Part shown: positions 1 through 64,000 of the stretch, one piece after another
How the letters are laid out: every line of letters begins with the position of its first letter
Position numbering within the stretch: the first letter of the stretch is position 1
Source of the DNA: Wenzhouxiangellaceae bacterium
GTDB taxonomy: Bacteria; Pseudomonadota; Gammaproteobacteria; Xanthomonadales; Wenzhouxiangellaceae
NCBI GenBank assembly: GCA_965222675.1
Contig: OZ244963.1
Location: forward strand, 990,617-1,054,616
DNA: 64,000 nucleotides
Direction: 5' to 3'
Translations under genes and position numbers: made by a program
The notes under the pieces: generated by a model
What the model was told of the DNA's origin: nothing
The model's database searches: none
The model's input: only the letters and a program-made list of their open reading frames with translations

Positions 1-418
1 GGAACAGCGCCAGCGCCATCGGGTAGACCGAGAAGGCGACGACGAACAGGCTGACCCCGCCATAGGTGAGCACGGCGCAGGCCAGCACGACGGCCAGGGC
101 GGCGCGCGCGCTGCCGAGCCGGGCGACGATCCAGTGGGCCACGCTCTCGGCGCCGCCGGACGACTCCATCAATTTGCCGAACAGCGAGCCGAGCAGGAAG
201 ATGAAGAACCAGGCCGCGATGAAACCGGTGAAGCCGCTCATGTACTGACCGACCAGGTTGACGCCGTCGTCGGCGGCCAGCGGCGGAAGCAGCGCGATGC
301 CGCTGGTCAGCGCGACCAGCAGCGCGCACAGCGGGGTGGCCACGAACAGGCTCATCCCGCGCATGGTCAGCACGATCAGCAGGGCGAGGCCACCAAGCAG
401 CCCGATCAGACTCAACAT
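1..418 (-). CDS. GntP-family permease (gluconate/organic anion:H+ symporter type), N-terminal part; gene continues past the window start
   Basis: Hand translation of the minus strand from the ATG (complement of 416-418) gives MLSLIGLLGGLALLIVLTMRGMSLFVATPLCALLVALTSG...YMSGFTGFIAAWFFIFLLGSLFGKLMESSGGAESVAHWIVARLG. The TM pattern and the LGxxFGKxMxxSGGA block resemble GntP/GntT permeases. It is absent from the ORF track because it is open at the window edge. Confidence 0.55.
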   Translation of the reverse strand, partial: MLSLIGLLGGLALLIVLTMRGMSLFVATPLCALLVALTSGIALLPPLAADDGVNLVGQYMSGFTGFIAAWFFIFLLGSLFGKLMESSGGAESVAHWIVARLGSARAALAVVLACAVLTYGGVSLFVVAFSVYPMALALF

Positions 419-487
419 GAGACGTGTCCGTTGCGATTGCGTTTCTTGACAGGGCCTCATGGTGAGGCGGCAGCGCAACGCCGAACA

Positions 488-557
488 CTGTACCAAGGTC
501 CAACGGGGCGACGCCGCGCCGGCAGGAGGGCTGGGGACGCCCCTGTACCTTGGTCCA
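488..557. promoter_or_regulatory. Pair of near-identical 15-bp dyad-like sites in a divergent intergenic region (candidate operator sites)
   Basis: ctgtaccaaggtcca (488-502) and ctgtaccttggtcca (543-557). Each is an imperfect palindrome around ACC(AA/TT)GGT. They lie between the divergent GntP-like gene (start 418) and the TonB-dependent receptor (start 671). Confidence 0.3.
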
Positions 558-670
558 ATTCTCATCGCTGTCCGCGTTCGTAGACTGCGGGGTATCGGTG
601 CCGGACCGCGTTCGCTAGAGCGGCCGTCGCTCGCCATCCCACGACAAGAACACCGAACCCGAGGTCGACA

Positions 671-3097
671 ATGAAAGCTGCCGTTTCCACGCAATCCGAC
701 GAAACGAACCGCGTCCGCACCCTGGACCGCGCGATCCGCCTGGCGCTGGTCACCGGACTGAGCCTGGGCCTGGGCCTGGCCCACGCCCAGGACGATGCCG
801 GCGACGAGGAAGGCACGTCGACCGAGGACGTCGCCGATCTCGGCGCGGTCGAGGTCACCGCTCGGCGGCGGCAGGAAACGCTGCGCGACGTACCGATCTC
901 GGTCACCGCGATTAGCGGCGAAGACCTCGAGGACCGGGGCGCCCAGGACATCACCTACCTCAATCAGGTGGTGCCGAACGCGACGATCGAGATTTCGCGC
1001 GGAACCAGCAACACCCTGTCGACCTTCATCCGCGGCGTCGGCCAGCAGGACCCGGTCGCCGGCTTCGAGGCCGGGGTCGGCATCTACCTCGACGACGTGT
1101 ACCTGAACCGGCCGCAGGGCGTGGTGCTCGACATCTACGACGTGCAGCGGGTCGAGGTCCTGCGCGGACCGCAGGGGACGCTGTACGGTCGCAACACGAT
1201 CGGCGGTGCGATCAAGTACGTGACCCGCAGGCTCGGACGCCAGCCCGCCGGCAGCCTCGAGGCCTCGATCGGCAGCTTCTCGCAGACCGACCTGATCGCT
1301 TCCGGCGAAATGCCGATCGGCGACACCTTTGCCGTCGGCGCGTCGATCGCGTCGTTCAACCGCGACGGCTTCGGCGAGAACCTGACCACCGGCAAGGACA
1401 ACTACGACAAGGACCTGCTGGCCCTTCGTGCCAGCGCGGAATGGACCCCGACGCACAACCTTTTCGTCCGCCTGGCCGGTGACTGGAGCGAGGACGACTC
1501 CAGCCCGGTCGGCGGCCATCGCCTGATTCCCGGCCTGTTCTCGGGCGCACCGGTGCTCGACGACGTCTACGATTCCCGCGGCGGGATCGCAGGTCGCCAC
1601 GAGGCCGAGCAGAAGGGCGCGGCGCTGACGGTCGAGTACGACATCAACCCGAACTGGCTGTTCAAGAGCATCACCGCGTATCGCGAAGACGACAACTGGC
1701 AGCAGATCGACTTCGATGCACTGCCTGCCGCCGACGTGGACGTTCCCGTGAACTACTCCAACGAGCAGTTCAGCCAGGAGTTCCAGCTGCTGTTCACCGC
1801 CGACCGGGTCAGCGGCGTGGCCGGCTTCTACTACCTCGACGCCAACGCCTTCAACGCCTTCGATGTGCTGCTGGCCGAAACCGGCGAGCTGATCGACCTG
1901 CCGGGCCTGAACGCATTCACGCTGGGCGACGTCGATACGTCCTCGTGGTCCGTGTTCGCCGACGTCAGCATCGACCTGGCGGACTACTTCGGCCTGGCCA
2001 CGGGACTGGAACTGTCGCTCGGCGGCCGCTACACCAGCGATGAGCGCGACTCGCGGGTGCTGCGGCAGACCTTCGTCGGCGGCAACTCGCCGCGCTTTGG
2101 CGGCATGGGCGTTCCGATCGCAACGACTTCGGATTTCCGCGGCGACGAGGAATTCACCGAGTTCACGCCGCGCGTCAGCCTTGCCTGGCAGCCGAACGAG
2201 TTCCACAACCTGTACGCGAGCTACAGCCAGGGCTTCAAGGGCGGCGGCTTCGACCCGCGCGGTCTGACCACCGCCGCACCTGACTTCGACGGCGACGGCA
2301 CCGTGTCCGAGGCCGAAGTGTTCGAGTTCCTGAAGTTCGAGCCGGAAATCGTCGATACCTACGAGATCGGCATCAAGTCCAGCCTGTTCGATCGCCGCGT
2401 TTCGACCAGCCTGGCCGTGTTCCACAGCGACTACACGGACATCCAGGTGCCCGGATCGATCGGCGTCGACACCGACGGCGACGGCCTGTCCGATACCTTC
2501 GCCGGCGTCACCACCAACGCCGGCGAAGCGACCGTGCAGGGCGTCGAGTTCGAGGGAACCGCGCTGCTGGCGCGAAACCTGATGGCCGATGGTGATTCCT
2601 TCACCGCGCGCACCGCGATCGGCTACATCGACGCCGAGTACGACGAGTTCATCGCTTTGGTCACCGACCCGGCAACCGGTTCCCAGGCCCTGCAGGACGT
2701 GTCCGACCAGCGCGAGTTCCAGAACACGCCGGACTGGACCGCCCACCTGGGCCTGCAGTACGACCGCCCGGTCAACTGGTTCAACGTCGCCGGCAGCTTC
2801 TCGGTGCTTGGCGGCTGGTCGTACCGCGGCGAGACCAACCAGTTCGAGAACCCGTCGGAGTTCCTCGACCAGGATTCGTACTCGCTCTACGACCTGAGCC
2901 TGGTCTGGAAGCGCCTGGACGGCAAGTACGAGATCGGTCTCTACGGCCGCAACCTGGCCGACGAGGAATACAAGACCTCCGGCTACCTGTTCGCGACGCC
3001 GGACGGCAGCACGTCGACGCTCGGCCTGGAAGGCATCGCCAATGCCTTCTACGGTCCGCCGCGCACGATCACGCTGACCGGCCGAGTGAACTTCTGA
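671..3097 (+). CDS. TonB-dependent outer-membrane receptor
   Basis: 808-aa ORF with a signal-like N-terminus and plug-region motifs DVPISVTAISGEDL and RVEVLRGPQGTLYGRNTIGGAI. The long body is beta-barrel-like and the C-terminal residue is aromatic (..TGRVNF). A hairpin+T9 terminator follows. Confidence 0.9.
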   Translation: MKAAVSTQSDETNRVRTLDRAIRLALVTGLSLGLGLAHAQDDAGDEEGTSTEDVADLGAVEVTARRRQETLRDVPISVTAISGEDLEDRGAQDITYLNQVVPNATIEISRGTSNTLSTFIRGVGQQDPVAGFEAGVGIYLDDVYLNRPQGVVLDIYDVQRVEVLRGPQGTLYGRNTIGGAIKYVTRRLGRQPAGSLEASIGSFSQTDLIASGEMPIGDTFAVGASIASFNRDGFGENLTTGKDNYDKDLLALRASAEWTPTHNLFVRLAGDWSEDDSSPVGGHRLIPGLFSGAPVLDDVYDSRGGIAGRHEAEQKGAALTVEYDINPNWLFKSITAYREDDNWQQIDFDALPAADVDVPVNYSNEQFSQEFQLLFTADRVSGVAGFYYLDANAFNAFDVLLAETGELIDLPGLNAFTLGDVDTSSWSVFADVSIDLADYFGLATGLELSLGGRYTSDERDSRVLRQTFVGGNSPRFGGMGVPIATTSDFRGDEEFTEFTPRVSLAWQPNEFHNLYASYSQGFKGGGFDPRGLTTAAPDFDGDGTVSEAEVFEFLKFEPEIVDTYEIGIKSSLFDRRVSTSLAVFHSDYTDIQVPGSIGVDTDGDGLSDTFAGVTTNAGEATVQGVEFEGTALLARNLMADGDSFTARTAIGYIDAEYDEFIALVTDPATGSQALQDVSDQREFQNTPDWTAHLGLQYDRPVNWFNVAGSFSVLGGWSYRGETNQFENPSEFLDQDSYSLYDLSLVWKRLDGKYEIGLYGRNLADEEYKTSGYLFATPDGSTSTLGLEGIANAFYGPPRTITLTGRVNF

Positions 3098-3175
3098 CGC
3101 GCGGATCGATTCCCTGCGGATCGATTCCCACACCGCGCGTCGGGATCAGCAAGACTCCCATTGCCAAGACCCGAT

Positions 3176-3205
3176 CGGGCCGGCCCAGCCGGCCCGTTTT
3201 TTTTT
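3176..3205 (+). terminator. Rho-independent terminator
   Basis: cgggccgg / ccggcccg 8-bp GC stem (3176-3183, 3189-3196) with a 5-nt loop, followed by nine T (3197-3205). It lies downstream of the receptor gene. Confidence 0.8.
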
Positions 3206-3285
3206 CATCTCCGGCGCTGTGGCCGTAGGGCCCAAACGCGCTAGGCTAGCCGCATGATCGATCCCCGCCCTCCGATCTTTGCCCG

Positions 3286-6200
3286 ATGAACGAGCTGTCC
3301 GGCGGATTGCTGGCGCTGGCCGGGGTCACGTGGCTGGGCCTGCTGTTCGCGGTCGCCCTGCTCGGCGAGCGGCGTCCGGCCGGATCGCGCGCCTGGTGGC
3401 CGGTGGTCTATTCGCTGTCGCTGGCGGTCTACTGCACCGCGTGGACGTTCTACGGGGTGACCACCCAGACCGTGCGCTCCGGCTGGCCGATCCCGCCCAC
3501 CTTCGTCGGCACCATCGTGCTGTTCGCGTTCGGCGGACCGTTCCTGGTCCGGCTGGTGCGACTGAGCAAGCAGCACAACACCACCAGCATCGCCGACTTC
3601 ATCGCCAGCCGCTTCGGCAAGTCCTCGGCGCTGGCCGCAGTGGTCACGGCGGTCGCCGTGCTCGGCATGGTTCCGTACATCGCCCTCCAGCTGAAGGCGG
3701 TGGCAATGAGTTTCGGGACCGTGACCGGGATGTCGGAGGCGGGTGCAGGGCGCGCCGCGTGGCAGGATCTCGCGTTCTACGTCGCCGTGATCATGGCGTT
3801 GTTCGCGGTGCTGTTCGGTACGCGACGCGCGGTCGCCACCGGGCACAACCGCGGCCTGGTGCTGGCGATGGGCTTCGAGAGCCTGTTCAAGCTGGCGGCG
3901 ATGCTGGCGCTGGGCGCGTTCGTGGTGTTCGGGTTGTTCGGAGGACCGCTGGACCTGGCCGCTCGTACGCCGGAGCTGCCGTTTCGCGAGCCGGCGTCGT
4001 TCCTGACCCTGACCCTGCTCGGCGCACTGGCGATGTTCACCCTGCCGCACCAGTTCCACATCGGCGTGGTCGAGTGCCGCGACGAGCAGCATGTACGGAC
4101 CGCCCGCTGGCTGTTCCCCGTGTTCCTGCTGCTGATCGCACTGCCGGTGCTGCCGCTGGCCCGCGCCGGCGTGGCCCTGCTTGGCGACGCGGGGGTCGCG
4201 CCGGACCTCTACGTGCTGATGTTGCCGCTGGCCCACGAGCAGTCCGCGCTGGCGCTGTTCGCGTTCCTGGGCGGCCTGAGCGCCGCGACCGGGATGGTCA
4301 TCCTGGCCAGCCTCACCCTCTCGATCATGCTCGGCAACCACTGGATCACTCCGCTGTTGCTCAAGCGGCCGGGCGCGTCGGGCCGCGAGCTGCTGATCCC
4401 GGTGCGCATCCAGCGTCGGGTCGGCATCGTCGCGGTGCTGATGCTGGCCTACGTCTACAGCCGCCTGAGCGGATCGGCCGAAGCGCTGGCCGACATCGGG
4501 GCGCTGTCGTTCTCCGGGCTGGCGCAGCTCGCGCCGGCCGTGGTGCTGGCGGTCTATCGCCCGGGCCTGCCGGCGCGTTCGATCCTGGCCGGCCTGCTCG
4601 GCGGCGTGGCGGTCTGGGCGTACGTGCTGCTCTGGCCGCTGGCCGGCCCCGGCGACCCGGGCGCCGCCTGGCCGGCGTGGCTGGCACCGTCGGGCCTGTT
4701 CGGGCTGGCCGGTCTCGACGCGTTGCCTCGGGCCGTGCTCGCCAGCCTGCTCGTGAACCTGGCGATCGTGGCGGCAACGGCGCGGCGCTGGTCGCCGATC
4801 GGCCCCTCGAACGACGAGGATGTGCCGCTGCCGGACGCGGTGCTGGACGGGCTGGCCGAGCGCTTCCTGTCGCCCGAGCGTCGGCGCCTGCTCCAGGTCC
4901 TCGGCAGCGGGTCGATCGAGCGCGAGCGCGCCATCGAACACGAGCTGGCCGCGGTGGTCGGCGCGGCGTCCGCTCGCCTGCTGCTCGACGCCGCGCGACG
5001 CCGGACGCCGGCCCCGCTGGATACGGTAGCCGAACTGGTCGGCCAGGCCGCCGAGCAGGCGCAGTTCAGCCAGGCGGTACTGTCCGGCGCGCTGGAGAAC
5101 ATGAGCCAGGGCATCTGCGTGGTCGACGCGGACCTTCGCCTGGTGGCCTGGAACCGGCCCTATCTCGAGCTGTTCGACTATCCGCCGGAGCTGATCCGGG
5201 TCGGCCGGCCGGTGGCCGACCTGCTGCGCCACAACGCGCGCCACGGTCTGGTCGCGACCGACGACCTCGAAGCGGCCATCGAGCGTCGTCTCGCCCACAA
5301 GCGCGCCGGCACGGCACATCGGATCGAGCGGTCCTGGCCCGACGGCCGGATCATCGAGATCCGGGGCAACCCGATGCCGGGCGGGGGATTCGTTGCGACC
5401 TTTGCCGACGTAACGGCGTTCCGGCGCGCCGAAGGCGAACTGAAGCGGATCAACGAGACGCTGGAGCAGCGCGTCGCCGCCCGCACCGCCGAACTGCGCC
5501 AGGCGATGGTCCAGGCAGAAAAGGCGAACGCGGCCAAGAGCCGCTTCCTCGCCGCAGTCAGCCACGATCTCGTCCAGCCGCTCAACGCCGCCCAGCTGAT
5601 GACCCATTCGCTGTCGGCCCGGCTGGACTCTGATGTCTCGCGCCGGGTGCTCAAGCAGATCAGCGGGGCGCTGGGCGCGACGGAGGACCTGCTTGCGGCA
5701 TTGCTCGATATCTCCCGCCTCGACGCCGGTGGGCTGGAGCCGAGGCGGTCGCGTTTCGCGCTCGACGAGTTGTTCGAGCAACTGGCCGGCGAGTTCCGGG
5801 TGCTGGCCGAGGCGCGGGGGCTGGAACTCCGGTGGCGCCGTTCGGGGCGCTTCGTCGAAACCGATCCGCAGCTGCTGCGTCGTATCCTGCAGAATTTCCT
5901 GTCCAACGCGGTCCGCTACACGCGCCGCGGCGGGATCCTCCTGGCCGCCCGTCGCCGCGGCGATGCCGTGCTGGCCGGCGTCTGGGATACGGGGCCGGGC
6001 ATTCCCGAGGCGGCCCGGGTCGAGGTGTTCGAGGAGTTTCGCCGGCTGGATCCGGACGACGCGGCGCCGGGCCTGGGCCTGGGCCTGGCGATCTCGGATC
6101 GGATGTCGCGCCTGCTCGGGCACCGCCTGGTGCTGGAGAGCCGGGAAGGGCGCGGCACGCTGTTCGGCGTCGTGCTTCCGGTGGCACCTGCCGAAGCGAC

Positions 6201-6633
6201 GGGCCGGATCGACACGACGTTGCAGGCCGGCGCCGATCCGGCGCCCTCGCGCGTGCTGCTGGTCGACAACGAGCCGACCATGCTGGCTTCGCTGGAAGCC
6301 CTGATGAGCGACTGGGGCCTGGACACGGTGGCCCGCGGCAGCCACGACGAGGCCCTGGCCGCCGCGCGCGACCTGGGTCCCTTCGACCTGCTGGTTTTCG
6401 ACTACCATCTCGATCGCGGGCGAACGGGCATGGACGTGCTGCAGGCCCTGCGCGCCACGGGCGTCTCGGCGCCTGCGGTGCTGATCAGCGCCGACCATGC
6501 AGCGGCCGTTCGCCGCGCGGCGCGCGCGGCAGGCTGCGCGCTGCTGCACAAGCCGATTCGTCCGCTGGCGCTGAAGAGCCTGCTTCGTCATCTCCGGGCC
6601 GGGGCCGGCCGCAGCCGCAACGATCCATCCTGA
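3286..6633 (+). CDS. Hybrid sensor histidine kinase with N-terminal sodium:solute-symporter-like membrane domain, PAS, HisKA/HATPase and C-terminal receiver
   Basis: 1115-aa ORF. The first ~480 aa are multi-TM and SSS/PutP-like. Then come a PAS-like segment (NMSQGICVVDADLRLVAWN), an H-box (AVSHDLVQPLN), an ATPase G-boxes region (WDTGPGIP, GLGLGLAI) and a receiver (RVLLVDNEPTML...DLLVFDYHLD...LHKPI). Confidence 0.85.
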   Translation: MNELSGGLLALAGVTWLGLLFAVALLGERRPAGSRAWWPVVYSLSLAVYCTAWTFYGVTTQTVRSGWPIPPTFVGTIVLFAFGGPFLVRLVRLSKQHNTTSIADFIASRFGKSSALAAVVTAVAVLGMVPYIALQLKAVAMSFGTVTGMSEAGAGRAAWQDLAFYVAVIMALFAVLFGTRRAVATGHNRGLVLAMGFESLFKLAAMLALGAFVVFGLFGGPLDLAARTPELPFREPASFLTLTLLGALAMFTLPHQFHIGVVECRDEQHVRTARWLFPVFLLLIALPVLPLARAGVALLGDAGVAPDLYVLMLPLAHEQSALALFAFLGGLSAATGMVILASLTLSIMLGNHWITPLLLKRPGASGRELLIPVRIQRRVGIVAVLMLAYVYSRLSGSAEALADIGALSFSGLAQLAPAVVLAVYRPGLPARSILAGLLGGVAVWAYVLLWPLAGPGDPGAAWPAWLAPSGLFGLAGLDALPRAVLASLLVNLAIVAATARRWSPIGPSNDEDVPLPDAVLDGLAERFLSPERRRLLQVLGSGSIERERAIEHELAAVVGAASARLLLDAARRRTPAPLDTVAELVGQAAEQAQFSQAVLSGALENMSQGICVVDADLRLVAWNRPYLELFDYPPELIRVGRPVADLLRHNARHGLVATDDLEAAIERRLAHKRAGTAHRIERSWPDGRIIEIRGNPMPGGGFVATFADVTAFRRAEGELKRINETLEQRVAARTAELRQAMVQAEKANAAKSRFLAAVSHDLVQPLNAAQLMTHSLSARLDSDVSRRVLKQISGALGATEDLLAALLDISRLDAGGLEPRRSRFALDELFEQLAGEFRVLAEARGLELRWRRSGRFVETDPQLLRRILQNFLSNAVRYTRRGGILLAARRRGDAVLAGVWDTGPGIPEAARVEVFEEFRRLDPDDAAPGLGLGLAISDRMSRLLGHRLVLESREGRGTLFGVVLPVAPAEATGRIDTTLQAGADPAPSRVLLVDNEPTMLASLEALMSDWGLDTVARGSHDEALAAARDLGPFDLLVFDYHLDRGRTGMDVLQALRATGVSAPAVLISADHAAAVRRAARAAGCALLHKPIRPLALKSLLRHLRAGAGRSRNDPS

Positions 6634-6675
6634 GTCGGCTACCCTGACGGGACGATCTCACCGAGTTTCCGAACA

Positions 6676-7809
6676 ATGGCCAGACTGACCGTTTCAAGCC
6701 GGTTCGACAGCGGCAACATCGACGTGGTGGCGGCGGACGAGCCGAGCGATATCCGCCTGCGCATCCGCCGCGACGTCGGCGACCGCCACGCCCAGTGGTT
6801 CCACTTCCAGCTGTGCAACGCGCGGGACCGTGCGTGTCGGATGACGATCGAGAACGCCGGCGAGATGTCCTATCCGTCCGGCTTCGAGGACTACCGGGCG
6901 GTGGCGTCCGTCGACGGCGAGACCTGGTTCCGGGTGCCGACCTCCTTCGACGGCACGCACCTGGTGATCGAGCACACGCCCGATGCGGACCAGGTGTCCT
7001 ATGCCTACTTCGCGCCGTACAGCTTCGAGCGCCACCAGTGGCTGGTCGCAACGGCGAGCGACGCACCGAACGTTCGCAGCGAGGTGCTCTGCGCAACCCC
7101 CGACGGCCGGCCGCTGACCCTGCTGACCGTCGGCGAACCCGGGGAGGACAGGGTCCCGGTCTGGATCACCGCGCGCCAGCATCCGGGCGAGACCATGGCC
7201 GAGTGGTGGATCGAGGGCTTCCTCGAGCGCCTGCTCGATCCCGAGGACGGTGCATCGCGCGCGCTGCTCGAGCGGGCGGTGATCTACGTGGTGCCGAACA
7301 TGAACCCGGACGGCAGCGTTCGCGGACACCTGCGCGTCAACGCATGCGGCGTGAACCTGAACCGCGCCTGGCGCGATCCGGACGAGACCGAATCGCCGGA
7401 GGTCTTCCACGTGCGCGCCAGGATGCACGAGACCGGAGTCGCCTTCGCCCTCGACGTCCACGGCGACGAGGGCCTGCCCTACAACTTCATCGCCGGCGGC
7501 GAAGGCGTGCCGCGCTGGGATGATGCAATGCAGTCCGACCTCGATGCGTTCAAGACGCTTCTGGCCGATCTGTCGCCGGACTTCCAGGTCGAGCACGGCT
7601 ACGACGTCGACCCGCCGGGCAGCGCGGACCTGCGCAAGTGCACCGACTACATCGCCGAGACCTTCGGTTGTCTGGCCATGACCCTGGAAATGCCGTTCAA
7701 GGACGCGGCCAACCACCCGATGCCCGAGATCGGCTGGTCGCCGGGCCGCTCGGCCAAGTTGGGTGCGATCTTCGTGGATGCGATCCGGATGACGCTGGCG
7801 CGGAGTTGA
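6676..7809 (+). CDS. M14-family zinc carboxypeptidase-like protein (cytosolic carboxypeptidase type)
   Basis: 377-aa ORF. N-terminal SRFDSGNI domain, zinc-ligand motif ARQHPGET, VPNMNPDG, and a later LDVHGDE motif. Confidence 0.75.
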   Translation: MARLTVSSRFDSGNIDVVAADEPSDIRLRIRRDVGDRHAQWFHFQLCNARDRACRMTIENAGEMSYPSGFEDYRAVASVDGETWFRVPTSFDGTHLVIEHTPDADQVSYAYFAPYSFERHQWLVATASDAPNVRSEVLCATPDGRPLTLLTVGEPGEDRVPVWITARQHPGETMAEWWIEGFLERLLDPEDGASRALLERAVIYVVPNMNPDGSVRGHLRVNACGVNLNRAWRDPDETESPEVFHVRARMHETGVAFALDVHGDEGLPYNFIAGGEGVPRWDDAMQSDLDAFKTLLADLSPDFQVEHGYDVDPPGSADLRKCTDYIAETFGCLAMTLEMPFKDAANHPMPEIGWSPGRSAKLGAIFVDAIRMTLARS

Positions 7810-7920
7810 GCCGGCGACCGGCGGGTCGGTACGCGGGCCAGGCATTGTCCGCTCGCTGGCGGGCAGGTTGTTCTTCTGCGCATCTGCCGCGCGGGTTGCG
7901 GGTTACGGGTCGGAGTTGTT

Positions 7921-10745
7921 CGAAAGGCGTTTTCGCCACGCGGGCTTCTCCCGCAAGCGCGTAGCGCGGGGCGAAAGGCCTTTGGGGGTTTGTTTTTCGA
8001 CTCCTAAAGCAAGATCAAGAGCGTTTCGCCACGCGGGCTTCGCCCGCTTGCTGGCGAGGTACTTTTGTCAATCGCGACAAAAGTACCCAAAAGCGCTTCT
8101 ACAAGCTGTGCGAACGGAGCGGGGTTGCCCTTCAGGCCGGGGCGCGGCGCAGAAAATCGCTTATCGCGCTGAGACACGAGAAGCTTGTCACGCGCCAGCT
8201 TTCGGCTACCGGATGAGGGCTCGGAGCCCGCGCGGCCCGGTGGGCGATTCGTTGTGATGTGCTGCCGGGCCGGAGCGGATATCGTTCCGCGGCCACCGTC
8301 GGTAGCCTGGAGGTTGCGCTCGACAGCTTCTCCTGAGTCGAGGTCGATCACCGATTCTTGGCGCCGGGACTTTGGCCGAGAAACTCGTCCCTCGATACGC
8401 CCAGCTTCTAGAAAGCGCTTTTGCCTTCTTTTGTCGCGATTGACAAAAGAAGGTCGCCCGCAAGCGCGCAGCGCGGGGCGAAAGGCTTTTCGGGGTTGGG
8501 TTTGGTTCTCGATTTCGAAGCAAGAACAAAAGCGTTTCGCCACGCGGGCTTCGCCCGCTTGCTGGCGAGGTACTTTTGTCAATCGCCTCAAAAGTACCCA
8601 AAAGCGCTTTTCAAAGCGGTGCGAATTGGGCGGGGTTGCCCGTCAGGCCGCGCTGCGGCGCAGAAAATCGCTTATCGCGCTGAGACACGAGAAGCTTGTC
8701 ACGCGCCAGCTTTCGGCTACCGGGTGGGGGATCGGAGGACTACCGGCCTGGGGACGCGACCTTCGAGGTCACTGCCGGGCCGGAGCGGATGTCGTTCCGC
8801 GGCCACCGTCGGTAGCCTGGAGGTTGCGCTTTACAGCTTCTCCTGAGTCGAGGTCGATCACCGATTCTTGGCGCCGCGGCATCGGCCGAGAAACTCGCCC
8901 CTCGATACGCCCCGCTTGTAGAAAGCGCTTTTGCCTTCTTTTGTCGCGATTGACAAAAGAAGGTCGCCCGCAAGCGCGTAGCGCGGTGCGAAAGGCTTTT
9001 GGGGGTTGGGTTTGGTTCTCGATTTCGAAGCAAGAACAAAAGCATTTCGCCACGCGGGCTTTGCCCGCTTGCTGGCGAGGTACTTTTGACAGTCGCCTCA
9101 AAAGTACCCAAAAGCGCTTCTACAAGCGGTGCGAACGGGGCGGGGTTACTCGTGAGACGCGGGCGCGGCGCAGAAAATCGCTTAGCGCGCTGAGACACGA
9201 GAAGCTTGTCACGCGCCAGCTTTCCGCTACCCGGGGTCACTGCGGCGGGCCGCGTCGCCAAACTCCATCCCGTCGCCCCGGCCCCCGAGCCGGGGCCCAG
9301 CGACTTTACGGGCTTCGATCAACGTCGCTGGATCCCGGATCGAGTCCGGGACGACAGAAAAGCCAGGGTCCGGCAACGCAAGAACAAAGGCGTTTCGCCA
9401 CGCGGGCTTCGCCCGCTTTCTGGCGAGGTACTTTTGACAGTCGCCTCAAAAGTACCCAAAAGCGCTTTTGAAAGCGGTGCGAATTGGGCGGGGTTGCTCG
9501 TGAGGCACAGGCGTGGCGCAATGACTCGCTTATCGCGCTGAGACACGAGAAGCTTGTCACGCGCCAGCTTTCGGCTACCGGATGAGGGCTCGGAGCCCGC
9601 GCGGCCCGGTGGGCGATTCGTTGTGATGTGCTGCCGGGCCGGAGCGGACGCGAATCCGCAGCCACCGTGGGTAGCCTGGAGGTTGCGCTTGACAGCTTCT
9701 CCTGAGTCGAGGTCGACCACCGATTCTTGGCGCCACGGCTTTAGCCGAGAAACTCGCCCCTCGATACGCCCCGCTTGTAAAGAGCGCTTTTGCCTTCTTT
9801 TGTCGCGATTGACAAAAGAAGGTCGCCCGCAAGCGCGTAGCGCGGGGCGAAAGGCCTTTGGGGTTTGTTTTTCGAATCCAAAGCAAGAACAAAGGCGTTT
9901 CGCCACGCGGGCTTCGCCCGCTTGCTGGCGAGGTACTTTTGACAGTCGCCTCAAAAGTACCCAAAAGCGCTTCTACAAGCGGTGCGAACGGGGCGGGGTT
10001 GCTCGTGAGACGCGGGCGCGGCGCAGAAAATCGCTTATCGCGCTGAGACACGAGAAGCTTGTCACGCGCCAGCTTTCCGCTACCCGGGTAGCGATCGAAG
10101 ACGATCTGCCCCGGTGGGCAACCGCTCGGGACGCAAGTGCTTCCTGTCGTCGACCATCGACCGGATCCCGCCGTGGGTAACCCTCGAGGTTGCGCTTTAC
10201 AGCTTCTCCTGAGTCGGGGTCGACCACCGATTCTTGGCGCCACGGCCTTAGCCGAGAAACTCGGCCTCGATACGCCCCGCTTGTAAGAAGCGCTTTTGCC
10301 TTCTTTTGTCGCGATTGACAAAAGAAGGTCGCCCGCAAGCGCGTAGCGCGGGGCGAAAGGCTTTTCGGGGTTGGGTTTGGTTCTCGATTTCGAAGCAAGA
10401 ACAAAGGCGTTTCGCCACGCGGGCTTCGCCCGCTTGCTGGCGAGGTACTTTTGACAGTCGCCTCAAAAGTACCCAAAAGCGCTTCTACAAGCGGTGCGAA
10501 CGGGGCGGGGTTGCTCGTGAGATGCGGGCGTGGCGCAATGACTCGCTTAGCGCGCCGAGACACGAGAAGCTTGTCACGCGCCAGCTTTCCGCTACCCGGG
10601 GTCACTGCGGCGGGCCGCGTCGCCAAACTCCATCCCGTCGCCCCGGCCCCCGAGCCGGGGCCCAGCGACTTTACCGGCTTCGATCAACGTCGCTGGAACC
10701 CGGATCGAGTCCGGGACGAAAGAAAAGCCAGGATCCGGCAACGCT
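7921..10745. repeat. Non-coding array of ~190-bp units in alternating orientation (period ~510 bp), six forward copies and four-plus inverted copies
   Basis: Forward unit (gcgtttcgccacgcggg...gagacacgagaagcttgtcacgcgccagctttcggctacc) at 8021-8210, 8532-8721, 9042-9231, 9390-9579, 9895-10084 and 10407-10596. Inverted relative (ggtagcctggaggttgcgct...cgcccgcaagcgcg.agcgcggggcgaaaggc) at 8301-8486, 8811-8996, 9670-9855 and 10176-10361, plus a fragment at 7921-7980. ORFs occur in all frames on both strands with junk composition. Confidence 0.9.
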
Positions 10746-10837
10746 TTTGATTCCGACCCGGAAAAGCGCCCGGTGAGTCGCGCAGGAATGCAAGAACAGC
10801 AACCGCCCGACCGGACGTCGGCGGGAGCCGAACAGGC

Positions 10838-11632
10838 TCAGTCTGCCGACTCCTCGGCGTCATCGCGCCGATCCCCATCGCGGACGACCATTTTCGAGAA
10901 CACGATGCCGAGCTCGTACAAGGCCCAGACCGGAATCGCCAGCAGCGTCTGGGAGATCACGTCCGGTGGGGTGATCAGCATGGCGACGAAGAACACGCCG
11001 ACGACGACGTAGCCGCGGGCCTTCGCCAGGCCCGCGGGCGTGACCACGCCGATCGCGACCAGGACCACGGTGACCACCGGCACCTCGAAGGCGAAGCCGA
11101 AGGCCAGGAACAGCACCATGACGAAGTCGAGGTAGCGGGTGATGTCGGTCATCACCGCGACGCCGTCGGGGGCGATTTTGGTGATGAACGCGAAGATCAG
11201 CGGCAGGACCAGGAAGTAGGCGAACAGGCAGCCGAGGTAGAACAGCGCCGTGGCCGCGAACAGCAGCGGGCGCGCCAGCTTCTTTTCGTGCTGGTACAGG
11301 CCGGGCGCGACGAAGGCCCAGAGCTGGTAGATGACGTAGGGCATGGCCAGGAGAAGGGCCAGGACCATGACCAGCTTGAACGGCGCGAAGATCGGCGAGG
11401 CGACGTCGATCGCGATCATGCTCGAGCCTTCGGGCAGGCGCGAGACCAGCGGCTCGGACACGATCGAATACAGCGTGCGGGCGAACGGCACCATGGCCAG
11501 CATGCAAAGCACGACCGCAAGGACCGCGCGGATCAGGCGCGTGCGCAGCTCGAGCAGGTGGTCGATCAGGCTGAGCTCCTGATCGACGGCCGAATCGATA
11601 CCCGATTCAGTCGGACCGGTCGGCGTCGTCAT
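10838..11632 (-). CDS. tatC: Twin-arginine translocase subunit TatC
   Basis: Multi-TM protein (LIDHLLELRTRLIRAVLAVV...) with the typical TatC N-terminus, last gene of a tatA-tatB-tatC order. Start chosen at the internal Met (MTTPTGP...) rather than the Arg-rich upstream extension to 11734. Confidence 0.85.
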   Translation of the reverse strand: MTTPTGPTESGIDSAVDQELSLIDHLLELRTRLIRAVLAVVLCMLAMVPFARTLYSIVSEPLVSRLPEGSSMIAIDVASPIFAPFKLVMVLALLLAMPYVIYQLWAFVAPGLYQHEKKLARPLLFAATALFYLGCLFAYFLVLPLIFAFITKIAPDGVAVMTDITRYLDFVMVLFLAFGFAFEVPVVTVVLVAIGVVTPAGLAKARGYVVVGVFFVAMLITPPDVISQTLLAIPVWALYELGIVFSKMVVRDGDRRDDAEESAD

Positions 11633-11942
11633 CGGCCTTCGGTTCCTTGTTGTTTCCCGTCCCGTTCTTTTCCTGGTCGCCCGTTTCCCCGTTCGGGTTG
11701 CCGGCCGGCTTCGCGGCTGCCTTCTTCTCGGCATCCTGTCGGGAAGTCGCCTCCATGATCCGGCGATTGTGGTCGGCGTCCAGTTCGGCCTGCAGTTCGG
11801 ATTGCAGGCCCTGCCAGGCCCGTCGCGCCTGGCGCGTCAACTGGCCGGCCTTGCGCGCGATGCCGGGAAGCTTCTCCGGTCCGAGGACGATCAGCGCGAC
11901 CACCGCCAGCAGCAGCAATTCGGTAAATCCCACCCCGCCCAT
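11607..11942 (-). CDS. tatB: Twin-arginine translocase subunit TatB
   Basis: 111 aa. MGGVGFTELLLLAVVALIVLGPEKLP is the TatA/B-family N-terminal TM plus hinge, followed by an amphipathic helix and an acidic tail. It lies between tatA and tatC. Confidence 0.8.
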   Translation of the reverse strand: MGGVGFTELLLLAVVALIVLGPEKLPGIARKAGQLTRQARRAWQGLQSELQAELDADHNRRIMEATSRQDAEKKAAAKPAGNPNGETGDQEKNGTGNNKEPKADDDADRSD

Positions 11943-12172
11943 TCAGAGCGCCCCGGGTGCGTTCCGGGCGAAGGCGCCGGGACGTTGCTCACGACGCGCA
12001 GCGTGGAGCGTCGATTCCGCCGACTCGGCGATGGGAGGCGCGAGGATCATGACCGGCAACCGGCCGGGGAGTGCGAGCCGCCGCCGTGCCGGCACTCGGC
12101 GTGGGAGGTGCTCGTTCCACGAACAAGGGATCTTCCGTCCACGACGTCCACCATGCAAAGGCCCGAAGCGAC

Positions 12173-12376
12173 CTAGTGCCGGGTCGAGTCGGGCGTGTCG
12201 TCGTCTTCGGAGGAGGTCTTCGAGGCGGAATCGTCGTCGCTGTCGCGGAGACCCTTGCGGAAATCCTTCATCGCGCCGCCCAGGTCGCCGCCGATGTTGC
12301 GCAGTTTCTTGGTGCCGAAGATCAACAGGACGATCAGCAGGACGATCAGCAACTGCCAGGGGCTGATGTTGGCCAT
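12173..12376 (-). CDS. tatA: Twin-arginine translocase subunit TatA
   Basis: 67 aa. [36 protein letters not shown] is the canonical TatA motif. Confidence 0.9.
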
Positions 12377-12415
12377 GTCGGAAGGCTCCGGACCGGGATG
12401 AAGTGGACGACTAGT

Positions 12416-13354
12416 CTACCGCCGAGGCGCGAGCAGCGTCCAGCCGAGGGCAAGCAACAACAGGCCGAGCAACAGCAGGCTGGAGCGACCGAGCGCAGGG
12501 ACCGGGACGATGGCCGGGCTACCGCGATCGCAGCCGCCCGTGGGTGCGATCGCCAGCGACTCGAAACCGACGACGTCGGCGTCGGCGATCTTGCTTGCCG
12601 TGCCGGTTTCCGTGTCGATGCGCAGCACCTCGGAAAACAGGTTGGCATTGCCGCCGTCGCGGCGGTCGGTCAGGGCCCAGAGCTGGCCGTCGGCGTCGAA
12701 GGACAGGCCGGCGTTGGCATAGGGCGACACGGCGGCGCCGAGGGGCCCGATCTCGGTGGCGGTGCCGTCGACGGGGTCGATGGCGTAGAGGTTCGGACTG
12801 TCGCTCGCGCCGGACGAATCCAGGCCCTGGCCGATGCCGTAGACCGCACCGCCCCAGGCCGCGATATCGGTGATCGGTGCGCCGAGGCTGCCAGCGGCAC
12901 CGATCGGGGTAAGGAGCCCCGTGTTCGGATCGGCCTCGTACAGGGTCTCGCGCTGGTCGGAACTGACCAGCAGGCGTCCGTCGCAGGTAAAGGTCATGCC
13001 GAGATCCAGGACCTCGCTCAGGGCGATCCCGAAATTCGTCCGCTCGTTGCCGACCGCGATGCCCAGGCCGGTGGCGGTGCTGACGGTGACCAGCGAGTTG
13101 CTCTCGTCGTCGGCGCCGAACAGGGTGCCGTCGTCGGCCAGGGCCAGGCCCTCCATGTCCAGGAAGGAGGTCCAGCCGACATAGCTGCTTTCGCCGGTGG
13201 CCAGGTCGACCTGCCAGAGCGCGTGCACTTCATCGTTGTTCGGCAGGTTGCCGCGTGAATTCACCGCCCAGGCCAGCGGCTCCGCGTACGCCACGCCGGC
13301 CGGCCCCAGCAGGACCAGCAGTGCGACGACGGCGATGTGACGGGCGCGGGTCAC
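12416..13354 (-). CDS. Secreted beta-propeller-like protein with IPTL-CTERM/PEP-CTERM-type C-terminal sorting tail
   Basis: 312 aa. Signal peptide (VVALLVLLGPAGVAYA) and a repetitive Gly/Asp/Thr-rich body. The C-terminus VPVPALGRSSLLLLGLLLLALGWTLLAPRR reads as short motif, then hydrophobic helix, then basic tail. Confidence 0.7.
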   Translation of the reverse strand: MTRARHIAVVALLVLLGPAGVAYAEPLAWAVNSRGNLPNNDEVHALWQVDLATGESSYVGWTSFLDMEGLALADDGTLFGADDESNSLVTVSTATGLGIAVGNERTNFGIALSEVLDLGMTFTCDGRLLVSSDQRETLYEADPNTGLLTPIGAAGSLGAPITDIAAWGGAVYGIGQGLDSSGASDSPNLYAIDPVDGTATEIGPLGAAVSPYANAGLSFDADGQLWALTDRRDGGNANLFSEVLRIDTETGTASKIADADVVGFESLAIAPTGGCDRGSPAIVPVPALGRSSLLLLGLLLLALGWTLLAPRR

Positions 13355-13523
13355 GGGACGCTCTTTCCTCTCCTGAAGATCAGGACACGATCACGCTCGC
13401 GAGAATAGCAGATTCGTTGTCCGGATCACAGCGGCCGGTGGGTCGGTATCGGCTGTCGGCGGCTCGACCACTCGCGCGCGGTACACTCCTCGACTTCCGT
13501 TCAGTCTTTGCAAGGAATTCCCG

Positions 13524-14657
13524 ATGCCGAAGCATCGAATTCGCAGTCGCGCCGAGGTTCGCCAGGTCGACGCGCACCGGGCCCCTGCCCGCGCCGGGGT
13601 GTTGCTGGCCAACCTCGGCACGCCGGACCGCCCCGATGCTCGTGCGCTGCGCCGCTACCTCAGGGAGTTTCTGTGGGATGACCGGGTCGTCGAAGTTCCC
13701 CGCCCGATCTGGTGGCTGATCCTGAACCTGGTCATCGTGCCGTTCCGCTCGCCGCGCTCGGCCGAGGCCTACCGGCGGGTCTGGACCGAACGCGGCTCGC
13801 CCTTGCTGTATCACACGCGCGATCTGGCCGACGCGATGCAGCGCGAGTTCGAGCGCAACCATCCGGAAGTGCGGGTCTATCCCGCGATGCGCTACGGCCG
13901 GCCGGGTATCGCCGAGGCGCTGGCTCGGATGCGCGATGACAACGTGCAGCGGGTGATCGTGCTGCCGATGTACCCGCAGTATTCCGCGACCACGACCGCA
14001 AGCGTCTTCGACGGCCTGGCCGCAGCCCTGAAATCCGTCCGCTGGCTGCCCGAGCTCCGCTTCGTGACCCATTACCACTACGACGAAGCCTGGGTCGAGG
14101 CGGTCGCCGACCGGATCCGCGCCCACCAGGAAGACCACGGGGAACCGGAGCAGCTGGTCTTCTCGTTCCACGGCATCCCCAGGAACTATCTCCTCGACGG
14201 CGACCCCTACTACTGCCAGTGCCAGTCCTCCGCGCGCCGCATCGCCGCCCGCCTCAAGCTCGAACCCGACGAGTGGCGCGTGACCTTCCAGTCGCGCCTG
14301 GGCCGGGCCGAGTGGCTCAAGCCCTACACCGATCGGACCCTCGAGGCGATGGCCCGCGAGGGCGTCAAGCGGGTCCAGGTGGTCTGTCCGGGGTTCGCCG
14401 TCGACTGCCTGGAGACCATCGACGAGATCGGGGTCGAGAACCGCGAAGCCTTCGAAGAGGCCGGTGGCGAACGGCTGGAGTACATTCCCGCGCTCAACGC
14501 CGAGCCGGATCACGCACGCGTGCTGGCCGAACTGTGCTGGCGCCATGGCCAGGGCTGGCCGGAATTCGGTGGAACGACCGGGGTCGACGAGGCCCTGCTG
14601 GCCGAGCGCGTCGAGCGCGCCGACCGGGCTGCCGTCCGGTTGGGGCTGGACGACTGA
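13524..14657 (+). CDS. hemH: Ferrochelatase
   Basis: 377 aa. Motifs GVLLANLGTPD, FLWDDRVVE, VLPMYPQYSATTT and FSFHGIP are typical of HemH. Confidence 0.9.
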   Translation: MPKHRIRSRAEVRQVDAHRAPARAGVLLANLGTPDRPDARALRRYLREFLWDDRVVEVPRPIWWLILNLVIVPFRSPRSAEAYRRVWTERGSPLLYHTRDLADAMQREFERNHPEVRVYPAMRYGRPGIAEALARMRDDNVQRVIVLPMYPQYSATTTASVFDGLAAALKSVRWLPELRFVTHYHYDEAWVEAVADRIRAHQEDHGEPEQLVFSFHGIPRNYLLDGDPYYCQCQSSARRIAARLKLEPDEWRVTFQSRLGRAEWLKPYTDRTLEAMAREGVKRVQVVCPGFAVDCLETIDEIGVENREAFEEAGGERLEYIPALNAEPDHARVLAELCWRHGQGWPEFGGTTGVDEALLAERVERADRAAVRLGLDD

Positions 14658-14668
14658 TCGGGACGAGC

Positions 14669-16503
<1,835 letters not shown>

Positions 16504-16507
<4 letters not shown>

Positions 16508-16839
16508 CCGGACGACAACTGCAGGATCGGCCAGAAGAAGAAACCCAGCACGACGGCCGCGACGATCACGGCCGCCAGCAGTCGCATCGGGTCGATCCGA
16601 GGCTTCGCGTTTCCGGCTTCCGTACGGGCCCGCTCGGAGTAGTCCGCCTGGAACCGGTCGAAGGCCTCCTTCGCCCTCGGATACTGGTCATTGTCGCGGA
16701 CCCAGATGCTGCCCGCGCTCAGGCCGAAGGCGGTCGGCGGCAGCTCGTACCAGTCCACACCGAGCTCATCGAGCATCGTGCGCACGCCGTCGGCTTCCGC
16801 ATCGGGGACGTGGCGCAGATTCATCAGTCGTCGTGCCAT
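16504..16839 (-). CDS. Small conserved protein, DUF6164-like (C-terminal TM anchor)
   Basis: 111 aa. LMNLRHVPDAEADGVRTMLDELGVDWYELPP...GSIWVRD followed by a C-terminal hydrophobic helix. The pattern is recalled from DUF6164-type proteins; this is a from-memory call. Confidence 0.55.
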
Positions 16840-17111
16840 GGCGGCATTGTAGCGATTTTCTCACTCCACCCTTGCGGCGGGCCGGACGCTGGTCGATCCG
16901 GGCGCTGTGCACGGGTTGGGGAACGCACGGCCCGCACGGCCCGAAATCACGACGACAACGACAACTGTGAGCGGCGTGTTCGCATTGGTCAAGCTGGTCA
17001 TTCACCCTCCGAGAGCTACTTTCCTTCGGCCGAATCGCACCGTGGTTCGAATCGAACCGGGACGTCGAAGCGGTCGGTCATTCGCTCACTACTCGAAAGA
17101 GGGACAACCCC

Positions 17112-17864
17112 ATGGATATGCCGACACTGACAATGGGCCAGTTCAGCCTGGTCTTCAACGTGTTTTCGCTGACGCTGGCCGCGTTCGCGGCCTCGACCAT
17201 CTTCTTCTGGATGCAGCGGGACCGGGTGGCACCCGAGTTCCGGACCGCGCTGACGATCACCGGCCTGGTCACGTTCATCGCCGCGTACCACTACCTGCAG
17301 ATCATGCTCGACTGGAAATCGGCCTTCACCCTCGTCGACGGCGCCTACGTCGCATCGGGGACGCCGTTCAACGACGCCTACCGCTACGTGGACTGGTTGC
17401 TGACCGTGCCGCTCCTCCTGATCGAGCTGCTGCTCGTCATGCGCCTATCCCGGGCCGAGACCGTCAGCAAGGGCTGGTTGCTCGGCGGACTCGCCGCGCT
17501 GATGGTCCTGCTCGGCTATCCCGGCGAGATCTCCAGCGACGACGGCACCCGGTGGCTGTGGTGGTCCCTGTCGATGATTCCGTTCCTGATCATCCTGTAC
17601 CAGCTGTTCGTCGGCCTCGGCGACGCCATTGCGCGTCAGCCAGCTGAATCGCGGGGCCTGGTCAGCGCAGCGCGCTACCTGACCGTGGTGTCGTGGCTGT
17701 TCTATCCGATCGTGTTCGTGCTGCCGATGCTGGGGCTCGAAGGTGCGGCGGCGGAAACCGCGCTGCAGGTCGGCTACAGCATCGCGGACCTGGTTGCCAA
17801 GGCAGTGTTCGGCCTGCTGATCTACACGATCGCAGTCCGCAAGACCGAAGCACAGGCAGCCTGA
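17112..17864 (+). CDS. Proteorhodopsin/xanthorhodopsin-family light-driven proton pump (DTE motif)
   Basis: 250 aa with seven TM segments. RYVDWLLTVPLLLIELLL supplies Asp acceptor, Thr and Glu donor in PR spacing. A His lies in AAYHYL. The retinal Schiff-base Lys sits in YSIADLVAKAVFG. Confidence 0.9.
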   Translation: MDMPTLTMGQFSLVFNVFSLTLAAFAASTIFFWMQRDRVAPEFRTALTITGLVTFIAAYHYLQIMLDWKSAFTLVDGAYVASGTPFNDAYRYVDWLLTVPLLLIELLLVMRLSRAETVSKGWLLGGLAALMVLLGYPGEISSDDGTRWLWWSLSMIPFLIILYQLFVGLGDAIARQPAESRGLVSAARYLTVVSWLFYPIVFVLPMLGLEGAAAETALQVGYSIADLVAKAVFGLLIYTIAVRKTEAQAA

Positions 17865-17928
17865 TCGCCTGACGAGGGCGCCGGCCCGGCCCCCGGGTCG
17901 GCGCATCTCGTATCCGCATTCCGGCCCG

Positions 17929-18936
17929 ATGCATCCTGCCCCGTCCACTCGGTCGATCGACCCAGGCGCCGCGGAGCGCCGAGCCCGCCGCCGCTCCTGG
18001 CAACGGCTGCATGCCCGCATGGCGCTGTTCCTCATGGCGGCCGCGCTGCCGCTGACCGGTGTCCTCGACGGCCTGTCCATTCCTGCCCAGATCAACCTGG
18101 TGCTACTGCCCATCGCCCTGCTCGGCGTGCTGCACGGGGGCGCCGATCCCTGGGTCGGGCATTCGCTGATGCAACGCTACGCGGGGTTCGGTGCGACGAG
18201 CGTTTTCTACACCGCCTACCTGTCGTTGATGGGAATCGTGCTGCTGCTCTGGTGGTGCTTGCCGATGGCGACGCTGGCCGCCTTCCTTGCGCTTTCCGTC
18301 GTGCACTTCGGTGTCCAGGACGCGATGACCTTCGGCGTTCCTCGCCGGCCCCTGGACCTCTGCATACTGGGCGCCATCCCGGTGCTCGGGCCGGTGGTCG
18401 GTAACGCCGAGACCGTCGCGGTGCTGTTCGGCTGGTTGGCCGGCGTCGACTCGATTGTCCTGGCGGATCGGTTGACCTGGGTGGCCCGTCCTCTGGCGTG
18501 CCTGTGGCTGATCGGCATCGGCATGGTGGTCAGCCGCGTTGCCCTGGAGCAGGGCCCGGGCCGGGCCAGGCGCCTGGCGCTTGCCGTGGCCGTGCTGGTG
18601 CTGGTCATGACGCGGCTCCCACCGCTGATCGCCTTTGCGCTCTATTTCTGCCTGCTGCACAGCTTCGGACACCTGCTCGAGATGGCCACGTCGCGCAGCG
18701 GACCCTGGACGCGCTGGACGGTCCGCCAGTGGGCGATGCGGCTGTGGCCTGCAACGCTGGGCGCGATCTCGCTCGGCCTGGTCGGTGCGCTGCTGCTTTC
18801 CGCGGTCGATGCGGCATCGGCCGCACCCGGAGCCCAGCAGGTGCTCGTTCTGTTCTGGGGCCTGGCCGCCCTCACGGTTCCGCATATCATCCTGCACGCG
18901 GCCTGGGCCCGGGCCGCCGCCGGCAGGCGAGCCTGA
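17929..18936 (+). CDS. blh: Brp/Blh-family beta-carotene 15,15'-dioxygenase (retinal synthesis)
   Basis: Multi-TM protein directly downstream of the rhodopsin, with spaced conserved His motifs (VLHGGADP, VVHFGVQD, LLHSFGHLLE, VPHIILH). The true start may be the internal MALFLMAAAL. Confidence 0.8.
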   Translation: MHPAPSTRSIDPGAAERRARRRSWQRLHARMALFLMAAALPLTGVLDGLSIPAQINLVLLPIALLGVLHGGADPWVGHSLMQRYAGFGATSVFYTAYLSLMGIVLLLWWCLPMATLAAFLALSVVHFGVQDAMTFGVPRRPLDLCILGAIPVLGPVVGNAETVAVLFGWLAGVDSIVLADRLTWVARPLACLWLIGIGMVVSRVALEQGPGRARRLALAVAVLVLVMTRLPPLIAFALYFCLLHSFGHLLEMATSRSGPWTRWTVRQWAMRLWPATLGAISLGLVGALLLSAVDAASAAPGAQQVLVLFWGLAALTVPHIILHAAWARAAAGRRA

Positions 18937-19030
18937 ACCCCGCTACAATTCCCCGCAGTCGGTCCGTTTCGACGACGATGCGGTCCCGAGGGGGCCGAGC
19001 GATCCAAACCATAAAGAGGGAGCTCGAGAC

Positions 19031-19243
19031 ATGGACAACCTCACCAAACTGCTGGTCGATCTGGGCGGTGACGCCGAACTCGAAGCGCGGTACCGAAGCG
19101 ACCCCGATGCGGTGCTTGCCGAATACGGGCTGTCCGATGAAGCGGCCGCGGCGATGAAGAAGGGTGACCTGGATGCATTGCGCAAGCTCAGCGGGCTGGA
19201 CGAACTGCGCCTGACCAACTCCACGGTCAAGGCCTACCGCTAG
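19031..19243 (+). CDS. 70-aa helical peptide, candidate split-borosin precursor (LigA-like leader domain plus short C-terminal tail)
   Basis: MDNLTKLLVDLGGDAELEARYRSDPDAVLAEYGLSDEAAAAMKKGDLDALRKLSGLDELRLTNSTVKAYR. A GAGGGA RBS-like sequence lies ~10 nt upstream of the ATG. It starts 94 nt after blh and ends 18 nt before the next gene. The ORF track embeds it in a longer junk ORF starting at 18635. Confidence 0.55.
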   Translation: MDNLTKLLVDLGGDAELEARYRSDPDAVLAEYGLSDEAAAAMKKGDLDALRKLSGLDELRLTNSTVKAYR

Positions 19244-19261
19244 GCCGGTTCGGCTTCGTCC

Positions 19262-21031
19262 GTGCAGTTCCCGCTTCCGGTCGTTCTGCTGGCCGTTCTC
19301 CTGGCCAGTCTACCGGTCGTCGGGACCGGCTCGGCGATCGCCGATGTCGAGCTGTCGTCGCGGATCGATACGATCGAGCAGCTGCACCACGAACGCCCCT
19401 GGCAGGAATCGCAGGCCGCGATCGATGCGCTCCGCGCCGACGGCCTGGATGGCGCCACGCCCGACCAGCGAGCGCGACTCGACCTGATGGAGGGACGCAA
19501 CCTGGTCCTGGCGGATCGCTTCGACGACGCCATGGACCGTCTCGATCGGGTGCTGTCGCGGCCGGTCGGCATCGATCTCAGGCTCCGGGCGCTCGAACTC
19601 GCGGCAAACGCTTCCGGGATCGACCAGCAATACGCGCTGGCGTTCAATTACCTGTACGAGGGCCTGAAGCTGCTTCCCGACGCCCGGGACCCCGGGTCGC
19701 GAGCGGGTCTCCTGGTCCTGGCCGCGCGCTTCCATTCACTGGCCGGGGAGCAGGCCCTGGCCATGGAATACATCTCCGAGGCCCTGGCGGCCGCCGAGGA
19801 AAGCGGCGATGACCGGACCCGCTGCTTTGCCGAGCAGGATCTGGTCTTCCAGCAGCTCCGGGTCGGCCTGGCCGACGCCGCCTCCGAAAGCGCGGATGAA
19901 ATGTGGCAGAGCTGCCAGGAAAGCGGCGACCCGGTCCTCCAGGGCACCGGGATGATGGCGATGGGCGCGGCGCTGCTCGAGGCCGGACGCCACGACGAGG
20001 CCGTCGGCTGGCTGGAGCGGGCCATCGCGCAGCACCGCGCCAGCGAATTCGCGGTCGGGGTGGCTGAATCGACGTATTACCTGGGTCGCGCGCTGCTGGC
20101 GGCCGGCGATGCCGAGGGCGGAACCCTGCGCCTGCTCGATTCGGTGAGCTACTTCGAGTCGCGCGAGGACTGGCAGAGCCTGATCGAACTCCACGCCACC
20201 CTGGCCGACTCGTTCGAACAACGCGAACTGCCGGGGCGGGCGCTCGACCACCTGAGAGCGCAGTTCGAGGCCGACCGGCGTTTCAACGACATCCAGCGCA
20301 GCCTCCGCATCGCCTACCAGCAGGCCGAGTTCGAGAACCAGCGCCAGCAGCAGGAGCTGGCCATGCTGCGGCAGCGCAACCAGCTGTTCGAACTCGAACG
20401 CCAGGCGCAGAGCTCACGCCAGAAGGCGCGTACCGTCGCCATCGTCATGGCGGCCGTGATCGGGGTCCTGCTGATCGGCCTGCTGGTCCGCTTCCGGGCC
20501 GACCGGCGGCGCTTCCGTCGCCTGTCCGAGCGCGATGGCCTGACCGGGCTGCTCAACCACAGCCGATTCCACCGTGCGGCCAGCAGCGCGCTGGAGCGAA
20601 GTCGCGAGAATGATCGTCCGTGCACCCTGATCGCGGCCGACGTCGATCTGTTCAAGCAGGTCAACGATCGCTTCGGGCACCAGGCCGGTGACGCGGTGCT
20701 GTCCTATCTCGGTCAACTGTTGCGCGAAGTCTTCCCGCCGCCCGGCATCGTCGGCCGCGTCGGTGGCGAGGAGTTCGCCGTGTTCCTGCCCGATCAGAAC
20801 CGCTTGCAGGCGCGCCAGCGGGTCGAAGAACTGCGTCGCCAGCTGCGGCCGGTGTCCGTGGGGGATTCGCAGATCGCCGTGACCCTGAGTTTCGGGCTGG
20901 CCGAAGCGCGGCGCGAGCGCCGCCTGGAGCGCCTGCGTTCGCGCGCGGACGATGCGCTGTACCGGGCCAAGCGATCCGGCCGCGATGAACTGATCGACGC
21001 CGCGGAACTGGCCGACGGCGACGAGCCGTGA
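19262..21031 (+). CDS. Membrane diguanylate cyclase with periplasmic TPR-like sensor domain
   Basis: 589 aa. Signal/TM at the N-terminus, a ~380-aa helical-repeat region, a coiled coil, a TM segment (TVAIVMAAVIGVLLIGLLV) and a GGDEF domain (DGLTGLLNH, DVDLFKQVND, active-site GGEEF). No RxxD I-site is seen just upstream of GGEEF. Confidence 0.85.
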   Translation: MQFPLPVVLLAVLLASLPVVGTGSAIADVELSSRIDTIEQLHHERPWQESQAAIDALRADGLDGATPDQRARLDLMEGRNLVLADRFDDAMDRLDRVLSRPVGIDLRLRALELAANASGIDQQYALAFNYLYEGLKLLPDARDPGSRAGLLVLAARFHSLAGEQALAMEYISEALAAAEESGDDRTRCFAEQDLVFQQLRVGLADAASESADEMWQSCQESGDPVLQGTGMMAMGAALLEAGRHDEAVGWLERAIAQHRASEFAVGVAESTYYLGRALLAAGDAEGGTLRLLDSVSYFESREDWQSLIELHATLADSFEQRELPGRALDHLRAQFEADRRFNDIQRSLRIAYQQAEFENQRQQQELAMLRQRNQLFELERQAQSSRQKARTVAIVMAAVIGVLLIGLLVRFRADRRRFRRLSERDGLTGLLNHSRFHRAASSALERSRENDRPCTLIAADVDLFKQVNDRFGHQAGDAVLSYLGQLLREVFPPPGIVGRVGGEEFAVFLPDQNRLQARQRVEELRRQLRPVSVGDSQIAVTLSFGLAEARRERRLERLRSRADDALYRAKRSGRDELIDAAELADGDEP

Positions 21032-21849
21032 CCGGCGATCCTCCGGCGGCCGCGGGCGGCGGCGAACTTGTCGTGGTCGGTTGCGGCATCCAGCTCGGCC
21101 GCCACATTTCGCGCCGGGCTGAATCCGAGATCCGCGTCGCGGACCGGGTGTTCGCGCTGGCCGATGCCTTCGCGATGGACTGGCTGACATCGATCCGGCC
21201 GGATTGCATCGGGCTCGGCCGACATTACCGCGAGGGTCGCCCGGATCACGATCGGCGCCGGGCCTATCGAGCCATGGAGCGCGAGCTGGTCGACGCGGTG
21301 CGCGATGGGGCCCGGGTCTGCGCAGTGTTCTACGGGCACCCCGGAGTCTTCGCCGACGTTCCCCACGGCGCGATCCGAGCGGTTCGCGATCTGGGTCTGC
21401 CGGCCCGGATGGAACCCGGCATCTCGGCCGACGCCTGCCTCTATGCGGATCTCGGCCTCGACCCGGGACGCTCGGGGGTCCAGTCGTGGGAGGCGACCCA
21501 GTTCCTGGTCAGGGACTGCCGACCGGACCCGTCGAGCCTGCTGATCCTGTGGCAGGTCGCGCTTGCCGGCGACTTGTCGCTGACCCGGTTCCATGCCGAG
21601 CCGGCCGGTCTGGCGCTGCTGGTCGAGAAGCTTGGCCGGTGGTATCGACCGGAGACCGAGGTCATTCTCTACGAGGCCGCGCAGCTGCCGATCGAACGAT
21701 TTCGCGCCGAGCGGATTCCCCTGTCGGCATTGCCGGACGCTCGCTTCAAGGAGTACACGACGCTGGTGGTGCCGCCTGCGCAGGACGCGCCGGCCGATGT
21801 CGAGTGGCTGGCCCGGCTGGGTGCTGCGCCGGACGCACTGGACGGGTAG
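21028..21849 (+). CDS. Tetrapyrrole-methylase-fold SAM methyltransferase, candidate borosin-type peptide alpha-N-methyltransferase
   Basis: 273 aa. Motifs LVVVGCGIQLGRHIS, VCAVFYGHPGVFADVPHGAIR, MEPGISADACLYADLGLDP and VQSWEATQFLV. From memory these match the OphMA-family blocks FYGHPGVF / LPGVSAEDCLFADL / YEASDFL rather than the GxGPGDP corrin-methylase type. The GTG start overlaps the upstream TGA (GTGA at 21028-21031). Confidence 0.65.
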   Translation: MTGDPPAAAGGGELVVVGCGIQLGRHISRRAESEIRVADRVFALADAFAMDWLTSIRPDCIGLGRHYREGRPDHDRRRAYRAMERELVDAVRDGARVCAVFYGHPGVFADVPHGAIRAVRDLGLPARMEPGISADACLYADLGLDPGRSGVQSWEATQFLVRDCRPDPSSLLILWQVALAGDLSLTRFHAEPAGLALLVEKLGRWYRPETEVILYEAAQLPIERFRAERIPLSALPDARFKEYTTLVVPPAQDAPADVEWLARLGAAPDALDG

Positions 21850-21861
21850 GGCGGGGACAAG

Positions 21862-21892
21862 GCGATTGCGCTCCGCGTGGGAGCGCAATTGC
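21862..21892. terminator. Hairpin between convergent genes (possible bidirectional terminator)
   Basis: attgcgctcc / ggagcgcaat 10-bp stem with a gcgtg loop, between the methyltransferase (+) and the DUF3617 gene (-). There is no clear T-run. Confidence 0.4.
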
Positions 21893-21940
21893 GGGTAGCC
21901 GAACCCGGGGTCCGGGGGACGCCGGGTCAGGGCCTGCGGA

Positions 21941-22378
21941 TCAGCAGTCGCCGGTGCGCTTGCCGGAGATCTCGACCGACATGGTCATCGATCCCATGGC
22001 CGAGTCCATCTGACCGTCGACCTTGCCGGTCATCGTGTCGCCGTCGAAGGACATGTCGGCGTTCATGGTCATCGCGCTGCCGTCCGGGCTCGGGCAGGTC
22101 ATGGTGAAGCTCATGCCGTCGGCGCTGATGTCCTTGTCGGCGACTTCGCATTCCTCGTTGTCGGACAGGAAGGCTTCGCCGTCGCGAATGTCTTCCGGCG
22201 TGATGCAGTTCGATTCGGTCTGGGTCTGCGGCGGCATGGAGCCTTCCGGCATGTTCGGAATATTCAGCGAGACCGTGCTGGTGGTTTCCCACATGCCGGG
22301 CTCGATGTTGGGCTCCTGGGCCACTGCGGAAAGGGAAAGGCTGGCCACGGCCAATGCGGTCAGGCTCTGCTTGAACAT
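21941..22378 (-). CDS. DUF3617-like periplasmic protein
   Basis: 145 aa from MFKQSLTALAVASLSLSAVAQE (signal peptide). GMWE...NCITPEDI...C.V....DG....M.C and a C-terminal RTGDC match the pattern recalled for DUF3617. The track extension to 22822 is Arg/Pro junk. Confidence 0.65.
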   Translation of the reverse strand: MFKQSLTALAVASLSLSAVAQEPNIEPGMWETTSTVSLNIPNMPEGSMPPQTQTESNCITPEDIRDGEAFLSDNEECEVADKDISADGMSFTMTCPSPDGSAMTMNADMSFDGDTMTGKVDGQMDSAMGSMTMSVEISGKRTGDC

Positions 22379-22535
22379 AAGAGAATTCTCCTTGAAGATC
22401 GGGCCGCGGGGATCGCCGGAGATCGCAAGGGATTGCCAGGGATCGGCCGCGGGTGAACGCATGCCGCGCCGTCGAGCGCGGCAGTGCAGTGACCAGAATA
22501 CGCGAATCGGCGCGTCCGCGTGCCAGTCCGGACGA

Positions 22536-22817
22536 TCAGCCGCCCTCGTCCTCGATCCTCTCGCGCTGGCGGGCAGCGGCGTCGGCCAGGTTGTCCTCGA
22601 CCCCGCGCGCCCGCTCGATCGCCTGCTGGTGCGGTTCGAGCAGGCCTGCGTCCGGCCGCCTGTCCGGGTCGGCCTCCGCATCGGCCTCGGGCTGGCGGCC
22701 ATCGTCGGTGCAGCCGGCGGCCAGGAACAGCGACGGGAACAGCAACGAGAACAGCAGGGGGACCGCCAACAGCAGCCGCTGCGGGAGGGAGGGGGTCGAA
22801 GTCGGGTTGCGGCGCAT
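22536..22817 (-). CDS. Small lipoprotein
   Basis: 93 aa. Lipobox LFLAAGC after a hydrophobic signal, then an acidic low-complexity mature part. Confidence 0.5.
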   Translation of the reverse strand: MRRNPTSTPSLPQRLLLAVPLLFSLLFPSLFLAAGCTDDGRQPEADAEADPDRRPDAGLLEPHQQAIERARGVEDNLADAAARQRERIEDEGG

Positions 22818-22920
22818 GGCAAGGGCTCCTCGGATTCGGTGAACGTTCGCGCCTCACTCTACGCCCATCGCCGTCCGCGAGCCAGTGCGCGCCCGAGCGC
22901 GCCCGGCTAGACTTCCCCGC

Positions 22921-24402
22921 ATGACCGCCGACGCCATGACCTCGACTCGACGACCCGGCTGGCGCCGAATCGCGGGCGTGGCGGTGCTCGCCGTCCTGGT
23001 TCTGTGGATCGCAATGGCGGTCTTTCAACGGTACAAGCCCCTGCCGGAGGGCGTGTCCGTGGCGATGCCCGAGCGCGCCGCCGCCGATGTGCGCTTCCTC
23101 GCCGACCTGGCCTGGGTCGACGCGAACGGCGAGCGGCGGGTCGAGCAGCGGATCTTCGACCGGGTGCTGGCCCTGATCGAGGGCGCCGAGCGCCTCGTGG
23201 TGCTCGACATGTTCCTGTTCAACGACTTCGCGGGACAGGTCATGGGCGAGGACATGCGTCGCCTGTCCGATGAAGTGGAGCGCGCCTTGCGCGCCCGTCG
23301 CGCGGCCGTGCCCCGCCTGCGCGCGGTCCTGATCACGGACCCGATCAACACCTTGTACGGCGGCATCCGTTCCGATCGCCTCGACCGTTTGCGCGAAGCC
23401 GGTGTCGAGGTCGTGGTCACCGATCTCGGCCGCCTGCGCGCATCGAACCCGGCCTGGTCGGGGGCGTGGCGGCTGTGCTGTCGCTGGGCCGGCAACTCGC
23501 CGAACGGCGGCTGGCTGCCCAATCCCGTCGGCCCGGGCGAGGTCACGCTGCGGACCGGGCTGGCGCTGTTGAACTTCAAGGCCAATCACCGCAAGACCCT
23601 GGTCGCCGACACACCGACCGGCTGGGTCGGGCTGGTGACCTCGGGCAACCCCCATGACGCGTCGAGCGCGCACGGCAACGTCGCGCTGGAGTTCCGCGGT
23701 CCGGCCGCGCTCGACCTGCTGGCCACCGAGGTGTCGGTGGCCGAGTTCTCCGGTGTTTCGCTCGGCCCGGTTCCCGCGGCGCCGGCCCCGCCGGCGTCCG
23801 ACCTCGAGCCGCAGCGCGGGACGATCCAGGTGCTGACCGAGAGCGCGATCCGGGACGCTGCGATCGCCGCGATCGATCGGGCCGGCGCCGGCGATCGGGT
23901 CGACCTGGCGATGTTCTACCTGGCCCATCGCGGCATCATCCGAGCCCTCGAGCGCGCCATGGACCGGGGCGTGCGGGTGCGCGCACTGCTCGATCCCAAC
24001 ACCGCGGCGTTCGGCAACGAGAAGTCGGGCATTCCCAACCGGCCCGTCGCGCGCGAGCTGGTCGACGCCGGTGCCGAAGTCCGGTGGTGTCACACGACCG
24101 GCGAGCAGTGCCACAGCAAGTTCCTCCAGACCCGGACCCGGGCCGGGGCGAGCGAACTGATCGCCGGCTCGGCGAACTACACCCGCCGCAACCTCGACGA
24201 CCTGAACCTGGAAACCAGCGTGCGCATCGCCGGCAGCGCCGGGCTGCCTGTGCTGCAGGATGCCGCGGACTGGTTCGAGATGCGTTGGACGAACCCGGCT
24301 GGACGTTCCTTCTCGCTGCCCTTCGAAGCATTCGCCGAGGACAGCGCGCTGCGCTATGCGCGCTATCGGCTCATGGAGTTCACCGGGCTGTCGACGTTCT
24401 GA
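22921..24402 (+). CDS. Phospholipase D-family protein (two HKD motifs, N-terminal TM)
   Basis: TM segment IAGVAVLAVLVLWIAMAVF. First HKD in NHRKTLVAD and second in CHSKFLQT...GSANYTRRN. An alternative GTG start at 22885 is possible. Confidence 0.8.
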   Translation: MTADAMTSTRRPGWRRIAGVAVLAVLVLWIAMAVFQRYKPLPEGVSVAMPERAAADVRFLADLAWVDANGERRVEQRIFDRVLALIEGAERLVVLDMFLFNDFAGQVMGEDMRRLSDEVERALRARRAAVPRLRAVLITDPINTLYGGIRSDRLDRLREAGVEVVVTDLGRLRASNPAWSGAWRLCCRWAGNSPNGGWLPNPVGPGEVTLRTGLALLNFKANHRKTLVADTPTGWVGLVTSGNPHDASSAHGNVALEFRGPAALDLLATEVSVAEFSGVSLGPVPAAPAPPASDLEPQRGTIQVLTESAIRDAAIAAIDRAGAGDRVDLAMFYLAHRGIIRALERAMDRGVRVRALLDPNTAAFGNEKSGIPNRPVARELVDAGAEVRWCHTTGEQCHSKFLQTRTRAGASELIAGSANYTRRNLDDLNLETSVRIAGSAGLPVLQDAADWFEMRWTNPAGRSFSLPFEAFAEDSALRYARYRLMEFTGLSTF

Positions 24403-24409
24403 GCCCGGG

Positions 24410-26131
24410 TCAGCGACCGCGCAGCGGCTCGAGCCGGAACCGCAGGTCCTGGTAGTGCCGCGCGACCGCCAGCGGTCGATCGTCGTCGCGGGACAGCCAG
24501 TGATCGGCGAGGCCGAGCAGTTCGACCAGCCCGGTCAGGCGGTAGAGGTTGAAGGCCAGGCGCCGGGCCTGTGGCTCCAGCGCTTCGGGCCCGGATTCCA
24601 GCCACCCGGGCACGGCGGCGAGAGCGTCGCGCGCCCGTTCGACCCGGCCGGCAAGCGCGGGTTGGCGGCAGCCGTCGAGACGCTGCTCGAGACGCTGCAT
24701 CCAGGGCCGGATGCCGACCGAGGCGATCGCCCGCAATGCGTCGAGTGACAGGACGTTGGTGGTGCCTTCCCAGATCGACAGCACCTGGACATCGCGCAGC
24801 AGCTGGGGAATGCCCGTGTCCTCGATGTACCCGGCGCCGCCGATCGCCTCCAGCGATTCCGACACCACGGCGACGGCATCGCGCGCCGTGCCGAGCTTGA
24901 TCAGCGGCGTCAGCAATCGCAGGGCAGCTCGATCGTCGTCCATGTCGCTGTCGCGTTCGCCGTCCTGGTCGCCGTCCTGGTCGCCGTCGTGCTCGACGCC
25001 ATGTTCGACAATGCCGAGCAGGTCGATAACCGAAAGCACAGCGCAACTGGCCGCGGCCCGGTCGGCCTCGAGGTCGGCCAGGGTTTCCCGGTGCAGCGGC
25101 AGGTCGGCCAGCGGCCTGCCGAAGGCCTCCCGTTTTCCTGCGTAGTCGTCGGCCAGCGCCAGCGCGCGCTGCATCAACGCGCAGGCGGTGACGGCGTTCC
25201 AGGTCCGGGTGACGTTGAGCATCGGCGCGATTGCCGCAACGCCGCGCTCCAGTCCGGCGACCGGCGTGGCCGGAGCGCCGTCGAGCCAGAGTTCGGCGGT
25301 CGGCAGCTTGCGCGTGCCGAGCTTGTCCTTCAGGCGCAGGATCTCGATGTTCTGGAGCCGACCGTCGCCATCGCGCGGCTCGAGGTAGAAAAGTGCCAGC
25401 CCGCGCGAGCCGTCTCCGGTCTGTTTCCCGGGGCCCTCCGGACGGGCCAGGGTCAACGCGATCTCGGACGTCGCCGCCGACGTGAACCACTTCCGTCCGG
25501 TCAGCCGCCAGGTGCCGTCCTCGTCCTGTCGAGCGACGGTCTCGGTCCGACCGACGTCGGAGCCGCCGACCGTCTCGGTCATCCACTGGCCCGAGGTCCA
25601 GAACGCGTCCGGATCGGTCGACAGGAGATGGGGCAGGGCCCGCGAAGCGAGCGCTTCGTTGCCGGCGTCGGCAAGCACGCGCGCCGCGCCGTCGGTCATC
25701 GCCAGCGGGCAGCCGTAGAAGTCCGTCGACGGGATGTACATCCAGGCGCGGGCGAACTGCAGCATCCGGGCGTGCTCGCCCAGCGCATCGTCGTAGCCGG
25801 TGGCGACCAGGCCGTACTCGGCGGCCCAGCGGTGAGCGCGTCGCCACAGCGGCGTCAGCTCGATCGAATCGATCCGTTCGCCCCAGGCGCTCCACCGGGT
25901 CAGGCGCGGCTCGTTCAGCCGGTCGGCCAGCTGGAGGTCGTACCACTCCGAGCCCGAGCGTCGGCCCAGTTCGGCGAGTACCGGCCGGTGCGCCTCGAGC
26001 AGGTCCCGCGGGACGGCTCGCTCCAGCCAGGCGCGCAGGATCCAGTTGCCGTGGTGGCTCCAGCCATCGCCGGGGCGCGGCGCCTGCTGGGTGGTCGATA
26101 GCGATGCGGACGGGGAACGGCGTCGAGTCAT
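24410..26131 (-). CDS. Acyl-CoA dehydrogenase family protein (AidB-like)
   Basis: 573 aa. GQWMTETVGGSDV, WFTSA and IWEGTTNV motifs are typical of the ACAD fold, with an extended N-terminus as in AidB-type members. Confidence 0.8.
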   Translation of the reverse strand: MTRRRSPSASLSTTQQAPRPGDGWSHHGNWILRAWLERAVPRDLLEAHRPVLAELGRRSGSEWYDLQLADRLNEPRLTRWSAWGERIDSIELTPLWRRAHRWAAEYGLVATGYDDALGEHARMLQFARAWMYIPSTDFYGCPLAMTDGAARVLADAGNEALASRALPHLLSTDPDAFWTSGQWMTETVGGSDVGRTETVARQDEDGTWRLTGRKWFTSAATSEIALTLARPEGPGKQTGDGSRGLALFYLEPRDGDGRLQNIEILRLKDKLGTRKLPTAELWLDGAPATPVAGLERGVAAIAPMLNVTRTWNAVTACALMQRALALADDYAGKREAFGRPLADLPLHRETLADLEADRAAASCAVLSVIDLLGIVEHGVEHDGDQDGDQDGERDSDMDDDRAALRLLTPLIKLGTARDAVAVVSESLEAIGGAGYIEDTGIPQLLRDVQVLSIWEGTTNVLSLDALRAIASVGIRPWMQRLEQRLDGCRQPALAGRVERARDALAAVPGWLESGPEALEPQARRLAFNLYRLTGLVELLGLADHWLSRDDDRPLAVARHYQDLRFRLEPLRGR

Positions 26132-26229
26132 TCAGGCAGCGTGTTCGGACGGATCCGCGCCCAGTCTACCGGTTGTCCCGCTGCGGTCGTACCGGGGCAG
26201 GGGACCGGCTGCAGGCGACCGTGCGCCGA

Positions 26230-26586
26230 CTAGCGATCGGCACCGTCGCCGTGATCGCTCCGCCGGCGCCGGCCGAATGCCGGCAGGGCAAGGAAGTAAA
26301 CCACGATGAGTGCGATCTGGAGCAGGGCCAGCGGCCGCACGACCGGATCGGCCCAGGCTTCGGAAACCGCGACGCTGAAGTGCAGCAGCAGGATCATGCC
26401 GCCGACCACCAGGGCCGCTGGCGACAAGCGGAGGATCCACGGCAGGGGCAGCAGCAGCGGCACGGTGGCGAGCAGAAGCGCCGGCCAGTAGCCGAGCACT
26501 TCGGACGGCGACCACCAGCCGAACCAGGCAAGCTGGACGCCGATCAACAAGACCCAGCTCCAGCGGGCGAAGCCTGTCGGAATCAA
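26230..26586 (-). CDS. DUF2069-like small membrane protein
   Basis: 118 aa with four hydrophobic segments, immediately downstream of wrbA/arsC. This arrangement is recalled as common in gammaproteobacteria. Confidence 0.55.
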   Translation of the reverse strand: MIPTGFARWSWVLLIGVQLAWFGWWSPSEVLGYWPALLLATVPLLLPLPWILRLSPAALVVGGMILLLHFSVAVSEAWADPVVRPLALLQIALIVVYFLALPAFGRRRRSDHGDGADR

Positions 26587-27170
26587 AGCTTCACCGCCAG
26601 GCCGGCGACCCGCTTGCCGAGGGCGCGTGCCAGCTTCGTCTCATCGTCGGTCAATGGTCGGTCGCTGTCCGGGCCCGCCCAGTGACTCGCGCCATAGGGC
26701 GTGCCGCCGGAGCTCGTGGTCGTCAGCGCCGGTTCCGTATACGGCAGCCCGACCAGCACCATGCCGTGGTGCAGGAGCGGGATCATCATCGACAATAGCG
26801 TCGACTCCTGGCCGCCGTGCAGGCTCGCCGTCGACGTGAACACACCGGCGGGCTTGCCGGCCAGCGTGCCCGAGAACCACTCGCTCGCGGTTCCGTCGAG
26901 AAAGTGCTTGACCGCGGAGGCCATGTTGCCGAAGCGGGTCGGGCTGCCGAGGATCAGTCCGCCGCACTCGGCGAGGTCGCTGTTCTCGACCAGCGCCGGG
27001 CCGTCGTCCGGCCACTCGGCCGCCTCCGGGTCCAGCGCGGAGGTGATCGGCGGCACGCCGCGCAGGCGGGCGGCGGCGCCGTCGACCGATTCGACCCCGC
27101 GCGCGATCTCCCGGGCCAGCGCCAGCGTGTTGCCGTGGACCGAGTGGACCAGGACCAGCACGTCGATCAT
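26583..27170 (-). CDS. wrbA: NAD(P)H:quinone oxidoreductase, WrbA-type flavodoxin-like
   Basis: Start at MIDVLVLVHSVHGNT. Motifs GSPTRFGNM, TSTASLHGGQEST and GTPYGASH. The ORF-track extension upstream is junk. Confidence 0.85.
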   Translation of the reverse strand: MIDVLVLVHSVHGNTLALAREIARGVESVDGAAARLRGVPPITSALDPEAAEWPDDGPALVENSDLAECGGLILGSPTRFGNMASAVKHFLDGTASEWFSGTLAGKPAGVFTSTASLHGGQESTLLSMMIPLLHHGMVLVGLPYTEPALTTTSSGGTPYGASHWAGPDSDRPLTDDETKLARALGKRVAGLAVKL

Positions 27171-27529
27171 GGAAGAATCTCCAGCACCCGCTCCGGTGGC
27201 CGTCCGATCCGCGCCCGGGTCGTCGCGCCGTCGTCGACCACCACCAGCGGACGCTGGAGAAGGATCGGGTGCTCGGCAATGGCGGCGAACAGGTCGGGTT
27301 CGCTCGCGGTGGCGATGTCGAGACCGGTCTCCTGCCACTCCGCCTGCCCGGTCCGCACCATTTGCGTGGCCGGCGCGTCCAGCGCGGCGTGGAGTTTCTC
27401 CAGCGTGGCGGCGTTCGGCGGAGTCTTCAGGTACTCCACCACGTGCGGCTCGACACCGCGTTGTTCGAGCAGTTCGAGCGTCTTTCTGCTCTTGGAGCAA
27501 CGGGGGTTGTGGTACACAGTGACTTGCAT
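27167..27529 (-). CDS. arsC: ArsC-family arsenate reductase (glutaredoxin-coupled type)
   Basis: Start at MQVTVYHNPRCSKSRKTLELL. It ends HPILLQRPLVV..., closely paralleling R773 ArsC as recalled. Confidence 0.85.
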   Translation of the reverse strand: MQVTVYHNPRCSKSRKTLELLEQRGVEPHVVEYLKTPPNAATLEKLHAALDAPATQMVRTGQAEWQETGLDIATASEPDLFAAIAEHPILLQRPLVVVDDGATTRARIGRPPERVLEILP

Positions 27530-27551
27530 GCGACCTCCTGTTCGATGAGCC

Positions 27552-28970
27552 ATGGCTGATTCCAAGCCCGAATCCGAATCCGATTCCGAATCCGATCGCG
27601 CATCCGACCGCGCATCCAATCGCGCATCCGGACGCGGCACCGACCATTCTGACGCATCCGGCGCCCGGTCGGCGTCAAGCCTGCCGCTGCCCGGCGCGCT
27701 CGAGGCGCTCGGCGATCCGCGCTGGCTGAAGGCCTTCGGCCGTCACCTGGCGAAGCACTTCGGCGAGGATCGCTGCTTCGAGGCCGCCGGCGCCCTGAGC
27801 TACGCCACGCTGCTGGCCATGGTGCCGCTGACCGCGGTGGTGATCGGCGTGATCTCCGCCTTCCCGGTGTTCGATTCCGGGGTCGAGCGGCTGCAGGACT
27901 TCATCTTCAACAACTTCGTGCCGGCCGCCGGCGACATCGTCCAGCAGTACGTCGACCAGTTCGTCGAGCGTTCCGGCGAGCTGACCGGCGCCGGCACGCT
28001 GTTCCTGGTGGTCACCGCGCTGCTGCTGATGGCGACCATCGAGAAGAGCCTCAACCGCATCTGGCGCGTCGATCGTCCGCGCCGGGTCAGCAGCCGGCTG
28101 CTGGTGTACTGGTCCGTGCTGACCCTCGGGCCGGTGCTGATGGGCGCCTCGGTCGGTCTGACGTCGGTCGTCGCCGCGCTGCCGCGCCTGGCGCCGGAGT
28201 TCGCGCGCGGCCTCATCCAGACCGTCATGCTGGGCCTCACACCCTTCCTGATCGCCCTGGCGGCGTTCACCCTGCTGTTCTCGGTCGTCCCGAACCGTCG
28301 CGTGCGCGTCCATCACGCGCTGGCCGGCGCCACGTTCTCGGCAATCGCCTTCGAGGCCTCCAAGCACGGCTTCGTGTTCTATGTCTCGACGTTTCCGACC
28401 TACGAGCGGCTGTACGGCGCGCTGGCCACGATTCCGATCTTCCTGGTCTGGATCTACGTCACCTGGGTGGTCATCCTGCTCGGCGCCAGCGTTACGGCCG
28501 CGCTGACGACCTTCAACTACCAGCGTGCCGATTGGCGCTGGAACCCGAGACACCACCTGCTGCTGGCGATCCGCCTGATCCACCACCTGGCGCTGGCCCA
28601 GCGCCGCGGCGCCGGTCTCGGCTCGGCGGACTTCCTGGCGCGCGAAGACGCGATGACCGACGGCGAGCTGCAGCTCCTGCTCGGCCAGCTCGACGGCGCC
28701 GGCGTGGTCCAGCGCGACGAGGACGGGGACTGGTTCCTGACCATCGACCCGGCCGAGTACACGCTGGCCCAGCTGTACGCACACGTTCCCTTCGTGCTGC
28801 CCCTGGCAGAATCCGAAGAATTGCCGCCGCCGAGCGATGCCGATCGTCGCCTGCGCGAAGCGCTCGAGGAGGTCGGCGACTCGGTCCGGCCGCTGCTGGA
28901 CCGGACGCTGAAGTCGCTGGTTGTAGGCAGGCACGGCAACTCGGATCGCCAGACCGGTCACGATGAATGA
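27552..28970 (+). CDS. YihY/BrkB-family inner-membrane protein with C-terminal extension
   Basis: 472 aa. AAGALSYATLLAMVPL, six TM segments and an IPIFLVWIYVTWVVILLGA signature. The N-terminal ~45 aa are Ser/Asp/Arg low complexity encoded by short tandem repeats, so the start is uncertain. Confidence 0.75.
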   Translation: MADSKPESESDSESDRASDRASNRASGRGTDHSDASGARSASSLPLPGALEALGDPRWLKAFGRHLAKHFGEDRCFEAAGALSYATLLAMVPLTAVVIGVISAFPVFDSGVERLQDFIFNNFVPAAGDIVQQYVDQFVERSGELTGAGTLFLVVTALLLMATIEKSLNRIWRVDRPRRVSSRLLVYWSVLTLGPVLMGASVGLTSVVAALPRLAPEFARGLIQTVMLGLTPFLIALAAFTLLFSVVPNRRVRVHHALAGATFSAIAFEASKHGFVFYVSTFPTYERLYGALATIPIFLVWIYVTWVVILLGASVTAALTTFNYQRADWRWNPRHHLLLAIRLIHHLALAQRRGAGLGSADFLAREDAMTDGELQLLLGQLDGAGVVQRDEDGDWFLTIDPAEYTLAQLYAHVPFVLPLAESEELPPPSDADRRLREALEEVGDSVRPLLDRTLKSLVVGRHGNSDRQTGHDE

Positions 28971-29013
28971 CACCGACCCGCAACCTCGACGAACTGCCTC
29001 ACGGAGATCGACC

Positions 29014-29577
29014 ATGACCAAGTTTTCCGCCGCGCTGTTCGGCCTTTCGCTGGCCTTCGCCGCGTCTGCTGCATCCGCCGGCCCGGCCGACTCCTCGCCG
29101 CCCTCGGACACGGCGTCGAACGATGCCCGGGTCGAGGGCGCCGACGAAAGCACCGACGAGAGCACGGACGAGCGGCCCGAGTTCTCGCTGCCCGACCTCG
29201 ACGGCCGAACCCGCGACCTGAGCGAATGGCGCGGCCAGTGGGTGGTGGTGAACTACTGGGCGACCTGGTGCGCGCCCTGCCGCAAGGAAATACCGGACCT
29301 GTCCGACCTGCACGACAACCGCGACGACATCACGGTGCTCGGCCTGGCGTTCGAGGACACGGATATCGAGACTTTCCGCGAGTTTCTCGAAGACTATCCG
29401 GCCAGCTACCCGATCCTGCGGGTCGACGTCTACGCGCCGCCGCAGTCTCTGGGCACGCCGCGCGCGTTGCCGACGACCCACCTGATCGCTCCGGACGGCA
29501 CCCTGGCAGAAACCTGGATCGGTCCGATCACCGGTGAAACGGTGCGCAACCGGGTCGATTCCGGACCTTCGACATGA
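29014..29577 (+). CDS. TlpA/ResA-like periplasmic thiol:disulfide oxidoreductase
   Basis: Start at MTKFSAALFGLSLAFAASAASA (signal) after a GGAG RBS. Thioredoxin motif NYWATWCAPCRKE. Confidence 0.8.
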   Translation: MTKFSAALFGLSLAFAASAASAGPADSSPPSDTASNDARVEGADESTDESTDERPEFSLPDLDGRTRDLSEWRGQWVVVNYWATWCAPCRKEIPDLSDLHDNRDDITVLGLAFEDTDIETFREFLEDYPASYPILRVDVYAPPQSLGTPRALPTTHLIAPDGTLAETWIGPITGETVRNRVDSGPST

Positions 29578-29840
29578 GTTGCGTGAAATTCTCGATCACC
29601 GGGCGCGTGCAGGGCGTGTTCTTTCGCGCATCGACCCAGCGCGAGGCGGAGCGCCACGGCCTGACCGGGCACGCGATCAACCGCGCCGACGGCAGCGTGG
29701 AGGTGCTGGCCTGCGGCGAGGCGCAGGCGCTCGACGCACTCGAGCGCTGGCTACAGACGGGATCGCCGGCGGCGAAGGTCGACCGGGTCGAGCGCCAACC
29801 GAGCGATGCATCGCCGCCGGCGAAGTTCACCACGGGCTGA
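29574..29840 (+). CDS. acyP: Acylphosphatase
   Basis: 88 aa. ITGRVQGVFFRASTQREA...GHAINRADGSVEV is the acylphosphatase signature. Confidence 0.85.
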   Translation: MSCVKFSITGRVQGVFFRASTQREAERHGLTGHAINRADGSVEVLACGEAQALDALERWLQTGSPAAKVDRVERQPSDASPPAKFTTG

Positions 29841-29921
29841 ACCGCTCTTCCGCCGGGATGCCGCTGCTACGCATTGCATGGTGTTCCGGGGTCGAGGCAT
29901 TCCGGCCCCTGACGGCACAAG

Positions 29922-29954
29922 AAAACGCCGACGGGGAGGCCCCGCCGGCGTTTT
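29922..29954. terminator. Bidirectional rho-independent terminator
   Basis: aaaacgccgacgggg agg ccccgccggcgtttt: a 14/15-bp stem flanked by an A-run and a T-run, between convergent acyP (+) and the 30008-31297 gene (-). Confidence 0.65.
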
Positions 29955-30007
29955 CGGCCCCGTGATCGTGCGCTCGACCGGTGCCCGGGGCACCGGCCGA
30001 GCCGGGT

Positions 30008-31297
30008 TCAGCGAGTGATCCGCAGTGCGTCCTGCTGACGTTCGAGGCGGAACATCCGGCCCTGGTCGAGCAACTCGAGTCCCCGCACCTCGAACGGTGC
30101 GTCCAACCCGCTGGCGGCCAGCGTTGTGCGATCCACCTTGAGTTGCAGGGAGCCGGAGCCTGTCGGCAGCACGCCGGCGACCTGGGCCTGTGCGATCGGC
30201 GCAAGCGTTCCGTCCCGCCGCGTCCCGTAGACCTGCCCATTGAGCTGGTAGCGGCCCGCCACGGCGGTTTCGACGCCGACGTCCAGCGCCAGCCCGTCGC
30301 CGAGTTCGGCCTTGACCGTCCCGTCGAGCCGAGCCAGCGGGGGTGCTACCGAGAACGGAATCTTCAGGTCCCGGCGAACCACGAGACCATCGGGGGTGGT
30401 GGTCTCGATATAGGCATGGGCCTCGAACAGGCCGTTCCGGCCAGTGACGTCGAGATCCTTCGGCAGCTCGCCGACCAGGGTCCCGGACGACGGATCGAGG
30501 CGGACATCGAACTGCCGCCGCGCCGTCGGGTCCGTGACCACGGCCTGGACCGAAGCGACCGGCAGCTGCGACTTGCCGTCGCCGATGCCGAAGCCCATCG
30601 AGATGGCGTCGCCGGTGAAGAAGTCGCGCGCCGGCAGCGTCAGCTGTCCAGCCCACGGGCTCCTCGGCTCGAACACGTGCACGACCATGCGTTCGTCGGT
30701 AGGAAGCGCGCCGACGCCGAGCTTCAACGAGCCGGCAGGGACCGATTCGGCCAGCTGGAACGCCAGCGACGCCTCGGGCACGTCCATGCCGGCGGCCTTG
30801 AGCGCGGCGCCGTCGGCCAGGTGATCCAGCGCTCCGGCGTCGAGCGATCGATCGTCGATCGACAGCGTCAGCCGGTCCGGTGCAATCCGGACCTTGGCCG
30901 ATGCGTCCAGCGGCGAAATGCGGATCACCGCGCCGGGTGCCGTCAGCGGTAGCGAGATGCCCTTGGCCAGTTCACCGCCGGTGGCGTCGAACCAGTACTG
31001 GCGGCTGTCGACGCGAGGCAGGTCGAAGGTGGCTGCAGGCGTCTCGGCAAGCGGCCAGGAGAACTGGACGGGCAGCGACTCGGCGTGCTCGCTGGCCGGA
31101 ACCCCGGCGGGGTCGGCAACCAGCTTCGCGGCGCGGAAATCGCCCGGGCCGCGCGCCATCCAGGTCGCGGAAAGCGGCTCGGCGAAGCCGATGTCATCGG
31201 CGCTCAGGCCGGGTTCGATATCCTGGGCTGCAACCGATTGAAACGCGGTCGGCCCGGCCGCCAGCAGGGCGGCAAATGTAATGATGGAAAATTTCAT
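30008..31297 (-). CDS. Secreted hypothetical protein
   Basis: 429 aa. Signal peptide MKFSIITFAALLAAGPTAFQSVAAQD and coding-like composition. No family was recognised with confidence. Confidence 0.6.
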   Translation of the reverse strand: MKFSIITFAALLAAGPTAFQSVAAQDIEPGLSADDIGFAEPLSATWMARGPGDFRAAKLVADPAGVPASEHAESLPVQFSWPLAETPAATFDLPRVDSRQYWFDATGGELAKGISLPLTAPGAVIRISPLDASAKVRIAPDRLTLSIDDRSLDAGALDHLADGAALKAAGMDVPEASLAFQLAESVPAGSLKLGVGALPTDERMVVHVFEPRSPWAGQLTLPARDFFTGDAISMGFGIGDGKSQLPVASVQAVVTDPTARRQFDVRLDPSSGTLVGELPKDLDVTGRNGLFEAHAYIETTTPDGLVVRRDLKIPFSVAPPLARLDGTVKAELGDGLALDVGVETAVAGRYQLNGQVYGTRRDGTLAPIAQAQVAGVLPTGSGSLQLKVDRTTLAASGLDAPFEVRGLELLDQGRMFRLERQQDALRITR

Positions 31298-31307
31298 GGG
31301 GCCTCCG

Positions 31308-32171
31308 TTACAGATCGTTGCGCAGAATCACGTCTAGGCCATGGCAGTCGCGCCGGCTCTGGGCATGGGACAGTCGGTCGCCGGATACCTGGTGGTCGTA
31401 GAACCACAGGCTGCCGGCGCCGTTCTGGCTGCTGCAGTCGAGGAAGCCGTCGGAACAGCTGTCGAGCCAGTTCTGGGTGATCTCCAGGCCAACCTGGTTG
31501 AAGTAGCCGCCGCAGTAGGCGGCCCCATCCCAGATCGCCGAACGCACGTCGGTGCCGACCACGTTCCAGAAGCCCTTCGGCAGGCTTGGGCGACCCGGCG
31601 TACCTAGAAGCCAGCTGGAGTTGTAGTAGGCCATCCAGCTCGGTTGCTGCATCCGAACCGCGTCGTTCTGGTAGCCGAGCAGCCAGCCCAGCGCCGACTC
31701 GAACACGTTGCCCTGCATCACCGCTTCGGCCAGCGGCGTGCCCGTCGACGACGGCGCGAGCGCGTTCACCCAGCGGGTCTTGCTGATGATGTTCGGGTAG
31801 CGGCTGTCCCAGGTCGGGTTCGACATGATCCAGCGCATCACGTTGCCGCCGTTGGAGTGGGTCAGCACGACCAGGTCGGTGATCCCGCGGGCGTTGATGA
31901 AACTGGTCAGCTGGCCGGCCAGGCAACCTGCGGCCTGGCTGTTCCACATGTACTGCTCGAAGTCGCAGTTGATGACCGTGTAGTTGGCGCTGTTCGACAG
32001 GCCCTGGCGGACCGAGTTGACCATGTCCGTGGTCCAGTAGTCGTTCAGCGCGTCGGTCTGTTTGCCGGTGCCGTGGACGAACGCGACGCCGGTCGCGGAC
32101 CACGCGGAGCTGGCGAACAGCAATAGCGCGGCCGCCAAGACGACGCCGGGAAGGGCGATCCTGAATGTCAT
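31308..32171 (-). CDS. Secreted alpha/beta-hydrolase (lipase/esterase-like)
   Basis: Start at MTFRIALPGVVLAAALLLFASSAWS after a GAGGAAG RBS. AFVHGTG and a VVLTHSNGG nucleophile-elbow-like motif, plus several Cys pairs. The track extension to 32417 is rejected. Confidence 0.65.
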   Translation of the reverse strand: MTFRIALPGVVLAAALLLFASSAWSATGVAFVHGTGKQTDALNDYWTTDMVNSVRQGLSNSANYTVINCDFEQYMWNSQAAGCLAGQLTSFINARGITDLVVLTHSNGGNVMRWIMSNPTWDSRYPNIISKTRWVNALAPSSTGTPLAEAVMQGNVFESALGWLLGYQNDAVRMQQPSWMAYYNSSWLLGTPGRPSLPKGFWNVVGTDVRSAIWDGAAYCGGYFNQVGLEITQNWLDSCSDGFLDCSSQNGAGSLWFYDHQVSGDRLSHAQSRRDCHGLDVILRNDL

Positions 32172-32613
32172 GGTTTCTTCCTCTTTTGTTTTTCCTTGCC
32201 GGGCGGGCTCGATCCTGCGACGAAAGCGGTGGTGCCGCAAACGGGCGGAATCAGCGGTCCGGCGTCCCTGAATCGGGACGGGCTCCCATGGACTGGATGT
32301 GCCAGTCGCCCCGTCCCCGCCGCCACGATGTGACGGCCGCCACAGTATAGGGAGCGCGCGGCGGGGATTCAAATGGGGCTCAAAAGGAGGCAGGGGCAAG
32401 GGGAGGGCCGAGGACACCTACAGGGGAGGGGCGAGGACACCTACCTATCAGGCGTAAGTTATTTCCTACGTGGTGGATGTCTCCGTTGTTGTGTCTGTTG
32501 TTATTGTTAAGACGGATTTCCAAAGTGTGTACCACAGCGCCTCGTGAGTACGGCTTGCAGTAAGAGGGTCAGCTAATTATTATTCGCTTCGTGTCCGGTG
32601 GGGAGATAAATCT

Positions 32614-33123
32614 GTGCTAACTGCTCTTGGTTCCCGGACGTTGTTGGTTGCATTATTTTTGTTATCAGGTTCTGTATTTGCTCAATTTAGCGACTTTGCA
32701 TCAATAGAATTTAACCCGTCAGATCCAGTTCCAGGCGAAGTTATCGACGGAGAGTTCACGAGCGGGTGCTTTTCGCCTGCACCGAACAGTGATGGCCTTT
32801 TTTTTGATGTCTCTTCCAGAGATGGCGTGATTTATATTGATCTGGTTTCAAATTTCTTGGTTTCCTGTTCGGCATTTCCGGTGCCTTTCACATTTCGAAT
32901 CCCTGGGCAACAAGCTGCAGTTCACCCCGTGATCATAAGCTTGGTTGATAGTAGTATCTCCTTCCCGGCTGATGAATCGGAGCGTCGTTTTTCACACTAC
33001 AGAATCATCCGCGTCGGAGCTGGCCCCATTGAGGTCAGCGCTCTTAGCTTATGGGCAGTTGCTCTAATGATATCTGTAGTCGCTGCTCTCGCCCTATTTA
33101 GGATTTATTCCACTACCGCCTAA
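32614..33123 (+). CDS. Secreted hypothetical protein on an AT-rich islet, with IPTL-CTERM-like tail
   Basis: 169 aa with a GTG start. Signal peptide LLVALFLLSGSVFAQ. The C-terminus PIEVSALSLWAVALMISVVAALALFRIY reads as motif plus TM helix. Its base composition is strikingly lower in GC than its surroundings. Confidence 0.55.
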   Translation: MLTALGSRTLLVALFLLSGSVFAQFSDFASIEFNPSDPVPGEVIDGEFTSGCFSPAPNSDGLFFDVSSRDGVIYIDLVSNFLVSCSAFPVPFTFRIPGQQAAVHPVIISLVDSSISFPADESERRFSHYRIIRVGAGPIEVSALSLWAVALMISVVAALALFRIYSTTA

Positions 33124-33547
33124 AATTCTGCTTGGATTTAAGACACCCACCAATCGAGACGAGCAGTGGCAATTCTCTGATCGAGTCTCGATATCTTGCA
33201 TTGCTTGGCCGAAGTGCAGTTTCAGCGATTCACCCCAGGCACGATTTCGGCCTGTTCGTGAGAAGCCGACCATGGGCATGCGCCCGGAAGACTCTCCGGA
33301 ATGCGAGCGAGATCGGTGAGCCAGGCTCTCGCTACCCGAACAGCTGCGAGGCGAGGGTGTGCCCGTTCAGGAACTTTCGTCCGAACTCCTGAGCCAGCTG
33401 CCGGAGTGCCGCGACCGGCCCGAGCACGCTTGGTGAGCGGCGTGCTTGTGGCTTGGAGAGGAATTCCAGCACGCCTTCCGGCCGCGCATTCGTAAGCTTC
33501 CCCCCAGCTGACACATTCCCGAAGTAGAGATTTCTGGCACCATTCCC

Positions 33548-33829
33548 TTGGAGGAGAACGCCATGAAGAAGTCTCGATTCACCGAACACCAGATCGTTTC
33601 CATCCTGAACGAAGCCGAGTCTGGGGTACCCGTCAAGGACGTTTGCCGGAAGCATGAGATCAGCTCGGCGACCTACTACAAGTGGAAGTCGAAGTACGGC
33701 GGGTTGGACGCCTCGGAACTCAAGCGTCTGAAGGAGCTGGAAGCGGAGCTGTCGCAGTACAAGCGCATGTATGCCGAACTGGCCCACGAGAACTACGCAC
33801 TGAAGGACGTCATCGCAAAAAAGCTCTGA
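33548..33829 (+). CDS. IS3-family transposase OrfA (HTH)
   Basis: MKKSRFTEHQIVSILNEAESGVPVKDVCRKHEISSATYYKWKSKYGG plus a leucine-zipper-like C-terminus, the classic IS3/IS407 OrfA. Confidence 0.9.
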   Translation: MEENAMKKSRFTEHQIVSILNEAESGVPVKDVCRKHEISSATYYKWKSKYGGLDASELKRLKELEAELSQYKRMYAELAHENYALKDVIAKKL

Positions 33830-34674
33830 CGGCCGCCGAGAAGCGCGAGGTTGCGCGCACACTGGTGGTCGAGCACGAGCTATCGATCCAGCGGTCCTGC
33901 CAGGCGGTGGGCCAGAGCCGGTCGGCCTGGTACCGCCCGCTGCCCGATCCGCTGTCCCGAGATCAGGAGATCGTGGACGCAATGACGGCTTACTTCGAGG
34001 CGTTCCCGCGTCGGGGCTTCTGGAAGTGCCGGAAGCACTTGCGAGCCGAGGGGCGGCCCTGGAACCACAAGCGCCTGTGGCGCGTGTACTGTGCGCTCGG
34101 GCTGAACCTCCGGCGCAAGACCAAGCGCCGGCTGCCAAACCGGGAACGCATCCCGCTGACAGTGCCGCTGGGGCCGGACCAGGTCTGGTCGGCCGACTTC
34201 ATGGCCGATGCACTCTACTGCGGCGTTCGATTCCGGACATTCAACGTGCTGGATGACTTCAACCGCGAGGGCGTTGCGATCGAGATCGATACGTCGATTA
34301 CAGGAGAGCGGTTGATCCGGCTGTTCAGCCAGATCGAAGCCGAACGGGGTCTGCCGGCAACGCTGCGCACCGACAACGGTCCTGAGTTCATCGGTCAGGC
34401 CTTCCTGGACTGGGCTGATGACCACGGTATGACGGTGCAGCACATCCAACCGGGCAAGCCCAATCAGAATGCGTTCATCGAGCGTTTCAATCGAACCTAC
34501 CGCGAGGAGGTGCTGGACCTGTACCTGTTCGAAGATCTTGATCAGGTCCGCGAAGAAACGCATCGCTGGCTACGGCGCTACAACGAGTCCTGGCCGCACG
34601 ACTCGCTGGGCGATCTGAGCCCGCTGGAGTATGCCAAACGAGCCAGAGTCTCTACTTCTGAACTGTCGCCTTGA
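33817..34674 (+). CDS. IS3-family transposase OrfB (DDE integrase core), expressed by -1 frameshift from OrfA
   Basis: The slippery AAAAAAG at 33817-33823 lies just before the orfA stop, and the downstream frame is -1. The DDE region includes VWSADFM, FNVLDDFNREG, LRTDNGPEF, PGKPNQNAFIERFN and RTYREE. Confidence 0.85.
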   Translation, partial: KKALTAAEKREVARTLVVEHELSIQRSCQAVGQSRSAWYRPLPDPLSRDQEIVDAMTAYFEAFPRRGFWKCRKHLRAEGRPWNHKRLWRVYCALGLNLRRKTKRRLPNRERIPLTVPLGPDQVWSADFMADALYCGVRFRTFNVLDDFNREGVAIEIDTSITGERLIRLFSQIEAERGLPATLRTDNGPEFIGQAFLDWADDHGMTVQHIQPGKPNQNAFIERFNRTYREEVLDLYLFEDLDQVREETHRWLRRYNESWPHDSLGDLSPLEYAKRARVSTSELSP

Positions 34675-34733
34675 CGGGGAAGCTTACGCTCCGACCTGGC
34701 CCAAGGTCGGCAGCGGTCTCCAGTCTGCCCCTC

Positions 34734-35321
34734 TCAGAACAGCTCCTTCTGCCGCACCGGCCGGAAGCTTCGCCGGTGGATCGGCGTGGGACCCAGGCGG
34801 TCCAGCGCCTCGAGGTGCGCGGCGGTGGGGTAGCCCTTGTGGCGGTCGAAGCCGTAGTCGGGCCAGCGTGCGTGGTAATCGATCATCAAGCGGTCGCGGT
34901 GGACTTTGGCCAGGATGCTGGCTGCTCCAATTGCCTTGCACAGGCCGTCGCCGCCGATCAGCGCTTCGCAGGATAGGCCGCCGAGGTCGGGGACGCGGTT
35001 GCCGTCGACGCGGACATGGTCGGGGAGCGGATCCAGGGATCGGACCGCGCGCACCATGGCCGTCATCGTCGCCTGCAGGATGTTGAGCCGGTCGATGTCC
35101 TCGGGGCCGACCTCGACGATCGCGAACCCGGCCGCGCGGTCGCGAATCCGCTCGAACAGGTCCTCGCGCCGCGCGGCGGAAAGCTTCTTCGAATCGTCCA
35201 GCCCTTCGATCGGGTGATCGGGACAGAGGATGACCGCGGCCGCGACCACCGGGCCGGCCAGCGGCCCCCGGCCTGCTTCGTCGACGCCGGCGATTCTCCG
35301 CATGACGGCCGCCGCCTTCAT
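34734..35321 (-). CDS. rnhB: Ribonuclease HII
   Basis: 195 aa. [27 protein letters not shown] and GYP..H motifs. Confidence 0.92.
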
Positions 35322-36460
35322 GGTGCGGTTCCGAAGCGCTCGATGAGGGCCTCGGCCGCCCGATCGGCGGCACCGCGAGCCAGCGTGGCGTGCAGTTCGT
35401 CGGCGGTGGCCCGGAACGCGTCGCGCCGGGGCGCGTCGTCCAGCCAGCGAACGACATCCGATGCCAGCCTCTCCGGCGTGGCCTCGGCCTGGATCCGCTC
35501 GGGCACCAGCGCGCGTCCCGCCAGGAGGTTCGGCAGGCCGACGTGCGCGCTCTTGACCAGCCTGAGCGTGCGAGCCAGCGCATAGGTCGCCGCCGGCAGG
35601 CGGTAGTAGATGACCATCGGCGTGCGGGTCAGCAGGGCCTCGAGGGTGACCGTGCCCGATGCGGCCAGCGCGACGTCGGCGGCGGTCAGTCCGGTGCGCG
35701 TGCGATCGGTGACGATCCGCAGGTTCTCTACGGCTCGGGCACCGGCGGCGTTGCAGAAAGCCTCGCGCTGGTTTTCCCGGGCCAGCAGCACGACGAGCTC
35801 GACGTCGGGACGGTCGCGGCCGACTCTTGCCGCGGTCTCGGCCAGCAGGGCCGCATGACGGCCGATCTCGCCGCCGCGGCTGCCGGGCAGCAGCGCGACG
35901 ACCGGGCGGTCGGCCGGCAGGTCCAGGGCGCGGCGGGCGGCCGCGCGGTCCGGCGACTGCGGCAGGGCATCGGCCAGCGGGTGGCCGACGAAGCGGCAGT
36001 CCAGGCCGGTGCCCGAGAAGCAGTCCGGCTCGAAGGGAAACAGCGTCAGCAGCAGGTCCAGGGAGCGCGCGATCTTGCTGATGCGATAGCCGCGCCAGGC
36101 CCAGACCGACGGGGCGACGAGGTGGGCCGTGGGGATGCCGTCGCGCTTCAGGCCGCGGGCCAGGCCCAGGTTGAAGTCGGGCGCGTCGATGCCGACGAAG
36201 GCGCGCGGGCGGCGGTCGCGGATGGTGGTTCTCAGGCCGCGGCGGAGGCGGACCAGGCGGGGCAGGTGGCCGATCACTTCGAACAGGCCCATCACGTCCA
36301 GCGCGTCGATGGTCTCGATGGACTCGACCCCGGCGGAACGCATTTCCGGCCCGGTGACGCCGGACAGGACCGGGTCGGCCAGTCGTTGCCGCAGCGCTCC
36401 GGCGAGCGCCGCGCCCAGCGCATCGCCCGACGTTTCGCCGGCCGACAGCACGAAGGACAT
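35318..36460 (-). CDS. lpxB: Lipid-A-disaccharide synthase
   Basis: Start at [13 protein letters not shown] (ATGA overlap with the lpxA stop). [18 protein letters not shown] and LLPGSR motifs, in an lpx cluster context. Confidence 0.9.
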
Positions 36461-37248
36461 CAGCGCAGCAGGCCCCGCGTGCCGTTCTCGATGCTGTCGA
36501 TGAAGGGCTGCAGGGCCGGCTGCTGGTCTGCGCGCTCGCGCAGTTCGGTCAATGCCTCGTCGAGCGGCGTGCCCAGGCGATACACCAGCCGGTAGGCCTC
36601 GCGGATGGCGCGGATCGCGTCGGCGTCGAAGCCGCGGCGCTTCAGGCCCTCGCTGTTGATGCCGCGCGGCCGCGGCGGCCGGCCCGAAACCATCACGAAC
36701 GAAGGCACGTCCTGGTTGACGCCGCCGTACATGCCTAAGAACGCGTGGTCGCCGATGGTGACGAACTGGTGCGCACCGGAGAAGCCGGCGAAGATGACGA
36801 AGTCGCCGACCGTGACGTGGCCGGCCAGGGTCGCACCGTTGGCGAACACGCAGTCCGAACCGACCAGGCAGTCGTGGGCGATGTGGCTGTAGGCCATCAT
36901 CCAGTTGCGATCGCCGATCCGGGTGACGCCGCCGCCGTCGGCGGTGCCGCGATTGATCGTCACGTACTCGCGGATCGTGTTGTCGCGGCCGATCACCAGC
37001 TCGGAATCTTCGCCGGCGTACTTCTTGTCCTGCGGTTCCTCGCCGATCGACGCGAACTGGAAGATCCGGGTGCCGGCGCCAACGCGCGTGCGGCCGGTGA
37101 CGACCGCGTGGGGGCCGATCCGGCAACCGTCGCCGAGCTCGACGTCGGCATCGACGATCGCGTAGGGCCCGATTTCCACATCGGCACCGAGGCGGGCGCC
37201 GCTGTCGACGACCGCGGTCGGGTGAACGCGTGCGTCCTGGTGGCTCAT
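36460..37248 (-). CDS. lpxA: Acyl-ACP--UDP-N-acetylglucosamine O-acyltransferase
   Basis: Start at [15 protein letters not shown] (ATGA overlap with the fabZ stop). Hexapeptide repeats and a C-terminal helical domain. Confidence 0.9.
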
Positions 37249-37721
37249 CGCTCGTCCGGTCGCGCCGCGCAGAGCATCTCGCAACTCGCCACGCGCTTGC
37301 CGTCGACGTGGGTCTCGGCCTCGTACAGGCCCATGCCGCGCATCAGGCGCTTCTGGGTGACGTGGAAGTGCAGCTGGTCGCCGGGGACCACGGTCTTGCT
37401 GAAGCGGGCCTTGTCGATCTTGACCAGGTAGAACAGCTGGTCCTTCGCGCCCTGTTCCTGGCGGGCCAGGTGGGCCAGGCAGCCGGCGGCCTGCGCCATG
37501 GCCTCGAGGATCAGCACGCCGGGCATCACCGGGTGACCCGGGAAGTGGCCCTGGAAGAACGGCTCGTTCATGGTCACGTTCTTCATCGCGTGGATCCTGG
37601 GCGGCTGACCGGATTCCTCATCGGCCGACCAGTCCAGCACGCGATCGACGAGCAGGAACGGGTAGCGGTGGGGCAGCAGGGAGAGGATGCGTTCGATGTC
37701 AGCGGTACGTGGTTCGCTCAT
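37245..37721 (-). CDS. fabZ: 3-hydroxyacyl-ACP dehydratase FabZ
   Basis: 158 aa. LPHRYPFLLVDRV, FFQGHFPGHPVMPGVLILEAMAQ. Confidence 0.93.
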   Translation of the reverse strand: MSEPRTADIERILSLLPHRYPFLLVDRVLDWSADEESGQPPRIHAMKNVTMNEPFFQGHFPGHPVMPGVLILEAMAQAAGCLAHLARQEQGAKDQLFYLVKIDKARFSKTVVPGDQLHFHVTQKRLMRGMGLYEAETHVDGKRVASCEMLCAARPDER

Positions 37722-37790
37722 GCCGTGAAGCTCGTTTTGGGTCGATGGGGTCGCGTTTCGCGGCGGCCGATGCGTCGGCCGCCCCGGGGC

Positions 37791-38819
37791 TCACGTTGAC
37801 TTGCGCCGGACCTTCCGGAACAGCGTTTCGAGCTGGCCGAGGCGGACCAGCGTCCGCTGCCAGCTGCGCAGCGGGCGGGCCGGGATGCCGGACCCGTACT
37901 GGCCGGGCTCGGTGATCGAGTCCAGCACCGTGCTCATCGCGGTGATCACCACATGATCGCAGATTTCGAGGTGGCCGCCGATGCCGCTGGCCCCCGCGAT
38001 CATGCAGTAGCTCCCGATCCGGGTCGAGCCGGCGATGCCGACGCACCCGGCGATCGCGCTGTGGTCGCCGATCACGACGTTGTGGGCGACCTGGACCTGG
38101 TTGTCGAGGCGCACGTCGTCGCCGAGCACCGTGTCGTCGATGGCGCCGCGATCGATCGTGGTGTTGGCGCCGATCTCGCAGTCGGCGCCGATCCGCACGG
38201 AGCCGAGCTGCGGCACCTTGCGCCAGCGCCCCCGGTCCATCGCCAGGCCGAAGCCGTCGGCACCGATCACGGCGCCCGGGTGGACCAGCGTTCGCGCGCC
38301 GAGACGCACGCCCGGGCCCAGGACCACGTTGGCCGTCAGGCGAACGTCGCGTTCGAGGCGGGCGCCGCGTCCGACCACGCAACCGGGGCCGATCCGGACC
38401 CCGGCGCCGACCCGGGCGCCGGCTTCGACGACCGCCATCGGGCCGATCTCGGCGCCGGGATCGATCTCGGCCTCGTCATCCACGTGGGCGCGGTGGTGCA
38501 CGCCCGGTTCGGCGGACGGCTCGGGCGCGAAGCGTTCCAGCGCCCTGCACCAGGCCAGGTAGGGGTCGTCGACGACCAGCGCGGCGCAGGGGCAGTCGTC
38601 CACTGCGGCCTCGGAAAGGATGACGGCGGTGGCGCGCGTTTGCGCGAGCTGGGGCCGGTAGGCGGGGTTGGACAGGAAACCGAGGGCGCCGGGTTCGGCT
38701 GCGGCAAGCGTTGCGGGGCGCTCGACGTGCTCGGTCGGGTCCCCGACCAGCTTCGCGCCCAGCGCTTCGGCCAGGGCATCGAGCCGGATCCCCCCGGTTC
38801 CGGTGTTTCCGGAGCTCAC
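37791..38819 (-). CDS. lpxD: UDP-3-O-acylglucosamine N-acyltransferase
   Basis: 342 aa. N-terminal uridine-binding domain, long hexapeptide-repeat region and a C-terminal helix. Positioned between skp and fabZ. Confidence 0.9.
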   Translation of the reverse strand: MSSGNTGTGGIRLDALAEALGAKLVGDPTEHVERPATLAAAEPGALGFLSNPAYRPQLAQTRATAVILSEAAVDDCPCAALVVDDPYLAWCRALERFAPEPSAEPGVHHRAHVDDEAEIDPGAEIGPMAVVEAGARVGAGVRIGPGCVVGRGARLERDVRLTANVVLGPGVRLGARTLVHPGAVIGADGFGLAMDRGRWRKVPQLGSVRIGADCEIGANTTIDRGAIDDTVLGDDVRLDNQVQVAHNVVIGDHSAIAGCVGIAGSTRIGSYCMIAGASGIGGHLEICDHVVITAMSTVLDSITEPGQYGSGIPARPLRSWQRTLVRLGQLETLFRKVRRKST

Positions 38820-39376
38820 TGCGGCTCGCGCCGGCTCCGCAACTCGAAGTCGACTTCCAGGAATTCGAGCACCTGGTCGGTGATGTCGATCTTGCGGGAG
38901 GCGAAGGCCACCGGGCTGGACAGCACCAGGTCATAGCCCTCGCGCTCGGCCACGGTCTGCACGGCCAGCTCGATCTCCTCGCCCAGCGACTTGATCTCGG
39001 CATTGCGGCGGAAGTTGAGTTCTTCGGCCAGGTCCTCGCGTCGCCGATCGATCGAGCGGCGGAGGTTCCGGATCTCGCGTTCGCGGGCCAGGATCTGTTC
39101 GTTGCTCAGGCCGATCGAATCGGCCAGGTCCTGCTCCATCTGGACCAGGCGCTCCTCGTCGGCGAGCAGGGCTTCGTTGCGGGGGCGGAATTCGACATCG
39201 AGCTCGGCGCGGCCGGCCAGCACCTGCGGTGCGTTGTCGAGCAGGCGCTTCATGTCCACATAACCGATGCGCAGGTCCGCCTGCCCCAAAGCGGGGCCGG
39301 CCAGCACGAATGCGATCGAAAGCGCGATCGACAGCGCGATCGTTCTCGCAAGCGGCAATGTCAGGACACGAACCAT
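38816..39376 (-). CDS. skp: Periplasmic chaperone Skp (OmpH family)
   Basis: 186 aa. Signal peptide, then a coiled-coil-rich body (IGYVDMKRLLDNAPQ...), between bamA and lpxD. Confidence 0.85.
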   Translation of the reverse strand: MVRVLTLPLARTIALSIALSIAFVLAGPALGQADLRIGYVDMKRLLDNAPQVLAGRAELDVEFRPRNEALLADEERLVQMEQDLADSIGLSNEQILAREREIRNLRRSIDRRREDLAEELNFRRNAEIKSLGEEIELAVQTVAEREGYDLVLSSPVAFASRKIDITDQVLEFLEVDFELRSRREPQ

Positions 39377-39468
39377 TCCTGCGTTTTCTCCGAACGCTCA
39401 GGTACCCAAGTATAGGCCCTGGCCGGAGAAATTTCCTCCCCCGCCCTGCGCCGGGCGCCGGTCCGGGA

Positions 39469-41901
39469 TCAGAACTGGGCGCCGAAGGAGAACTGGATCT
39501 GCTGGACGTCGTCGCCGGGGCGATCCTTCAGGGGAGTGGAGACGTTGATGATGATCGGGCCGACCGGGGCCTCCCAGGTCAGCGAGATGCCGGTCGAGGC
39601 GCGCAGGAGGTTCTCGTCGAAGGTGTCGAAGCGCTGGAACACGTTGCCGACGTCGACGAACCAGGCCAGCCGGGTGCCGCTGAGCTCGGCAAACGGGATC
39701 GGGAACGCGATCTCCACGCCGCCGGTGACCTTGAAGTCGCCGCCGACGGAGCGGCAGAACTGGTCCTTGGGTCCCAGCGTGTTGTCGTCGAAACCGCGCA
39801 CGTCCGACACGCCGCCGGCGAAGAAGTGCTCCCAGAACGGCAGGCCGCCGTCGGAGGTCACGATCTCGTCGAGCTGGCAGTTGCCGGCCAGGCGCTCGGG
39901 CTCGATGTCTTCGAAGGTCAGTTCCTTGTCGTCGTAGACGTCGCCGTAGGACACGTCCGCGCGCACCGCGAAGGCCAGGTTCTCGCCCAGCGGCCAGTAC
40001 TTGCGGCCCCGGTAGGCCACCTTGTAGTACTCGCGGGTGCTGCCCGGTACGGCCAGGTCCAGCGACAGGCGGTTCAGCGAGCCCCGGGTCGGGGTGAGGA
40101 AGTGGTTCCGCGTATCGCGGCCCCAGCTGCCGTTGAACAGCACGGTCTCGACATCGCGCTCGTCGCTCGACAGGAAGCCGTCGCCGTCGCGATCCAGGGT
40201 GATGGCCAGGGGCCGGGTCGCGGCGAGTTCGAAGTTCACCGGGCTGTCGGGGTCGTCCGGGTCGATCGGCACGGCGACGAAGTTGCCGATGTTGATGTCC
40301 AGCGCCTGGTAGCTGGCGCCGAGGCGGACGTAGTCGACCTCGGTGATCGGGAAGCCGAAGTTCACGCCGGCCGCCGCTTGGCTGGTCGAGAAGGCCGAGA
40401 TGTTCGCCCGGCCCTGGTTGAACTCGGAGTAGCTCACGAAGAAGCCGCGCGATACGCCGTCGTCGGTCCAGTAGGGGTTGGTGTAGGACAGGTTGACCTG
40501 CCGGTTGATCCGGCTGCGGCTGACCGCGAAGCCGACCGTGCGGCCCGATCCCAGGAAGTTTTCCTGCTGGACCGAGATCGACGCGATCAGGCCCTGGAGC
40601 TGGGAGAAGCCGAGGCCGACCTGGAAGCTGCCGGTCGAGCGTTCCTCGACGCTGACGATGATGTCGACCTGGTCGTCCGTGCCCTCGACCGCCGGCGTTT
40701 CGATGTTGACCTCCTCGAAATAGCCGATCCGACGCAGCCGCTGGCGCGAGCGATCGACCGCGGCCTGGGAGAACCACGCGCCTTCGAACTGGCGCATTTC
40801 CCGGCGCAGCACTTCGTCCTTGCTGACCGTGTTGCCGCGGAACTCGACCCGCCGCACGTAGACGCGCTTGCCCGGGTCGACGAAGAAGGTCAGGTCGACG
40901 GTCTTTTCCTCGCGGTCGATCCGCGGGACCGGGTTGACGTTGGCGAAGGCGTAGCCGAAGTTGGCCAGCAGCCCGGTGATGTTGTCGACGGTCTGCTCGA
41001 CCCTCTCGCGCGAGAAGGTCTGGCCGCCGTCGATGGCGACGAAGGGCTCGAGGACCTCGGCGTCGACGACCAGGTCGCCGGTCAGGTTGACGTCGGTAAC
41101 CGTGTAGACCTCGCCTTCGCGGACGTTGGCGGTGATGTAGATGTTCTGCCGGTCGGGGCTGACCGAGACCTGGGTCGACTCGATCGCGAAATCCACGTAG
41201 CCGCGGTCGAGGTAGAACGCGCGCAGGCGCTCGAGGTCGCCGGAAAGCTTCTCGCGGGTGTAGTTCGGCCGGCCCTGCCAGAAGTACAGGCCCCAGAAGT
41301 CGTTATCGGTGCCGGACTCGAAGTCCTCGCGGAGTTCGTCTTCGTCGAAGGTCTCGTTGCCGACGATGTTGATGTGGCGAATCCTCGCGACCTTGCCCTC
41401 GACGATCACGATGCCGATGTCGACCCGGTTGCGGTCGAGCTGGGACAGGCGGACATCGATGTCGACGTTGTAGTGGCCCTGGCCGTAGTACTGGCGGATC
41501 AGCTCCTGTTCCACCTGGTCCAGCGCCAGCCGGTCGAACACCTCGCCCTCGGCGATACCGATGTCCTCCAGGGCCGGCATCAGCGCGTCGGAGGGGATCT
41601 TCTTGTTGCCGGTGATCGTCACCGTGGAGATGGCCGGGCGCTCGACCACCTCGATGATCAGGATGTCGCCTTCACGGGCCAGCTCAACGTCCTGGAAGAA
41701 CCCGCTGCGATACAGGTCGCGGATGCTGGAGCGGGCCAGGGTGGGCGTCAGGCGGTCGCCGACCTCGATCGGCAGGAAGCTGAACACCGTGCCCTCGGAG
41801 ATGCGCTGCAGGCCGTCGACGCGGATCTCCTCGACGACGAAGTTCTGGGCGTGCAGGGGCGCGCTCGCGAGCAGCACCAGGAGAAGAAGGAGTTTTCTCA
41901 T
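39469..41901 (-). CDS. bamA: Outer-membrane protein assembly factor BamA
   Basis: Start at MRKLLLLLVLLASAPLHAQ. POTRA repeats (FVVEEIRVDGLQRISEGTV...), a C-terminal Omp85 barrel and a terminal ..FSFGAQF. The alternative upstream start at 41934 adds 11 aa. Confidence 0.92.
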   Translation of the reverse strand: MRKLLLLLVLLASAPLHAQNFVVEEIRVDGLQRISEGTVFSFLPIEVGDRLTPTLARSSIRDLYRSGFFQDVELAREGDILIIEVVERPAISTVTITGNKKIPSDALMPALEDIGIAEGEVFDRLALDQVEQELIRQYYGQGHYNVDIDVRLSQLDRNRVDIGIVIVEGKVARIRHINIVGNETFDEDELREDFESGTDNDFWGLYFWQGRPNYTREKLSGDLERLRAFYLDRGYVDFAIESTQVSVSPDRQNIYITANVREGEVYTVTDVNLTGDLVVDAEVLEPFVAIDGGQTFSRERVEQTVDNITGLLANFGYAFANVNPVPRIDREEKTVDLTFFVDPGKRVYVRRVEFRGNTVSKDEVLRREMRQFEGAWFSQAAVDRSRQRLRRIGYFEEVNIETPAVEGTDDQVDIIVSVEERSTGSFQVGLGFSQLQGLIASISVQQENFLGSGRTVGFAVSRSRINRQVNLSYTNPYWTDDGVSRGFFVSYSEFNQGRANISAFSTSQAAAGVNFGFPITEVDYVRLGASYQALDINIGNFVAVPIDPDDPDSPVNFELAATRPLAITLDRDGDGFLSSDERDVETVLFNGSWGRDTRNHFLTPTRGSLNRLSLDLAVPGSTREYYKVAYRGRKYWPLGENLAFAVRADVSYGDVYDDKELTFEDIEPERLAGNCQLDEIVTSDGGLPFWEHFFAGGVSDVRGFDDNTLGPKDQFCRSVGGDFKVTGGVEIAFPIPFAELSGTRLAWFVDVGNVFQRFDTFDENLLRASTGISLTWEAPVGPIIINVSTPLKDRPGDDVQQIQFSFGAQF

Positions 41902-41949
41902 GAAAAAGCGGTGTCCGGGGTGAGTTCGGCGCAATGGCGCGCGCCGAGT

Positions 41950-43323
41950 TTACTGAAAGACTCGTACTATATCGTTAAATATCGCCAGGCTCATCAGTGC
42001 GGCCACGGCCACCAGGCCGATCGTCTGGCCGATGACCTGGCCGCGCTCCGACACCGGGCTGCCCTTGATCGCCTCGATCAGGAAATACAGCAGGTGGCCG
42101 CCATCGAGCACGGGAATCGGCAGCAGGTTGATGATCGCCAGCGACAGGCTGATCAGGCCCAGGAAGAAAAGAAACCGGGACACGCCCAATCGGGCGGAGT
42201 CCTGGGCCATCCGGGCAATTGTAATGGGCCCGGACAGGTTGGCCAGGGACGCCTGTCCTGTGACCATGCGGCCGAGGATGCCCAGCGTGCCGCTGGTCAG
42301 GCGCCAGGTCTCGGCGAAGGCCTGGCCGAGGCCCTCGACCGGGCCGAAGCGCAGGATCGTGAAGGTGCGCTCGATGCGCCGCCGGAGTTCCGCGTCGGCC
42401 TCCGGGGCGGTGATGCCGATCACCGGGCGCCCGTCGACGAGTTCCGGCACGATCGAGACCGTGCGCTCGCGGCCGCCGCGCTCGATGGTCGTAGCAATCG
42501 TCAGGTCGATGGCGCGACCTCCCTCCGTGGCCTCGGGGATCGCGCGGGTCATCCGCTGCCAGCCGTCGACCGGCTCGCCGTCGACGGCGACGATGCGATC
42601 GCCGGCCTGGAGCCCGGCGCGCTGGGCGGGCGAATCGGGCGAGACCGTGCCGATGATCGGCGGCAGGTCCGGCCGCCACGGCGTCAGCCCGATCGCCTCG
42701 AGCGCCCGGTCCTCGCGAAATTCCGGTCCGAGCCTGTCCAGCGGCAGCTCGACGCTGCGCCGCTGGCCGGCCTCGTCCTCGACCTCGAGTTGGACCGTTT
42801 CGCGGTCCAGCGCCGGCGGGATCAGCGCGAGCAGGGCGTGGGTCCAGGTTTCGACCCGTTCGTCGCCGACCCGGATGATGCGGTCCTCGTTCTCCAGCCC
42901 GGCCTCCGCGGCCAGGCCTTCCGGCGGGCCGATCACCGGCCGTGAATCGGCAATGCCGATCATGAACATCAACCAGAACGCGGCCACGGCAAAGATCAGG
43001 TTGAAGATCGGGCCGGCGGCGACGATCGCCGAGCGCTGGGCCAGCGACTTCCGGTTGAACGCATCCTGGCGTTCGTCCGGGGCGACGTGCATCTCGCGCT
43101 CGTCGAGCATCTTGACGTAGCCGCCGAGCGGAATGGCCGCAACCACGAACTCCGTGCCCTCGGCGTTGTGCCGGCGCACGAGCGGGCGGCCGAAGCCGAT
43201 CGAGAATCGAAGCACGCGGACGCCGCAGCGCCGTGCAACCCAGTAGTGGCCGAATTCGTGGAAGGTGACCAGCAGGCCCAGCGCGAGCGCCAGCCAGCCG
43301 ACCGAGGCGAGCACGTCAAGCAT
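41950..43323 (-). CDS. rseP: RIP metalloprotease RseP (site-2 protease)
   Basis: 457 aa. HEFGHYWVARR zinc motif, two PDZ-like regions and NLLPIPVLDGGH. Confidence 0.92.
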   Translation of the reverse strand: MLDVLASVGWLALALGLLVTFHEFGHYWVARRCGVRVLRFSIGFGRPLVRRHNAEGTEFVVAAIPLGGYVKMLDEREMHVAPDERQDAFNRKSLAQRSAIVAAGPIFNLIFAVAAFWLMFMIGIADSRPVIGPPEGLAAEAGLENEDRIIRVGDERVETWTHALLALIPPALDRETVQLEVEDEAGQRRSVELPLDRLGPEFREDRALEAIGLTPWRPDLPPIIGTVSPDSPAQRAGLQAGDRIVAVDGEPVDGWQRMTRAIPEATEGGRAIDLTIATTIERGGRERTVSIVPELVDGRPVIGITAPEADAELRRRIERTFTILRFGPVEGLGQAFAETWRLTSGTLGILGRMVTGQASLANLSGPITIARMAQDSARLGVSRFLFFLGLISLSLAIINLLPIPVLDGGHLLYFLIEAIKGSPVSERGQVIGQTIGLVAVAALMSLAIFNDIVRVFQ

Positions 43324-43377
43324 GGCGGGGGTTCTCTCCGTGTCGCTCTGCGTCGGGTCTCGTCGGGGCGGTTCCGA

Positions 43378-44199
43378 TCATGCCGCCACCGTCCGGGTGA
43401 ACCAGACCAGCAGCGCGAAGGCCGGTGCCGCCGCGCCCACGCTGTCGATGCGGTCGAGGATGCCGCCGTGACCGGGCAGCAGGTTCGAAGTGTCCTTGAC
43501 CCCGCGATGGCGCTTCATCAGGCTGAGGGTCAGGTCGCCGCCGATCGAGAGCAGGGCCAGGAGGGCGCCCGCGCCGAGGCCGGTCAGGGGGCCGTAGGGG
43601 ACGTCGGGGAGCTGGCTGGTCGCCGCGCCGGCCAGGGCGCCCACGACCATGCCGCCGACGGCGCCGGACCGGGTTTTCCCGGGGCTGATGCGCGGTGCGA
43701 GTTTGGTCCCGCCGATCGCGTGACCTGTGAAGTACGCGCCGATGTCGGCGCCGGCGATGACCAGGATCAAGGCGAACACCAGCCACGGGCTGCCGGCGTG
43801 CAGCCAGGCCAGCGAGATGAAGGCGGCCCCGAGGATCAGGCTCAGGTCGAACAGCTTTCGCCACTGCAGTTCGTTGCCGGTCGGCCGGCCGCGGTCCGGC
43901 CAGGCCAGGGCGATGCAGTGGCCCAGCCAGATGCCCGTGGCGATGGCGAACAGGAACACCGCCGCGCCCGGCTGGTGGATCAGGACCAGCAGCCCGGCCC
44001 CGAAGGCCAGCAGGAACGCGATCCACACGGTTCGCGCAAGGGCGCCGCCCAGGCCGGCCAGGCCGGCGCCTTCCCAGCCACCGATGATCAGAACAAGCAG
44101 CGCCAGCGCGGCGGTCAGCGGCAGCGGATCGAGGGTGAAGATCGCGGCCAGCAGCACCGCGGCCATCACCAGCGCGGTCAGGACGCGGGATCTAAGCAT
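43378..44199 (-). CDS. cdsA: Phosphatidate cytidylyltransferase
   Basis: 273 aa, multi-TM. SLMKRHRGVKDTSNLLPGHGGILDRIDS is the CDS signature. Confidence 0.9.
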   Translation of the reverse strand: MLRSRVLTALVMAAVLLAAIFTLDPLPLTAALALLVLIIGGWEGAGLAGLGGALARTVWIAFLLAFGAGLLVLIHQPGAAVFLFAIATGIWLGHCIALAWPDRGRPTGNELQWRKLFDLSLILGAAFISLAWLHAGSPWLVFALILVIAGADIGAYFTGHAIGGTKLAPRISPGKTRSGAVGGMVVGALAGAATSQLPDVPYGPLTGLGAGALLALLSIGGDLTLSLMKRHRGVKDTSNLLPGHGGILDRIDSVGAAAPAFALLVWFTRTVAA

Positions 44200-44923
44200 G
44201 CTTCAGCGACGGCTCGGCAAGCCCTCCGAAGCGCCGCTCGCGGACCGCGAACGCATCGAGTGCGCGGTCCAGGTCGGTCTCGTCGAAGTCCGGCCACAGC
44301 GTGTCGCAGAAATACAGTTCCGTGTAGGCGAGATTCCACGGCAGGAAGTTCGACAGCCGCTGCTCGCCGCCGGTCCGGATGAACAGGTCCGGCTCGGGCT
44401 GGTCGCGCAGCGCGAGGTGCCGGGCGACCACCGTCTCGTCGATCGCGTCGGGTTCGAGTTCGCCGCGGCGGACCTTCTCGGCCACCGCGCGCATCGCGTC
44501 GGTGATGTCGGCCCGGCCGCCGTAGTTGGCCGCGACGTTGAGGATCAGGCGGTCGTTGTTCCGGGTCAGCTCCTCGGCGCGCGCCATGCCGCGCTGCAGC
44601 AGCCTGGAGAAGGCCTCCCGGCGGCCGATGAAGTTCAAGCGCACACCGTGCTCGTGCAGGCGGTCGAGTTCACGGTCCAGCGCGTGGCGGAACAGCGACA
44701 TCAGGCGCCGGACTTCGTGACGCGGCCGGGTCCAGTTCTCGCTGGAAAACGCGTAGACGGTCAGGATCGGAATGCCGCGCTCGGCCACGGCGCGCACGAT
44801 CTTGCGCGCCGCCTCGGTGCCGGCCTGGTGGCCGTAGGTCCGGGCCTTGCCGCGCCGGGCGGCCCAGCGGCCGTTGCCGTCCATGATGATGGCCAGGTGG
44901 CGCGGTCGATCCGCCGACACCAT
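44192..44923 (-). CDS. uppS: Undecaprenyl-diphosphate synthase
   Basis: 243 aa. HLAIIMDGNGRWA, AFSSENWTRP, RTGGEQRLSNFLPW. Confidence 0.93.
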   Translation of the reverse strand: MVSADRPRHLAIIMDGNGRWAARRGKARTYGHQAGTEAARKIVRAVAERGIPILTVYAFSSENWTRPRHEVRRLMSLFRHALDRELDRLHEHGVRLNFIGRREAFSRLLQRGMARAEELTRNNDRLILNVAANYGGRADITDAMRAVAEKVRRGELEPDAIDETVVARHLALRDQPEPDLFIRTGGEQRLSNFLPWNLAYTELYFCDTLWPDFDETDLDRALDAFAVRERRFGGLAEPSLKHA

Positions 44924-44926
44924 GGG

Positions 44927-45484
44927 TCAGATCTCCATCAGCTCTTTTTCCTTGACCGCGACCATCTCGTCGACGCGCGCGACGTGCTGGTCCGTGAGCT
45001 GCTGGATATCGGTTTCACCGCGGCGCAGGTCGTCCTCGGTGATGTCCTTGCTCTTCAGCATTTCCTTCATGTGCTGGTTCGCATCGCGGCGGATGTTGCG
45101 AATCGCGACCTTCGCCTGTTCGCCCTCGGCGTGGACGATCTTGCTCAGGTCGGCGCGACGCTCTTCGGTCAAGGCCGGCAGCGGCACGCGGATCACGGTT
45201 CCGGCCGTGGCCGGGTTCAGGCCGAGATCGGAGGTCATGATGGCCTTCTCGATCTTCTGGACCATGGACTTGTCGAAGGGAGTCACGGCAAGCGTGCGCG
45301 AATCCTCGACGGTCACGTTCGCGGCCTGGCCGATCGGCACTTCCGATCCGTAGTAGTCGACGTGGACATGTTCGAGCAGGCTGGGGTGGGCGCGGCCGGT
45401 CCGGATCTTGGCCAGTTCGGACTTCAGCGCATCCAGGCTCTTGTCCATGCGCGACGCGGCATCCTTCTTGATGTCAGCAAGCAT
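44927..45484 (-). CDS. frr: Ribosome recycling factor
   Basis: 185 aa from [31 protein letters not shown] and [10 protein letters not shown] motifs. The track extension to 45688 is rejected. Confidence 0.93.
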
Positions 45485-45635
45485 GATCGATTCACTCGGG
45501 CAGTGGAAACAGGGGGCCCCGCGATCTCGTTCGCGGGACGATTCGACTAAGGATTGTAGCAGCCGAATCGGGCAGAAATCGGGCGCGGGGCGGGCCGGGA
45601 ACGGGCGCCGGCGCTTCGATCGGGCGGGGCGCGGT

Positions 45636-46352
45636 CTATTCGACCAGCGTGCCGACGTCTTCGCCGTCCAGCAGGCGGGCCAGCGCACCGCCGGTGTTGA
45701 GGTTGATCACCCGGATCGGCATCGACTGGTCGCGGCACAGCACCATGGCGTTGGTATCCATGACGTTGAGCTTGTGCTCGATGACTTCGTCGTAGCCGAC
45801 CTTGTCGTAGCGCTTCGCGTCCGGGTCGGTCATCGGGTCGGCCGAGTAGACGCCGTCGACCTTGGTCGCCTTGATCATCAGGTCGGCGCCGATCTCGATC
45901 GCGCGCAGGCTGGCGGCCGTATCGGTAGTGAAGAACGGGTTGCCCGTGCCGGCCGCGAAGATCACCACGCGACCCTTCTCGAGGTGGCGCACGGCACGGC
46001 GCCGGATGTAATCCTCGCAGACCTCGCGCACGGAGATCGCCGACATCACGCGGGTGGTCACGCCGGCCCGCTCGAGCGCGTCCTGCAGCGCCAGGCTGTT
46101 CATGACCGTGGCCAGCATGCCCATGTGGTCGCCGGTGATCCGGTCCATGCCGGCCGAGGCCAGGCCGGCGCCGCGGAAGATGTTGCCGCCGCCGATGACG
46201 ATGCCCACCTGGACACCGGCACGGGCGACTTCGGCCACTTCGCGGGCGATCCGCGAGCTGACCTTGGGGTCGATTCCGTAGTCCTGCTCGCCCAGCAGCG
46301 CTTCGCCGCTGAGCTTGAGCAGGATCCGGCCGAAGCGGGTGGAATCGACCAT
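45636..46352 (-). CDS. pyrH: UMP kinase
   Basis: Start at [34 protein letters not shown] and ATKVDGVY motifs. Confidence 0.93.
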
Positions 46353-46359
46353 GGCCGGA

Positions 46360-47235
46360 TCAGTTACCGCGGGCCTGCTGCATGACTTCCGCAGCGAAGT
46401 CCGACTCTTCCTTCTCGATGCCTTCACCGACTTCGAGCCGGACCATGCCGACGACCCTGGCGCCCGCGCTCTCGAGCAGCTTGCCGACGGTCTGGTCGCC
46501 GTCCTTGACGAAGGGCTGTCCGACCAGCGTGATCTCCGCCAGGTGCTTGCGCAGGCGTCCGGCGATCATCTTCTCGATGATCTCGGCCGGCTTGCCGGAT
46601 TCCTCGGCCTGGGCCTTCAGGATGTTCTTCTCGCGCTCCAGCACTTCGGCCGGCACGGCGTCTTCATCGACGAAGGGAGGGTTCAGCGCCGCGACGTGCA
46701 TCGCGATGTCGCGAGCCAGCTCCTCGTCGCCGCCCTGCAGACCGACCAGCACGCCGATCCGGCCGCCGTGGATGTAGCGTCCGATCATGCCGCCGTCGAC
46801 TTCCATGTGCGCGGTGCGGCGCAGCTGGATGTTCTCGCCGAGCTTGGCGACCAGCTGCTGCCGGCGCGCCTCGACGGTCTCGCCGTCGGCGAACTCGGCT
46901 TCGCCGAGCGCCTTGACGTCTTCCGTGCCGGAGGCCAGGGCGATCTCGGCGACGCGGTTCGCGAAGCCGAGGAAGTTGTCGTCCTTGGCCACGAAGTCGG
47001 TCTCGCAGTTGATTTCGACCAGGACGGCCTTGCCGTCGCTGCCGGCGTCGACGACCGCGCCTTCGGCGGCCACTCGGCCGGCCTTCTTGTCGGCCTTGGC
47101 CAGGCCGCTCTTGCGCAGGTGCTCGATCGCGGCGTCCAGGTCGCCATCGGTTTCAACGAGTGCCTTCTTGCACTCCATCATGCCGGCGCCGGTGCGCTCG
47201 CGCAGTTCCTTGACCAGGGATGCGGTAATGCTCAT
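46360..47235 (-). CDS. tsf: Translation elongation factor Ts
   Basis: 291 aa. [24 protein letters not shown]. The ATG overlaps the rpsB stop. Confidence 0.95.
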
Positions 47236-48320
47236 GACTCGTCCTCGTCCTTGGATTTCGGGGCGTTCTTGGTCTTGGAGTCAGGGGTTTCCTCCGGCGG
47301 CGGTGCATCGGCCGTCTTCGGCTCCTGCGCTGCCGCGGCGGCCTGCTCCTCGACGGCCAGGGCCTCGTCGTCCTTGGCCGACTCGGCCTTCACCTGCCCT
47401 TCGGGCGTGCCCTCGGGCGCGGCCTCGGCATCGTCACCGGCCTTGGCCGCGGCCTTCTTGGCGGCTTTCTTGGCGGTCTTCTTCGCCACCTTCTTGGCGG
47501 TCTTCTTGGTGGTCTTCTTCGCGACCTTCTTGGCGGTCTTCTTCTTCGCGGCCTTCCGGGCCGGCTCGGCCGACTCGACCGGGTTGCCGTCCGCGTCCAG
47601 CTCGACGAATTCGTCCTTGTCGCCGGCGACCTGCGGGACCGAGGCCTTGCCTTCCAGCACGGCATCGGCGGCCAGCTGGGCGTACAGGCGGACCGAGCGG
47701 ATCGCGTCGTCGTTGCCCGGGATCACGTAGTCGACCAGTTCCGGGTTGTGGTTCGTGTCGACCACGGCGACGACCGGAATGCCCAGCTTGCGGGCTTCGG
47801 CGATCGCGATGTCCTCGTGACCGATGTCGATGACGAACATCGCATCGGGCAGGGCATCCATGTTCTTGATGCCGCCGAGGCTCTGCTCGAGCCGGTCGCG
47901 CTCACGGGTCAGCTCGAGCACTTCCTTCTTGACCAGCTTGTCGAAGCTGCCGTCGGTTTCCATCGCCTCGAGTTCCTTCAGGCGATTGATCGACTGGCGG
48001 ATCGTGCGGAAGTTGGTGAGCATGCCGCCGAGCCAGCGGTGTGACACGTAGGGCATGCCGCAGCGCGCGGCTTCTTCGGCGACCGCCTGGCCCGCGGCGC
48101 GCTTGGTGCCGACGAACATGATGGTGCCGCGCTTGCTGGCCATGCGGCTCAGGAAGTCCAGGGACTCCTTGAGCATCGGCAGCGTGCGTTCCAGGTTGAT
48201 GATGTGGATCTTGCCCCGGGCGCCGAAGATGTAGGGTTCCATCTTCGGGTTCCAGTAGCGGGTCTGATGTCCGAAATGGACGCCAGCTTCGAGCATCTGG
48301 CGCATGGTGACGTTGGGCAT
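47232..48320 (-). CDS. rpsB: 30S ribosomal protein S2 with ~115-aa Lys/Ala-rich plus acidic C-terminal extension
   Basis: Start at [27 protein letters not shown]. The canonical S2 body is followed by ...[44 protein letters not shown]... and an acidic tail. Confidence 0.92.
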
Positions 48321-48759
48321 ATCGATTTCCTCGTTGTCCGGGCCGTCCCGCACGCTGCGGTGCGCTGGATCGTGCCCGTTCGGTTTAGGCCTCCGCAGTT
48401 CCCCATCCGACGACCGTCGGGCCCTGTTCAGAGCCGGGACGGCAACCCCGCCGGATGTGACGGAATGCGTGTGTAGTAGTTCGGGGCGGGCCCGGACGCC
48501 GCGGCTGCGGCGCGCGCGAGAGTGTTGCCCCGATTCTTCGTTCGCCGGCGAGCACCAGGGCCCGACAGCAAATCCGGTCGATTATAGCGTGGAAGCGAAG
48601 GTTCGGGCAAGATCGGCGATGATTTCCGGCGGCAACTTCCCGGGCGCCGCGGCGCGGCTGCGGCCGCTGGCCGGGCGGGGTGGATTAGAATGCGCCTCGC
48701 GGGCTTCGAGGGCCCGCGCACTCGTTCACGGTTCTCACCCCACCACCGCAGGAAGATCG

Positions 48760-50781
48760 ATGTCCGCCGACCCGACCCAGCACCGCCCGCCGCGCCGCCG
48801 CCTCGCCAACGCCATCCGCGCCCTGTCCATGGACGCGGTCCAGCGCGCCAGTTCGGGCCACCCGGGCATGCCGATGGGCATGGCCGACATCGCCGAGGTC
48901 CTCTATAACAATGTGCTGAAGCACAACCCGGGCAACCCCGGATGGTGGGACCGGGACCGCTTCGTGGTGTCCAACGGGCACGGCTCGATGCTGCTGTACT
49001 CGACCCTGCACCTGTCGGGCTACGACCTGTCGATCGACGACCTGAAGAACTTCCGCCAGCTCCATTCGCCGACCGCCGGGCACCCGGAGTACGGCGAGGC
49101 GCCGGGCATCGAGACCACCACGGGCCCGCTCGGCCAGGGGCTGGCCAATGCGGTCGGCATGGCCCTGGCCGAGAAGCTGCTGGCTGCGCGCTTCAACCGC
49201 GACGGCATGGACCTGGTCGATCACCACACCTGGGTGTTCACCGGCGACGGCTGCCTGATGGAGGGCGTGTCGCACGAGGTCTGCTCCCTGGCCGGCACCT
49301 GGAAGCTGGGCAAGCTGGTCGTGTTCTACGACGACAACGGCATCTCGATCGACGGCGAGACCGACGGCTGGTTCACGGACGACACGCCGGCGCGCTTCCG
49401 CGCCTACGGCTGGCAGGTGATCGAGGCGGTCGACGGGCACGACGCCGAGGCGATTTCGAAGGCCATCGACGAGGCGCGAAGCGACGACCAGCGCCCGACC
49501 CTGATCTGCTGCCGCACCACGATCGGCTTCGGCTCGCCGAACAAGCAGGGCACGGCGGCGACCCACGGTGCGCCGCTGGGCGACGAAGAAATCGCCGAGA
49601 CCCGCAAGGCGCTGGACTGGCCGCACGCGCCCTTCGAGATTCCCGACGACGTGCGCGAGGCCTGGGACGCGCGCGAACGGGGCCGGGCCCTGGAAGACGA
49701 ATGGAACCGGCTGTGGGATCGGTACCGCGAAGCGCATCCCGAGGCCGCCGAGGAGTTCGAGCGCCGCATGCGCGGTGAACTGCCCGCCGACTTCGACGCC
49801 CAGGCCCAGCGCATCATCGAGGAAATGCAGGCCGACGACGGCACGGTGGCCACCCGCAAGGCCTCGGGCAAGGCCCTAGATGCATTCGGTCCCCTGCTGC
49901 CCGAGCTGCTCGGCGGCTCGGCGGACCTGACCGGTTCGAACAATACCGACTGGTCGGGCAGCGTCGACATCCTCGACCGTCCGGCGGACGGCAACTACAT
50001 CTACTACGGCGTGCGCGAGTTCGGCATGACCGCGATCGCCAGCGGGCTGCACCTGCACGGCGGGTTCATTCCCTATACGGGCACCTTCCTGGTGTTTTCC
50101 GACTACGCGCGCAACGCGGTGCGGATGTCGGCGCTGATCCCGACCGGGGCGATCCACGTCTACACCCATGATTCCATTGGCCTGGGCGAGGACGGCCCGA
50201 CCCACCAGCCGGTCGAGCACGTGGCCAGCCTGCGGATGATTCCGGGGCTGGAGGTCTGGCGCCCGTGCGACAAGGCCGAGACCGCGGTGGCCTGGCGCGA
50301 AGCGCTGGTCCGGCGCAAGCGCCCGACCGCGCTGGTGCTCACGCGCCAGGGCCTGGCCCACCAGCCGCGCGATGGCGAGCAGCTGGCCGCGATCGGCAAG
50401 GGCGGCTACGTGCTGCGTGATGGCGACCGGGCGCCCGATGCCGTGGTCATCGCGACGGGCTCGGAAGTCGGCATTTCCGTCGAGGCCGCCGACGCCCTGG
50501 CCGCCGACGGGATCGCGGTGCGCGTGGTCTCGATGCCGCTGCCCGAGCGCTTCCTGGCCCAGCCCGACGACTGGCGCGAGAAGGTGCTGCCGGCCGGCGT
50601 GCCGCGGCTCGCGGTCGAGGCCGGGGTCAGCGCCTACTGGCGCGGCCTGGTCGGCGATCGCGGCCGGGTCGTCGGCATCGATGGCTTCGGCGCCTCGGCG
50701 CCGGCCGGCGACCTGTTCCGCCATTTCGACCTCACGGCCGACCGCATCGTGCGCGAAGTCCGGGAAATGCTCGGGCGCTGA
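48760..50781 (+). CDS. tkt: Transketolase
   Basis: Start at [52 protein letters not shown], and [16 protein letters not shown] (TPP/pyrimidine-binding) motifs. The track extension to 48304 is rejected. Confidence 0.93.
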
Positions 50782-51136
50782 TTGCCGACGGGTCGCGGCT
50801 TGATTTCGGGCTGATGTCGGACTGATTGCGGACTGATTGCGGACTGATCGGGCGTTGCCTGGTGGGTGCGCGCTTGTCGACGGGTCATTGCCCGGACGCT
50901 GCGCGGCCGGTTCCGGGGTCGTTTCCGGCGCCGGCCCCGCGCGAGAAAAGGATTGCGGAAATCGCTTGTGGTTCAGTGGTTTGCGTCCGCAATGGAGGGT
51001 TTTTCGCGCTCCGAACTCGGCCTTAACGAAACCTTTTCATTCCCAAGCAACAGTGCTAGTATCGAATCTGGACCTACCCAGGCCGTCCCGACTCGCGAGT
51101 CGAGGGGCGGCTTCGGTGCAGTCCATCGACATGCCG

Positions 51137-51152
51137 TCGATACTAGTATCGA
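51137..51152. promoter_or_regulatory. Perfect 16-bp AT-rich palindrome upstream of a TonB-dependent receptor gene (candidate operator)
   Basis: tcgatactagtatcga is its own reverse complement and ends 34 nt upstream of the ATG at 51187. A related half-site, ctagtatcgaa, lies at 51056-51066. Confidence 0.4.
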
Positions 51153-51186
51153 AAGCGATAAATCAAGACAAAATGGAGAGTCTTAA

Positions 51187-53838
51187 ATGAAAGACATTCG
51201 TAATCCACTTGCTGCGGCAATCCACTACGCGCTGGGCGCGGGCGTGGTTGCCGGCCTGGCAGCAACGGCCGCCCCGGCCTTTGCCCAGGACGACGAAGCA
51301 GCAGACCTCGATCGCGTCGAGGTGACGGGTTCGCGCATCAAGCGCACCGACATCGAAGGCGCGCTCCCGGTCACGGTCATCGACCGCGAGCAGATCGAGT
51401 TCTCCGGCAAGACTTCGGTCGCCGACCTGCTCCGCGACACCCCGTTCAACAGTGCCGGTTCGTTCCGCCCGCAGTCCGGTTCCTCCGCCCAGTCGTTCGC
51501 CGGCGTTTCGCTGCGCGCCCTGGGTGAAGGCCGTACGCTGGTGCTGATCGACGGCAAGCGTGCTCCGGTCGCACCGAACGTCGGTTCGGCGCAGGACCTG
51601 AACTCCATCCCGCTGGCGGCTGTCGAGCGCATCGAAATCCTGTCCGACGGTGCTTCGGCCGTGTACGGTTCCGACGCCATCGGCGGTGTGATCAACATCA
51701 TCACCCGCAAGGACTTCACCGGCGTCGAGCTGACGGTCGGTACGTCCGATCCGAAGCGTGATGGCGGAGATCGCGACCAGGCCTCGGCGATCTTCGGCAT
51801 CTCCGGCGACCGCGGCCAGATCATGGTCGGCGTGTCCTACGACGAGCGCGAAATCATCTTCGCTGCCGACCGTCCGTGGTCGCAGGGTGGTGCGTCGATC
51901 TTCTCGAACAACTTCCTGACCTCCGGCTTCAGCTTCCTGACGGGCCATGGCCCGAACGGCGGCCCGGGCAACGTGGCAGGCTGCACCGGCCCGGGCTTCA
52001 GCCTGACCAGCAGCGGCCTCTGCGCCTACGACTTCACGCTGGTCTCGGCTGATGAAGCCGCGACCCGCAACGAGTCGCTGTTCACGCGTTCGCGCTACGA
52101 CATCAACTCCGACTGGTCGCTGTTCATGAACGCCCAGGTCAACCGGGTGAAGTCCTTCGGCCGCTACGCGCCGGTTCCGTCTTCGCCGTGGCTGGTCGGT
52201 GGCTTCGGTGCCATCGTCCTCGAGCCGGGCACCCCGAACCATCCGGCGACCCCGCCGGGTGCCGGCGGCCAGAACCCGCTGTGGGAAACCTACCAGGGCG
52301 TCGCGGACGACATCCTGCTGCTGACCCACCGCTTCGCCGCCAACGGCCCGCGTGACACCTCGACCGACGCTCAGCTGTACGACGTCGACCTGGGTGTGCA
52401 GGGTCGCATCGGCAACTTCGACGTCGAGTTCGGCGCACGCCGGGTCGAGTCGCAGTACACCGAAATCGGTCGCAACTACATCGTGTCCGCGCTGGCGCAG
52501 CCGCAGATCACCAGCGGTGCGTACAACATCTACGATCCGTTCAACGTGCCGCAGGACATCCTGCAGTCGTTCACGTCGACGATCGGTCGTGACGCGAACT
52601 ACCTGTCCAAGGACTTCTACGCCAACGCCAGCACCGACCTGTTCGACCTGCCGGCCGGCCCGGTCGGCGTCGCCTTCGGTGCCGAGTACCGCGAAGAAGA
52701 CTACAAGGACATCTACGACGACCTGCAGGCCAACGGCAACATCACCGGTTCGGCGGGCAACTCCGCGTCCGGCGGCCGTGACATCACCGCGTTCTTCGGT
52801 GAGGTCCTGGTCCCGGTCCTGGACAACCTGGAAATCTCGGGCGCCCTGCGCTACGACGATTACTCCGACTTCGGGGATGCAACCTCGCCGAAGCTGGCCG
52901 TCCGCTTCCAGCCGCTGGAGCAGCTGACGCTGCGTGCGTCCTGGGGTGAGGGCTTCCGCGCTCCGACCCTGGACATCCTGTCGGCCCGTCCGTCGTTCTC
53001 CGCTGACGGCGTCATCGATCCGCCGACCGCCGCTGCCTTCGGCGTTCCGGCTACCCAGTCGGTCCAGATCACCGGTTTCGTGATCGCCAACCCGGACCTG
53101 GATGCCGAGAAGTCTGAGCAGTTCAACGTCGGTGCGGCCTTCGAGCCGTTCGACTGGCTGTCGGGTTCCGTGGACTGGTGGAAGATCGAGATCGAAGACC
53201 GCGTCGCGGCCATCGGTGCTCAGCAGATCATCAACTGCCTGAACGGCACGTCGCAGAACTGCCCGCCGGGGCTGGCCAACCTGCCGGCCGGCGCTTCTCC
53301 GCCGGACGAAAGCCTGGGCCTGGGTGTCGCACGTAACCCGGACACCGGACAGATCCTCTACCTGCAGCGCGGTTTCGCGTCGCTGGGTACGGTCGACACG
53401 GAAGGCTTCGACGTGAACCTCCGCGGTAACTGGAACTTCGGTGACATGGGCAGCCTGCGCGTCGACGCACAGGGCACCTACGTCGGCGTCTACGAGACCG
53501 ATGCAGGCGCCAACGTCGCCGGCGACAACGGTCTGCCGCGCTGGCGCGCCACGCTGAACACCGAGTACCGGATCGGCGACTTCGCGTTCGCTTGGGTCAT
53601 GAACTACATCGATGACCAGAACGACTCGCTGGACAACACCGGCCCGCTGCCGTCGTGGACCACCCATGACCTGCAGGCCAACTGGTACACGCCGTGGAAC
53701 GGCCAGGTCACCGTTGGTGTCGACAACGTCGCCAACAAGGATCCGGTCCTCGACAACGGTGAGTCCCGCGGCTTCAACTTCAGCCTGTACGACGGCTACG
53801 GCCGTATCCCGTACGTCCGCTACAAGCAGAACTTCTAA
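51187..53838 (+). CDS. TonB-dependent outer-membrane receptor
   Basis: 883 aa. Signal peptide (AGLAATAAPAFAQD), plug motifs (DRVEVTGSRIKR, IEILSDGASAVYGSDAIGGVINIITR), a large barrel and a terminal ..RYKQNF. A strong terminator lies downstream. Confidence 0.9.
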   Translation: MKDIRNPLAAAIHYALGAGVVAGLAATAAPAFAQDDEAADLDRVEVTGSRIKRTDIEGALPVTVIDREQIEFSGKTSVADLLRDTPFNSAGSFRPQSGSSAQSFAGVSLRALGEGRTLVLIDGKRAPVAPNVGSAQDLNSIPLAAVERIEILSDGASAVYGSDAIGGVINIITRKDFTGVELTVGTSDPKRDGGDRDQASAIFGISGDRGQIMVGVSYDEREIIFAADRPWSQGGASIFSNNFLTSGFSFLTGHGPNGGPGNVAGCTGPGFSLTSSGLCAYDFTLVSADEAATRNESLFTRSRYDINSDWSLFMNAQVNRVKSFGRYAPVPSSPWLVGGFGAIVLEPGTPNHPATPPGAGGQNPLWETYQGVADDILLLTHRFAANGPRDTSTDAQLYDVDLGVQGRIGNFDVEFGARRVESQYTEIGRNYIVSALAQPQITSGAYNIYDPFNVPQDILQSFTSTIGRDANYLSKDFYANASTDLFDLPAGPVGVAFGAEYREEDYKDIYDDLQANGNITGSAGNSASGGRDITAFFGEVLVPVLDNLEISGALRYDDYSDFGDATSPKLAVRFQPLEQLTLRASWGEGFRAPTLDILSARPSFSADGVIDPPTAAAFGVPATQSVQITGFVIANPDLDAEKSEQFNVGAAFEPFDWLSGSVDWWKIEIEDRVAAIGAQQIINCLNGTSQNCPPGLANLPAGASPPDESLGLGVARNPDTGQILYLQRGFASLGTVDTEGFDVNLRGNWNFGDMGSLRVDAQGTYVGVYETDAGANVAGDNGLPRWRATLNTEYRIGDFAFAWVMNYIDDQNDSLDNTGPLPSWTTHDLQANWYTPWNGQVTVGVDNVANKDPVLDNGESRGFNFSLYDGYGRIPYVRYKQNF

Positions 53839-53887
53839 GTTCTCTTGTCGGCCGAACCTTCGGGTTCTGGCTTGAAGCAGCAACACG

Positions 53888-53920
53888 AAACGGCCCGGCC
53901 TTCCGGGCCGTTTCTTTTTT
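53888..53920 (+). terminator. Rho-independent terminator
   Basis: aaacggcccgg cctt ccgggccgttt: an 11-bp stem followed by a T-rich tract (cttttttgg). Confidence 0.85.
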
Positions 53921-54134
53921 GGCGCCCCCCAACTGAACTTCGACGCCGTTGGCTGTGGGAGGCCGGCTTCGCCGGGCGAGCGCGCCCCGATCCACCGTGT
54001 CCTGTCGCTGACCGAACACGCCTGATCATAGCGACCCTGCCAGTGGGCCTGAGCTCGCCAGCGAACCGTGCCGTTGGCAGGAAGCACTGCATGCGGACTG
54101 CTATCATCCGTCGACGCCCGACGGTCGTGACACG

Positions 54135-55130
54135 ATGGCACCTCCCACTCCCCCGGATTCCCGGCCCCTGCGGCAACGCGCCTGGTCCAGGTACTGGTCC
54201 AGCGGCGCGCTGACGTCGCTGCCCGAGGACTTCCGCGCCAACTACGACGGCGAAATCCGTGATTTCTGGCGCGCGCGCTGTACCGACCTGGCCGAAGGCG
54301 CGGCGGTGCTCGACGTGTGCACCGGCAACGGCGCGATCGCGCTGCTGCTGGCCGAAGCGCTATCCGATCGCGGCGTCGATGCACGGATCAGCGCGATCGA
54401 CCAGGCCGAGATCCGGCCCGAGCTGGTTCGGCAGCGGTTCCCGGCGCTGGGTCGCCATGTGGACTCGATCCGCTTCGTCGGCGGCCGTGAGTTCGAACAG
54501 GCGGAGCTGGACGACGTGTTCGACGACGCCAGCCAGGACCTGATCGCCAGCCAGTACGGCATCGAGTACTGCGAACCGGAGGCGGCGGCGCGCCAGTGCG
54601 CGCGGCTCCTTGCACCGGGCGGGCGGCTGGCCCTGCTCACCCACGCGACCGACAGCGCGATGCGAGCCACGATGCAGCAGGAGCTGGAGCAGTACGAAAT
54701 GCTGGCCGACCGCGGCCTGTTCCAGCGCGCCCGGGACTGGCAAGCAGGCGCGCTGGATTGCGATGGTTTTATCCGGTCGCTGGGCGAGGTCGACGTCGCA
54801 GTTCGTCGTCGTGCCGGCGCCGCGGCGTCGCCGCTGTTCGGCTACGTACTGGGCCTGACCGGCCAGGTCGGCCGCTGGACGGCTGGCCAGCTGCAGGCAC
54901 AGCGCGCTGCGGTCATCGACGCCGTCGAACAGCTCGAGGACGGCCGCTCCCGCCTCGACCAGATGCTCGGCGTTCACCGCCTGCTCGCATCACCCGGGCA
55001 GTTCGCCGGCTACTTCGAGCAGGCCGGCCTGGTGCTGGACGAAGACGGCCCACTGACCTATCGCGGCACCCACGCCGTGGGGCATCGATTCCTGTTCTCG
55101 AAGCCCGTGGACGACGACCCCGGAAAGTGA
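54135..55130 (+). CDS. Class I SAM-dependent methyltransferase
   Basis: 331 aa. Motif I VLDVCTGNGAIALLLAE and post-I/II-like segments (LIASQYGIEY, LLAPGGRLALL). The substrate is unknown. Confidence 0.65.
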   Translation: MAPPTPPDSRPLRQRAWSRYWSSGALTSLPEDFRANYDGEIRDFWRARCTDLAEGAAVLDVCTGNGAIALLLAEALSDRGVDARISAIDQAEIRPELVRQRFPALGRHVDSIRFVGGREFEQAELDDVFDDASQDLIASQYGIEYCEPEAAARQCARLLAPGGRLALLTHATDSAMRATMQQELEQYEMLADRGLFQRARDWQAGALDCDGFIRSLGEVDVAVRRRAGAAASPLFGYVLGLTGQVGRWTAGQLQAQRAAVIDAVEQLEDGRSRLDQMLGVHRLLASPGQFAGYFEQAGLVLDEDGPLTYRGTHAVGHRFLFSKPVDDDPGK

Positions 55131-55227
55131 TCGAGCGGCCTGACTGTCCGCGCGTTTGCACACCGGCGATCGACCGAAGGGACCACCATCGAGAGGCCAC
55201 CCTCCGGCGAAGGGTGTAGAAATTCCT

Positions 55228-55305
55228 CCTGTGGGAGCGGGCCCTGCCCGCGAAGATTCCGGGTGCCCGGCCCGCCCGATCGCCTGCGGGGCAGGCTCCC
55301 ACAGG
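55228..55305. repeat. REP-like palindromic element
   Basis: cctgtgggagcgggccctgcccgcgaag ... cgcctgcggggcaggctcccacagg. The terminal arms cctgtgggagc / gctcccacagg are complementary, the same GTGGGAGC-type core as REP elements recalled from Pseudomonas. Confidence 0.75.
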
Positions 55306-55437
55306 GCGTACGAAAAAAGTTGGATTCGCGCGCAGGCGCTCTTGTCTAATCGGTCGCTGGTTTTTCCGAGTCCCGGGACTTCGGCCTCCGGGTTTCCTGT
55401 TGGCGACCGGTTGCGGGCGGTAGTGGAAAGGCTCTTT

Positions 55438-55508
55438 CTGTGGGAGCGGGCCTTGCCCGCGAAGCCGGTTTCCGGCCGCTCGTTCGCCTGCAGAGCAGGC
55501 TCCCACAG
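55438..55508. repeat. REP-like palindromic element (second copy)
   Basis: ctgtgggagcgggccttgcccgcgaag ... cgcctgcagagcaggctcccacag. A further half-copy-like segment follows (gccggcagagccggctcgcacgg, about 55527-55551). Confidence 0.75.
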
Positions 55509-55632
55509 GCCCGAGGATCCCCCAACCGCCGGCAGAGCCGGCTCGCACGGCCCCCGGGGTCGGACCCCTGGACCCCTGTTGAAAACCGCTTGCGGGCGAA
55601 GGGAGGCCAGGTTCCCCGCGGGCGGACCGACC

Positions 55633-56355
55633 TCAGGGCCGCGGCACCTGCGCGGGCTGTGCGCCGGCGAGCTTGAAGCGGGCGTTGAACGCGACGGTGA
55701 TGCGCTGCGTGTCGCCGTCGTACGGCATCACTTCGTGCAGCAGCCACGAGGGGAACAGGACCAGCTGGCCCGGGACCAGGCGATCCTTCCGCATCGAATA
55801 GCTGTAGGGCATCTTCAGGTTGGCGACCGCCATGTCGGTGTAGGTGGTCGCCATCGACAGCGGGTTGATGAAGGTCAGCTTGCCGCTGTCGGTGTCCGGA
55901 TCGTCGCCGTCGTGCTGGACGCAGTACACGCCCGACCAGGAATGCAGCGGGTGGTTGTGGGCGCCGAAGTAGCCACCCTTCTTCGCGGTGTGGAACCAGG
56001 ACTCGGTGGCGATGTGCAGCCGCTGGAGCATGGCCGTGTCGTAGCCGTTGAGTTCGCCGATGGCGCGGTAGAGGCTTCGCAGGCAGAACTCGCGCAGCTT
56101 CTGCACGCAGGCCTGGGGCCAGTCGAACAGCGTGAAGTTGCTCTCGTAGAGTTCCTTGTTCCGGGCGACGAAGGGTTCGGGGTTGGCGTAGGTGTCGCCC
56201 TGGGCCTCGACCGACGCGAACAGTGACGTCAGTTCCCGGTTCAGGGGCTCCGGGTCGGGCAGGTGGCAGATCACCAGCGGCACGGCGAAGGTCGGTACGA
56301 CCTGGAACTCGGGGCGGTCGCCCTGGGCGGGAGCGGCGTGGGGGGTATCGGACAT
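55633..56355 (-). CDS. Putative 2OG-Fe(II) oxygenase-family protein (TIGR02466-like)
   Basis: The body (VVPTFAVPLVICHLPD..., GGYFGAHNHPLHSWSGVYCV..., LVLFPSWLLHEV...RITVAFN) shows an HxH...H-type cupin/2OG pattern. Start chosen at MSDTPH (56355) to leave an intergenic region before the divergent kinase gene. Confidence 0.6.
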   Translation of the reverse strand: MSDTPHAAPAQGDRPEFQVVPTFAVPLVICHLPDPEPLNRELTSLFASVEAQGDTYANPEPFVARNKELYESNFTLFDWPQACVQKLREFCLRSLYRAIGELNGYDTAMLQRLHIATESWFHTAKKGGYFGAHNHPLHSWSGVYCVQHDGDDPDTDSGKLTFINPLSMATTYTDMAVANLKMPYSYSMRKDRLVPGQLVLFPSWLLHEVMPYDGDTQRITVAFNARFKLAGAQPAQVPRP

Positions 56356-56443
56356 GGGCGGCGGCTCGGCGCTGGCACCGTCGAAGCCTGGATCGATCGG
56401 GCTCGATCCGGTATTCTCGGCGCTGGCGTTGGGATTGAATTTC

Positions 56444-59400
56444 ATGCGGATTATACGCGTCTGCCTGGCAGCGGCCGCGCTCGTTCCGTGTGTCGCAGGA
56501 GCCGACACGGCGCCGGCCGAGGCCGTTGCGCGTCCGGCCGTGTCGTTTCTGAATGCGGCCGACGGATTGCCGAGCGAGGCGGTCGAGACGATCGTGCAGG
56601 ACCGTCTCGGTTATCTGTGGATCGGCACCCGTGGCGGCCTGGTGCGCCACGACGGTCATCGATTGACCGTGCTCCGCCATGACCCGGACCGCGCCGACAG
56701 CCTGCCCGGCAACAACGTGATGAGCATGCTGGCCGCGCGCGACGGCTCGATCTGGGCCGGCATCTCGGACCAGGGCCTGGTCCGGGTTCGCGGTCGATCG
56801 GTCGAGCGTCACTGGCCGAGCGCCGAGGCCGGCGGAGAGCTTCCGGGGCGGTTCATCTGGTCGATCGCCGAGGGCTGCGATGGTTGGGTCTGGCTTGCGT
56901 TCGCGCGCGGCGGCCTGGCACGCATCCACCCGGTCCGCGACCGCATCGAGACCTGGCCGGCCGGTGATCCTGCGGTGCCCGACGACGGGTTCAACCTCGA
57001 GTTGCGAATCGGCCCGGACTGCCATCCCTGGCTGATGACCCTGACCACCCTGTATCGATCGACCTCGCCTGACGCGCCGGACTTCCGTCCGGTGCGCCAG
57101 CCCGACGGCGAATCGATCGAGGAAGGCATCGTGTTCGAATTCGTCGAGCCCGACGCCCTGGTCGTGGCCGGGCAGGGTGGGACACGACGATTCCGGCGGC
57201 AGGGCGACGAATGGCAGCTGGAAGCCAGCGCACCGGTCGATGGAACGGTCACGGCCCTGGCCGTGGCGCCCGACCGCAGCCTCTGGCTGGCCGAGCCCGG
57301 CCGGGTAAGCCGGTGGGTGCACGGTGCACCCGAACCCGAAGCGGTGATCCGGACCGATTCGAGCGCAGCCGGTGAGCCCCGCCTGGCCGGGTTGCTGATC
57401 GCATCGATCGGCGTGGATGCCGAAGGTGGGGTATGGATCGGGACCAGCGGTCGTGGGCTGGCTCGCCTGTCGCCGGCATGGCGAGGCTTCCGCCGCATTC
57501 CCTATGGTGGACCGCTGGCGCTGTCGCGCGTCGAACGGATGGCCGCCGACCCCGCGGGCGGGGCCTGGCTGCTGGACCCGCTACGTGGGTTGCAGCATAT
57601 CGATGCCGAAGGTCGGCTCGGGGAACTGCACCCTGCCTCGCGGCTCGGCCGGGTGCACGACCTGCGCGATGTGGTCGCGACCGCCGACGGGCTGCGAGTG
57701 CTGACCGACCGCCGCATGATCCACTACCGGCCCGATACGGGCGAACGAACCGTCCACTACCAGTCCGCCGACGAAGTGCCGGCCATCCTCCGGTTCATCG
57801 AAGCCGGCGACGACGGACACTTCTGGCTCGGTTCGGAGCGGGAGCTGACCCGGCTCGACGCCGACGGAGAGGTGGTCCGGCGCTGGTCGCCGACCGACGC
57901 CGAGGGCGACGGGCTCGACGAATCGGCCCTGATCGATGTCGAACGCGGGCCCGACGCACGGTGGTGGCTACTGGGCCGACGAACGATCGCGCGACAGGAC
58001 GGATCGGGCGAATTCCGGGTGATCCACCGCGTCGAAAGCGCGCTGAACGACACCTGGTTGTTCGACGGCCACGACCTGTGGTTGGCCGGTGATTCGCTTC
58101 TTCAGCGCTTCTCGATCGATCGCGCAGGATTGCGCCTGGAGGACCGTTTCGTGGCCGGAAACGGGCTGCCACCGGGAAGGATCCAGCGGATGTTCGCCTA
58201 CGATGGCTCGATCTGGCTGTTGATGACGACCGGTCTGTCCCGGCTCGAGCCGGAAGCAGGCCGATTCAGGGTCTTCTCGGCTCACGAAGGACTGCCCACG
58301 GTTCGTTTCCAGTCCAGCGGCGCGGTCGTGACCGAGGACGGATTCCTCGCCGCGACGACCGAGGGTGTCCTGCGCGTGGTGCCGGACCTGATCGATGGCT
58401 CGATCCGGCCGCCGCCGGTGCATCTGACCTCGGTACGGGCCGGTGATCGTCGGTGGACGTTGCCGTCGGGCCCCAGGCAGGTGCTGGATCTGGCCTGGTA
58501 CGAGAACTCGATCGAGTTCGAGTTCGTTGCCCTGTCGTTCCTGAACCCCGCAAGGAACCGGCTCCGGGTTCGCCTGAGCGGGTGGGAGGACGACTGGTAC
58601 GAAGACACCGGGATGAGTCGGCGCTACTTCGGCAACCTGTCGCCGGGCCAGTACCGCTTCGAGGTGCAGGCGGCGAACGCCGCCGGTCGCTGGAACCGGG
58701 TCGGGGATGCCGTGGACCTGCGCATCGCCCCGCCGCCATGGCGTGCCCCGTCGGCCATGGCCGCCTACCTGATGGTCGGCCTGGTGGCCGCAGGCGGAAC
58801 GGGCATGGCGTGGCGCAGGCGCCAGCAACGGTCGGCCCAGCGGCGGCGTGCGCGCGACCAGCGTGAACTGGTCGATGCCCAGCGCAAGGTGCTCGCCCGC
58901 CTGACCCGGAGCTTCGAGCCCGAGTCGCTGCGCGTGGCGATCGTCCAGGTCGTTCAAGCCCTGACGCACGCGCAGCGGGTCGATTTCCGCTTCCTGCACC
59001 CGGGTTTCGGCGAGCCTGTCGCACAGGCCGGTCCGCCCATGGACCATGCGCTATCCGCTCGGGCCGGCGAGCCGGTTCCTTCCATAGCACCCGACCGCCA
59101 CGTATTCGAGCTTCGCGGCGAGCGCGGCGCGCTGGCCGAGATCGCGCTCGAGGGCGTCGATCGGCTCCACCGCCCGGAGATTCGCAGTCGACTCGCCCTG
59201 CTCCGGGCAACCGCGTCCCAGCTGCTCGACCAGTCGCTTTCGCTGGTCGACGGCCGCCGGCTCGCCGAGGCGGCCGAGGATGCCAGCGCTGCCAAGTCGG
59301 AGTTCGTGGCGATGGTCTCACACGAGATTCGAACGCCTCTGCATGCGCTCAGCGGCATGCTGTCGATGCTTCGGCAGACGCAGCTGGACTCCGAGCAGGC

Positions 59401-60328
59401 CGACATCGTCGAAACACTTGCGCGTTCGACCTGGCAGCTGCGCGGCCTTCTCGACGAGGTGCTGGACCTGTCGCGCATCGAGGCGCGCGAGATCCGGCTC
59501 GAACCGCGGCCCTTCGAACTCGTTCCGATGCTGGAGCGCATCGTCGACCTGCATGCCGCGAACGCCCACCGCAAGGACCTGGCCCTGCGCCTGCGGGTCC
59601 ATCCCGACCTGCCGAACGTGGCGGTCGCCGACGCACTTCGGCTCGGTCAGGTTCTCGGCAACCTGCTCAGCAACGCGGTCAAGTTCACGGTCGAAGGCGC
59701 GGTCGAACTCGAGGCCCGCGCCACGCCGCGGGGTACGCTGGTCTGCTCGATCACGGATTCGGGTCCCGGAATCCCGGAGACGTCCCGGGCCCGGATGTTC
59801 GAGCCGTTCGAGCAGGCGTCTCCGAGCATGACCCGACGCTCCGGCGGGGTCGGCCTGGGGCTGGCGATCTGTCGGCGCCTGGTTGCCGCGATGAACGGCC
59901 GGATCGAGATTCGGTCACGACGTCTCGGCGGCAGTCGCTTCATCGTCGAAATTCCCGACGTGCTGGCGCCCAGGCCGGGACCGGGCCCGGAGGGTTTCGG
60001 GGTTCTGCGCGGCCGTCGAGTGGCGGTGGACGTGGAGCCCGCCGACCGTCGCGCGTTGCTCTGGTTGGCGCAGCGGTGGCACCTGCGCCTGGTCCGGCCG
60101 CCGATCGAGCGGCACGACTGGAGCGGGATCACGGCGCTGATCCACGGGCCGGGCCGCATCGGCGAGGTGGCTCGGCAGCAGGCACAGCAGGCCGGATGCC
60201 GCTGCCTGTGCCTGTCGGCGGAGCCGCCCCGCTGCGCGTCGACCTGGTTGCGTGCGCCGCTGAACGAGAGTCGATTGATCGGTGCGCTGATCGACGCTGT
60301 ACTGGCCGAGGCTCCCTGGATTCCCTAG
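56444..60328 (+). CDS. Large sensor histidine kinase with periplasmic two-component-regulator propeller and Y_Y_Y domains
   Basis: Start at MRIIRVCLAAAALVPCVAGA. Repeated Reg_prop-like units (YLWIGTRGGLVRHDG, SIWAGISDQGLV, GVWIGTSGRGLARL), a Y_Y_Y region (RLRVRLSGWEDDWYEDTGMSRRYFGNLSPGQYRFEVQAANAAGRWN) and a TM segment. Then an H-box (MVSHEIRTPLHAL), an ATPase (DSGPGIP, GGVGLGLAICR) and a C-terminal receiver-like tail. Confidence 0.85.
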   Translation: MRIIRVCLAAAALVPCVAGADTAPAEAVARPAVSFLNAADGLPSEAVETIVQDRLGYLWIGTRGGLVRHDGHRLTVLRHDPDRADSLPGNNVMSMLAARDGSIWAGISDQGLVRVRGRSVERHWPSAEAGGELPGRFIWSIAEGCDGWVWLAFARGGLARIHPVRDRIETWPAGDPAVPDDGFNLELRIGPDCHPWLMTLTTLYRSTSPDAPDFRPVRQPDGESIEEGIVFEFVEPDALVVAGQGGTRRFRRQGDEWQLEASAPVDGTVTALAVAPDRSLWLAEPGRVSRWVHGAPEPEAVIRTDSSAAGEPRLAGLLIASIGVDAEGGVWIGTSGRGLARLSPAWRGFRRIPYGGPLALSRVERMAADPAGGAWLLDPLRGLQHIDAEGRLGELHPASRLGRVHDLRDVVATADGLRVLTDRRMIHYRPDTGERTVHYQSADEVPAILRFIEAGDDGHFWLGSERELTRLDADGEVVRRWSPTDAEGDGLDESALIDVERGPDARWWLLGRRTIARQDGSGEFRVIHRVESALNDTWLFDGHDLWLAGDSLLQRFSIDRAGLRLEDRFVAGNGLPPGRIQRMFAYDGSIWLLMTTGLSRLEPEAGRFRVFSAHEGLPTVRFQSSGAVVTEDGFLAATTEGVLRVVPDLIDGSIRPPPVHLTSVRAGDRRWTLPSGPRQVLDLAWYENSIEFEFVALSFLNPARNRLRVRLSGWEDDWYEDTGMSRRYFGNLSPGQYRFEVQAANAAGRWNRVGDAVDLRIAPPPWRAPSAMAAYLMVGLVAAGGTGMAWRRRQQRSAQRRRARDQRELVDAQRKVLARLTRSFEPESLRVAIVQVVQALTHAQRVDFRFLHPGFGEPVAQAGPPMDHALSARAGEPVPSIAPDRHVFELRGERGALAEIALEGVDRLHRPEIRSRLALLRATASQLLDQSLSLVDGRRLAEAAEDASAAKSEFVAMVSHEIRTPLHALSGMLSMLRQTQLDSEQADIVETLARSTWQLRGLLDEVLDLSRIEAREIRLEPRPFELVPMLERIVDLHAANAHRKDLALRLRVHPDLPNVAVADALRLGQVLGNLLSNAVKFTVEGAVELEARATPRGTLVCSITDSGPGIPETSRARMFEPFEQASPSMTRRSGGVGLGLAICRRLVAAMNGRIEIRSRRLGGSRFIVEIPDVLAPRPGPGPEGFGVLRGRRVAVDVEPADRRALLWLAQRWHLRLVRPPIERHDWSGITALIHGPGRIGEVARQQAQQAGCRCLCLSAEPPRCASTWLRAPLNESRLIGALIDAVLAEAPWIP

Positions 60329-61413
60329 GTCTTCGCCGTCGCGCTTGCCCGACGCACGGTATCGACGAGCACGTCGACGTGGTCCGGGTCGACCTCCGGC
60401 GTGATGCCGTGACCGAGGTTGAAGATATGGCCGGGGCCGTCGCCGTAGTCGGCCAGCACGCGCTTCGTCTCGGCCTCGATCACGTCGGGCCGGGTCAGCA
60501 GCACGGTCGGGTCCAGGTTGCCCTGGATCGCGACCCGGTCGCCGACGCGCGACCGGGCCTCGCCGAGCGACGTGGTCCAATCCACGCCCAGCCCCTGACA
60601 GCCGGTGTCGGCCAGCGATTCGAGATGGCTGCCGCAGCCCTTGGCGAACAGGATCACCGGGGTGTCCGGGCAGGTCGACTTCAGGCGGTCCACGATTCGG
60701 CGCATGCCGGCCAGCGAGAAGCGGCGGAACAGCTCGGGCGACAGCACGCCGCCCCAGCTGTCGAAGATCATCAGCGCATCCGCGCCGGCCTCGACCTGGG
60801 CGGCAAGATAGTCCGCCGTGCTGTCGGCCAGATGGGTGATCAGCTGCTCGGCATCGTCCGGGTGCTGCAGCAGCAGGCGCTTGGCGCGGCCGAAGTCCTT
60901 GCTGCTGCCGCCTTCGATCATGTAGGTCGCCACCGTCCACGGACTGCCCGCGAAGCCGATCAGCGGCGTGTCCTCGGGCAGCTCTGCGCGGATCATCCGC
61001 ACCGCGTCCATGACGTAGCCGGTGGCCTGGATCGGGTCCGGGCTCGGCAGGGCGTGGATCTGCTTGAGGTCGCGGATCGGGTGGTGGAACTTCGGCCCCT
61101 CGCCGGCGACGAAGTGCAGCCCCAGGCCCATCTCGTGGGGCAGGATCAGAATGTCGGAGAACAGGATCGAGGCGTCGAAGCCGTAGCGACGGATCGGCTG
61201 CAGGGTGACTTCGCAGGCCAGCTCCGGGGTGCCGGCCAGGGTCAGGAAATCGCCGGCCTTTGCGCGGGTGGCGCGGTACTCGGGCAGGTAGCGGCCGGCC
61301 TGGCGCATCAGCCAGATCGGCGTCCGGTCGACCGGTTCGCGGCGAAGCGCCTTCAGGAAACGGCTGTGGTGGCGTGGGTTGGAGGACGGCGGGTTCGGTG
61401 CGGGCGGGTTCAT
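60325..61413 (-). CDS. hemE: Uroporphyrinogen decarboxylase
   Basis: 362 aa. PIWLMRQAGRYLPEYR, ILFSDILI and IFNLGHGI motifs. Confidence 0.93.
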   Translation of the reverse strand: MNPPAPNPPSSNPRHHSRFLKALRREPVDRTPIWLMRQAGRYLPEYRATRAKAGDFLTLAGTPELACEVTLQPIRRYGFDASILFSDILILPHEMGLGLHFVAGEGPKFHHPIRDLKQIHALPSPDPIQATGYVMDAVRMIRAELPEDTPLIGFAGSPWTVATYMIEGGSSKDFGRAKRLLLQHPDDAEQLITHLADSTADYLAAQVEAGADALMIFDSWGGVLSPELFRRFSLAGMRRIVDRLKSTCPDTPVILFAKGCGSHLESLADTGCQGLGVDWTTSLGEARSRVGDRVAIQGNLDPTVLLTRPDVIEAETKRVLADYGDGPGHIFNLGHGITPEVDPDHVDVLVDTVRRASATAKT

Positions 61414-62477
61414 TGTTCGAGTACCTCCAGGATGCGTTCCGGCTCGACGTCGTCGCGCACCCGGGCATCGCCGAGTGCGTCGAGCAGCACCAGCCGGATC
61501 CGGCCGGCCCGGTTCTTCTTGTCGAGTTTCATGTGGTTGGCCAGGGCGGCCGGCGATACGTCGTCGGGTCGCCGCGTCGGCAGTTCGAGCCGCTGGAGCA
61601 GCGCGGCCAGCCGGTCGGCGTCGCCGGCGGCCAGGTCGCCGAGGAGCACGCCGAGCTGCGCGGCCTGGACCATGCCGACGGCCACCGCTTCGCCGTGCAG
61701 GAACCGGCCGTAGCCGGTTTCGGTTTCCAGCGCATGGCCGAAGGTATGGCCGAAATTGAGCAGGGCGCGCTGGCCGGCCTCGCGCTCGTCGGCGGCGACT
61801 ACGTCGACCTTGTGGCGGACCGCGCGCTCGATGGCCGCGGTCAGCCGATCGGCGTCGCGGTCCAGCAGCCAGGGCGCGTCGGCCTCCAGCGCATCCAGGA
61901 ACGCGGCGTCGCGAATGGCGCCGTACTTGACCACCTCGGCGAGCCCGGCGCGGAACTCGCGGCCGTCCAGCGTGGCCAGCGTGGTCGGGTCGATCAGCAC
62001 CCGGGCCGGCTGGTGAAAGGCGCCGACCAGGTTCTTGCCGGCGGGCAGGTTGACGCCGGTCTTGCCGCCGATCGCGGCATCGACCTGGGCCAGTAGCGTG
62101 GTCGGCACCTGGACCACGCGGATGCCGCGCATCCAGCTGGCTGCGGCGAAGCCGGCCAGGTCGCCGATCACGCCGCCGCCGAGCGCCACGATGGTGGCAT
62201 CGCGCTGCGCGCCGAGTTCGACCAGTGCATCGAGCACCTGCTTCCAGGTGTCGAGGGTCTTGGCCGGCTCGCCGGGCGGCAGCACCAGCGTGGCCGTGTG
62301 GTGTGCGGCCAGCGCGCGCTCGACCCGCGGCAGATGATGGGCCGCCACGTTGCGGTCGGTAACGATCAGGACCCGGCCGGTCACGGCATCGGCCAGTGCC
62401 GATCGATCGTCGAGCAGGCCCGACGCCACGTGGATGGCGCAGCAGCCCCGATCGTGGTTCAGCTCAAGTGCGGTCAT
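61410..62477 (-). CDS. aroB: 3-dehydroquinate synthase
   Basis: 355 aa. ALGGGVIGDLAGFAA, GGKTGVN and LNFGHTFGHALE motifs. Confidence 0.93.
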   Translation of the reverse strand: MTALELNHDRGCCAIHVASGLLDDRSALADAVTGRVLIVTDRNVAAHHLPRVERALAAHHTATLVLPPGEPAKTLDTWKQVLDALVELGAQRDATIVALGGGVIGDLAGFAAASWMRGIRVVQVPTTLLAQVDAAIGGKTGVNLPAGKNLVGAFHQPARVLIDPTTLATLDGREFRAGLAEVVKYGAIRDAAFLDALEADAPWLLDRDADRLTAAIERAVRHKVDVVAADEREAGQRALLNFGHTFGHALETETGYGRFLHGEAVAVGMVQAAQLGVLLGDLAAGDADRLAALLQRLELPTRRPDDVSPAALANHMKLDKKNRAGRIRLVLLDALGDARVRDDVEPERILEVLEQ

Positions 62478-63054
62478 CGCGCGGGACCCGGTGCGTGCGG
62501 ATGGTCTGCTCCAGGGCCTGGGCCATGCGGTGCAGCGGAAGATTCTTCGATTCGAACACGATGTCGGCGACCTCGGCGTAGATCGGGTTGCGGTGGTCGG
62601 CCATCCGGCTCAGGCGCTCACGCCGATCCGGCGCGGCCAGCAGCGGCCGGCGCTTGTCGCGCTCGAGGCGCTTGAGCTGCTGGGCGACGCTGGCGTTGAG
62701 CCAGACCACAAGGCCGCCGGCGCGCAGCAGCGACCGGTTGTCCTCGCGCAGCACCGCGCCGCCACCGGTGGCGATCACCCGACCGGAGCCCGCCGCGACC
62801 TCGGCCAGCAGCGCGTGCTCGCGGTCCCGGAAGCCCTTCTCGCCCTCGATGTCGAAGATCACGGCGACTTCGACACCGCAGCGCTTCTCGAGCTCCTCGT
62901 CGAGGTCGACGAATTCCAGGCCCAGGGCCGGGGCGACGCGACGGCCGAGGGTGGTCTTGCCCGACCCCATCGGTCCGATCAGGAAGATGTTGTCGGGCGC
63001 GCCGGATTCCAGCTCAACGGGGTCCACGGTCGGGTCGGCAAGTCGAACGGCCAA
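62464..63054 (-). CDS. aroK: Shikimate kinase
   Basis: 196 aa. NIFLIGPMGSGKTTLGR (P-loop), FVDLDEE and ATGGGAV motifs, upstream of aroB. Confidence 0.9.
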   Translation of the reverse strand: MAVRLADPTVDPVELESGAPDNIFLIGPMGSGKTTLGRRVAPALGLEFVDLDEELEKRCGVEVAVIFDIEGEKGFRDREHALLAEVAAGSGRVIATGGGAVLREDNRSLLRAGGLVVWLNASVAQQLKRLERDKRRPLLAAPDRRERLSRMADHRNPIYAEVADIVFESKNLPLHRMAQALEQTIRTHRVPRDDRT

Positions 63055-63076
63055 TGGCGAATGCTACAGTAGTTCG

Positions 63077-63661
63077 ATGCCGCGCACGCCGATGCCCGCC
63101 CCTGCTCCCGAGCCCGAGCCGGACCCTTCGACGACCTTGCTCACGGGCCTGCCGCCGGTCGTGCGTGACGATGCCCGGGTGCTGGTGCTCGGCAGCATGC
63201 CGGGTGTCCGGTCGCTGGACGAGGCCCGCTACTACGCGCATCCCCGCAATGCGTTCTGGCCGATCGTCGGTTCCCTGATCGACCAGCCGCCGACGGGTCC
63301 GTACGCGATGCGGCTGGACGCGCTGCGTGAACGCGGGATCGCGCTGTGGGACGTGATCGGGCGCTGCCGCCGTGCCGGCAGCCTGGATTCGAGGATCGAG
63401 CCCGCTTCGGTCGAGGTCAACGATCTCGGCGGCCTGATCGATCGCTGCCCGCAGTTGGCGCTGATCGCGTTCAACGGAGCGCGCGCCGAACAGGAGTTCG
63501 ATCGCCGCGTGCTCCCGCTGCTCGGGCCCGGTGCACGCGCGATCCGTCGCGTGCGCATGCCGTCGACCTCGCCGGCCAACGCGGCGCTGGGGACGGAGGA
63601 AAAGCGCCGCGCCTGGCACGCCGCGCTCGGCCCGGCGCTGGTGCCGGCCGGCGGCGGCTGA
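63077..63661 (+). CDS. DNA-deoxyinosine (hypoxanthine) glycosylase, UDG family 6-like
   Basis: Start at MPRTPM. LVLGSMPGVRSLDEARYYAHPRNAFWPI and MPSTSPAN resemble the family-6 UDG pattern as recalled. The track extension back to 62588 overlaps aroK antisense. Confidence 0.65.
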   Translation: MPRTPMPAPAPEPEPDPSTTLLTGLPPVVRDDARVLVLGSMPGVRSLDEARYYAHPRNAFWPIVGSLIDQPPTGPYAMRLDALRERGIALWDVIGRCRRAGSLDSRIEPASVEVNDLGGLIDRCPQLALIAFNGARAEQEFDRRVLPLLGPGARAIRRVRMPSTSPANAALGTEEKRRAWHAALGPALVPAGGG

Positions 63662-63756
63662 TCCGCTCGCGATTCCCCGGCCGGAACCCACCGGCCGGAA
63701 CTCACCGCGCAGCCCCTCCGTTGCAGGTATCCTAGCGGCCCGAATCGTTGCCCCGG

Positions 63757-64000
63757 ATGGCTTCCATGGTCCGTTTCTTCATTCTCTTCATCGTCCTGCT
63801 GGTTTCGCTGTTCACCATCGAAGTGCTGCGGCCGGTCCAGGAGCACGTCATCCTGCCGTTCACCTCCGGCATTGCCTGGGTCAGCGTCACGCTGATCGAG
63901 CTGTTCGATTCCGGGGTCGATTCGATGGGCAAGATCATCCGCGACATGGAGACCGGGTTCGCGGTCAGTATCGAACCCGGTTGCAACGGGGTCGAAGCGC
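63757..64000 (+). CDS. Exosortase-family protein, N-terminal part (possibly XrtH, the IPTL-CTERM-specific type); runs off the window end
   Basis: Hand translation gives MASMVRFFILFIVLLVSLFTIEVLRPVQEHVILPFTSGIAWVSVTLIELFDSGVDSMGKIIRDMETGFAVSIEPGCNGVEA. It has two TM segments, then a conserved-looking Cys in a GCNG context, as at the catalytic Cys of exosortases. It is not in the ORF track because it is open-ended. Confidence 0.45.
   Translation, partial: MASMVRFFILFIVLLVSLFTIEVLRPVQEHVILPFTSGIAWVSVTLIELFDSGVDSMGKIIRDMETGFAVSIEPGCNGVEA

Follow-up and report, generated by a model that had tools for sequence, protein, structure and literature searches.

Genomic context and coding status

The window, by which we mean the whole 64,000-nucleotide stretch of DNA analyzed here, contains a 2.8-kb repeat array that fills the intergenic space between two converging genes. 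On the left lies a gene for an M14 cytosolic-type carboxypeptidase (6676..7809, + strand; Pfam PF18027 and PF00246), which served as our synteny anchor, and on the right lies tatC (10838..11623, − strand; Pfam PF00902), the start of which was placed by analogy with 261-amino-acid orthologues called as genes in loci L112, L115, and L116. Both flanks had been named in the initial annotation and are confirmed by these Pfam matches. No exact-sequence records were found for the TatC and the carboxypeptidase of the window, and orthologues of both were obtained by homology search.

The array is noncoding and harbors no credible gene, as had been proposed. Its ORFs have a third-position GC of 0.59 to 0.61 compared to 0.89 to 0.90 in the flanking genes, and a 428-amino-acid ORF gave only a sub-threshold Pfam match; the array ORFs thus show neither the codon-position composition of the host nor a domain match. 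Promoter-like sites were not found in the array, and the terminator-like matches within it are weak stems of 5 to 8 pairs only. A search of Rfam at E ≤ 1 over positions 7000 to 11500 returned no match in the array. ARAGORN detected neither a tRNA nor a tmRNA anywhere in the window, and for this reason we rejected a tRNA remnant as the source of a T-arm-like stretch in unit C, described below.

Anatomy of the array

The array is composed of six forward A units (∼191 nt), four diverged inverted B units (∼187 nt), and two C pieces, in the order A-B-A-B-A-C, repeated twice. With A1 (8021-8211) as a BLASTN query, A units start at 8021, 8532, 9042, 9390, 9895, and 10407, with spacings of 511, 510, 348, 505, and 512, exactly as first described, and the other five are 88 to 93% identical to A1 (E values of 1e-66 to 1e-98). 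The B units, which are 91 to 94% identical to each other, start at 8301, 8811, 9670, and 10182; the first three starts were already known, while the last had been placed at 10176. The inverted unit was correctly recognized as a diverged reverse complement of the forward one, since B, when reverse-complemented, is ∼72% identical to A over ∼195 nt by BLASTN (∼56% in a global alignment). A and B arms are inverted paralogues bounding a unit of ∼467 bp, and they are unusually long for terminal inverted repeats. The core pattern TTTTGN4TCGCN2CAAAAGN4CAAAAGCGC has 10 matches in the 64-kb window (6 on the + strand and 4 on the − strand), all within the array, against an expectation of 0.00 from shuffles, and A/B copies in the window are confined to the carboxypeptidase/tatC gap.

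The left edge (7923..7979) is formed by a remnant of ∼55 nt that joins the beginning of an A unit (GCGTTTTCGCCACGCGGGCTTC) with the final part of a B unit (CCCGCAAGCGCGTAGCGCGGGGCGAAAGGCC) and in which positions 4-27 of A1 match 7931-7954 and positions 154-186 of B1 match 7947-7979 by BLASTN; this remnant looks like an internally deleted unit. The first complete forward arm, A1 (8021..8211, +), has its core module at 8021-8097, consisting of hairpin H1 (8027-8056), hairpin H2 (8058-8087; GGTACTTTTGTC-AATCGC-GACAAAAGTACC), and the tail CAAAAGCGCT (8088-8097). Between A1 and its inverted diverged paralogue B1 (8301..8487, −) lies a hypervariable slot, the center sp1 of type a (8212..8300), which is 92% identical to 9581-9668, is matched by 8772-8810 in its 3′ half only, and is unrelated to 10085-10181. 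B1 mirrors A1, with the tail AGCGCTTTTG at 8414-8423, H2 at 8424-8453 (CCTTCTTTTGTC-GCGATT-GACAAAAGAAGG), and H1 at 8455-8480. B1 and A2 are separated at their outer ends by the spacer sp2 (8488..8531), a weak palindrome made of outward extensions of both arms, which recurs with 98 to 100% identity at 8998-9041 and 10363-10405 and with 85% identity at 9861-9893.

The pattern continues with A2 (8532..8722, +; 93% identical to A1), B2 (8811..8997, −; 94% to B1), and A3 (9042..9231, +; 91% to A1 and 97% to A5), after which sp1 and B are replaced by C1 (9233..9389), an imperfect palindrome of ∼125 nt that is 97% identical to C2 and folds with −91.2 kcal/mol (z of −3.3). No relatives of C1 were present in the fetched loci. 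The second half comprises A4 (9390..9580, +; 88% identical to A1), B3 (9670..9855, −; 94% to B1), A5 (9895..10084, +; 93% to A1), a center of type b (10085..10181), B4 (10182..10362, −; 91% to B1), A6 (10407..10596, +; 89% to A1), and C2 (10598..10744), with which the array ends on the right. The type b center also occurs in the copies of a related assembly: it is 73 to 74% identical to the centers of all three units at locus L116 and, by inspection of the sequence, visibly resembles that of the single copy at L016.

As A3 and A6 are each followed by C and not by B, the array is best described as two copies of a 1369-bp super-repeat (A-B-A-B-A-C). Its halves are 89% identical overall, and identities among units are mosaic (0.97 for A3-A5, 0.95 for A3-A6, and 0.97 for C1-C2, compared to 0.89 for the halves). 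The linkers also alternate (A, sp1, B, sp2, A, sp1, B, sp2, and so on), in keeping with the alternating-orientation units and two center types first reported. The self-alignment proposed earlier to refine unit boundaries recovered the A/B array and added the C units, the super-repeat, and the 7923-7979 remnant. Tandem Repeats Finder did not report the array, whose period is above the limit of the program.

A covarying double hairpin at the end of each arm

The conserved part of each arm is an end module of 45 to 78 nt, formed by H1, H2, and CAAAAGCGC. The module is also found in elements of Pseudomonas, Atopomonas, Psychromonas, Halomonas, and Burkholderiales, hence in several orders of Gamma- and Betaproteobacteria, with 77 to 97% identity to the copy in the window over 35 to 80 nt. 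Across 33 diverse copies of H2, 95.2% of cells are paired, 9 of the 12 pairs have changed on both sides, and none of 500 shuffles was as good, while slid controls reached only 37 to 61% pairing. This strong compensatory change indicates that the local hairpins are under selection. With 37 arms, RNAalifold gave H1 and H2 as the main supported helices (23 of the 33 predicted pairs), with compensatory pairs between A and B; the inner 110 nt of the arms yielded no consensus structure with good support. A further stem closing H1 and H2 was predicted in the copy of the window and dropped, as it is not conserved in Pseudomonas. H1/H3 as an intrinsic terminator was ruled out, the stems being weak (5 to 8 pairs) and no U-run following H1 in Pseudomonas or Psychromonas.

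A and B arms differ in their hairpins in a way that bears directly on the giant fold-back suggested by the initial annotation. Where A has GGTAC..GTACC, B has CCTTC..GAAGG, and a second difference sets CGCCA..TGGCG against CGCCC..GGGCG; both are compensated inside each arm and mismatched between arms. Selection therefore maintains the local hairpins and not the giant fold-back, and, as judged from these substitutions, the ∼200-nt A:B pairing is not under selection. The mismatches in H2 are also unevenly distributed between strands, with 16 G·U on the outward strand compared to 8 on the other, and 11 of the 33 aligned copies, spread over several taxa, have the same U·G pair.

Dispersal in related genomes

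The core pattern matched more than 107 stretches in contigs from one genome per species, including Wenzhouxiangella spp., metagenome-assembled genomes of Wenzhouxiangellaceae and Lysobacterales, Pseudomonas, Atopomonas, Halomonas, and Burkholderiales, and a further 88 stretches in metagenomes. In Wenzhouxiangella sp. XN79A, many of the matches are entire contigs of 200 to 500 bp, consistent with a repeat that breaks assemblies, as expected, and solo arms and direct arm arrays occur in this genome. IMG/VR gave no match to the core pattern, and BLASTN against PLSDB gave none for the unit of the window or for a Pseudomonas arm. The core sequence strings were not found in the literature searched, and, among the Wenzhouxiangella papers listed that mention repeats, none is devoted to the A/B repeat.

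The most informative relative is the Wenzhouxiangellaceae assembly CBDDGP01, the carboxypeptidase of which is 93% identical to that of the window. It contains full A arms, each with a B arm ∼467 bp away, dispersed over at least 10 loci as single units (L016, L063 with two, and L090) and as clusters (L049, L054, L071, and L084/L087), one cluster being located in the carboxypeptidase/tatC gap. Identity among A arms is 0.91 within the window, 0.89 between CBDDGP01 loci, and 0.84 between the two genomes, and the corresponding values for B arms are 0.92, 0.88, and 0.78; on these identities, A and B arms form genome-specific clades.

Presence and copy number of the unit differ between relatives. The carboxypeptidase/tatC gap measures 3028 bp in the genome of the window and 3081 bp in CBDDGP01, where it holds three units and one insertion sequence, while in three closer or equally close relatives it is 723 bp or 505 bp long and holds a different repeat and no units; in a relative with 97% identity, the gap is without the array. 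The length polymorphism and scattered copies that the initial annotation proposed to look for in relatives are thus both present. The sole filled/empty pair sets one L063 unit (732 nt) against 47 unrelated nt in GCA_019800895.1 and does not represent a clean insertion. Single units have the ∼60-nt inter-unit spacer on both flanks, as direct repeats, an arrangement that fits the decay of a tandem array or site-specific integration as well as transposition.

The center between the arms is occupied by low-GC ORFs at eight loci (L095, L098, L061, L023, L204, L136, L191, and L182), and in Burkholderiales elements the arms bracket small single defense or toxin-antitoxin genes.

Search for a mobilizing element

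No transposase bounded by the arms was found in the ∼200 fetched loci, and ORF clustering over 107 loci revealed no protein recurring near the modules beyond those of the IS481 and IS91 families. An IS481-family parent was rejected, because the element in question, with a 391-amino-acid DDE transposase, sits inside the B arm at the identical position in four loci. At L003, the module lies ∼150 bp upstream of an IS91-family (ISCR2-like) transposase with an ISCR-like oriIS; the four loci with its closest homologues (two at 84%, one at 87%, and one at 88%) share only ∼45 nt upstream and have no module, and an IS91/ISCR2 parent was rejected on this basis. At single copies no target-site duplication is visible, the spacer flanking both sides instead, and the fetched loci contained no solo spacer of the kind expected for an empty attachment site. 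The initial annotation had considered the case of a common dispersed MITE with TIR/TSD structure and an identifiable parent insertion sequence: the element is indeed common and dispersed, but neither an ordinary TIR/TSD structure nor a parent was found.

Link to the TwoAYGGAY RNA motif

The TwoAYGGAY RNA motif (Rfam RF01731) is an orphan motif described by Weinberg et al. in 2010 (PMC2864571). In Pseudomonas and Psychromonas elements, the H1-H2 module lies 3′ of this motif; in the Psychromonas seed alignment (PMC2864571 supplement), H2-H1 follows immediately 3′ on the same strand, and the same placement directly 3′ of the core is found in Pseudomonas and Atopomonas. Each of the Pseudomonas and Atopomonas arms gives a near-threshold TwoAYGGAY match, the best reaching 42.5 bits (gathering score, 43) and the others 33 to 40 bits, and all of them read outward. 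In most Pseudomonas arms, GGA is also strongly biased to the outward strand, with GGA:TCC counts of 10:0, 10:1, 7:1, 7:0, and 7:1, and 5:2 in one arm. Both TwoAYGGAY and the A/B element are multi-copy.

The units of the window differ in that they lack the two defining AYGGAY loops and do not score on the Rfam model. AYGGAY does not occur in any of the ten arms, GGA and TCC are unbiased (0 to 2 of each), and neither the motif nor bracketed defense or toxin-antitoxin genes are present. Membership in the family, which takes two AYGGAY-loop hairpins closed by P1 and at least 43 bits, does not extend to these units; only the flanking module is common, and it lies outside the conserved core of the Rfam family.

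Comparison with known repeat classes

REPs and BIMEs are intergenic palindromes of ∼35 nt in alternating orientation, with a GTAG-type head and a RAYT transposase, usually species-specific and known as insertion-sequence targets. The A/B array shares with REPs, REPINs, and BIMEs its noncoding intergenic palindromes, often between convergent genes, its two unit types in alternating orientation with two kinds of linkers, its dispersed and clustered copies, the maintenance of a hairpin, and the targeting by an insertion sequence, here the IS481-family element at one spot of the B arm. It forms alternating palindromic clusters with alternating linkers, as BIMEs do, but its units are 187 to 191 nt long with several hairpins, instead of a 20- to 40-nt unit with a conserved tetranucleotide head, and they have no GTAG-type head. 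No RAYT transposase recurs beside the modules in the fetched loci, the center can carry genes, and the core module is common across orders, whereas REPs are usually species-specific.

Like MITEs and mobile insertion cassettes (MICs), the elements are small, non-autonomous, and multi-copy, with inverted ends around a short noncoding center, presence/absence polymorphism between relatives, and variants with passenger genes and no transposase. Unlike them, their inverted "ends" are 190 to 260 nt long and ∼70% alike, no target-site duplication was seen, no insertion sequence with corresponding ends could be identified as a parent (IS481 and IS91/ISCR2 having been rejected), and solo arms and direct arrays occur. 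ERIC, Correia/NEMIS, and RIME sequences, which are often co-transcribed with neighboring genes, are likewise intergenic imperfect palindromes of at least 100 to 150 nt built from sub-palindromes, but they show no sequence similarity to the A/B units, which are larger and form long alternating arrays with a variable cargo slot.

The array is not a CRISPR, as had been recognized, since its repeats are ∼190 nt and not 23 to 50 nt, their orientation alternates, and the "spacers" are themselves repeated rather than unique. That it is not an insertion sequence was borne out as well. Inspection showed no integron attC structure, with RYYYAAC and GTTRRRY cores in one orientation and one site per cassette.

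Origin and possible function of the array

Taken together, we consider the array to be, with good probability, a locally amplified cluster of a dispersed, noncoding, non-autonomous, quasi-palindromic mosaic repeat family resembling REPINs and BIMEs. Among the options initially offered, a tandemly amplified MITE-like palindrome came closest, as the unit is dispersed in related genomes. What multiplies in the lineage of the window would be the A arm, variable center, and B arm together (∼467 bp, or ∼510 bp with outer extensions), A and B being old inverted paralogues. The functional part of each arm would be its outer end, with H1 and H2 adjacent and the conserved tail CAAAAGCGC, working as a folded single strand and serving as a handle for copying, processing, or stabilizing the element. 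Unequal crossing-over and gene conversion between units would account for growth and reshuffling of the array, new units may insert beside old ones, and the center would be a slot open to replacement, taken by passenger genes in other lineages. We infer that the element moves and does not just recombine, with the hairpin module as its recognition site. Given the Pseudomonas and Psychromonas relatives and the G·U bias in H2, we lean slightly toward RNA as the relevant single strand, or toward DNA that is transcribed outward from the center.

A different reading, which we regard as unlikely, is that the arms are small-RNA genes of ∼190 nt transcribed outward from the center, the array being an sRNA cluster related to TwoAYGGAY-type RNAs in which H2-H1 is the structured 3′ domain that confers stability, guides processing, or binds a protein; this would be compatible with mobility at the DNA level. 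The outward near-threshold matches in Pseudomonas and Atopomonas, the position of H2-H1 in the Psychromonas seed alignment, the GGA bias of most Pseudomonas arms, and the strand asymmetry of the H2 mismatches, including the recurrent U·G pair, all argue for it. The arms of the window, however, have no Rfam match, AYGGAY loops, or GGA bias, the array lacks promoter-like sites and has only weak terminator-like stems, the inner arm holds little conserved structure, and absence from the gap of the relative with 97% identity makes a conserved regulatory RNA locus improbable. Xer-type sites have an 11-6-11 geometry, and H2, with an 11-bp arm, a 6-bp center, and an 11-bp arm, could be such a recombinase core site; the units would then move as cassettes through site-specific recombination, much like integron cassettes or the pdif modules of Acinetobacter, and circles integrating again and again at one resident site would give rise to the arrays. 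Campbell-type integration would leave a spacer on both sides of single units, as seen here, and small toxin-antitoxin or defense passengers are typical of pdif modules, in which site orientation also alternates, and of integron cassettes. We nevertheless find cassettes very unlikely, because the H2 arms covary freely yet stay complementary, which points to base pairing and not to sequence-specific recognition of a duplex; solo spacers were absent from the fetched loci, no recombinase gene recurs near the elements in the 107 loci, attC-like R″/R′ cores were not seen by inspection, and the orientation alternates, unlike in integron arrays.

A functional fold-back, acting as a cruciform, a recombination hotspot, or a source of double-stranded RNA, is more improbable still. 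Single-stranded A1-B1 would indeed fold into one long imperfect hairpin, as the initial annotation had suggested, with −144.7 kcal/mol compared to a shuffle mean of −107.2 (z of −7.35). As a meaningful structure it did not hold up: the arms have drifted to only 56 to 72% identity, their differences are compensated within arms and mismatched across, A and B have diverged independently from genome to genome (0.84 and 0.78), and arms occur solo or in direct arrays in XN79A, as well as in A-C units in the window. We give the least credence to an assembly artefact of mis-joined or over-expanded repeats. Short-read assemblies of a relative do break at A/B repeats, but the units of the window are 3 to 13% apart with three different centers and can therefore be told apart, and in a related metagenome-assembled genome a 1.5-Mb contig carries a similar array in the same gap.

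A bolder and rather doubtful reading is that the H2-H1 double hairpin is the common handle of a new class of modular mobile elements that spans several proteobacterial orders and has interchangeable bodies. Its folded single strand could be recognized by an enzyme such as an HUH-type nuclease or, alternatively, by a reverse transcriptase that engages outward transcripts at their 3′ end, like a SINE and its partner. In Pseudomonas and Psychromonas, the body would be a TwoAYGGAY RNA that is rich in GGA and may act as a CsrA/RsmA sponge; in Wenzhouxiangellaceae it would be a structured body, and in Burkholderiales a single defense or toxin-antitoxin gene. If so, the orphan TwoAYGGAY motif would find its explanation as mobile-element cargo, and small defense genes would have a newly defined vehicle.

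Large intergenic palindromic repeats are known genome filler, and the array is ordinary in that respect; a covarying double hairpin common to several orders of Gamma- and Betaproteobacteria goes beyond this. TwoAYGGAY, without explanation since 2010, is found in Gammaproteobacteria inside palindromic multi-copy elements with a strong GGA strand bias, and the bracketing in Burkholderiales suggests that small accessory genes travel in a vehicle distinct from integrons, transposons, and prophages. On a practical note, these repeats break short-read assemblies and yield spurious long ORFs in high-GC genomes.

Anatomy of the array

Reading of the sequence together with a repeat finder gave a period of ~510 bp over positions 7700-11000, and the repeat finder returned the start-to-start spacings of the forward unit that had been read by eye (511, 510, 348, 505, and 512). 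BLASTN of the first forward arm (A1, 8021-8211) against the whole window likewise recovered the six forward (A) copies of the initial annotation, at 8021, 8532, 9042, 9390, 9895, and 10407, with 88-93% identity, and its four inverted (B) units, at 8301, 8811, 9670, and 10182 (10176 in the initial annotation), as reverse-complement matches of A1 (∼72% over ∼195 nt); the B units are 91-94% identical among themselves. Neither BLASTN of A1 nor a core-pattern scan found A1-like sequence elsewhere in the 64 kb, the 10 matches to the core pattern in the window all lying within the array against 0.00 expected from shuffles.

In addition to what had been described, a third palindromic piece, C (9233-9389 and 10598-10744, 97% identical), comes after A3 and after A6 and there replaces the centre and the B arm, so that the array reads A-B-A-B-A-C twice, in two mosaic halves that are 89% identical. 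Unit C is a GC-rich palindrome of ∼125 nt, separate from A and B (-91 kcal/mol, z -3.3), and none of the fetched loci contains a relative of it. A T-arm-like CCCGGATCGAGTCCGGG lies within unit C, in which ARAGORN finds no tRNA. At the left edge of the array, a remnant of ∼55 nt (7923-7979) resembles a unit that has lost its interior. The centre between the arms exists in at least three versions in the window, and its type b is 73-74% identical to centres in CBDDGP01, a related Wenzhouxiangellaceae assembly. The REP-type repeat previously mentioned near 55.2 kb matches none of the A, B, and C units.

The array is non-coding, as had been proposed: its long open reading frames (ORFs) have a third-position GC of 0.59-0.61 versus 0.89-0.90 in the flanking genes, which are an M14 carboxypeptidase gene (+) and tatC/tatB (-). 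No protein domain above threshold was found in the array ORFs, and the array gave no Rfam match at E <= 1 and no tRNA.

Selection on local hairpins

When the six A arms are aligned with the four B arms in reverse complement, invariant blocks alternate with blocks that differ systematically by arm type. Inside H1 and H2, two adjacent hairpins at the outer arm end, the differences between A and B are compensatory within the same arm, H2 being GGTACTTTTGTC-AATCGC-GACAAAAGTACC in A and CCTTCTTTTGTC-AATCGC-GACAAAAGAAGG in B, and the outer H1 stem having CGCCA...TGGCG in A where B has CGCCC...GGGCG. In any A:B pairing these substitutions become mismatches. RNAalifold, given 37 arms of the window and the related assembly, placed 23 of its 33 predicted pairs, and 7 of the 9 pairs with compensatory change, in H1 and H2. 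The other helices are short, one of them having two pairs that covary between A and B, and the inner 110 nt of the arms showed no well-supported consensus structure.

The proposal that each forward/inverted pair could fold back into one giant hairpin holds only in part. It is physically possible, since fully single-stranded A1-B1 is predicted to fold back as a single hairpin, long and imperfect (-144.7 kcal/mol, z -7.35), but it is not what selection preserves, with A and B 56% alike in global and 72% in local alignment. The two arms also drift independently between genomes (identity 0.84 for A and 0.78 for B). A and B are old inverted paralogues, each of which has retained local hairpins of its own.

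We aligned H2 from 33 diverse copies, including three Psychromonas sequences from the published seed alignment of the orphan RNA motif TwoAYGGAY (Rfam RF01731). Standard pairs occupy 95.2% of the cells and 9 of the 12 pairs are changed on both sides, values matched by none of 500 shuffles, and pairing falls to 37-61% when the partners are slid. The stem sequence varies around an unchanging loop (ARTCGC in the A orientation) and beside an unchanging tail, which is the pattern of a folded single strand and not of a duplex protein-binding palindrome. Among the non-Watson-Crick cells, 16 are G.U on the outward-reading strand and 8 on the other, and 11 of the 33 copies, from several taxa, share a recurrent U.G pair; this bias is a modest hint as to which strand matters. 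The best-supported functional statement is that the end module, H1-H2 with its tail, acts as a folded single strand of DNA or RNA, which may be DNA for mobilisation or RNA forming the 3' domain of an outward transcript.

A dispersed repeat, polymorphic among relatives

The core pattern matched at least 107 stretches in a species-representative genome collection and 88 further stretches in a metagenome scan, with no match in IMG/VR; the repeat also had no match in PLSDB. Among the matches listed are Wenzhouxiangella sediminis, strains XN79A and EGI_FJ10409, several Wenzhouxiangellaceae and Lysobacterales metagenome-assembled genomes, Pseudomonas spp., Atopomonas hussainii, a Halomonas-labelled assembly, and Burkholderiales assemblies. 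The unit is a dispersed repeat, and many of the XN79A matches are 200-500-bp contigs, a pattern typical of repeats at which short-read assembly breaks. CBDDGP01 carries full-length A arms, 82-88% identical to A1 and each with a B partner ∼467 bp away, in units that are single or clustered, the latter separated by 45-76 nt. Arms form direct tandem arrays with a ∼309-bp period in XN79A and one head-to-head pair in Pseudomonas sp. GV071; in metagenomes, (+,-) pairs predominate, with spans that peak near 800 bp. Common to the arms of all lineages is only the outer 45-78 nt, consisting of H1, H2, and CAAAAGCGC.

Carboxypeptidase orthologues with full synteny are 97% (TARA scaffolds) or 93% identical (GCA_019800895.1 and CBDDGP01). 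The carboxypeptidase-tatC gap is 3028 bp in the window and 3081 bp in CBDDGP01, where it holds three A-centre b-B units, one split by an IS481 element; in the 97% relatives (723 bp) and GCA_019800895.1 (505 bp), it holds no A/B unit. An unrelated repeat (GACCGCAGATGGACGCAGATGAACGCGGATTGAAG... with an inverted end) lies in this gap in the closest relatives, in two copies (L112 9160-9790, and L114) or one (L115 9160-9570), and the gap would be a place where repeats in general land or are retained. Upstream of gcvT, CBDDGP01 has a unit (732 nt) where GCA_019800895.1 has 47 unrelated nt, and at the place of a second unit GCA_019800895.1 has two extra genes. Copies are more alike within a genome than between genomes, and in CBDDGP01 those at different loci are as alike as those of one cluster, which favours spread or homogenisation later than the split of the lineages over a static ancestral array.

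The centre as a slot for passenger genes

The centre between the arms is a slot. Single low-GC ORFs, with no transposase, stand between the arms in Burkholderiales assemblies and metagenome contigs (L095 1060-2430, L098 1440-2700, L061 43-1460, L023 465-1772, L204 90-1567, L136 109-1428, L191 1395-2722, and L182 560-1702). The passengers include a CAP12/Pycsar-type TIR protein (E 6e-30), a Gp49/HTH toxin-antitoxin pair with a DUF4279 protein, a 370-aa protein whose N terminus, judged by eye, may be DUF4062-like, and four uncharacterised ORFs (161 aa in L098, 249 aa in L136, 197 aa in L182, and 254 aa in both L061 and L191), for one of which the best domain evidence is a sub-threshold HepT-like match. 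The Burkholderiales elements are nested between the halves of another, unrelated inverted repeat (e.g., CCCTCTCCCCTCGCGGGAGAGGGCTAGGGTGAGGGGG; L095 960-1030 and 2450-2510, L098 1375-1410 and 2735-2780), and it looks as though a resident palindrome had received them at its centre.

Candidate parent elements and classification

Clustering of ORFs within 2.5 kb of modules at 107 loci returned only two recurrent mobile-element proteins, IS481-family and ISCR2-like IS91 transposases, and neither is the parent. The former (391 aa, DDE) belongs to an insertion sequence lying inside the B arm, at the identical position after CAAAAGCGCTCTTC in four CBDDGP01 loci with different outer flanks (L005 1871-3330, L054 3200-4585, L071 3206-4665, and L087 536-1995). 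By our reading this position would be the loop of a small hairpin, and its recurrence reflects either site targeting or copying of a unit already carrying the element. Insertion sequences are known to target REP elements, which makes this insertion one more resemblance to REP. The ISCR2/ISVsa3-like element (499-aa Y2 transposase, 66% identical to ISVsa3, with an oriIS-like GGGGTTTATACTTCCTATAAGCC) adjoins the module on a single contig, JAWLFD010000076.1, as one full and one 5'-truncated copy (L003 1436-3400 and L060 631-1840), each within ∼170 bp of a module, and its closest homologues elsewhere lack the module. Single units have the inter-unit spacer on both sides, and no solo spacer was seen among the fetched loci.

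The array is real and is best read as a cluster formed by local amplification and reshuffling of a quasi-palindromic mosaic repeat that is dispersed and non-autonomous. It is closest to REPIN/BIME clusters in architecture and to MITEs and mobile insertion cassettes in behaviour, but by their defining properties it is neither REPIN/BIME nor MITE: the size and head motif of the unit do not fit REP, and the repeat shows no visible target-site duplication and, among the fetched loci, no parent insertion sequence. Its interest lies mainly in the cross-order module, the TwoAYGGAY link, and the gene-carrying variants.

Link to the TwoAYGGAY motif

In the Pseudomonas relatives, a permissive Rfam scan placed a TwoAYGGAY match, directed away from the centre, in each arm; the highest score was 42.5 bits, where the gathering score is 43, and one metagenome copy reached 39.9 bits. 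In the seed alignment (supplement of PMC2864571), the Psychromonas ingrahamii copies continue 3' into ...CUUUUGG-[GUUACUUUUCUCUUG..CAAGAGAAAAGUAAC]-[CGCCGUCAAGGGCGG], and this continuation is the H2-H1 module, on the same strand as TwoAYGGAY. The array itself is not a TwoAYGGAY member, since the window's arms have no AYGGAY loops, no GGA strand bias, and no Rfam match; the common part is only the module that flanks the motif in Gammaproteobacteria.

TwoAYGGAY, still described as unexplored, has been suggested to bind CsrA (PMC4333381). The GGA:TCC counts on the outward strand of the Pseudomonas arms, 10:0, 10:1, 7:1, 7:0, and 7:1 in five of six and 5:2 in the sixth, fit this suggestion. Palindromic pairs of 550-590 bp occur in Pseudomonas (L055 4720-5270, L050 1343-1932, and L014 5866-6413, each with a near-threshold outward match per arm) and Atopomonas (L006 4700-5176), and look like divergent CsrA/RsmA-sponge-like RNAs. 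By eye, the Atopomonas locus has GGA-loop hairpins. In Pseudomonas sp. GV071 (L014), a C4 antisense RNA (71.8 bits) with its a1/b1 target motif, at 5552-5741, lies just left of the palindromic element, and on the element's right a DUF4160/DUF2442 gene pair comes after the A arm, a setting that suggests a phage-derived islet with this element at its edge.

Follow-up and report, generated by a model that had tools for sequence, protein, structure and literature searches.

A predicted split-borosin operon with a membrane diguanylate cyclase gene in a relative of Wenzhouxiangella

The locus described here is very probably a three-gene operon consisting of a split-borosin precursor, a membrane diguanylate cyclase, and a SonM-type methyltransferase with predicted activity on the peptide backbone. 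It lies in a 64,000-nucleotide stretch of DNA (the window) that contains exactly one borosin binding domain (BBD) and one borosin N-methyltransferase (NMT). A preliminary description had presented ORFs of 70 aa and 273 aa as the precursor and enzyme of a split borosin, and the coordinates, motifs, and sequences of both were recovered as it gave them. It had also regarded a GGDEF gene between the two partners as an undescribed context, which does not hold: the son cluster of Shewanella oneidensis includes the GGDEF gene SO1480 (PMC10549244); no other accessory Pfam domain is as frequent in split borosin clusters as GGDEF (56%); and TPR-TM-GGDEF-NMT fusions, mostly from Xanthomonadales, have been named Type X (Imani et al., bioRxiv 10.1101/2021.12.24.474128). 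The definition of the family and its association with GGDEF come from PMC8429565, PMC10549244, and bioRxiv 10.1101/2021.12.24.474128, and more than 1,600 borosin pathways have already been catalogued. The window locus is an ordinary example of a catalogued borosin type known from many bacteria. It adds one Type IV split borosin, from a relative of Wenzhouxiangella, and would not surprise a borosin specialist. The near-obligate linkage of such modules to an apparently active (predicted) diguanylate cyclase bears on what bacterial borosins are for. The features of the locus and of its upstream neighbors are as follows:

17112-17864, Bac_rhodopsin gene, upstream of the precursor
17929-18936, blh/BCD gene, upstream of the precursor
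19013-19022, + strand, Shine-Dalgarno-like AAAGAGGGAG, read from the sequence, its end 8 nt upstream of the precursor ATG
19031-19192, + strand, precursor residues 1-54, predicted BBD (SonA-type helical leader), from phmmer, profile, AF2, and Foldseek
19193-19243, + strand, precursor residues 55-70 (GLDELRLTNSTVKAYR) and TAG stop, linker and putative core, positioned as the SonA core
19262-21031, + strand, TPR-TM-GGDEF diguanylate cyclase, 589 aa, from a Pfam GGDEF match (E 8.6e-36) and a weak TPR_12 match
21028-21031, + strand, GTGA, 4-nt overlap of the methyltransferase GTG start and the cyclase TGA stop, read from the sequence
21028-21849, + strand, predicted SonM-type borosin peptide alpha-N-methyltransferase, 273 aa, GTG start, from phmmer against the PDB and residue conservation

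The 273-aa protein is a homologue of the SonM/OphMA-type peptide alpha-N-methyltransferases, and its activity is predicted accordingly from sequence. It carries the motifs ELVVVGCGIQLG, FYGHPGVF, MEPGISADACLYADLGLDP, and SWEATQFLV. Its best match by phmmer among 177,635 PDB sequences is SonM (E 4.7e-72, residues 12-271), with dbOphMA and OphMA at E about 1e-33 and MroMA at 2e-29. At E<=10 the PDB matches are exclusively borosin N-methyltransferases, and no tetrapyrrole methylase in the PDB was matched even at this threshold. The residues of SonM with assigned roles, namely catalytic Y58, R67, and Y71, cofactor residue Y93, and lock residues F99 and W166 (PMC8429565), are identical in the window enzyme, as are G94-H95-P96, E146, and Q167; Y58/R67/Y71/Y93/F99/E146/W166/Q167 correspond to Y67/R76/Y80/Y102/F108/E155/W175/Q176 in window numbering. 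SonM E173 is replaced by D. The residues shared with SonM are identical or near-identical throughout 83 aligned sequences, with Y67, R76, Y80, Y102, F108, and W175 kept in 80-83 of the 83. The YGHP and DCLFAD motifs are the basis of the antiSMASH BorosinMT rule (bioRxiv 10.1101/2021.12.24.474128), a criterion judged here by motif alignment to SonM, not by the published HMMs; the FYGHPGVF and SADACLYADL segments of the window enzyme align with YGHPGVF and SAEACLWADL of SonM.

The product of the small ORF at 19031-19243 (+ strand, ATG start, 70 aa) is predicted to be a SonA-type precursor, as the preliminary description had proposed. It matches SonA directly by phmmer in the same PDB set (E 8e-8, residues 2-56), which, like the match of the enzyme to SonM, lies far outside what chance would give. 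With a profile built from 25 of its relatives, SonA is found at E 1e-16, and the alignment runs ungapped across residues 1-55. True LigA subunits reach E 0.7-0.9 at best against the profile of the precursor family. A single-sequence AF2 model of low confidence (mean pLDDT 59.9) places five helices at residues 3-12, 15-23, 25-31, 36-43, and 47-54 and leaves the C-terminal tail disordered; the top 29 PDB matches of this model by Foldseek are all SonA chains, at weak E values of 0.08-1 and TM of 0.5-0.7. Exact-sequence look-ups found neither this precursor nor the methyltransferase on record. Three close homologues found by a word-indexed search are 91-94% identical and lie on contigs with the same synteny, and the ORF is kept end to end at about 74 loci.

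A tail of 15-16 aa follows the invariant G55 of the precursor, at the place where SonA has its core, DSSYQSYLVISHGNGD. By analogy with SonA, this tail (residues 55-70) is the expected site of backbone N-methylation and the putative core. Two alignments of the tail are plausible, differing by a one-residue shift in which positions match SonA L63 and I65. Among 74 related precursors, G55 and I/V66 are found in all 74, T62 in 67, N63 in 68, A68 in 60, and Y69 in 69, and conservation in the tail equals or exceeds that in the leader (mean top-residue frequency 0.74 vs 0.69). The window tail is polar (TNSTVKAYR), as opposed to the hydrophobic YLVIS segment in SonA. The core of this clade, T-N-x-[TI]-[IV]-x-A-Y, is polar and strongly conserved, unlike that of SonA, and is one for which there is no reported product or methylation pattern.

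Between the two partners lies the cyclase gene. Hydropathy and motifs suggest a hydrophobic N-terminus (aa 1-29), a TPR region (~30-386), a TM helix (387-414), and a GGDEF domain (424-575), and from hydropathy the TPR region (about aa 30-386) is presumed to be periplasmic. The active-site motif reads GGEEF at aa 501-505, and the protein has no RxxD I-site. The cyclase stop TGA occupies 21029-21031, and the methyltransferase is read in another frame; the 4-nt GTGA overlap suggests translational coupling of the two genes. A promoter and terminator scan of 16900-22900 detected neither a promoter nor any signal that would mark the ends of the operon, and because of this the transcription unit is delimited by gene spacing alone.

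To place the locus, we compared it with the 80 closest genome loci. Precursor, TPR-GGDEF, and NMT occur in this order on the same strand in about 70 of them. A small LigA-like ORF accompanies the methyltransferase homologues at about 70 loci; the preliminary description had named a lack of such neighbors as a refuting outcome. Of the remaining loci, most are truncated at a contig end, and three (L016, L063, and L067) differ from the plain arrangement. All-vs-all clustering of flanking ORFs from the 80 loci uncovered nothing common to more than ~16 of them beyond the three operon genes and shadow ORFs; no protease, exporter, immunity, or cation-efflux gene is conserved near the operon, and no cation-efflux gene was seen adjoining the operon in the window. 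The preliminary description had also singled out the adjacent proteorhodopsin gene. We rejected rhodopsin as a functional partner: in related Wenzhouxiangella loci, recQ, DUF6164, and the borosin operon are found with neither rhodopsin nor blh. The adjacency is lineage-specific synteny, not functional association, and the rhodopsin and blh genes lie outside the module.

Cyclase and methyltransferase are fused in about 62 of the 80 loci, into one polypeptide of 820-848 aa with a short linker. The two are split at 14 loci, mostly from Wenzhouxiangella and related MAGs, Wenzhouxiangella being the closest named genus and placed in Chromatiales by NCBI. A stop-start overlap, either 4-nt GTGA or 1-nt ATGA, is present in 9 of these 14 genomes and MAGs (L001, L002, L003, L009, L017, L019, L029, L043, and L066), and in the remaining five the methyltransferase start follows after a short gap. 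In a SonM-rooted NJ tree, which carries no support values, the split forms fall together at the base and the fused forms group as a single derived clade. The Type X criterion is fusion of the NMT C-terminal to GGDEF in one polypeptide; in the window a TGA closes the cyclase and the methyltransferase has its own ORF, read in a different frame, an architecture that makes the locus Type IV, not Type X. It has the attributes of Type IV: a SonA-homologous BBD, a short C-terminal core encoded beside the NMT, and a stand-alone single-domain NMT. The window locus is therefore a sister of Type X in the unfused, Type IV form. It represents the state from which the Type X fusion appears to be derived, and a single indel would convert the overlap into a fusion.

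The analysis itself shows which known proteins the genes are related to, which residues are conserved, how the genes are ordered, and how split and fused forms are distributed; that methylation occurs, where it occurs, how the tail is released, and whether the module is functionally coupled to c-di-GMP are matters we infer beyond these. The first gene would encode the 70-aa precursor, of which the first ~54 residues form a SonA-type BBD and the last ~15 (LDELRLTNSTVKAYR) the core. The second would provide a membrane diguanylate cyclase whose TPR domain is presumed to be periplasmic. The stop of this second gene overlaps the start of the third, which would encode a SAM-dependent methyltransferase of the SonM type. 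If it works as in the solved SonM-SonA complex, this methyltransferase would dock the helical leader with the tail threaded into the active site, where one or two backbone amide nitrogens would be methylated, most likely within N63-V66, through an imidate intermediate stabilized by Y67, Y80, and R76. The tail may then be freed, as shewanellamide A is, by a housekeeping protease.

Two other readings of the genes themselves were weighed. The 273-aa protein could be an ordinary tetrapyrrole methylase accompanied by a small ORF that is either spurious or a LigA-like fragment with no relation to it: TP_methylase (PF00590) is its sole Pfam match (61.9 bits, cut-off 27.8), the small ORF falls just 0.6 bits under the Pfam LigA (PF07746) cut-off (24.7 vs 25.3 bits), and GC-rich DNA yields many spurious ORFs. 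Against this, the enzyme matches SonM and no tetrapyrrole methylase in the PDB, as given above, and does not group with these enzymes; its top NCBIfam match, precorrin-3B C17-MT, scores 15.1 bits where the model requires 391. The small ORF is preceded by a strong Shine-Dalgarno sequence and combines conservation across loci with its SonA profile match, and there are no LigB or cobalamin genes beside the precursor or methyltransferase. PDB, NCBIfam, and profile searches together refute this reading, to which we assign practically no probability, and the suggestion that the enzyme is borosin-type and not a corrin/siroheme methylase is upheld. Alternatively, the split between cyclase and methyltransferase could be an artifact, a frameshift introduced by sequencing or assembly into a gene that is really a Type X fusion, given that most close relatives are fused and that gaining or losing one base at the junction would bring both into a single frame. 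This is highly improbable, since the overlap recurs in the independent split genomes and MAGs listed above and also in two near-identical metagenome contigs (genes called 6111 vs 6114 and 5584 vs 5587), and since split forms are not scattered among the fused forms in the tree.

A further rival concerns role, and is compatible with the proposed enzyme chemistry: the module may be mainly a c-di-GMP signaling device and not a secreted natural-product pathway. We consider this tenable but somewhat unlikely. It could take the form of a methylated C-terminal peptide that possibly acts as an autocrine or quorum-type ligand of the periplasmic TPR domain of the cyclase, or of a dimeric methyltransferase that, with precursor or cofactor state, possibly controls cytosolic GGDEF dimerization and activity. 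In favor of a signaling role are the three genes kept together at most loci and the frequent fusion of cyclase and methyltransferase; the GG[DE]EF motif, intact in 77 of the 77 cyclase homologues examined, none of which has an I-site; a core conserved at least as strongly as its leader, unlike the hypervariable cores of many RiPPs; the lack of a conserved protease, exporter, or immunity gene nearby; and shewanellamide A, which shows no antibiotic activity and whose role is unknown (PMC10549244). Conversely, this evidence is contextual throughout, the locus encodes no means of export, the periplasmic placement of the TPR region comes from hydropathy alone, and co-inheritance in one operon does not separate the hypotheses. 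A PDB search with the whole cyclase found solved homologues of the GGDEF domain alone, and none for the N-terminal 400 residues that would hint at a ligand; the literature on a characterized link between GGDEF and TP-methylase, or on SO1480, likewise held nothing beyond the borosin papers themselves. More specifically, the methylated tail peptide (or methylated small protein) could serve as a signal dedicated to the TPR-TM-GGDEF cyclase encoded with it, making the module a self-contained peptide-to-c-di-GMP circuit, which we judge to be unlikely. If it were so, borosins of this clade would be signaling molecules and not antibiotics, and the Type X fusion would reflect a physical complex of enzyme and cyclase that the split form in the window assembles from translationally coupled subunits.

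The predicted split-borosin operon can be set against four known systems. SonM and SonA of S. oneidensis MR-1 (Type IV; PDB 7LTC and 7LTE; product shewanellamide A) share with it a discrete methyltransferase of ~265 aa, alignable from end to end and with the same catalytic and lock residues, and a discrete precursor of ~70 aa with an ungapped N-terminal BBD alignment and a C-terminal tail of ~16 aa. The Shewanella cluster likewise has a GGDEF gene and no dedicated protease. Its gene order differs, running SonM (SO1478), SonA (SO1479), GGDEF (SO1480), and cation efflux (SO1481), whereas in the window the precursor comes first, then GGDEF and then NMT, the last two with overlapping stop and start codons. 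The window host is a relative of Wenzhouxiangella with high GC, and the core sequences are unrelated (LDELRLTNSTVKAYR in the window vs DSSYQSYLVISHGNGD in SonA). LigA of the protocatechuate 4,5-dioxygenase LigAB has a distant helical-fold resemblance to the window precursor, because of which Pfam and database names for SonA call such proteins LigA-like; unlike LigA subunits, which are defined by the Pfam threshold and pairing with LigB, the window precursor scores below that threshold and has no LigB partner nearby, its neighbors being the blh and GGDEF genes. The fungal OphMA, dbOphMA, and MroMA (Types I-III) share the methyltransferase fold, YGHPGVF, and D(A)CL(F/Y)AD with the window enzyme (E about 1e-33 to 1e-29), but they carry enzyme, clasp/BBD, and core together in a single autocatalytic polypeptide, whereas in the window these parts are encoded by separate genes. 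The closest relatives by sequence are of Type X, with methyltransferase identities of 56-65%; in the accessible part of the preprint that names the type, validated methylation is reported for Types V-IX and not for Type X (bioRxiv 10.1101/2021.12.24.474128). Type X loci share the upstream SonA-type precursor, the TPR-TM-GGDEF partner, and the T-N-x-[TI]-[IV]-x-A-Y tail, and they differ from the window in that cyclase and methyltransferase are fused there and remain separate ORFs here.

A 70-aa precursor ORF, a cyclase gene and a methyltransferase gene form the following module, whose two outer ORFs and 273-aa motifs are as reported in the preliminary description.

19031-19243, + strand: precursor ORF, 70 aa, ATG start, product MDNLTKLLVDLGGDAELEARYRSDPDAVLAEYGLSDEAAAAMKKGDLDALRKLSGLDELRLTNSTVKAYR
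19262-21031: TPR/GGDEF protein, 589 aa, between precursor and methyltransferase
21028-21849, + strand: methyltransferase ORF, 273 aa, GTG start, motifs ELVVVGCGIQLG, FYGHPGVF, MEPGISADACLYADLGLDP and SWEATQFLV
21028-21031: GTGA start-stop overlap of 4 nt between methyltransferase and cyclase

The main inference drawn from these ORFs, that a split SonA-type precursor is paired with a borosin N-methyltransferase (NMT), is upheld by database comparison. In a search of all PDB sequences, the 273-aa protein has as its best match SonM, the enzyme of the Shewanella oneidensis split borosin pair SonM/SonA (E 4.7e-72, residues 12-271), followed by dbOphMA, OphMA and MroMA (1e-34 to 1e-29). Beyond these four no PDB sequence matches at E<=10; CobA, CysG, CbiF and Dph5, the proposed comparators, are absent, and the protein does not group with tetrapyrrole methylases. 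It scores 61.9 bits against Pfam TP_methylase (cut-off 27.8) and 15 bits against the NCBIfam precorrin-3B methyltransferase model (cut-off 391). We aligned the enzyme with SonM and 81 methyltransferase domains from 80 relatives' loci. The key residues of SonM established by mutagenesis and crystallography, Y58, R67, Y71, Y93, F99, W166, Q167 and E146 (PMC8429565), are identical in the window enzyme (Y67, R76, Y80, Y102, F108, W175, Q176 and E155), as is the GHP motif, whereas SonM E173 is replaced by D. Exactly one methyltransferase of SonM type is present in the window.

The proposed likeness of the 70-aa product to the LigA-like leader of SonA was likewise borne out. SonA chains match the protein at E 8e-8 among PDB sequences, and a profile built from 25 related precursors finds SonA at E 1e-16, gap-free over residues 1 to 55, as against E 0.7-0.9 for genuine LigA dioxygenase subunits. 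Pfam LigA itself scores 24.7 bits, slightly under its cut-off of 25.3, and NHLP/TOMM-type RiPP leader models (NCBIfam) resemble the protein weakly, below threshold. A single-sequence AF2 model of low confidence (mean pLDDT 59.9) places five helices in residues 3-54 and leaves the tail disordered; in a Foldseek search with this model the top 29 PDB matches are all SonA chains, at weak E-values of 0.08 or worse. The window holds exactly one such borosin binding domain (BBD), and a ribosome-binding site, AAAGAGGGAG, ends 8 nt 5' of the precursor ATG.

Across 74 precursors aligned from the clade (73 distinct sequences), tails are strikingly alike, with the consensus ...[ST]-G-L-x-[DE]-G-Q-[FY]-A-T-N-[HS]-[TI]-[IV]-[KR]-A-Y-[DE]; the window precursor and its split relatives carry ...S-G-L-D-E-L-[RH]-L-T-N-S-T-[VI]-K-A-Y(-R). 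Conservation is complete at G55 and I/V66 (74/74 each) and high at Y69 (69/74), N63 (68/74), T62 (67/74) and A68 (60/74), the mean top-residue frequency being 0.74 over residues 62-69 versus 0.69 in the leader. SonA is methylated at L63 and I65, and mature shewanellamide A is its C-terminal 16-mer (PMC10549244). A MAFFT alignment sets these two residues opposite S64 and V66 in the window precursor, a gap-free alignment anchored on G55 opposite N63 and T65; methylation is therefore predicted no more closely than to the span N63-V66.

Neither the methyltransferase nor the precursor has an identical entry in the sequence collections queried. Among 185,579 species-representative genomes, 392 relatives of the enzyme were found. 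The best, at 75% and 73%, are from Wenzhouxiangella sp. XN79A and a Halomonas-labelled MAG; next, at 56-65%, come other Wenzhouxiangella, Luteimonas, Pseudoxanthomonas, Rubrivivax and many Lysobacterales MAGs. In the NCBI taxonomy Wenzhouxiangella belongs to Chromatiales. Among the 80 loci retrieved, about 70 have precursor, full-length TPR-TM-GGDEF homologue and methyltransferase in this order on one strand, consistent with the expectation that homologues would adjoin small LigA-like ORFs. Most exceptions are loci cut by contig ends, and loci L016, L063 and L067 deviate from the plain arrangement. Cyclase and methyltransferase share one 820-848 aa reading frame in about 62 of the 80 (the Type X architecture, a TPR-TM-GGDEF-NMT fusion), a linker just a few residues long joining the aligned domains. 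Fourteen loci are split as in the window, from Wenzhouxiangella spp., Chromatiaceae and Rhodanobacteraceae MAGs and the two nearest relatives. A frameshift artefact behind the split was considered and rejected: in 9 of these 14 the methyltransferase start and the cyclase stop overlap by 4 nt (GTGA) or 1 nt (ATGA), and the same overlap recurs in two near-identical metagenome contigs, so the split is genuine. In a neighbor-joining tree built from the methyltransferase domains, with SonM as root and without support values, the split forms branch basally as a paraphyletic group and all fused forms fall into a single derived clade, which suggests a single fusion event from an arrangement like that of the window.

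Individual loci show further variation. A Dokdonella MAG (L078, 994-6714) carries two complete tandem copies of precursor and cyclase-NMT. Natronospira elongata (L063, 2037-2932) has three BBD-like ORFs upstream and a cyclase homologue seemingly without most of the GGDEF domain. Extra TPR-GGDEF paralogues occur in two Wenzhouxiangella loci (L007, 2204-3859; L016, 2496-8863), and in L016 the precursor follows the methyltransferase.

The GG[DE]EF motif is kept in 77 of 77 cyclase homologues, and an RxxD I-site immediately upstream of it was found in none of the 77. Two hydrophobic segments flank the TPR region in most of them, in agreement with a periplasmic TPR domain as predicted in a published survey (bioRxiv 10.1101/2021.12.24.474128). 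The precursor and cyclase ORFs lie in one frame, separated only by a TAG stop and six codons (19241-19264). The cyclase GTG start at 19262 lacks an obvious Shine-Dalgarno sequence; the gene may be expressed through coupling or re-initiation, or its true start may lie elsewhere.

Genes adjoining the module are the following.

16504-16839, - strand: DUF6164 protein, between recQ and the rhodopsin gene
17112-17864, + strand: bacteriorhodopsin-family gene, 250 aa, upstream of the module
17929-18936, + strand: Brp/Blh beta-carotene dioxygenase gene (blh, retinal synthesis), upstream of the module
21941-22822, - strand: DUF3617 protein, convergent, just downstream of the methyltransferase

Read by eye, the rhodopsin has a Schiff-base lysine in ADLVAKAVFG and carries RYVDWLLTVPLLLIE, which we take to be a DTE proton-pump motif whose spectral-tuning position is Leu. 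Only the two closest genomes and near-identical metagenome contigs share the gene order recQ, DUF6164, rhodopsin, blh, borosin operon, DUF3617, PLD-like, acyl-CoA dehydrogenase; in two other Wenzhouxiangella genomes (loci L007 and L077) recQ and DUF6164 accompany the operon but the rhodopsin and blh genes are absent. The proximity of the rhodopsin gene is therefore incidental, and the cassette looks like a lineage-specific insertion or loss. DUF3617 adjoins the operon in the closest relatives only and DUF6164 flanks it also in L007 and L077; neither is conserved over the wider set. Across the 80 loci no protease, exporter, cation-efflux or other gene is kept with the module. Elsewhere in the window, G+C falls to 0.61 at 8001-10000 and 0.57 at 32001-34000, versus about 0.69; longer ORFs there gave no meaningful Pfam match, only a single sub-threshold low-complexity one, and these stretches may be horizontally acquired or non-coding. 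The sole Rfam match above gathering score is a t44 RNA (48384-48490, - strand; 47.4 bits, cut-off 44), and the 64 kb contain no tRNA genes.

By analogy with the solved and kinetically characterized SonM-SonA system (PMC8429565, PMC10549244, PMC11751858), the enzyme would most likely bind the helical leader of the precursor as a 2:2 complex, clamp down on the tail and SAM, and methylate one or two backbone amides, proceeding from N to C, after which a housekeeping protease would free the C-terminal peptide. Papers on borosins describe the native role as elusive (PMC10549244). A signaling role of the module with the cyclase is plausible because of their near-obligate linkage, repeated fusion, the intact active site, the conserved core, the absence of export or immunity genes, and the lack of antibiotic activity of shewanellamide A (PMC10549244). 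Why borosin enzymes are so closely tied to diguanylate cyclases is a real question, but the window alone makes it no more tractable than do the many loci already catalogued.

The split borosin module was thus correctly identified and well reasoned in the preliminary description, but the GGDEF gene in its setting, put forward there as undescribed, has precedents in the literature. The S. oneidensis son cluster comprises SonM (SO1478), SonA (SO1479), a GGDEF protein (SO1480) and a cation-efflux pump (SO1481) (PMC10549244). In the survey of >1,600 bacterial pathways, GGDEF is the commonest accessory Pfam domain (56% of clusters), and Type X is defined there as TPR-TM-GGDEF with the methyltransferase fused at the C-terminus, mostly in Xanthomonadales (bioRxiv 10.1101/2021.12.24.474128). 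Rather than a new kind of system, the module is a further member of Type IV (stand-alone NMT with SonA-type precursor) adjoining Type X; its host is a relative of Wenzhouxiangella.
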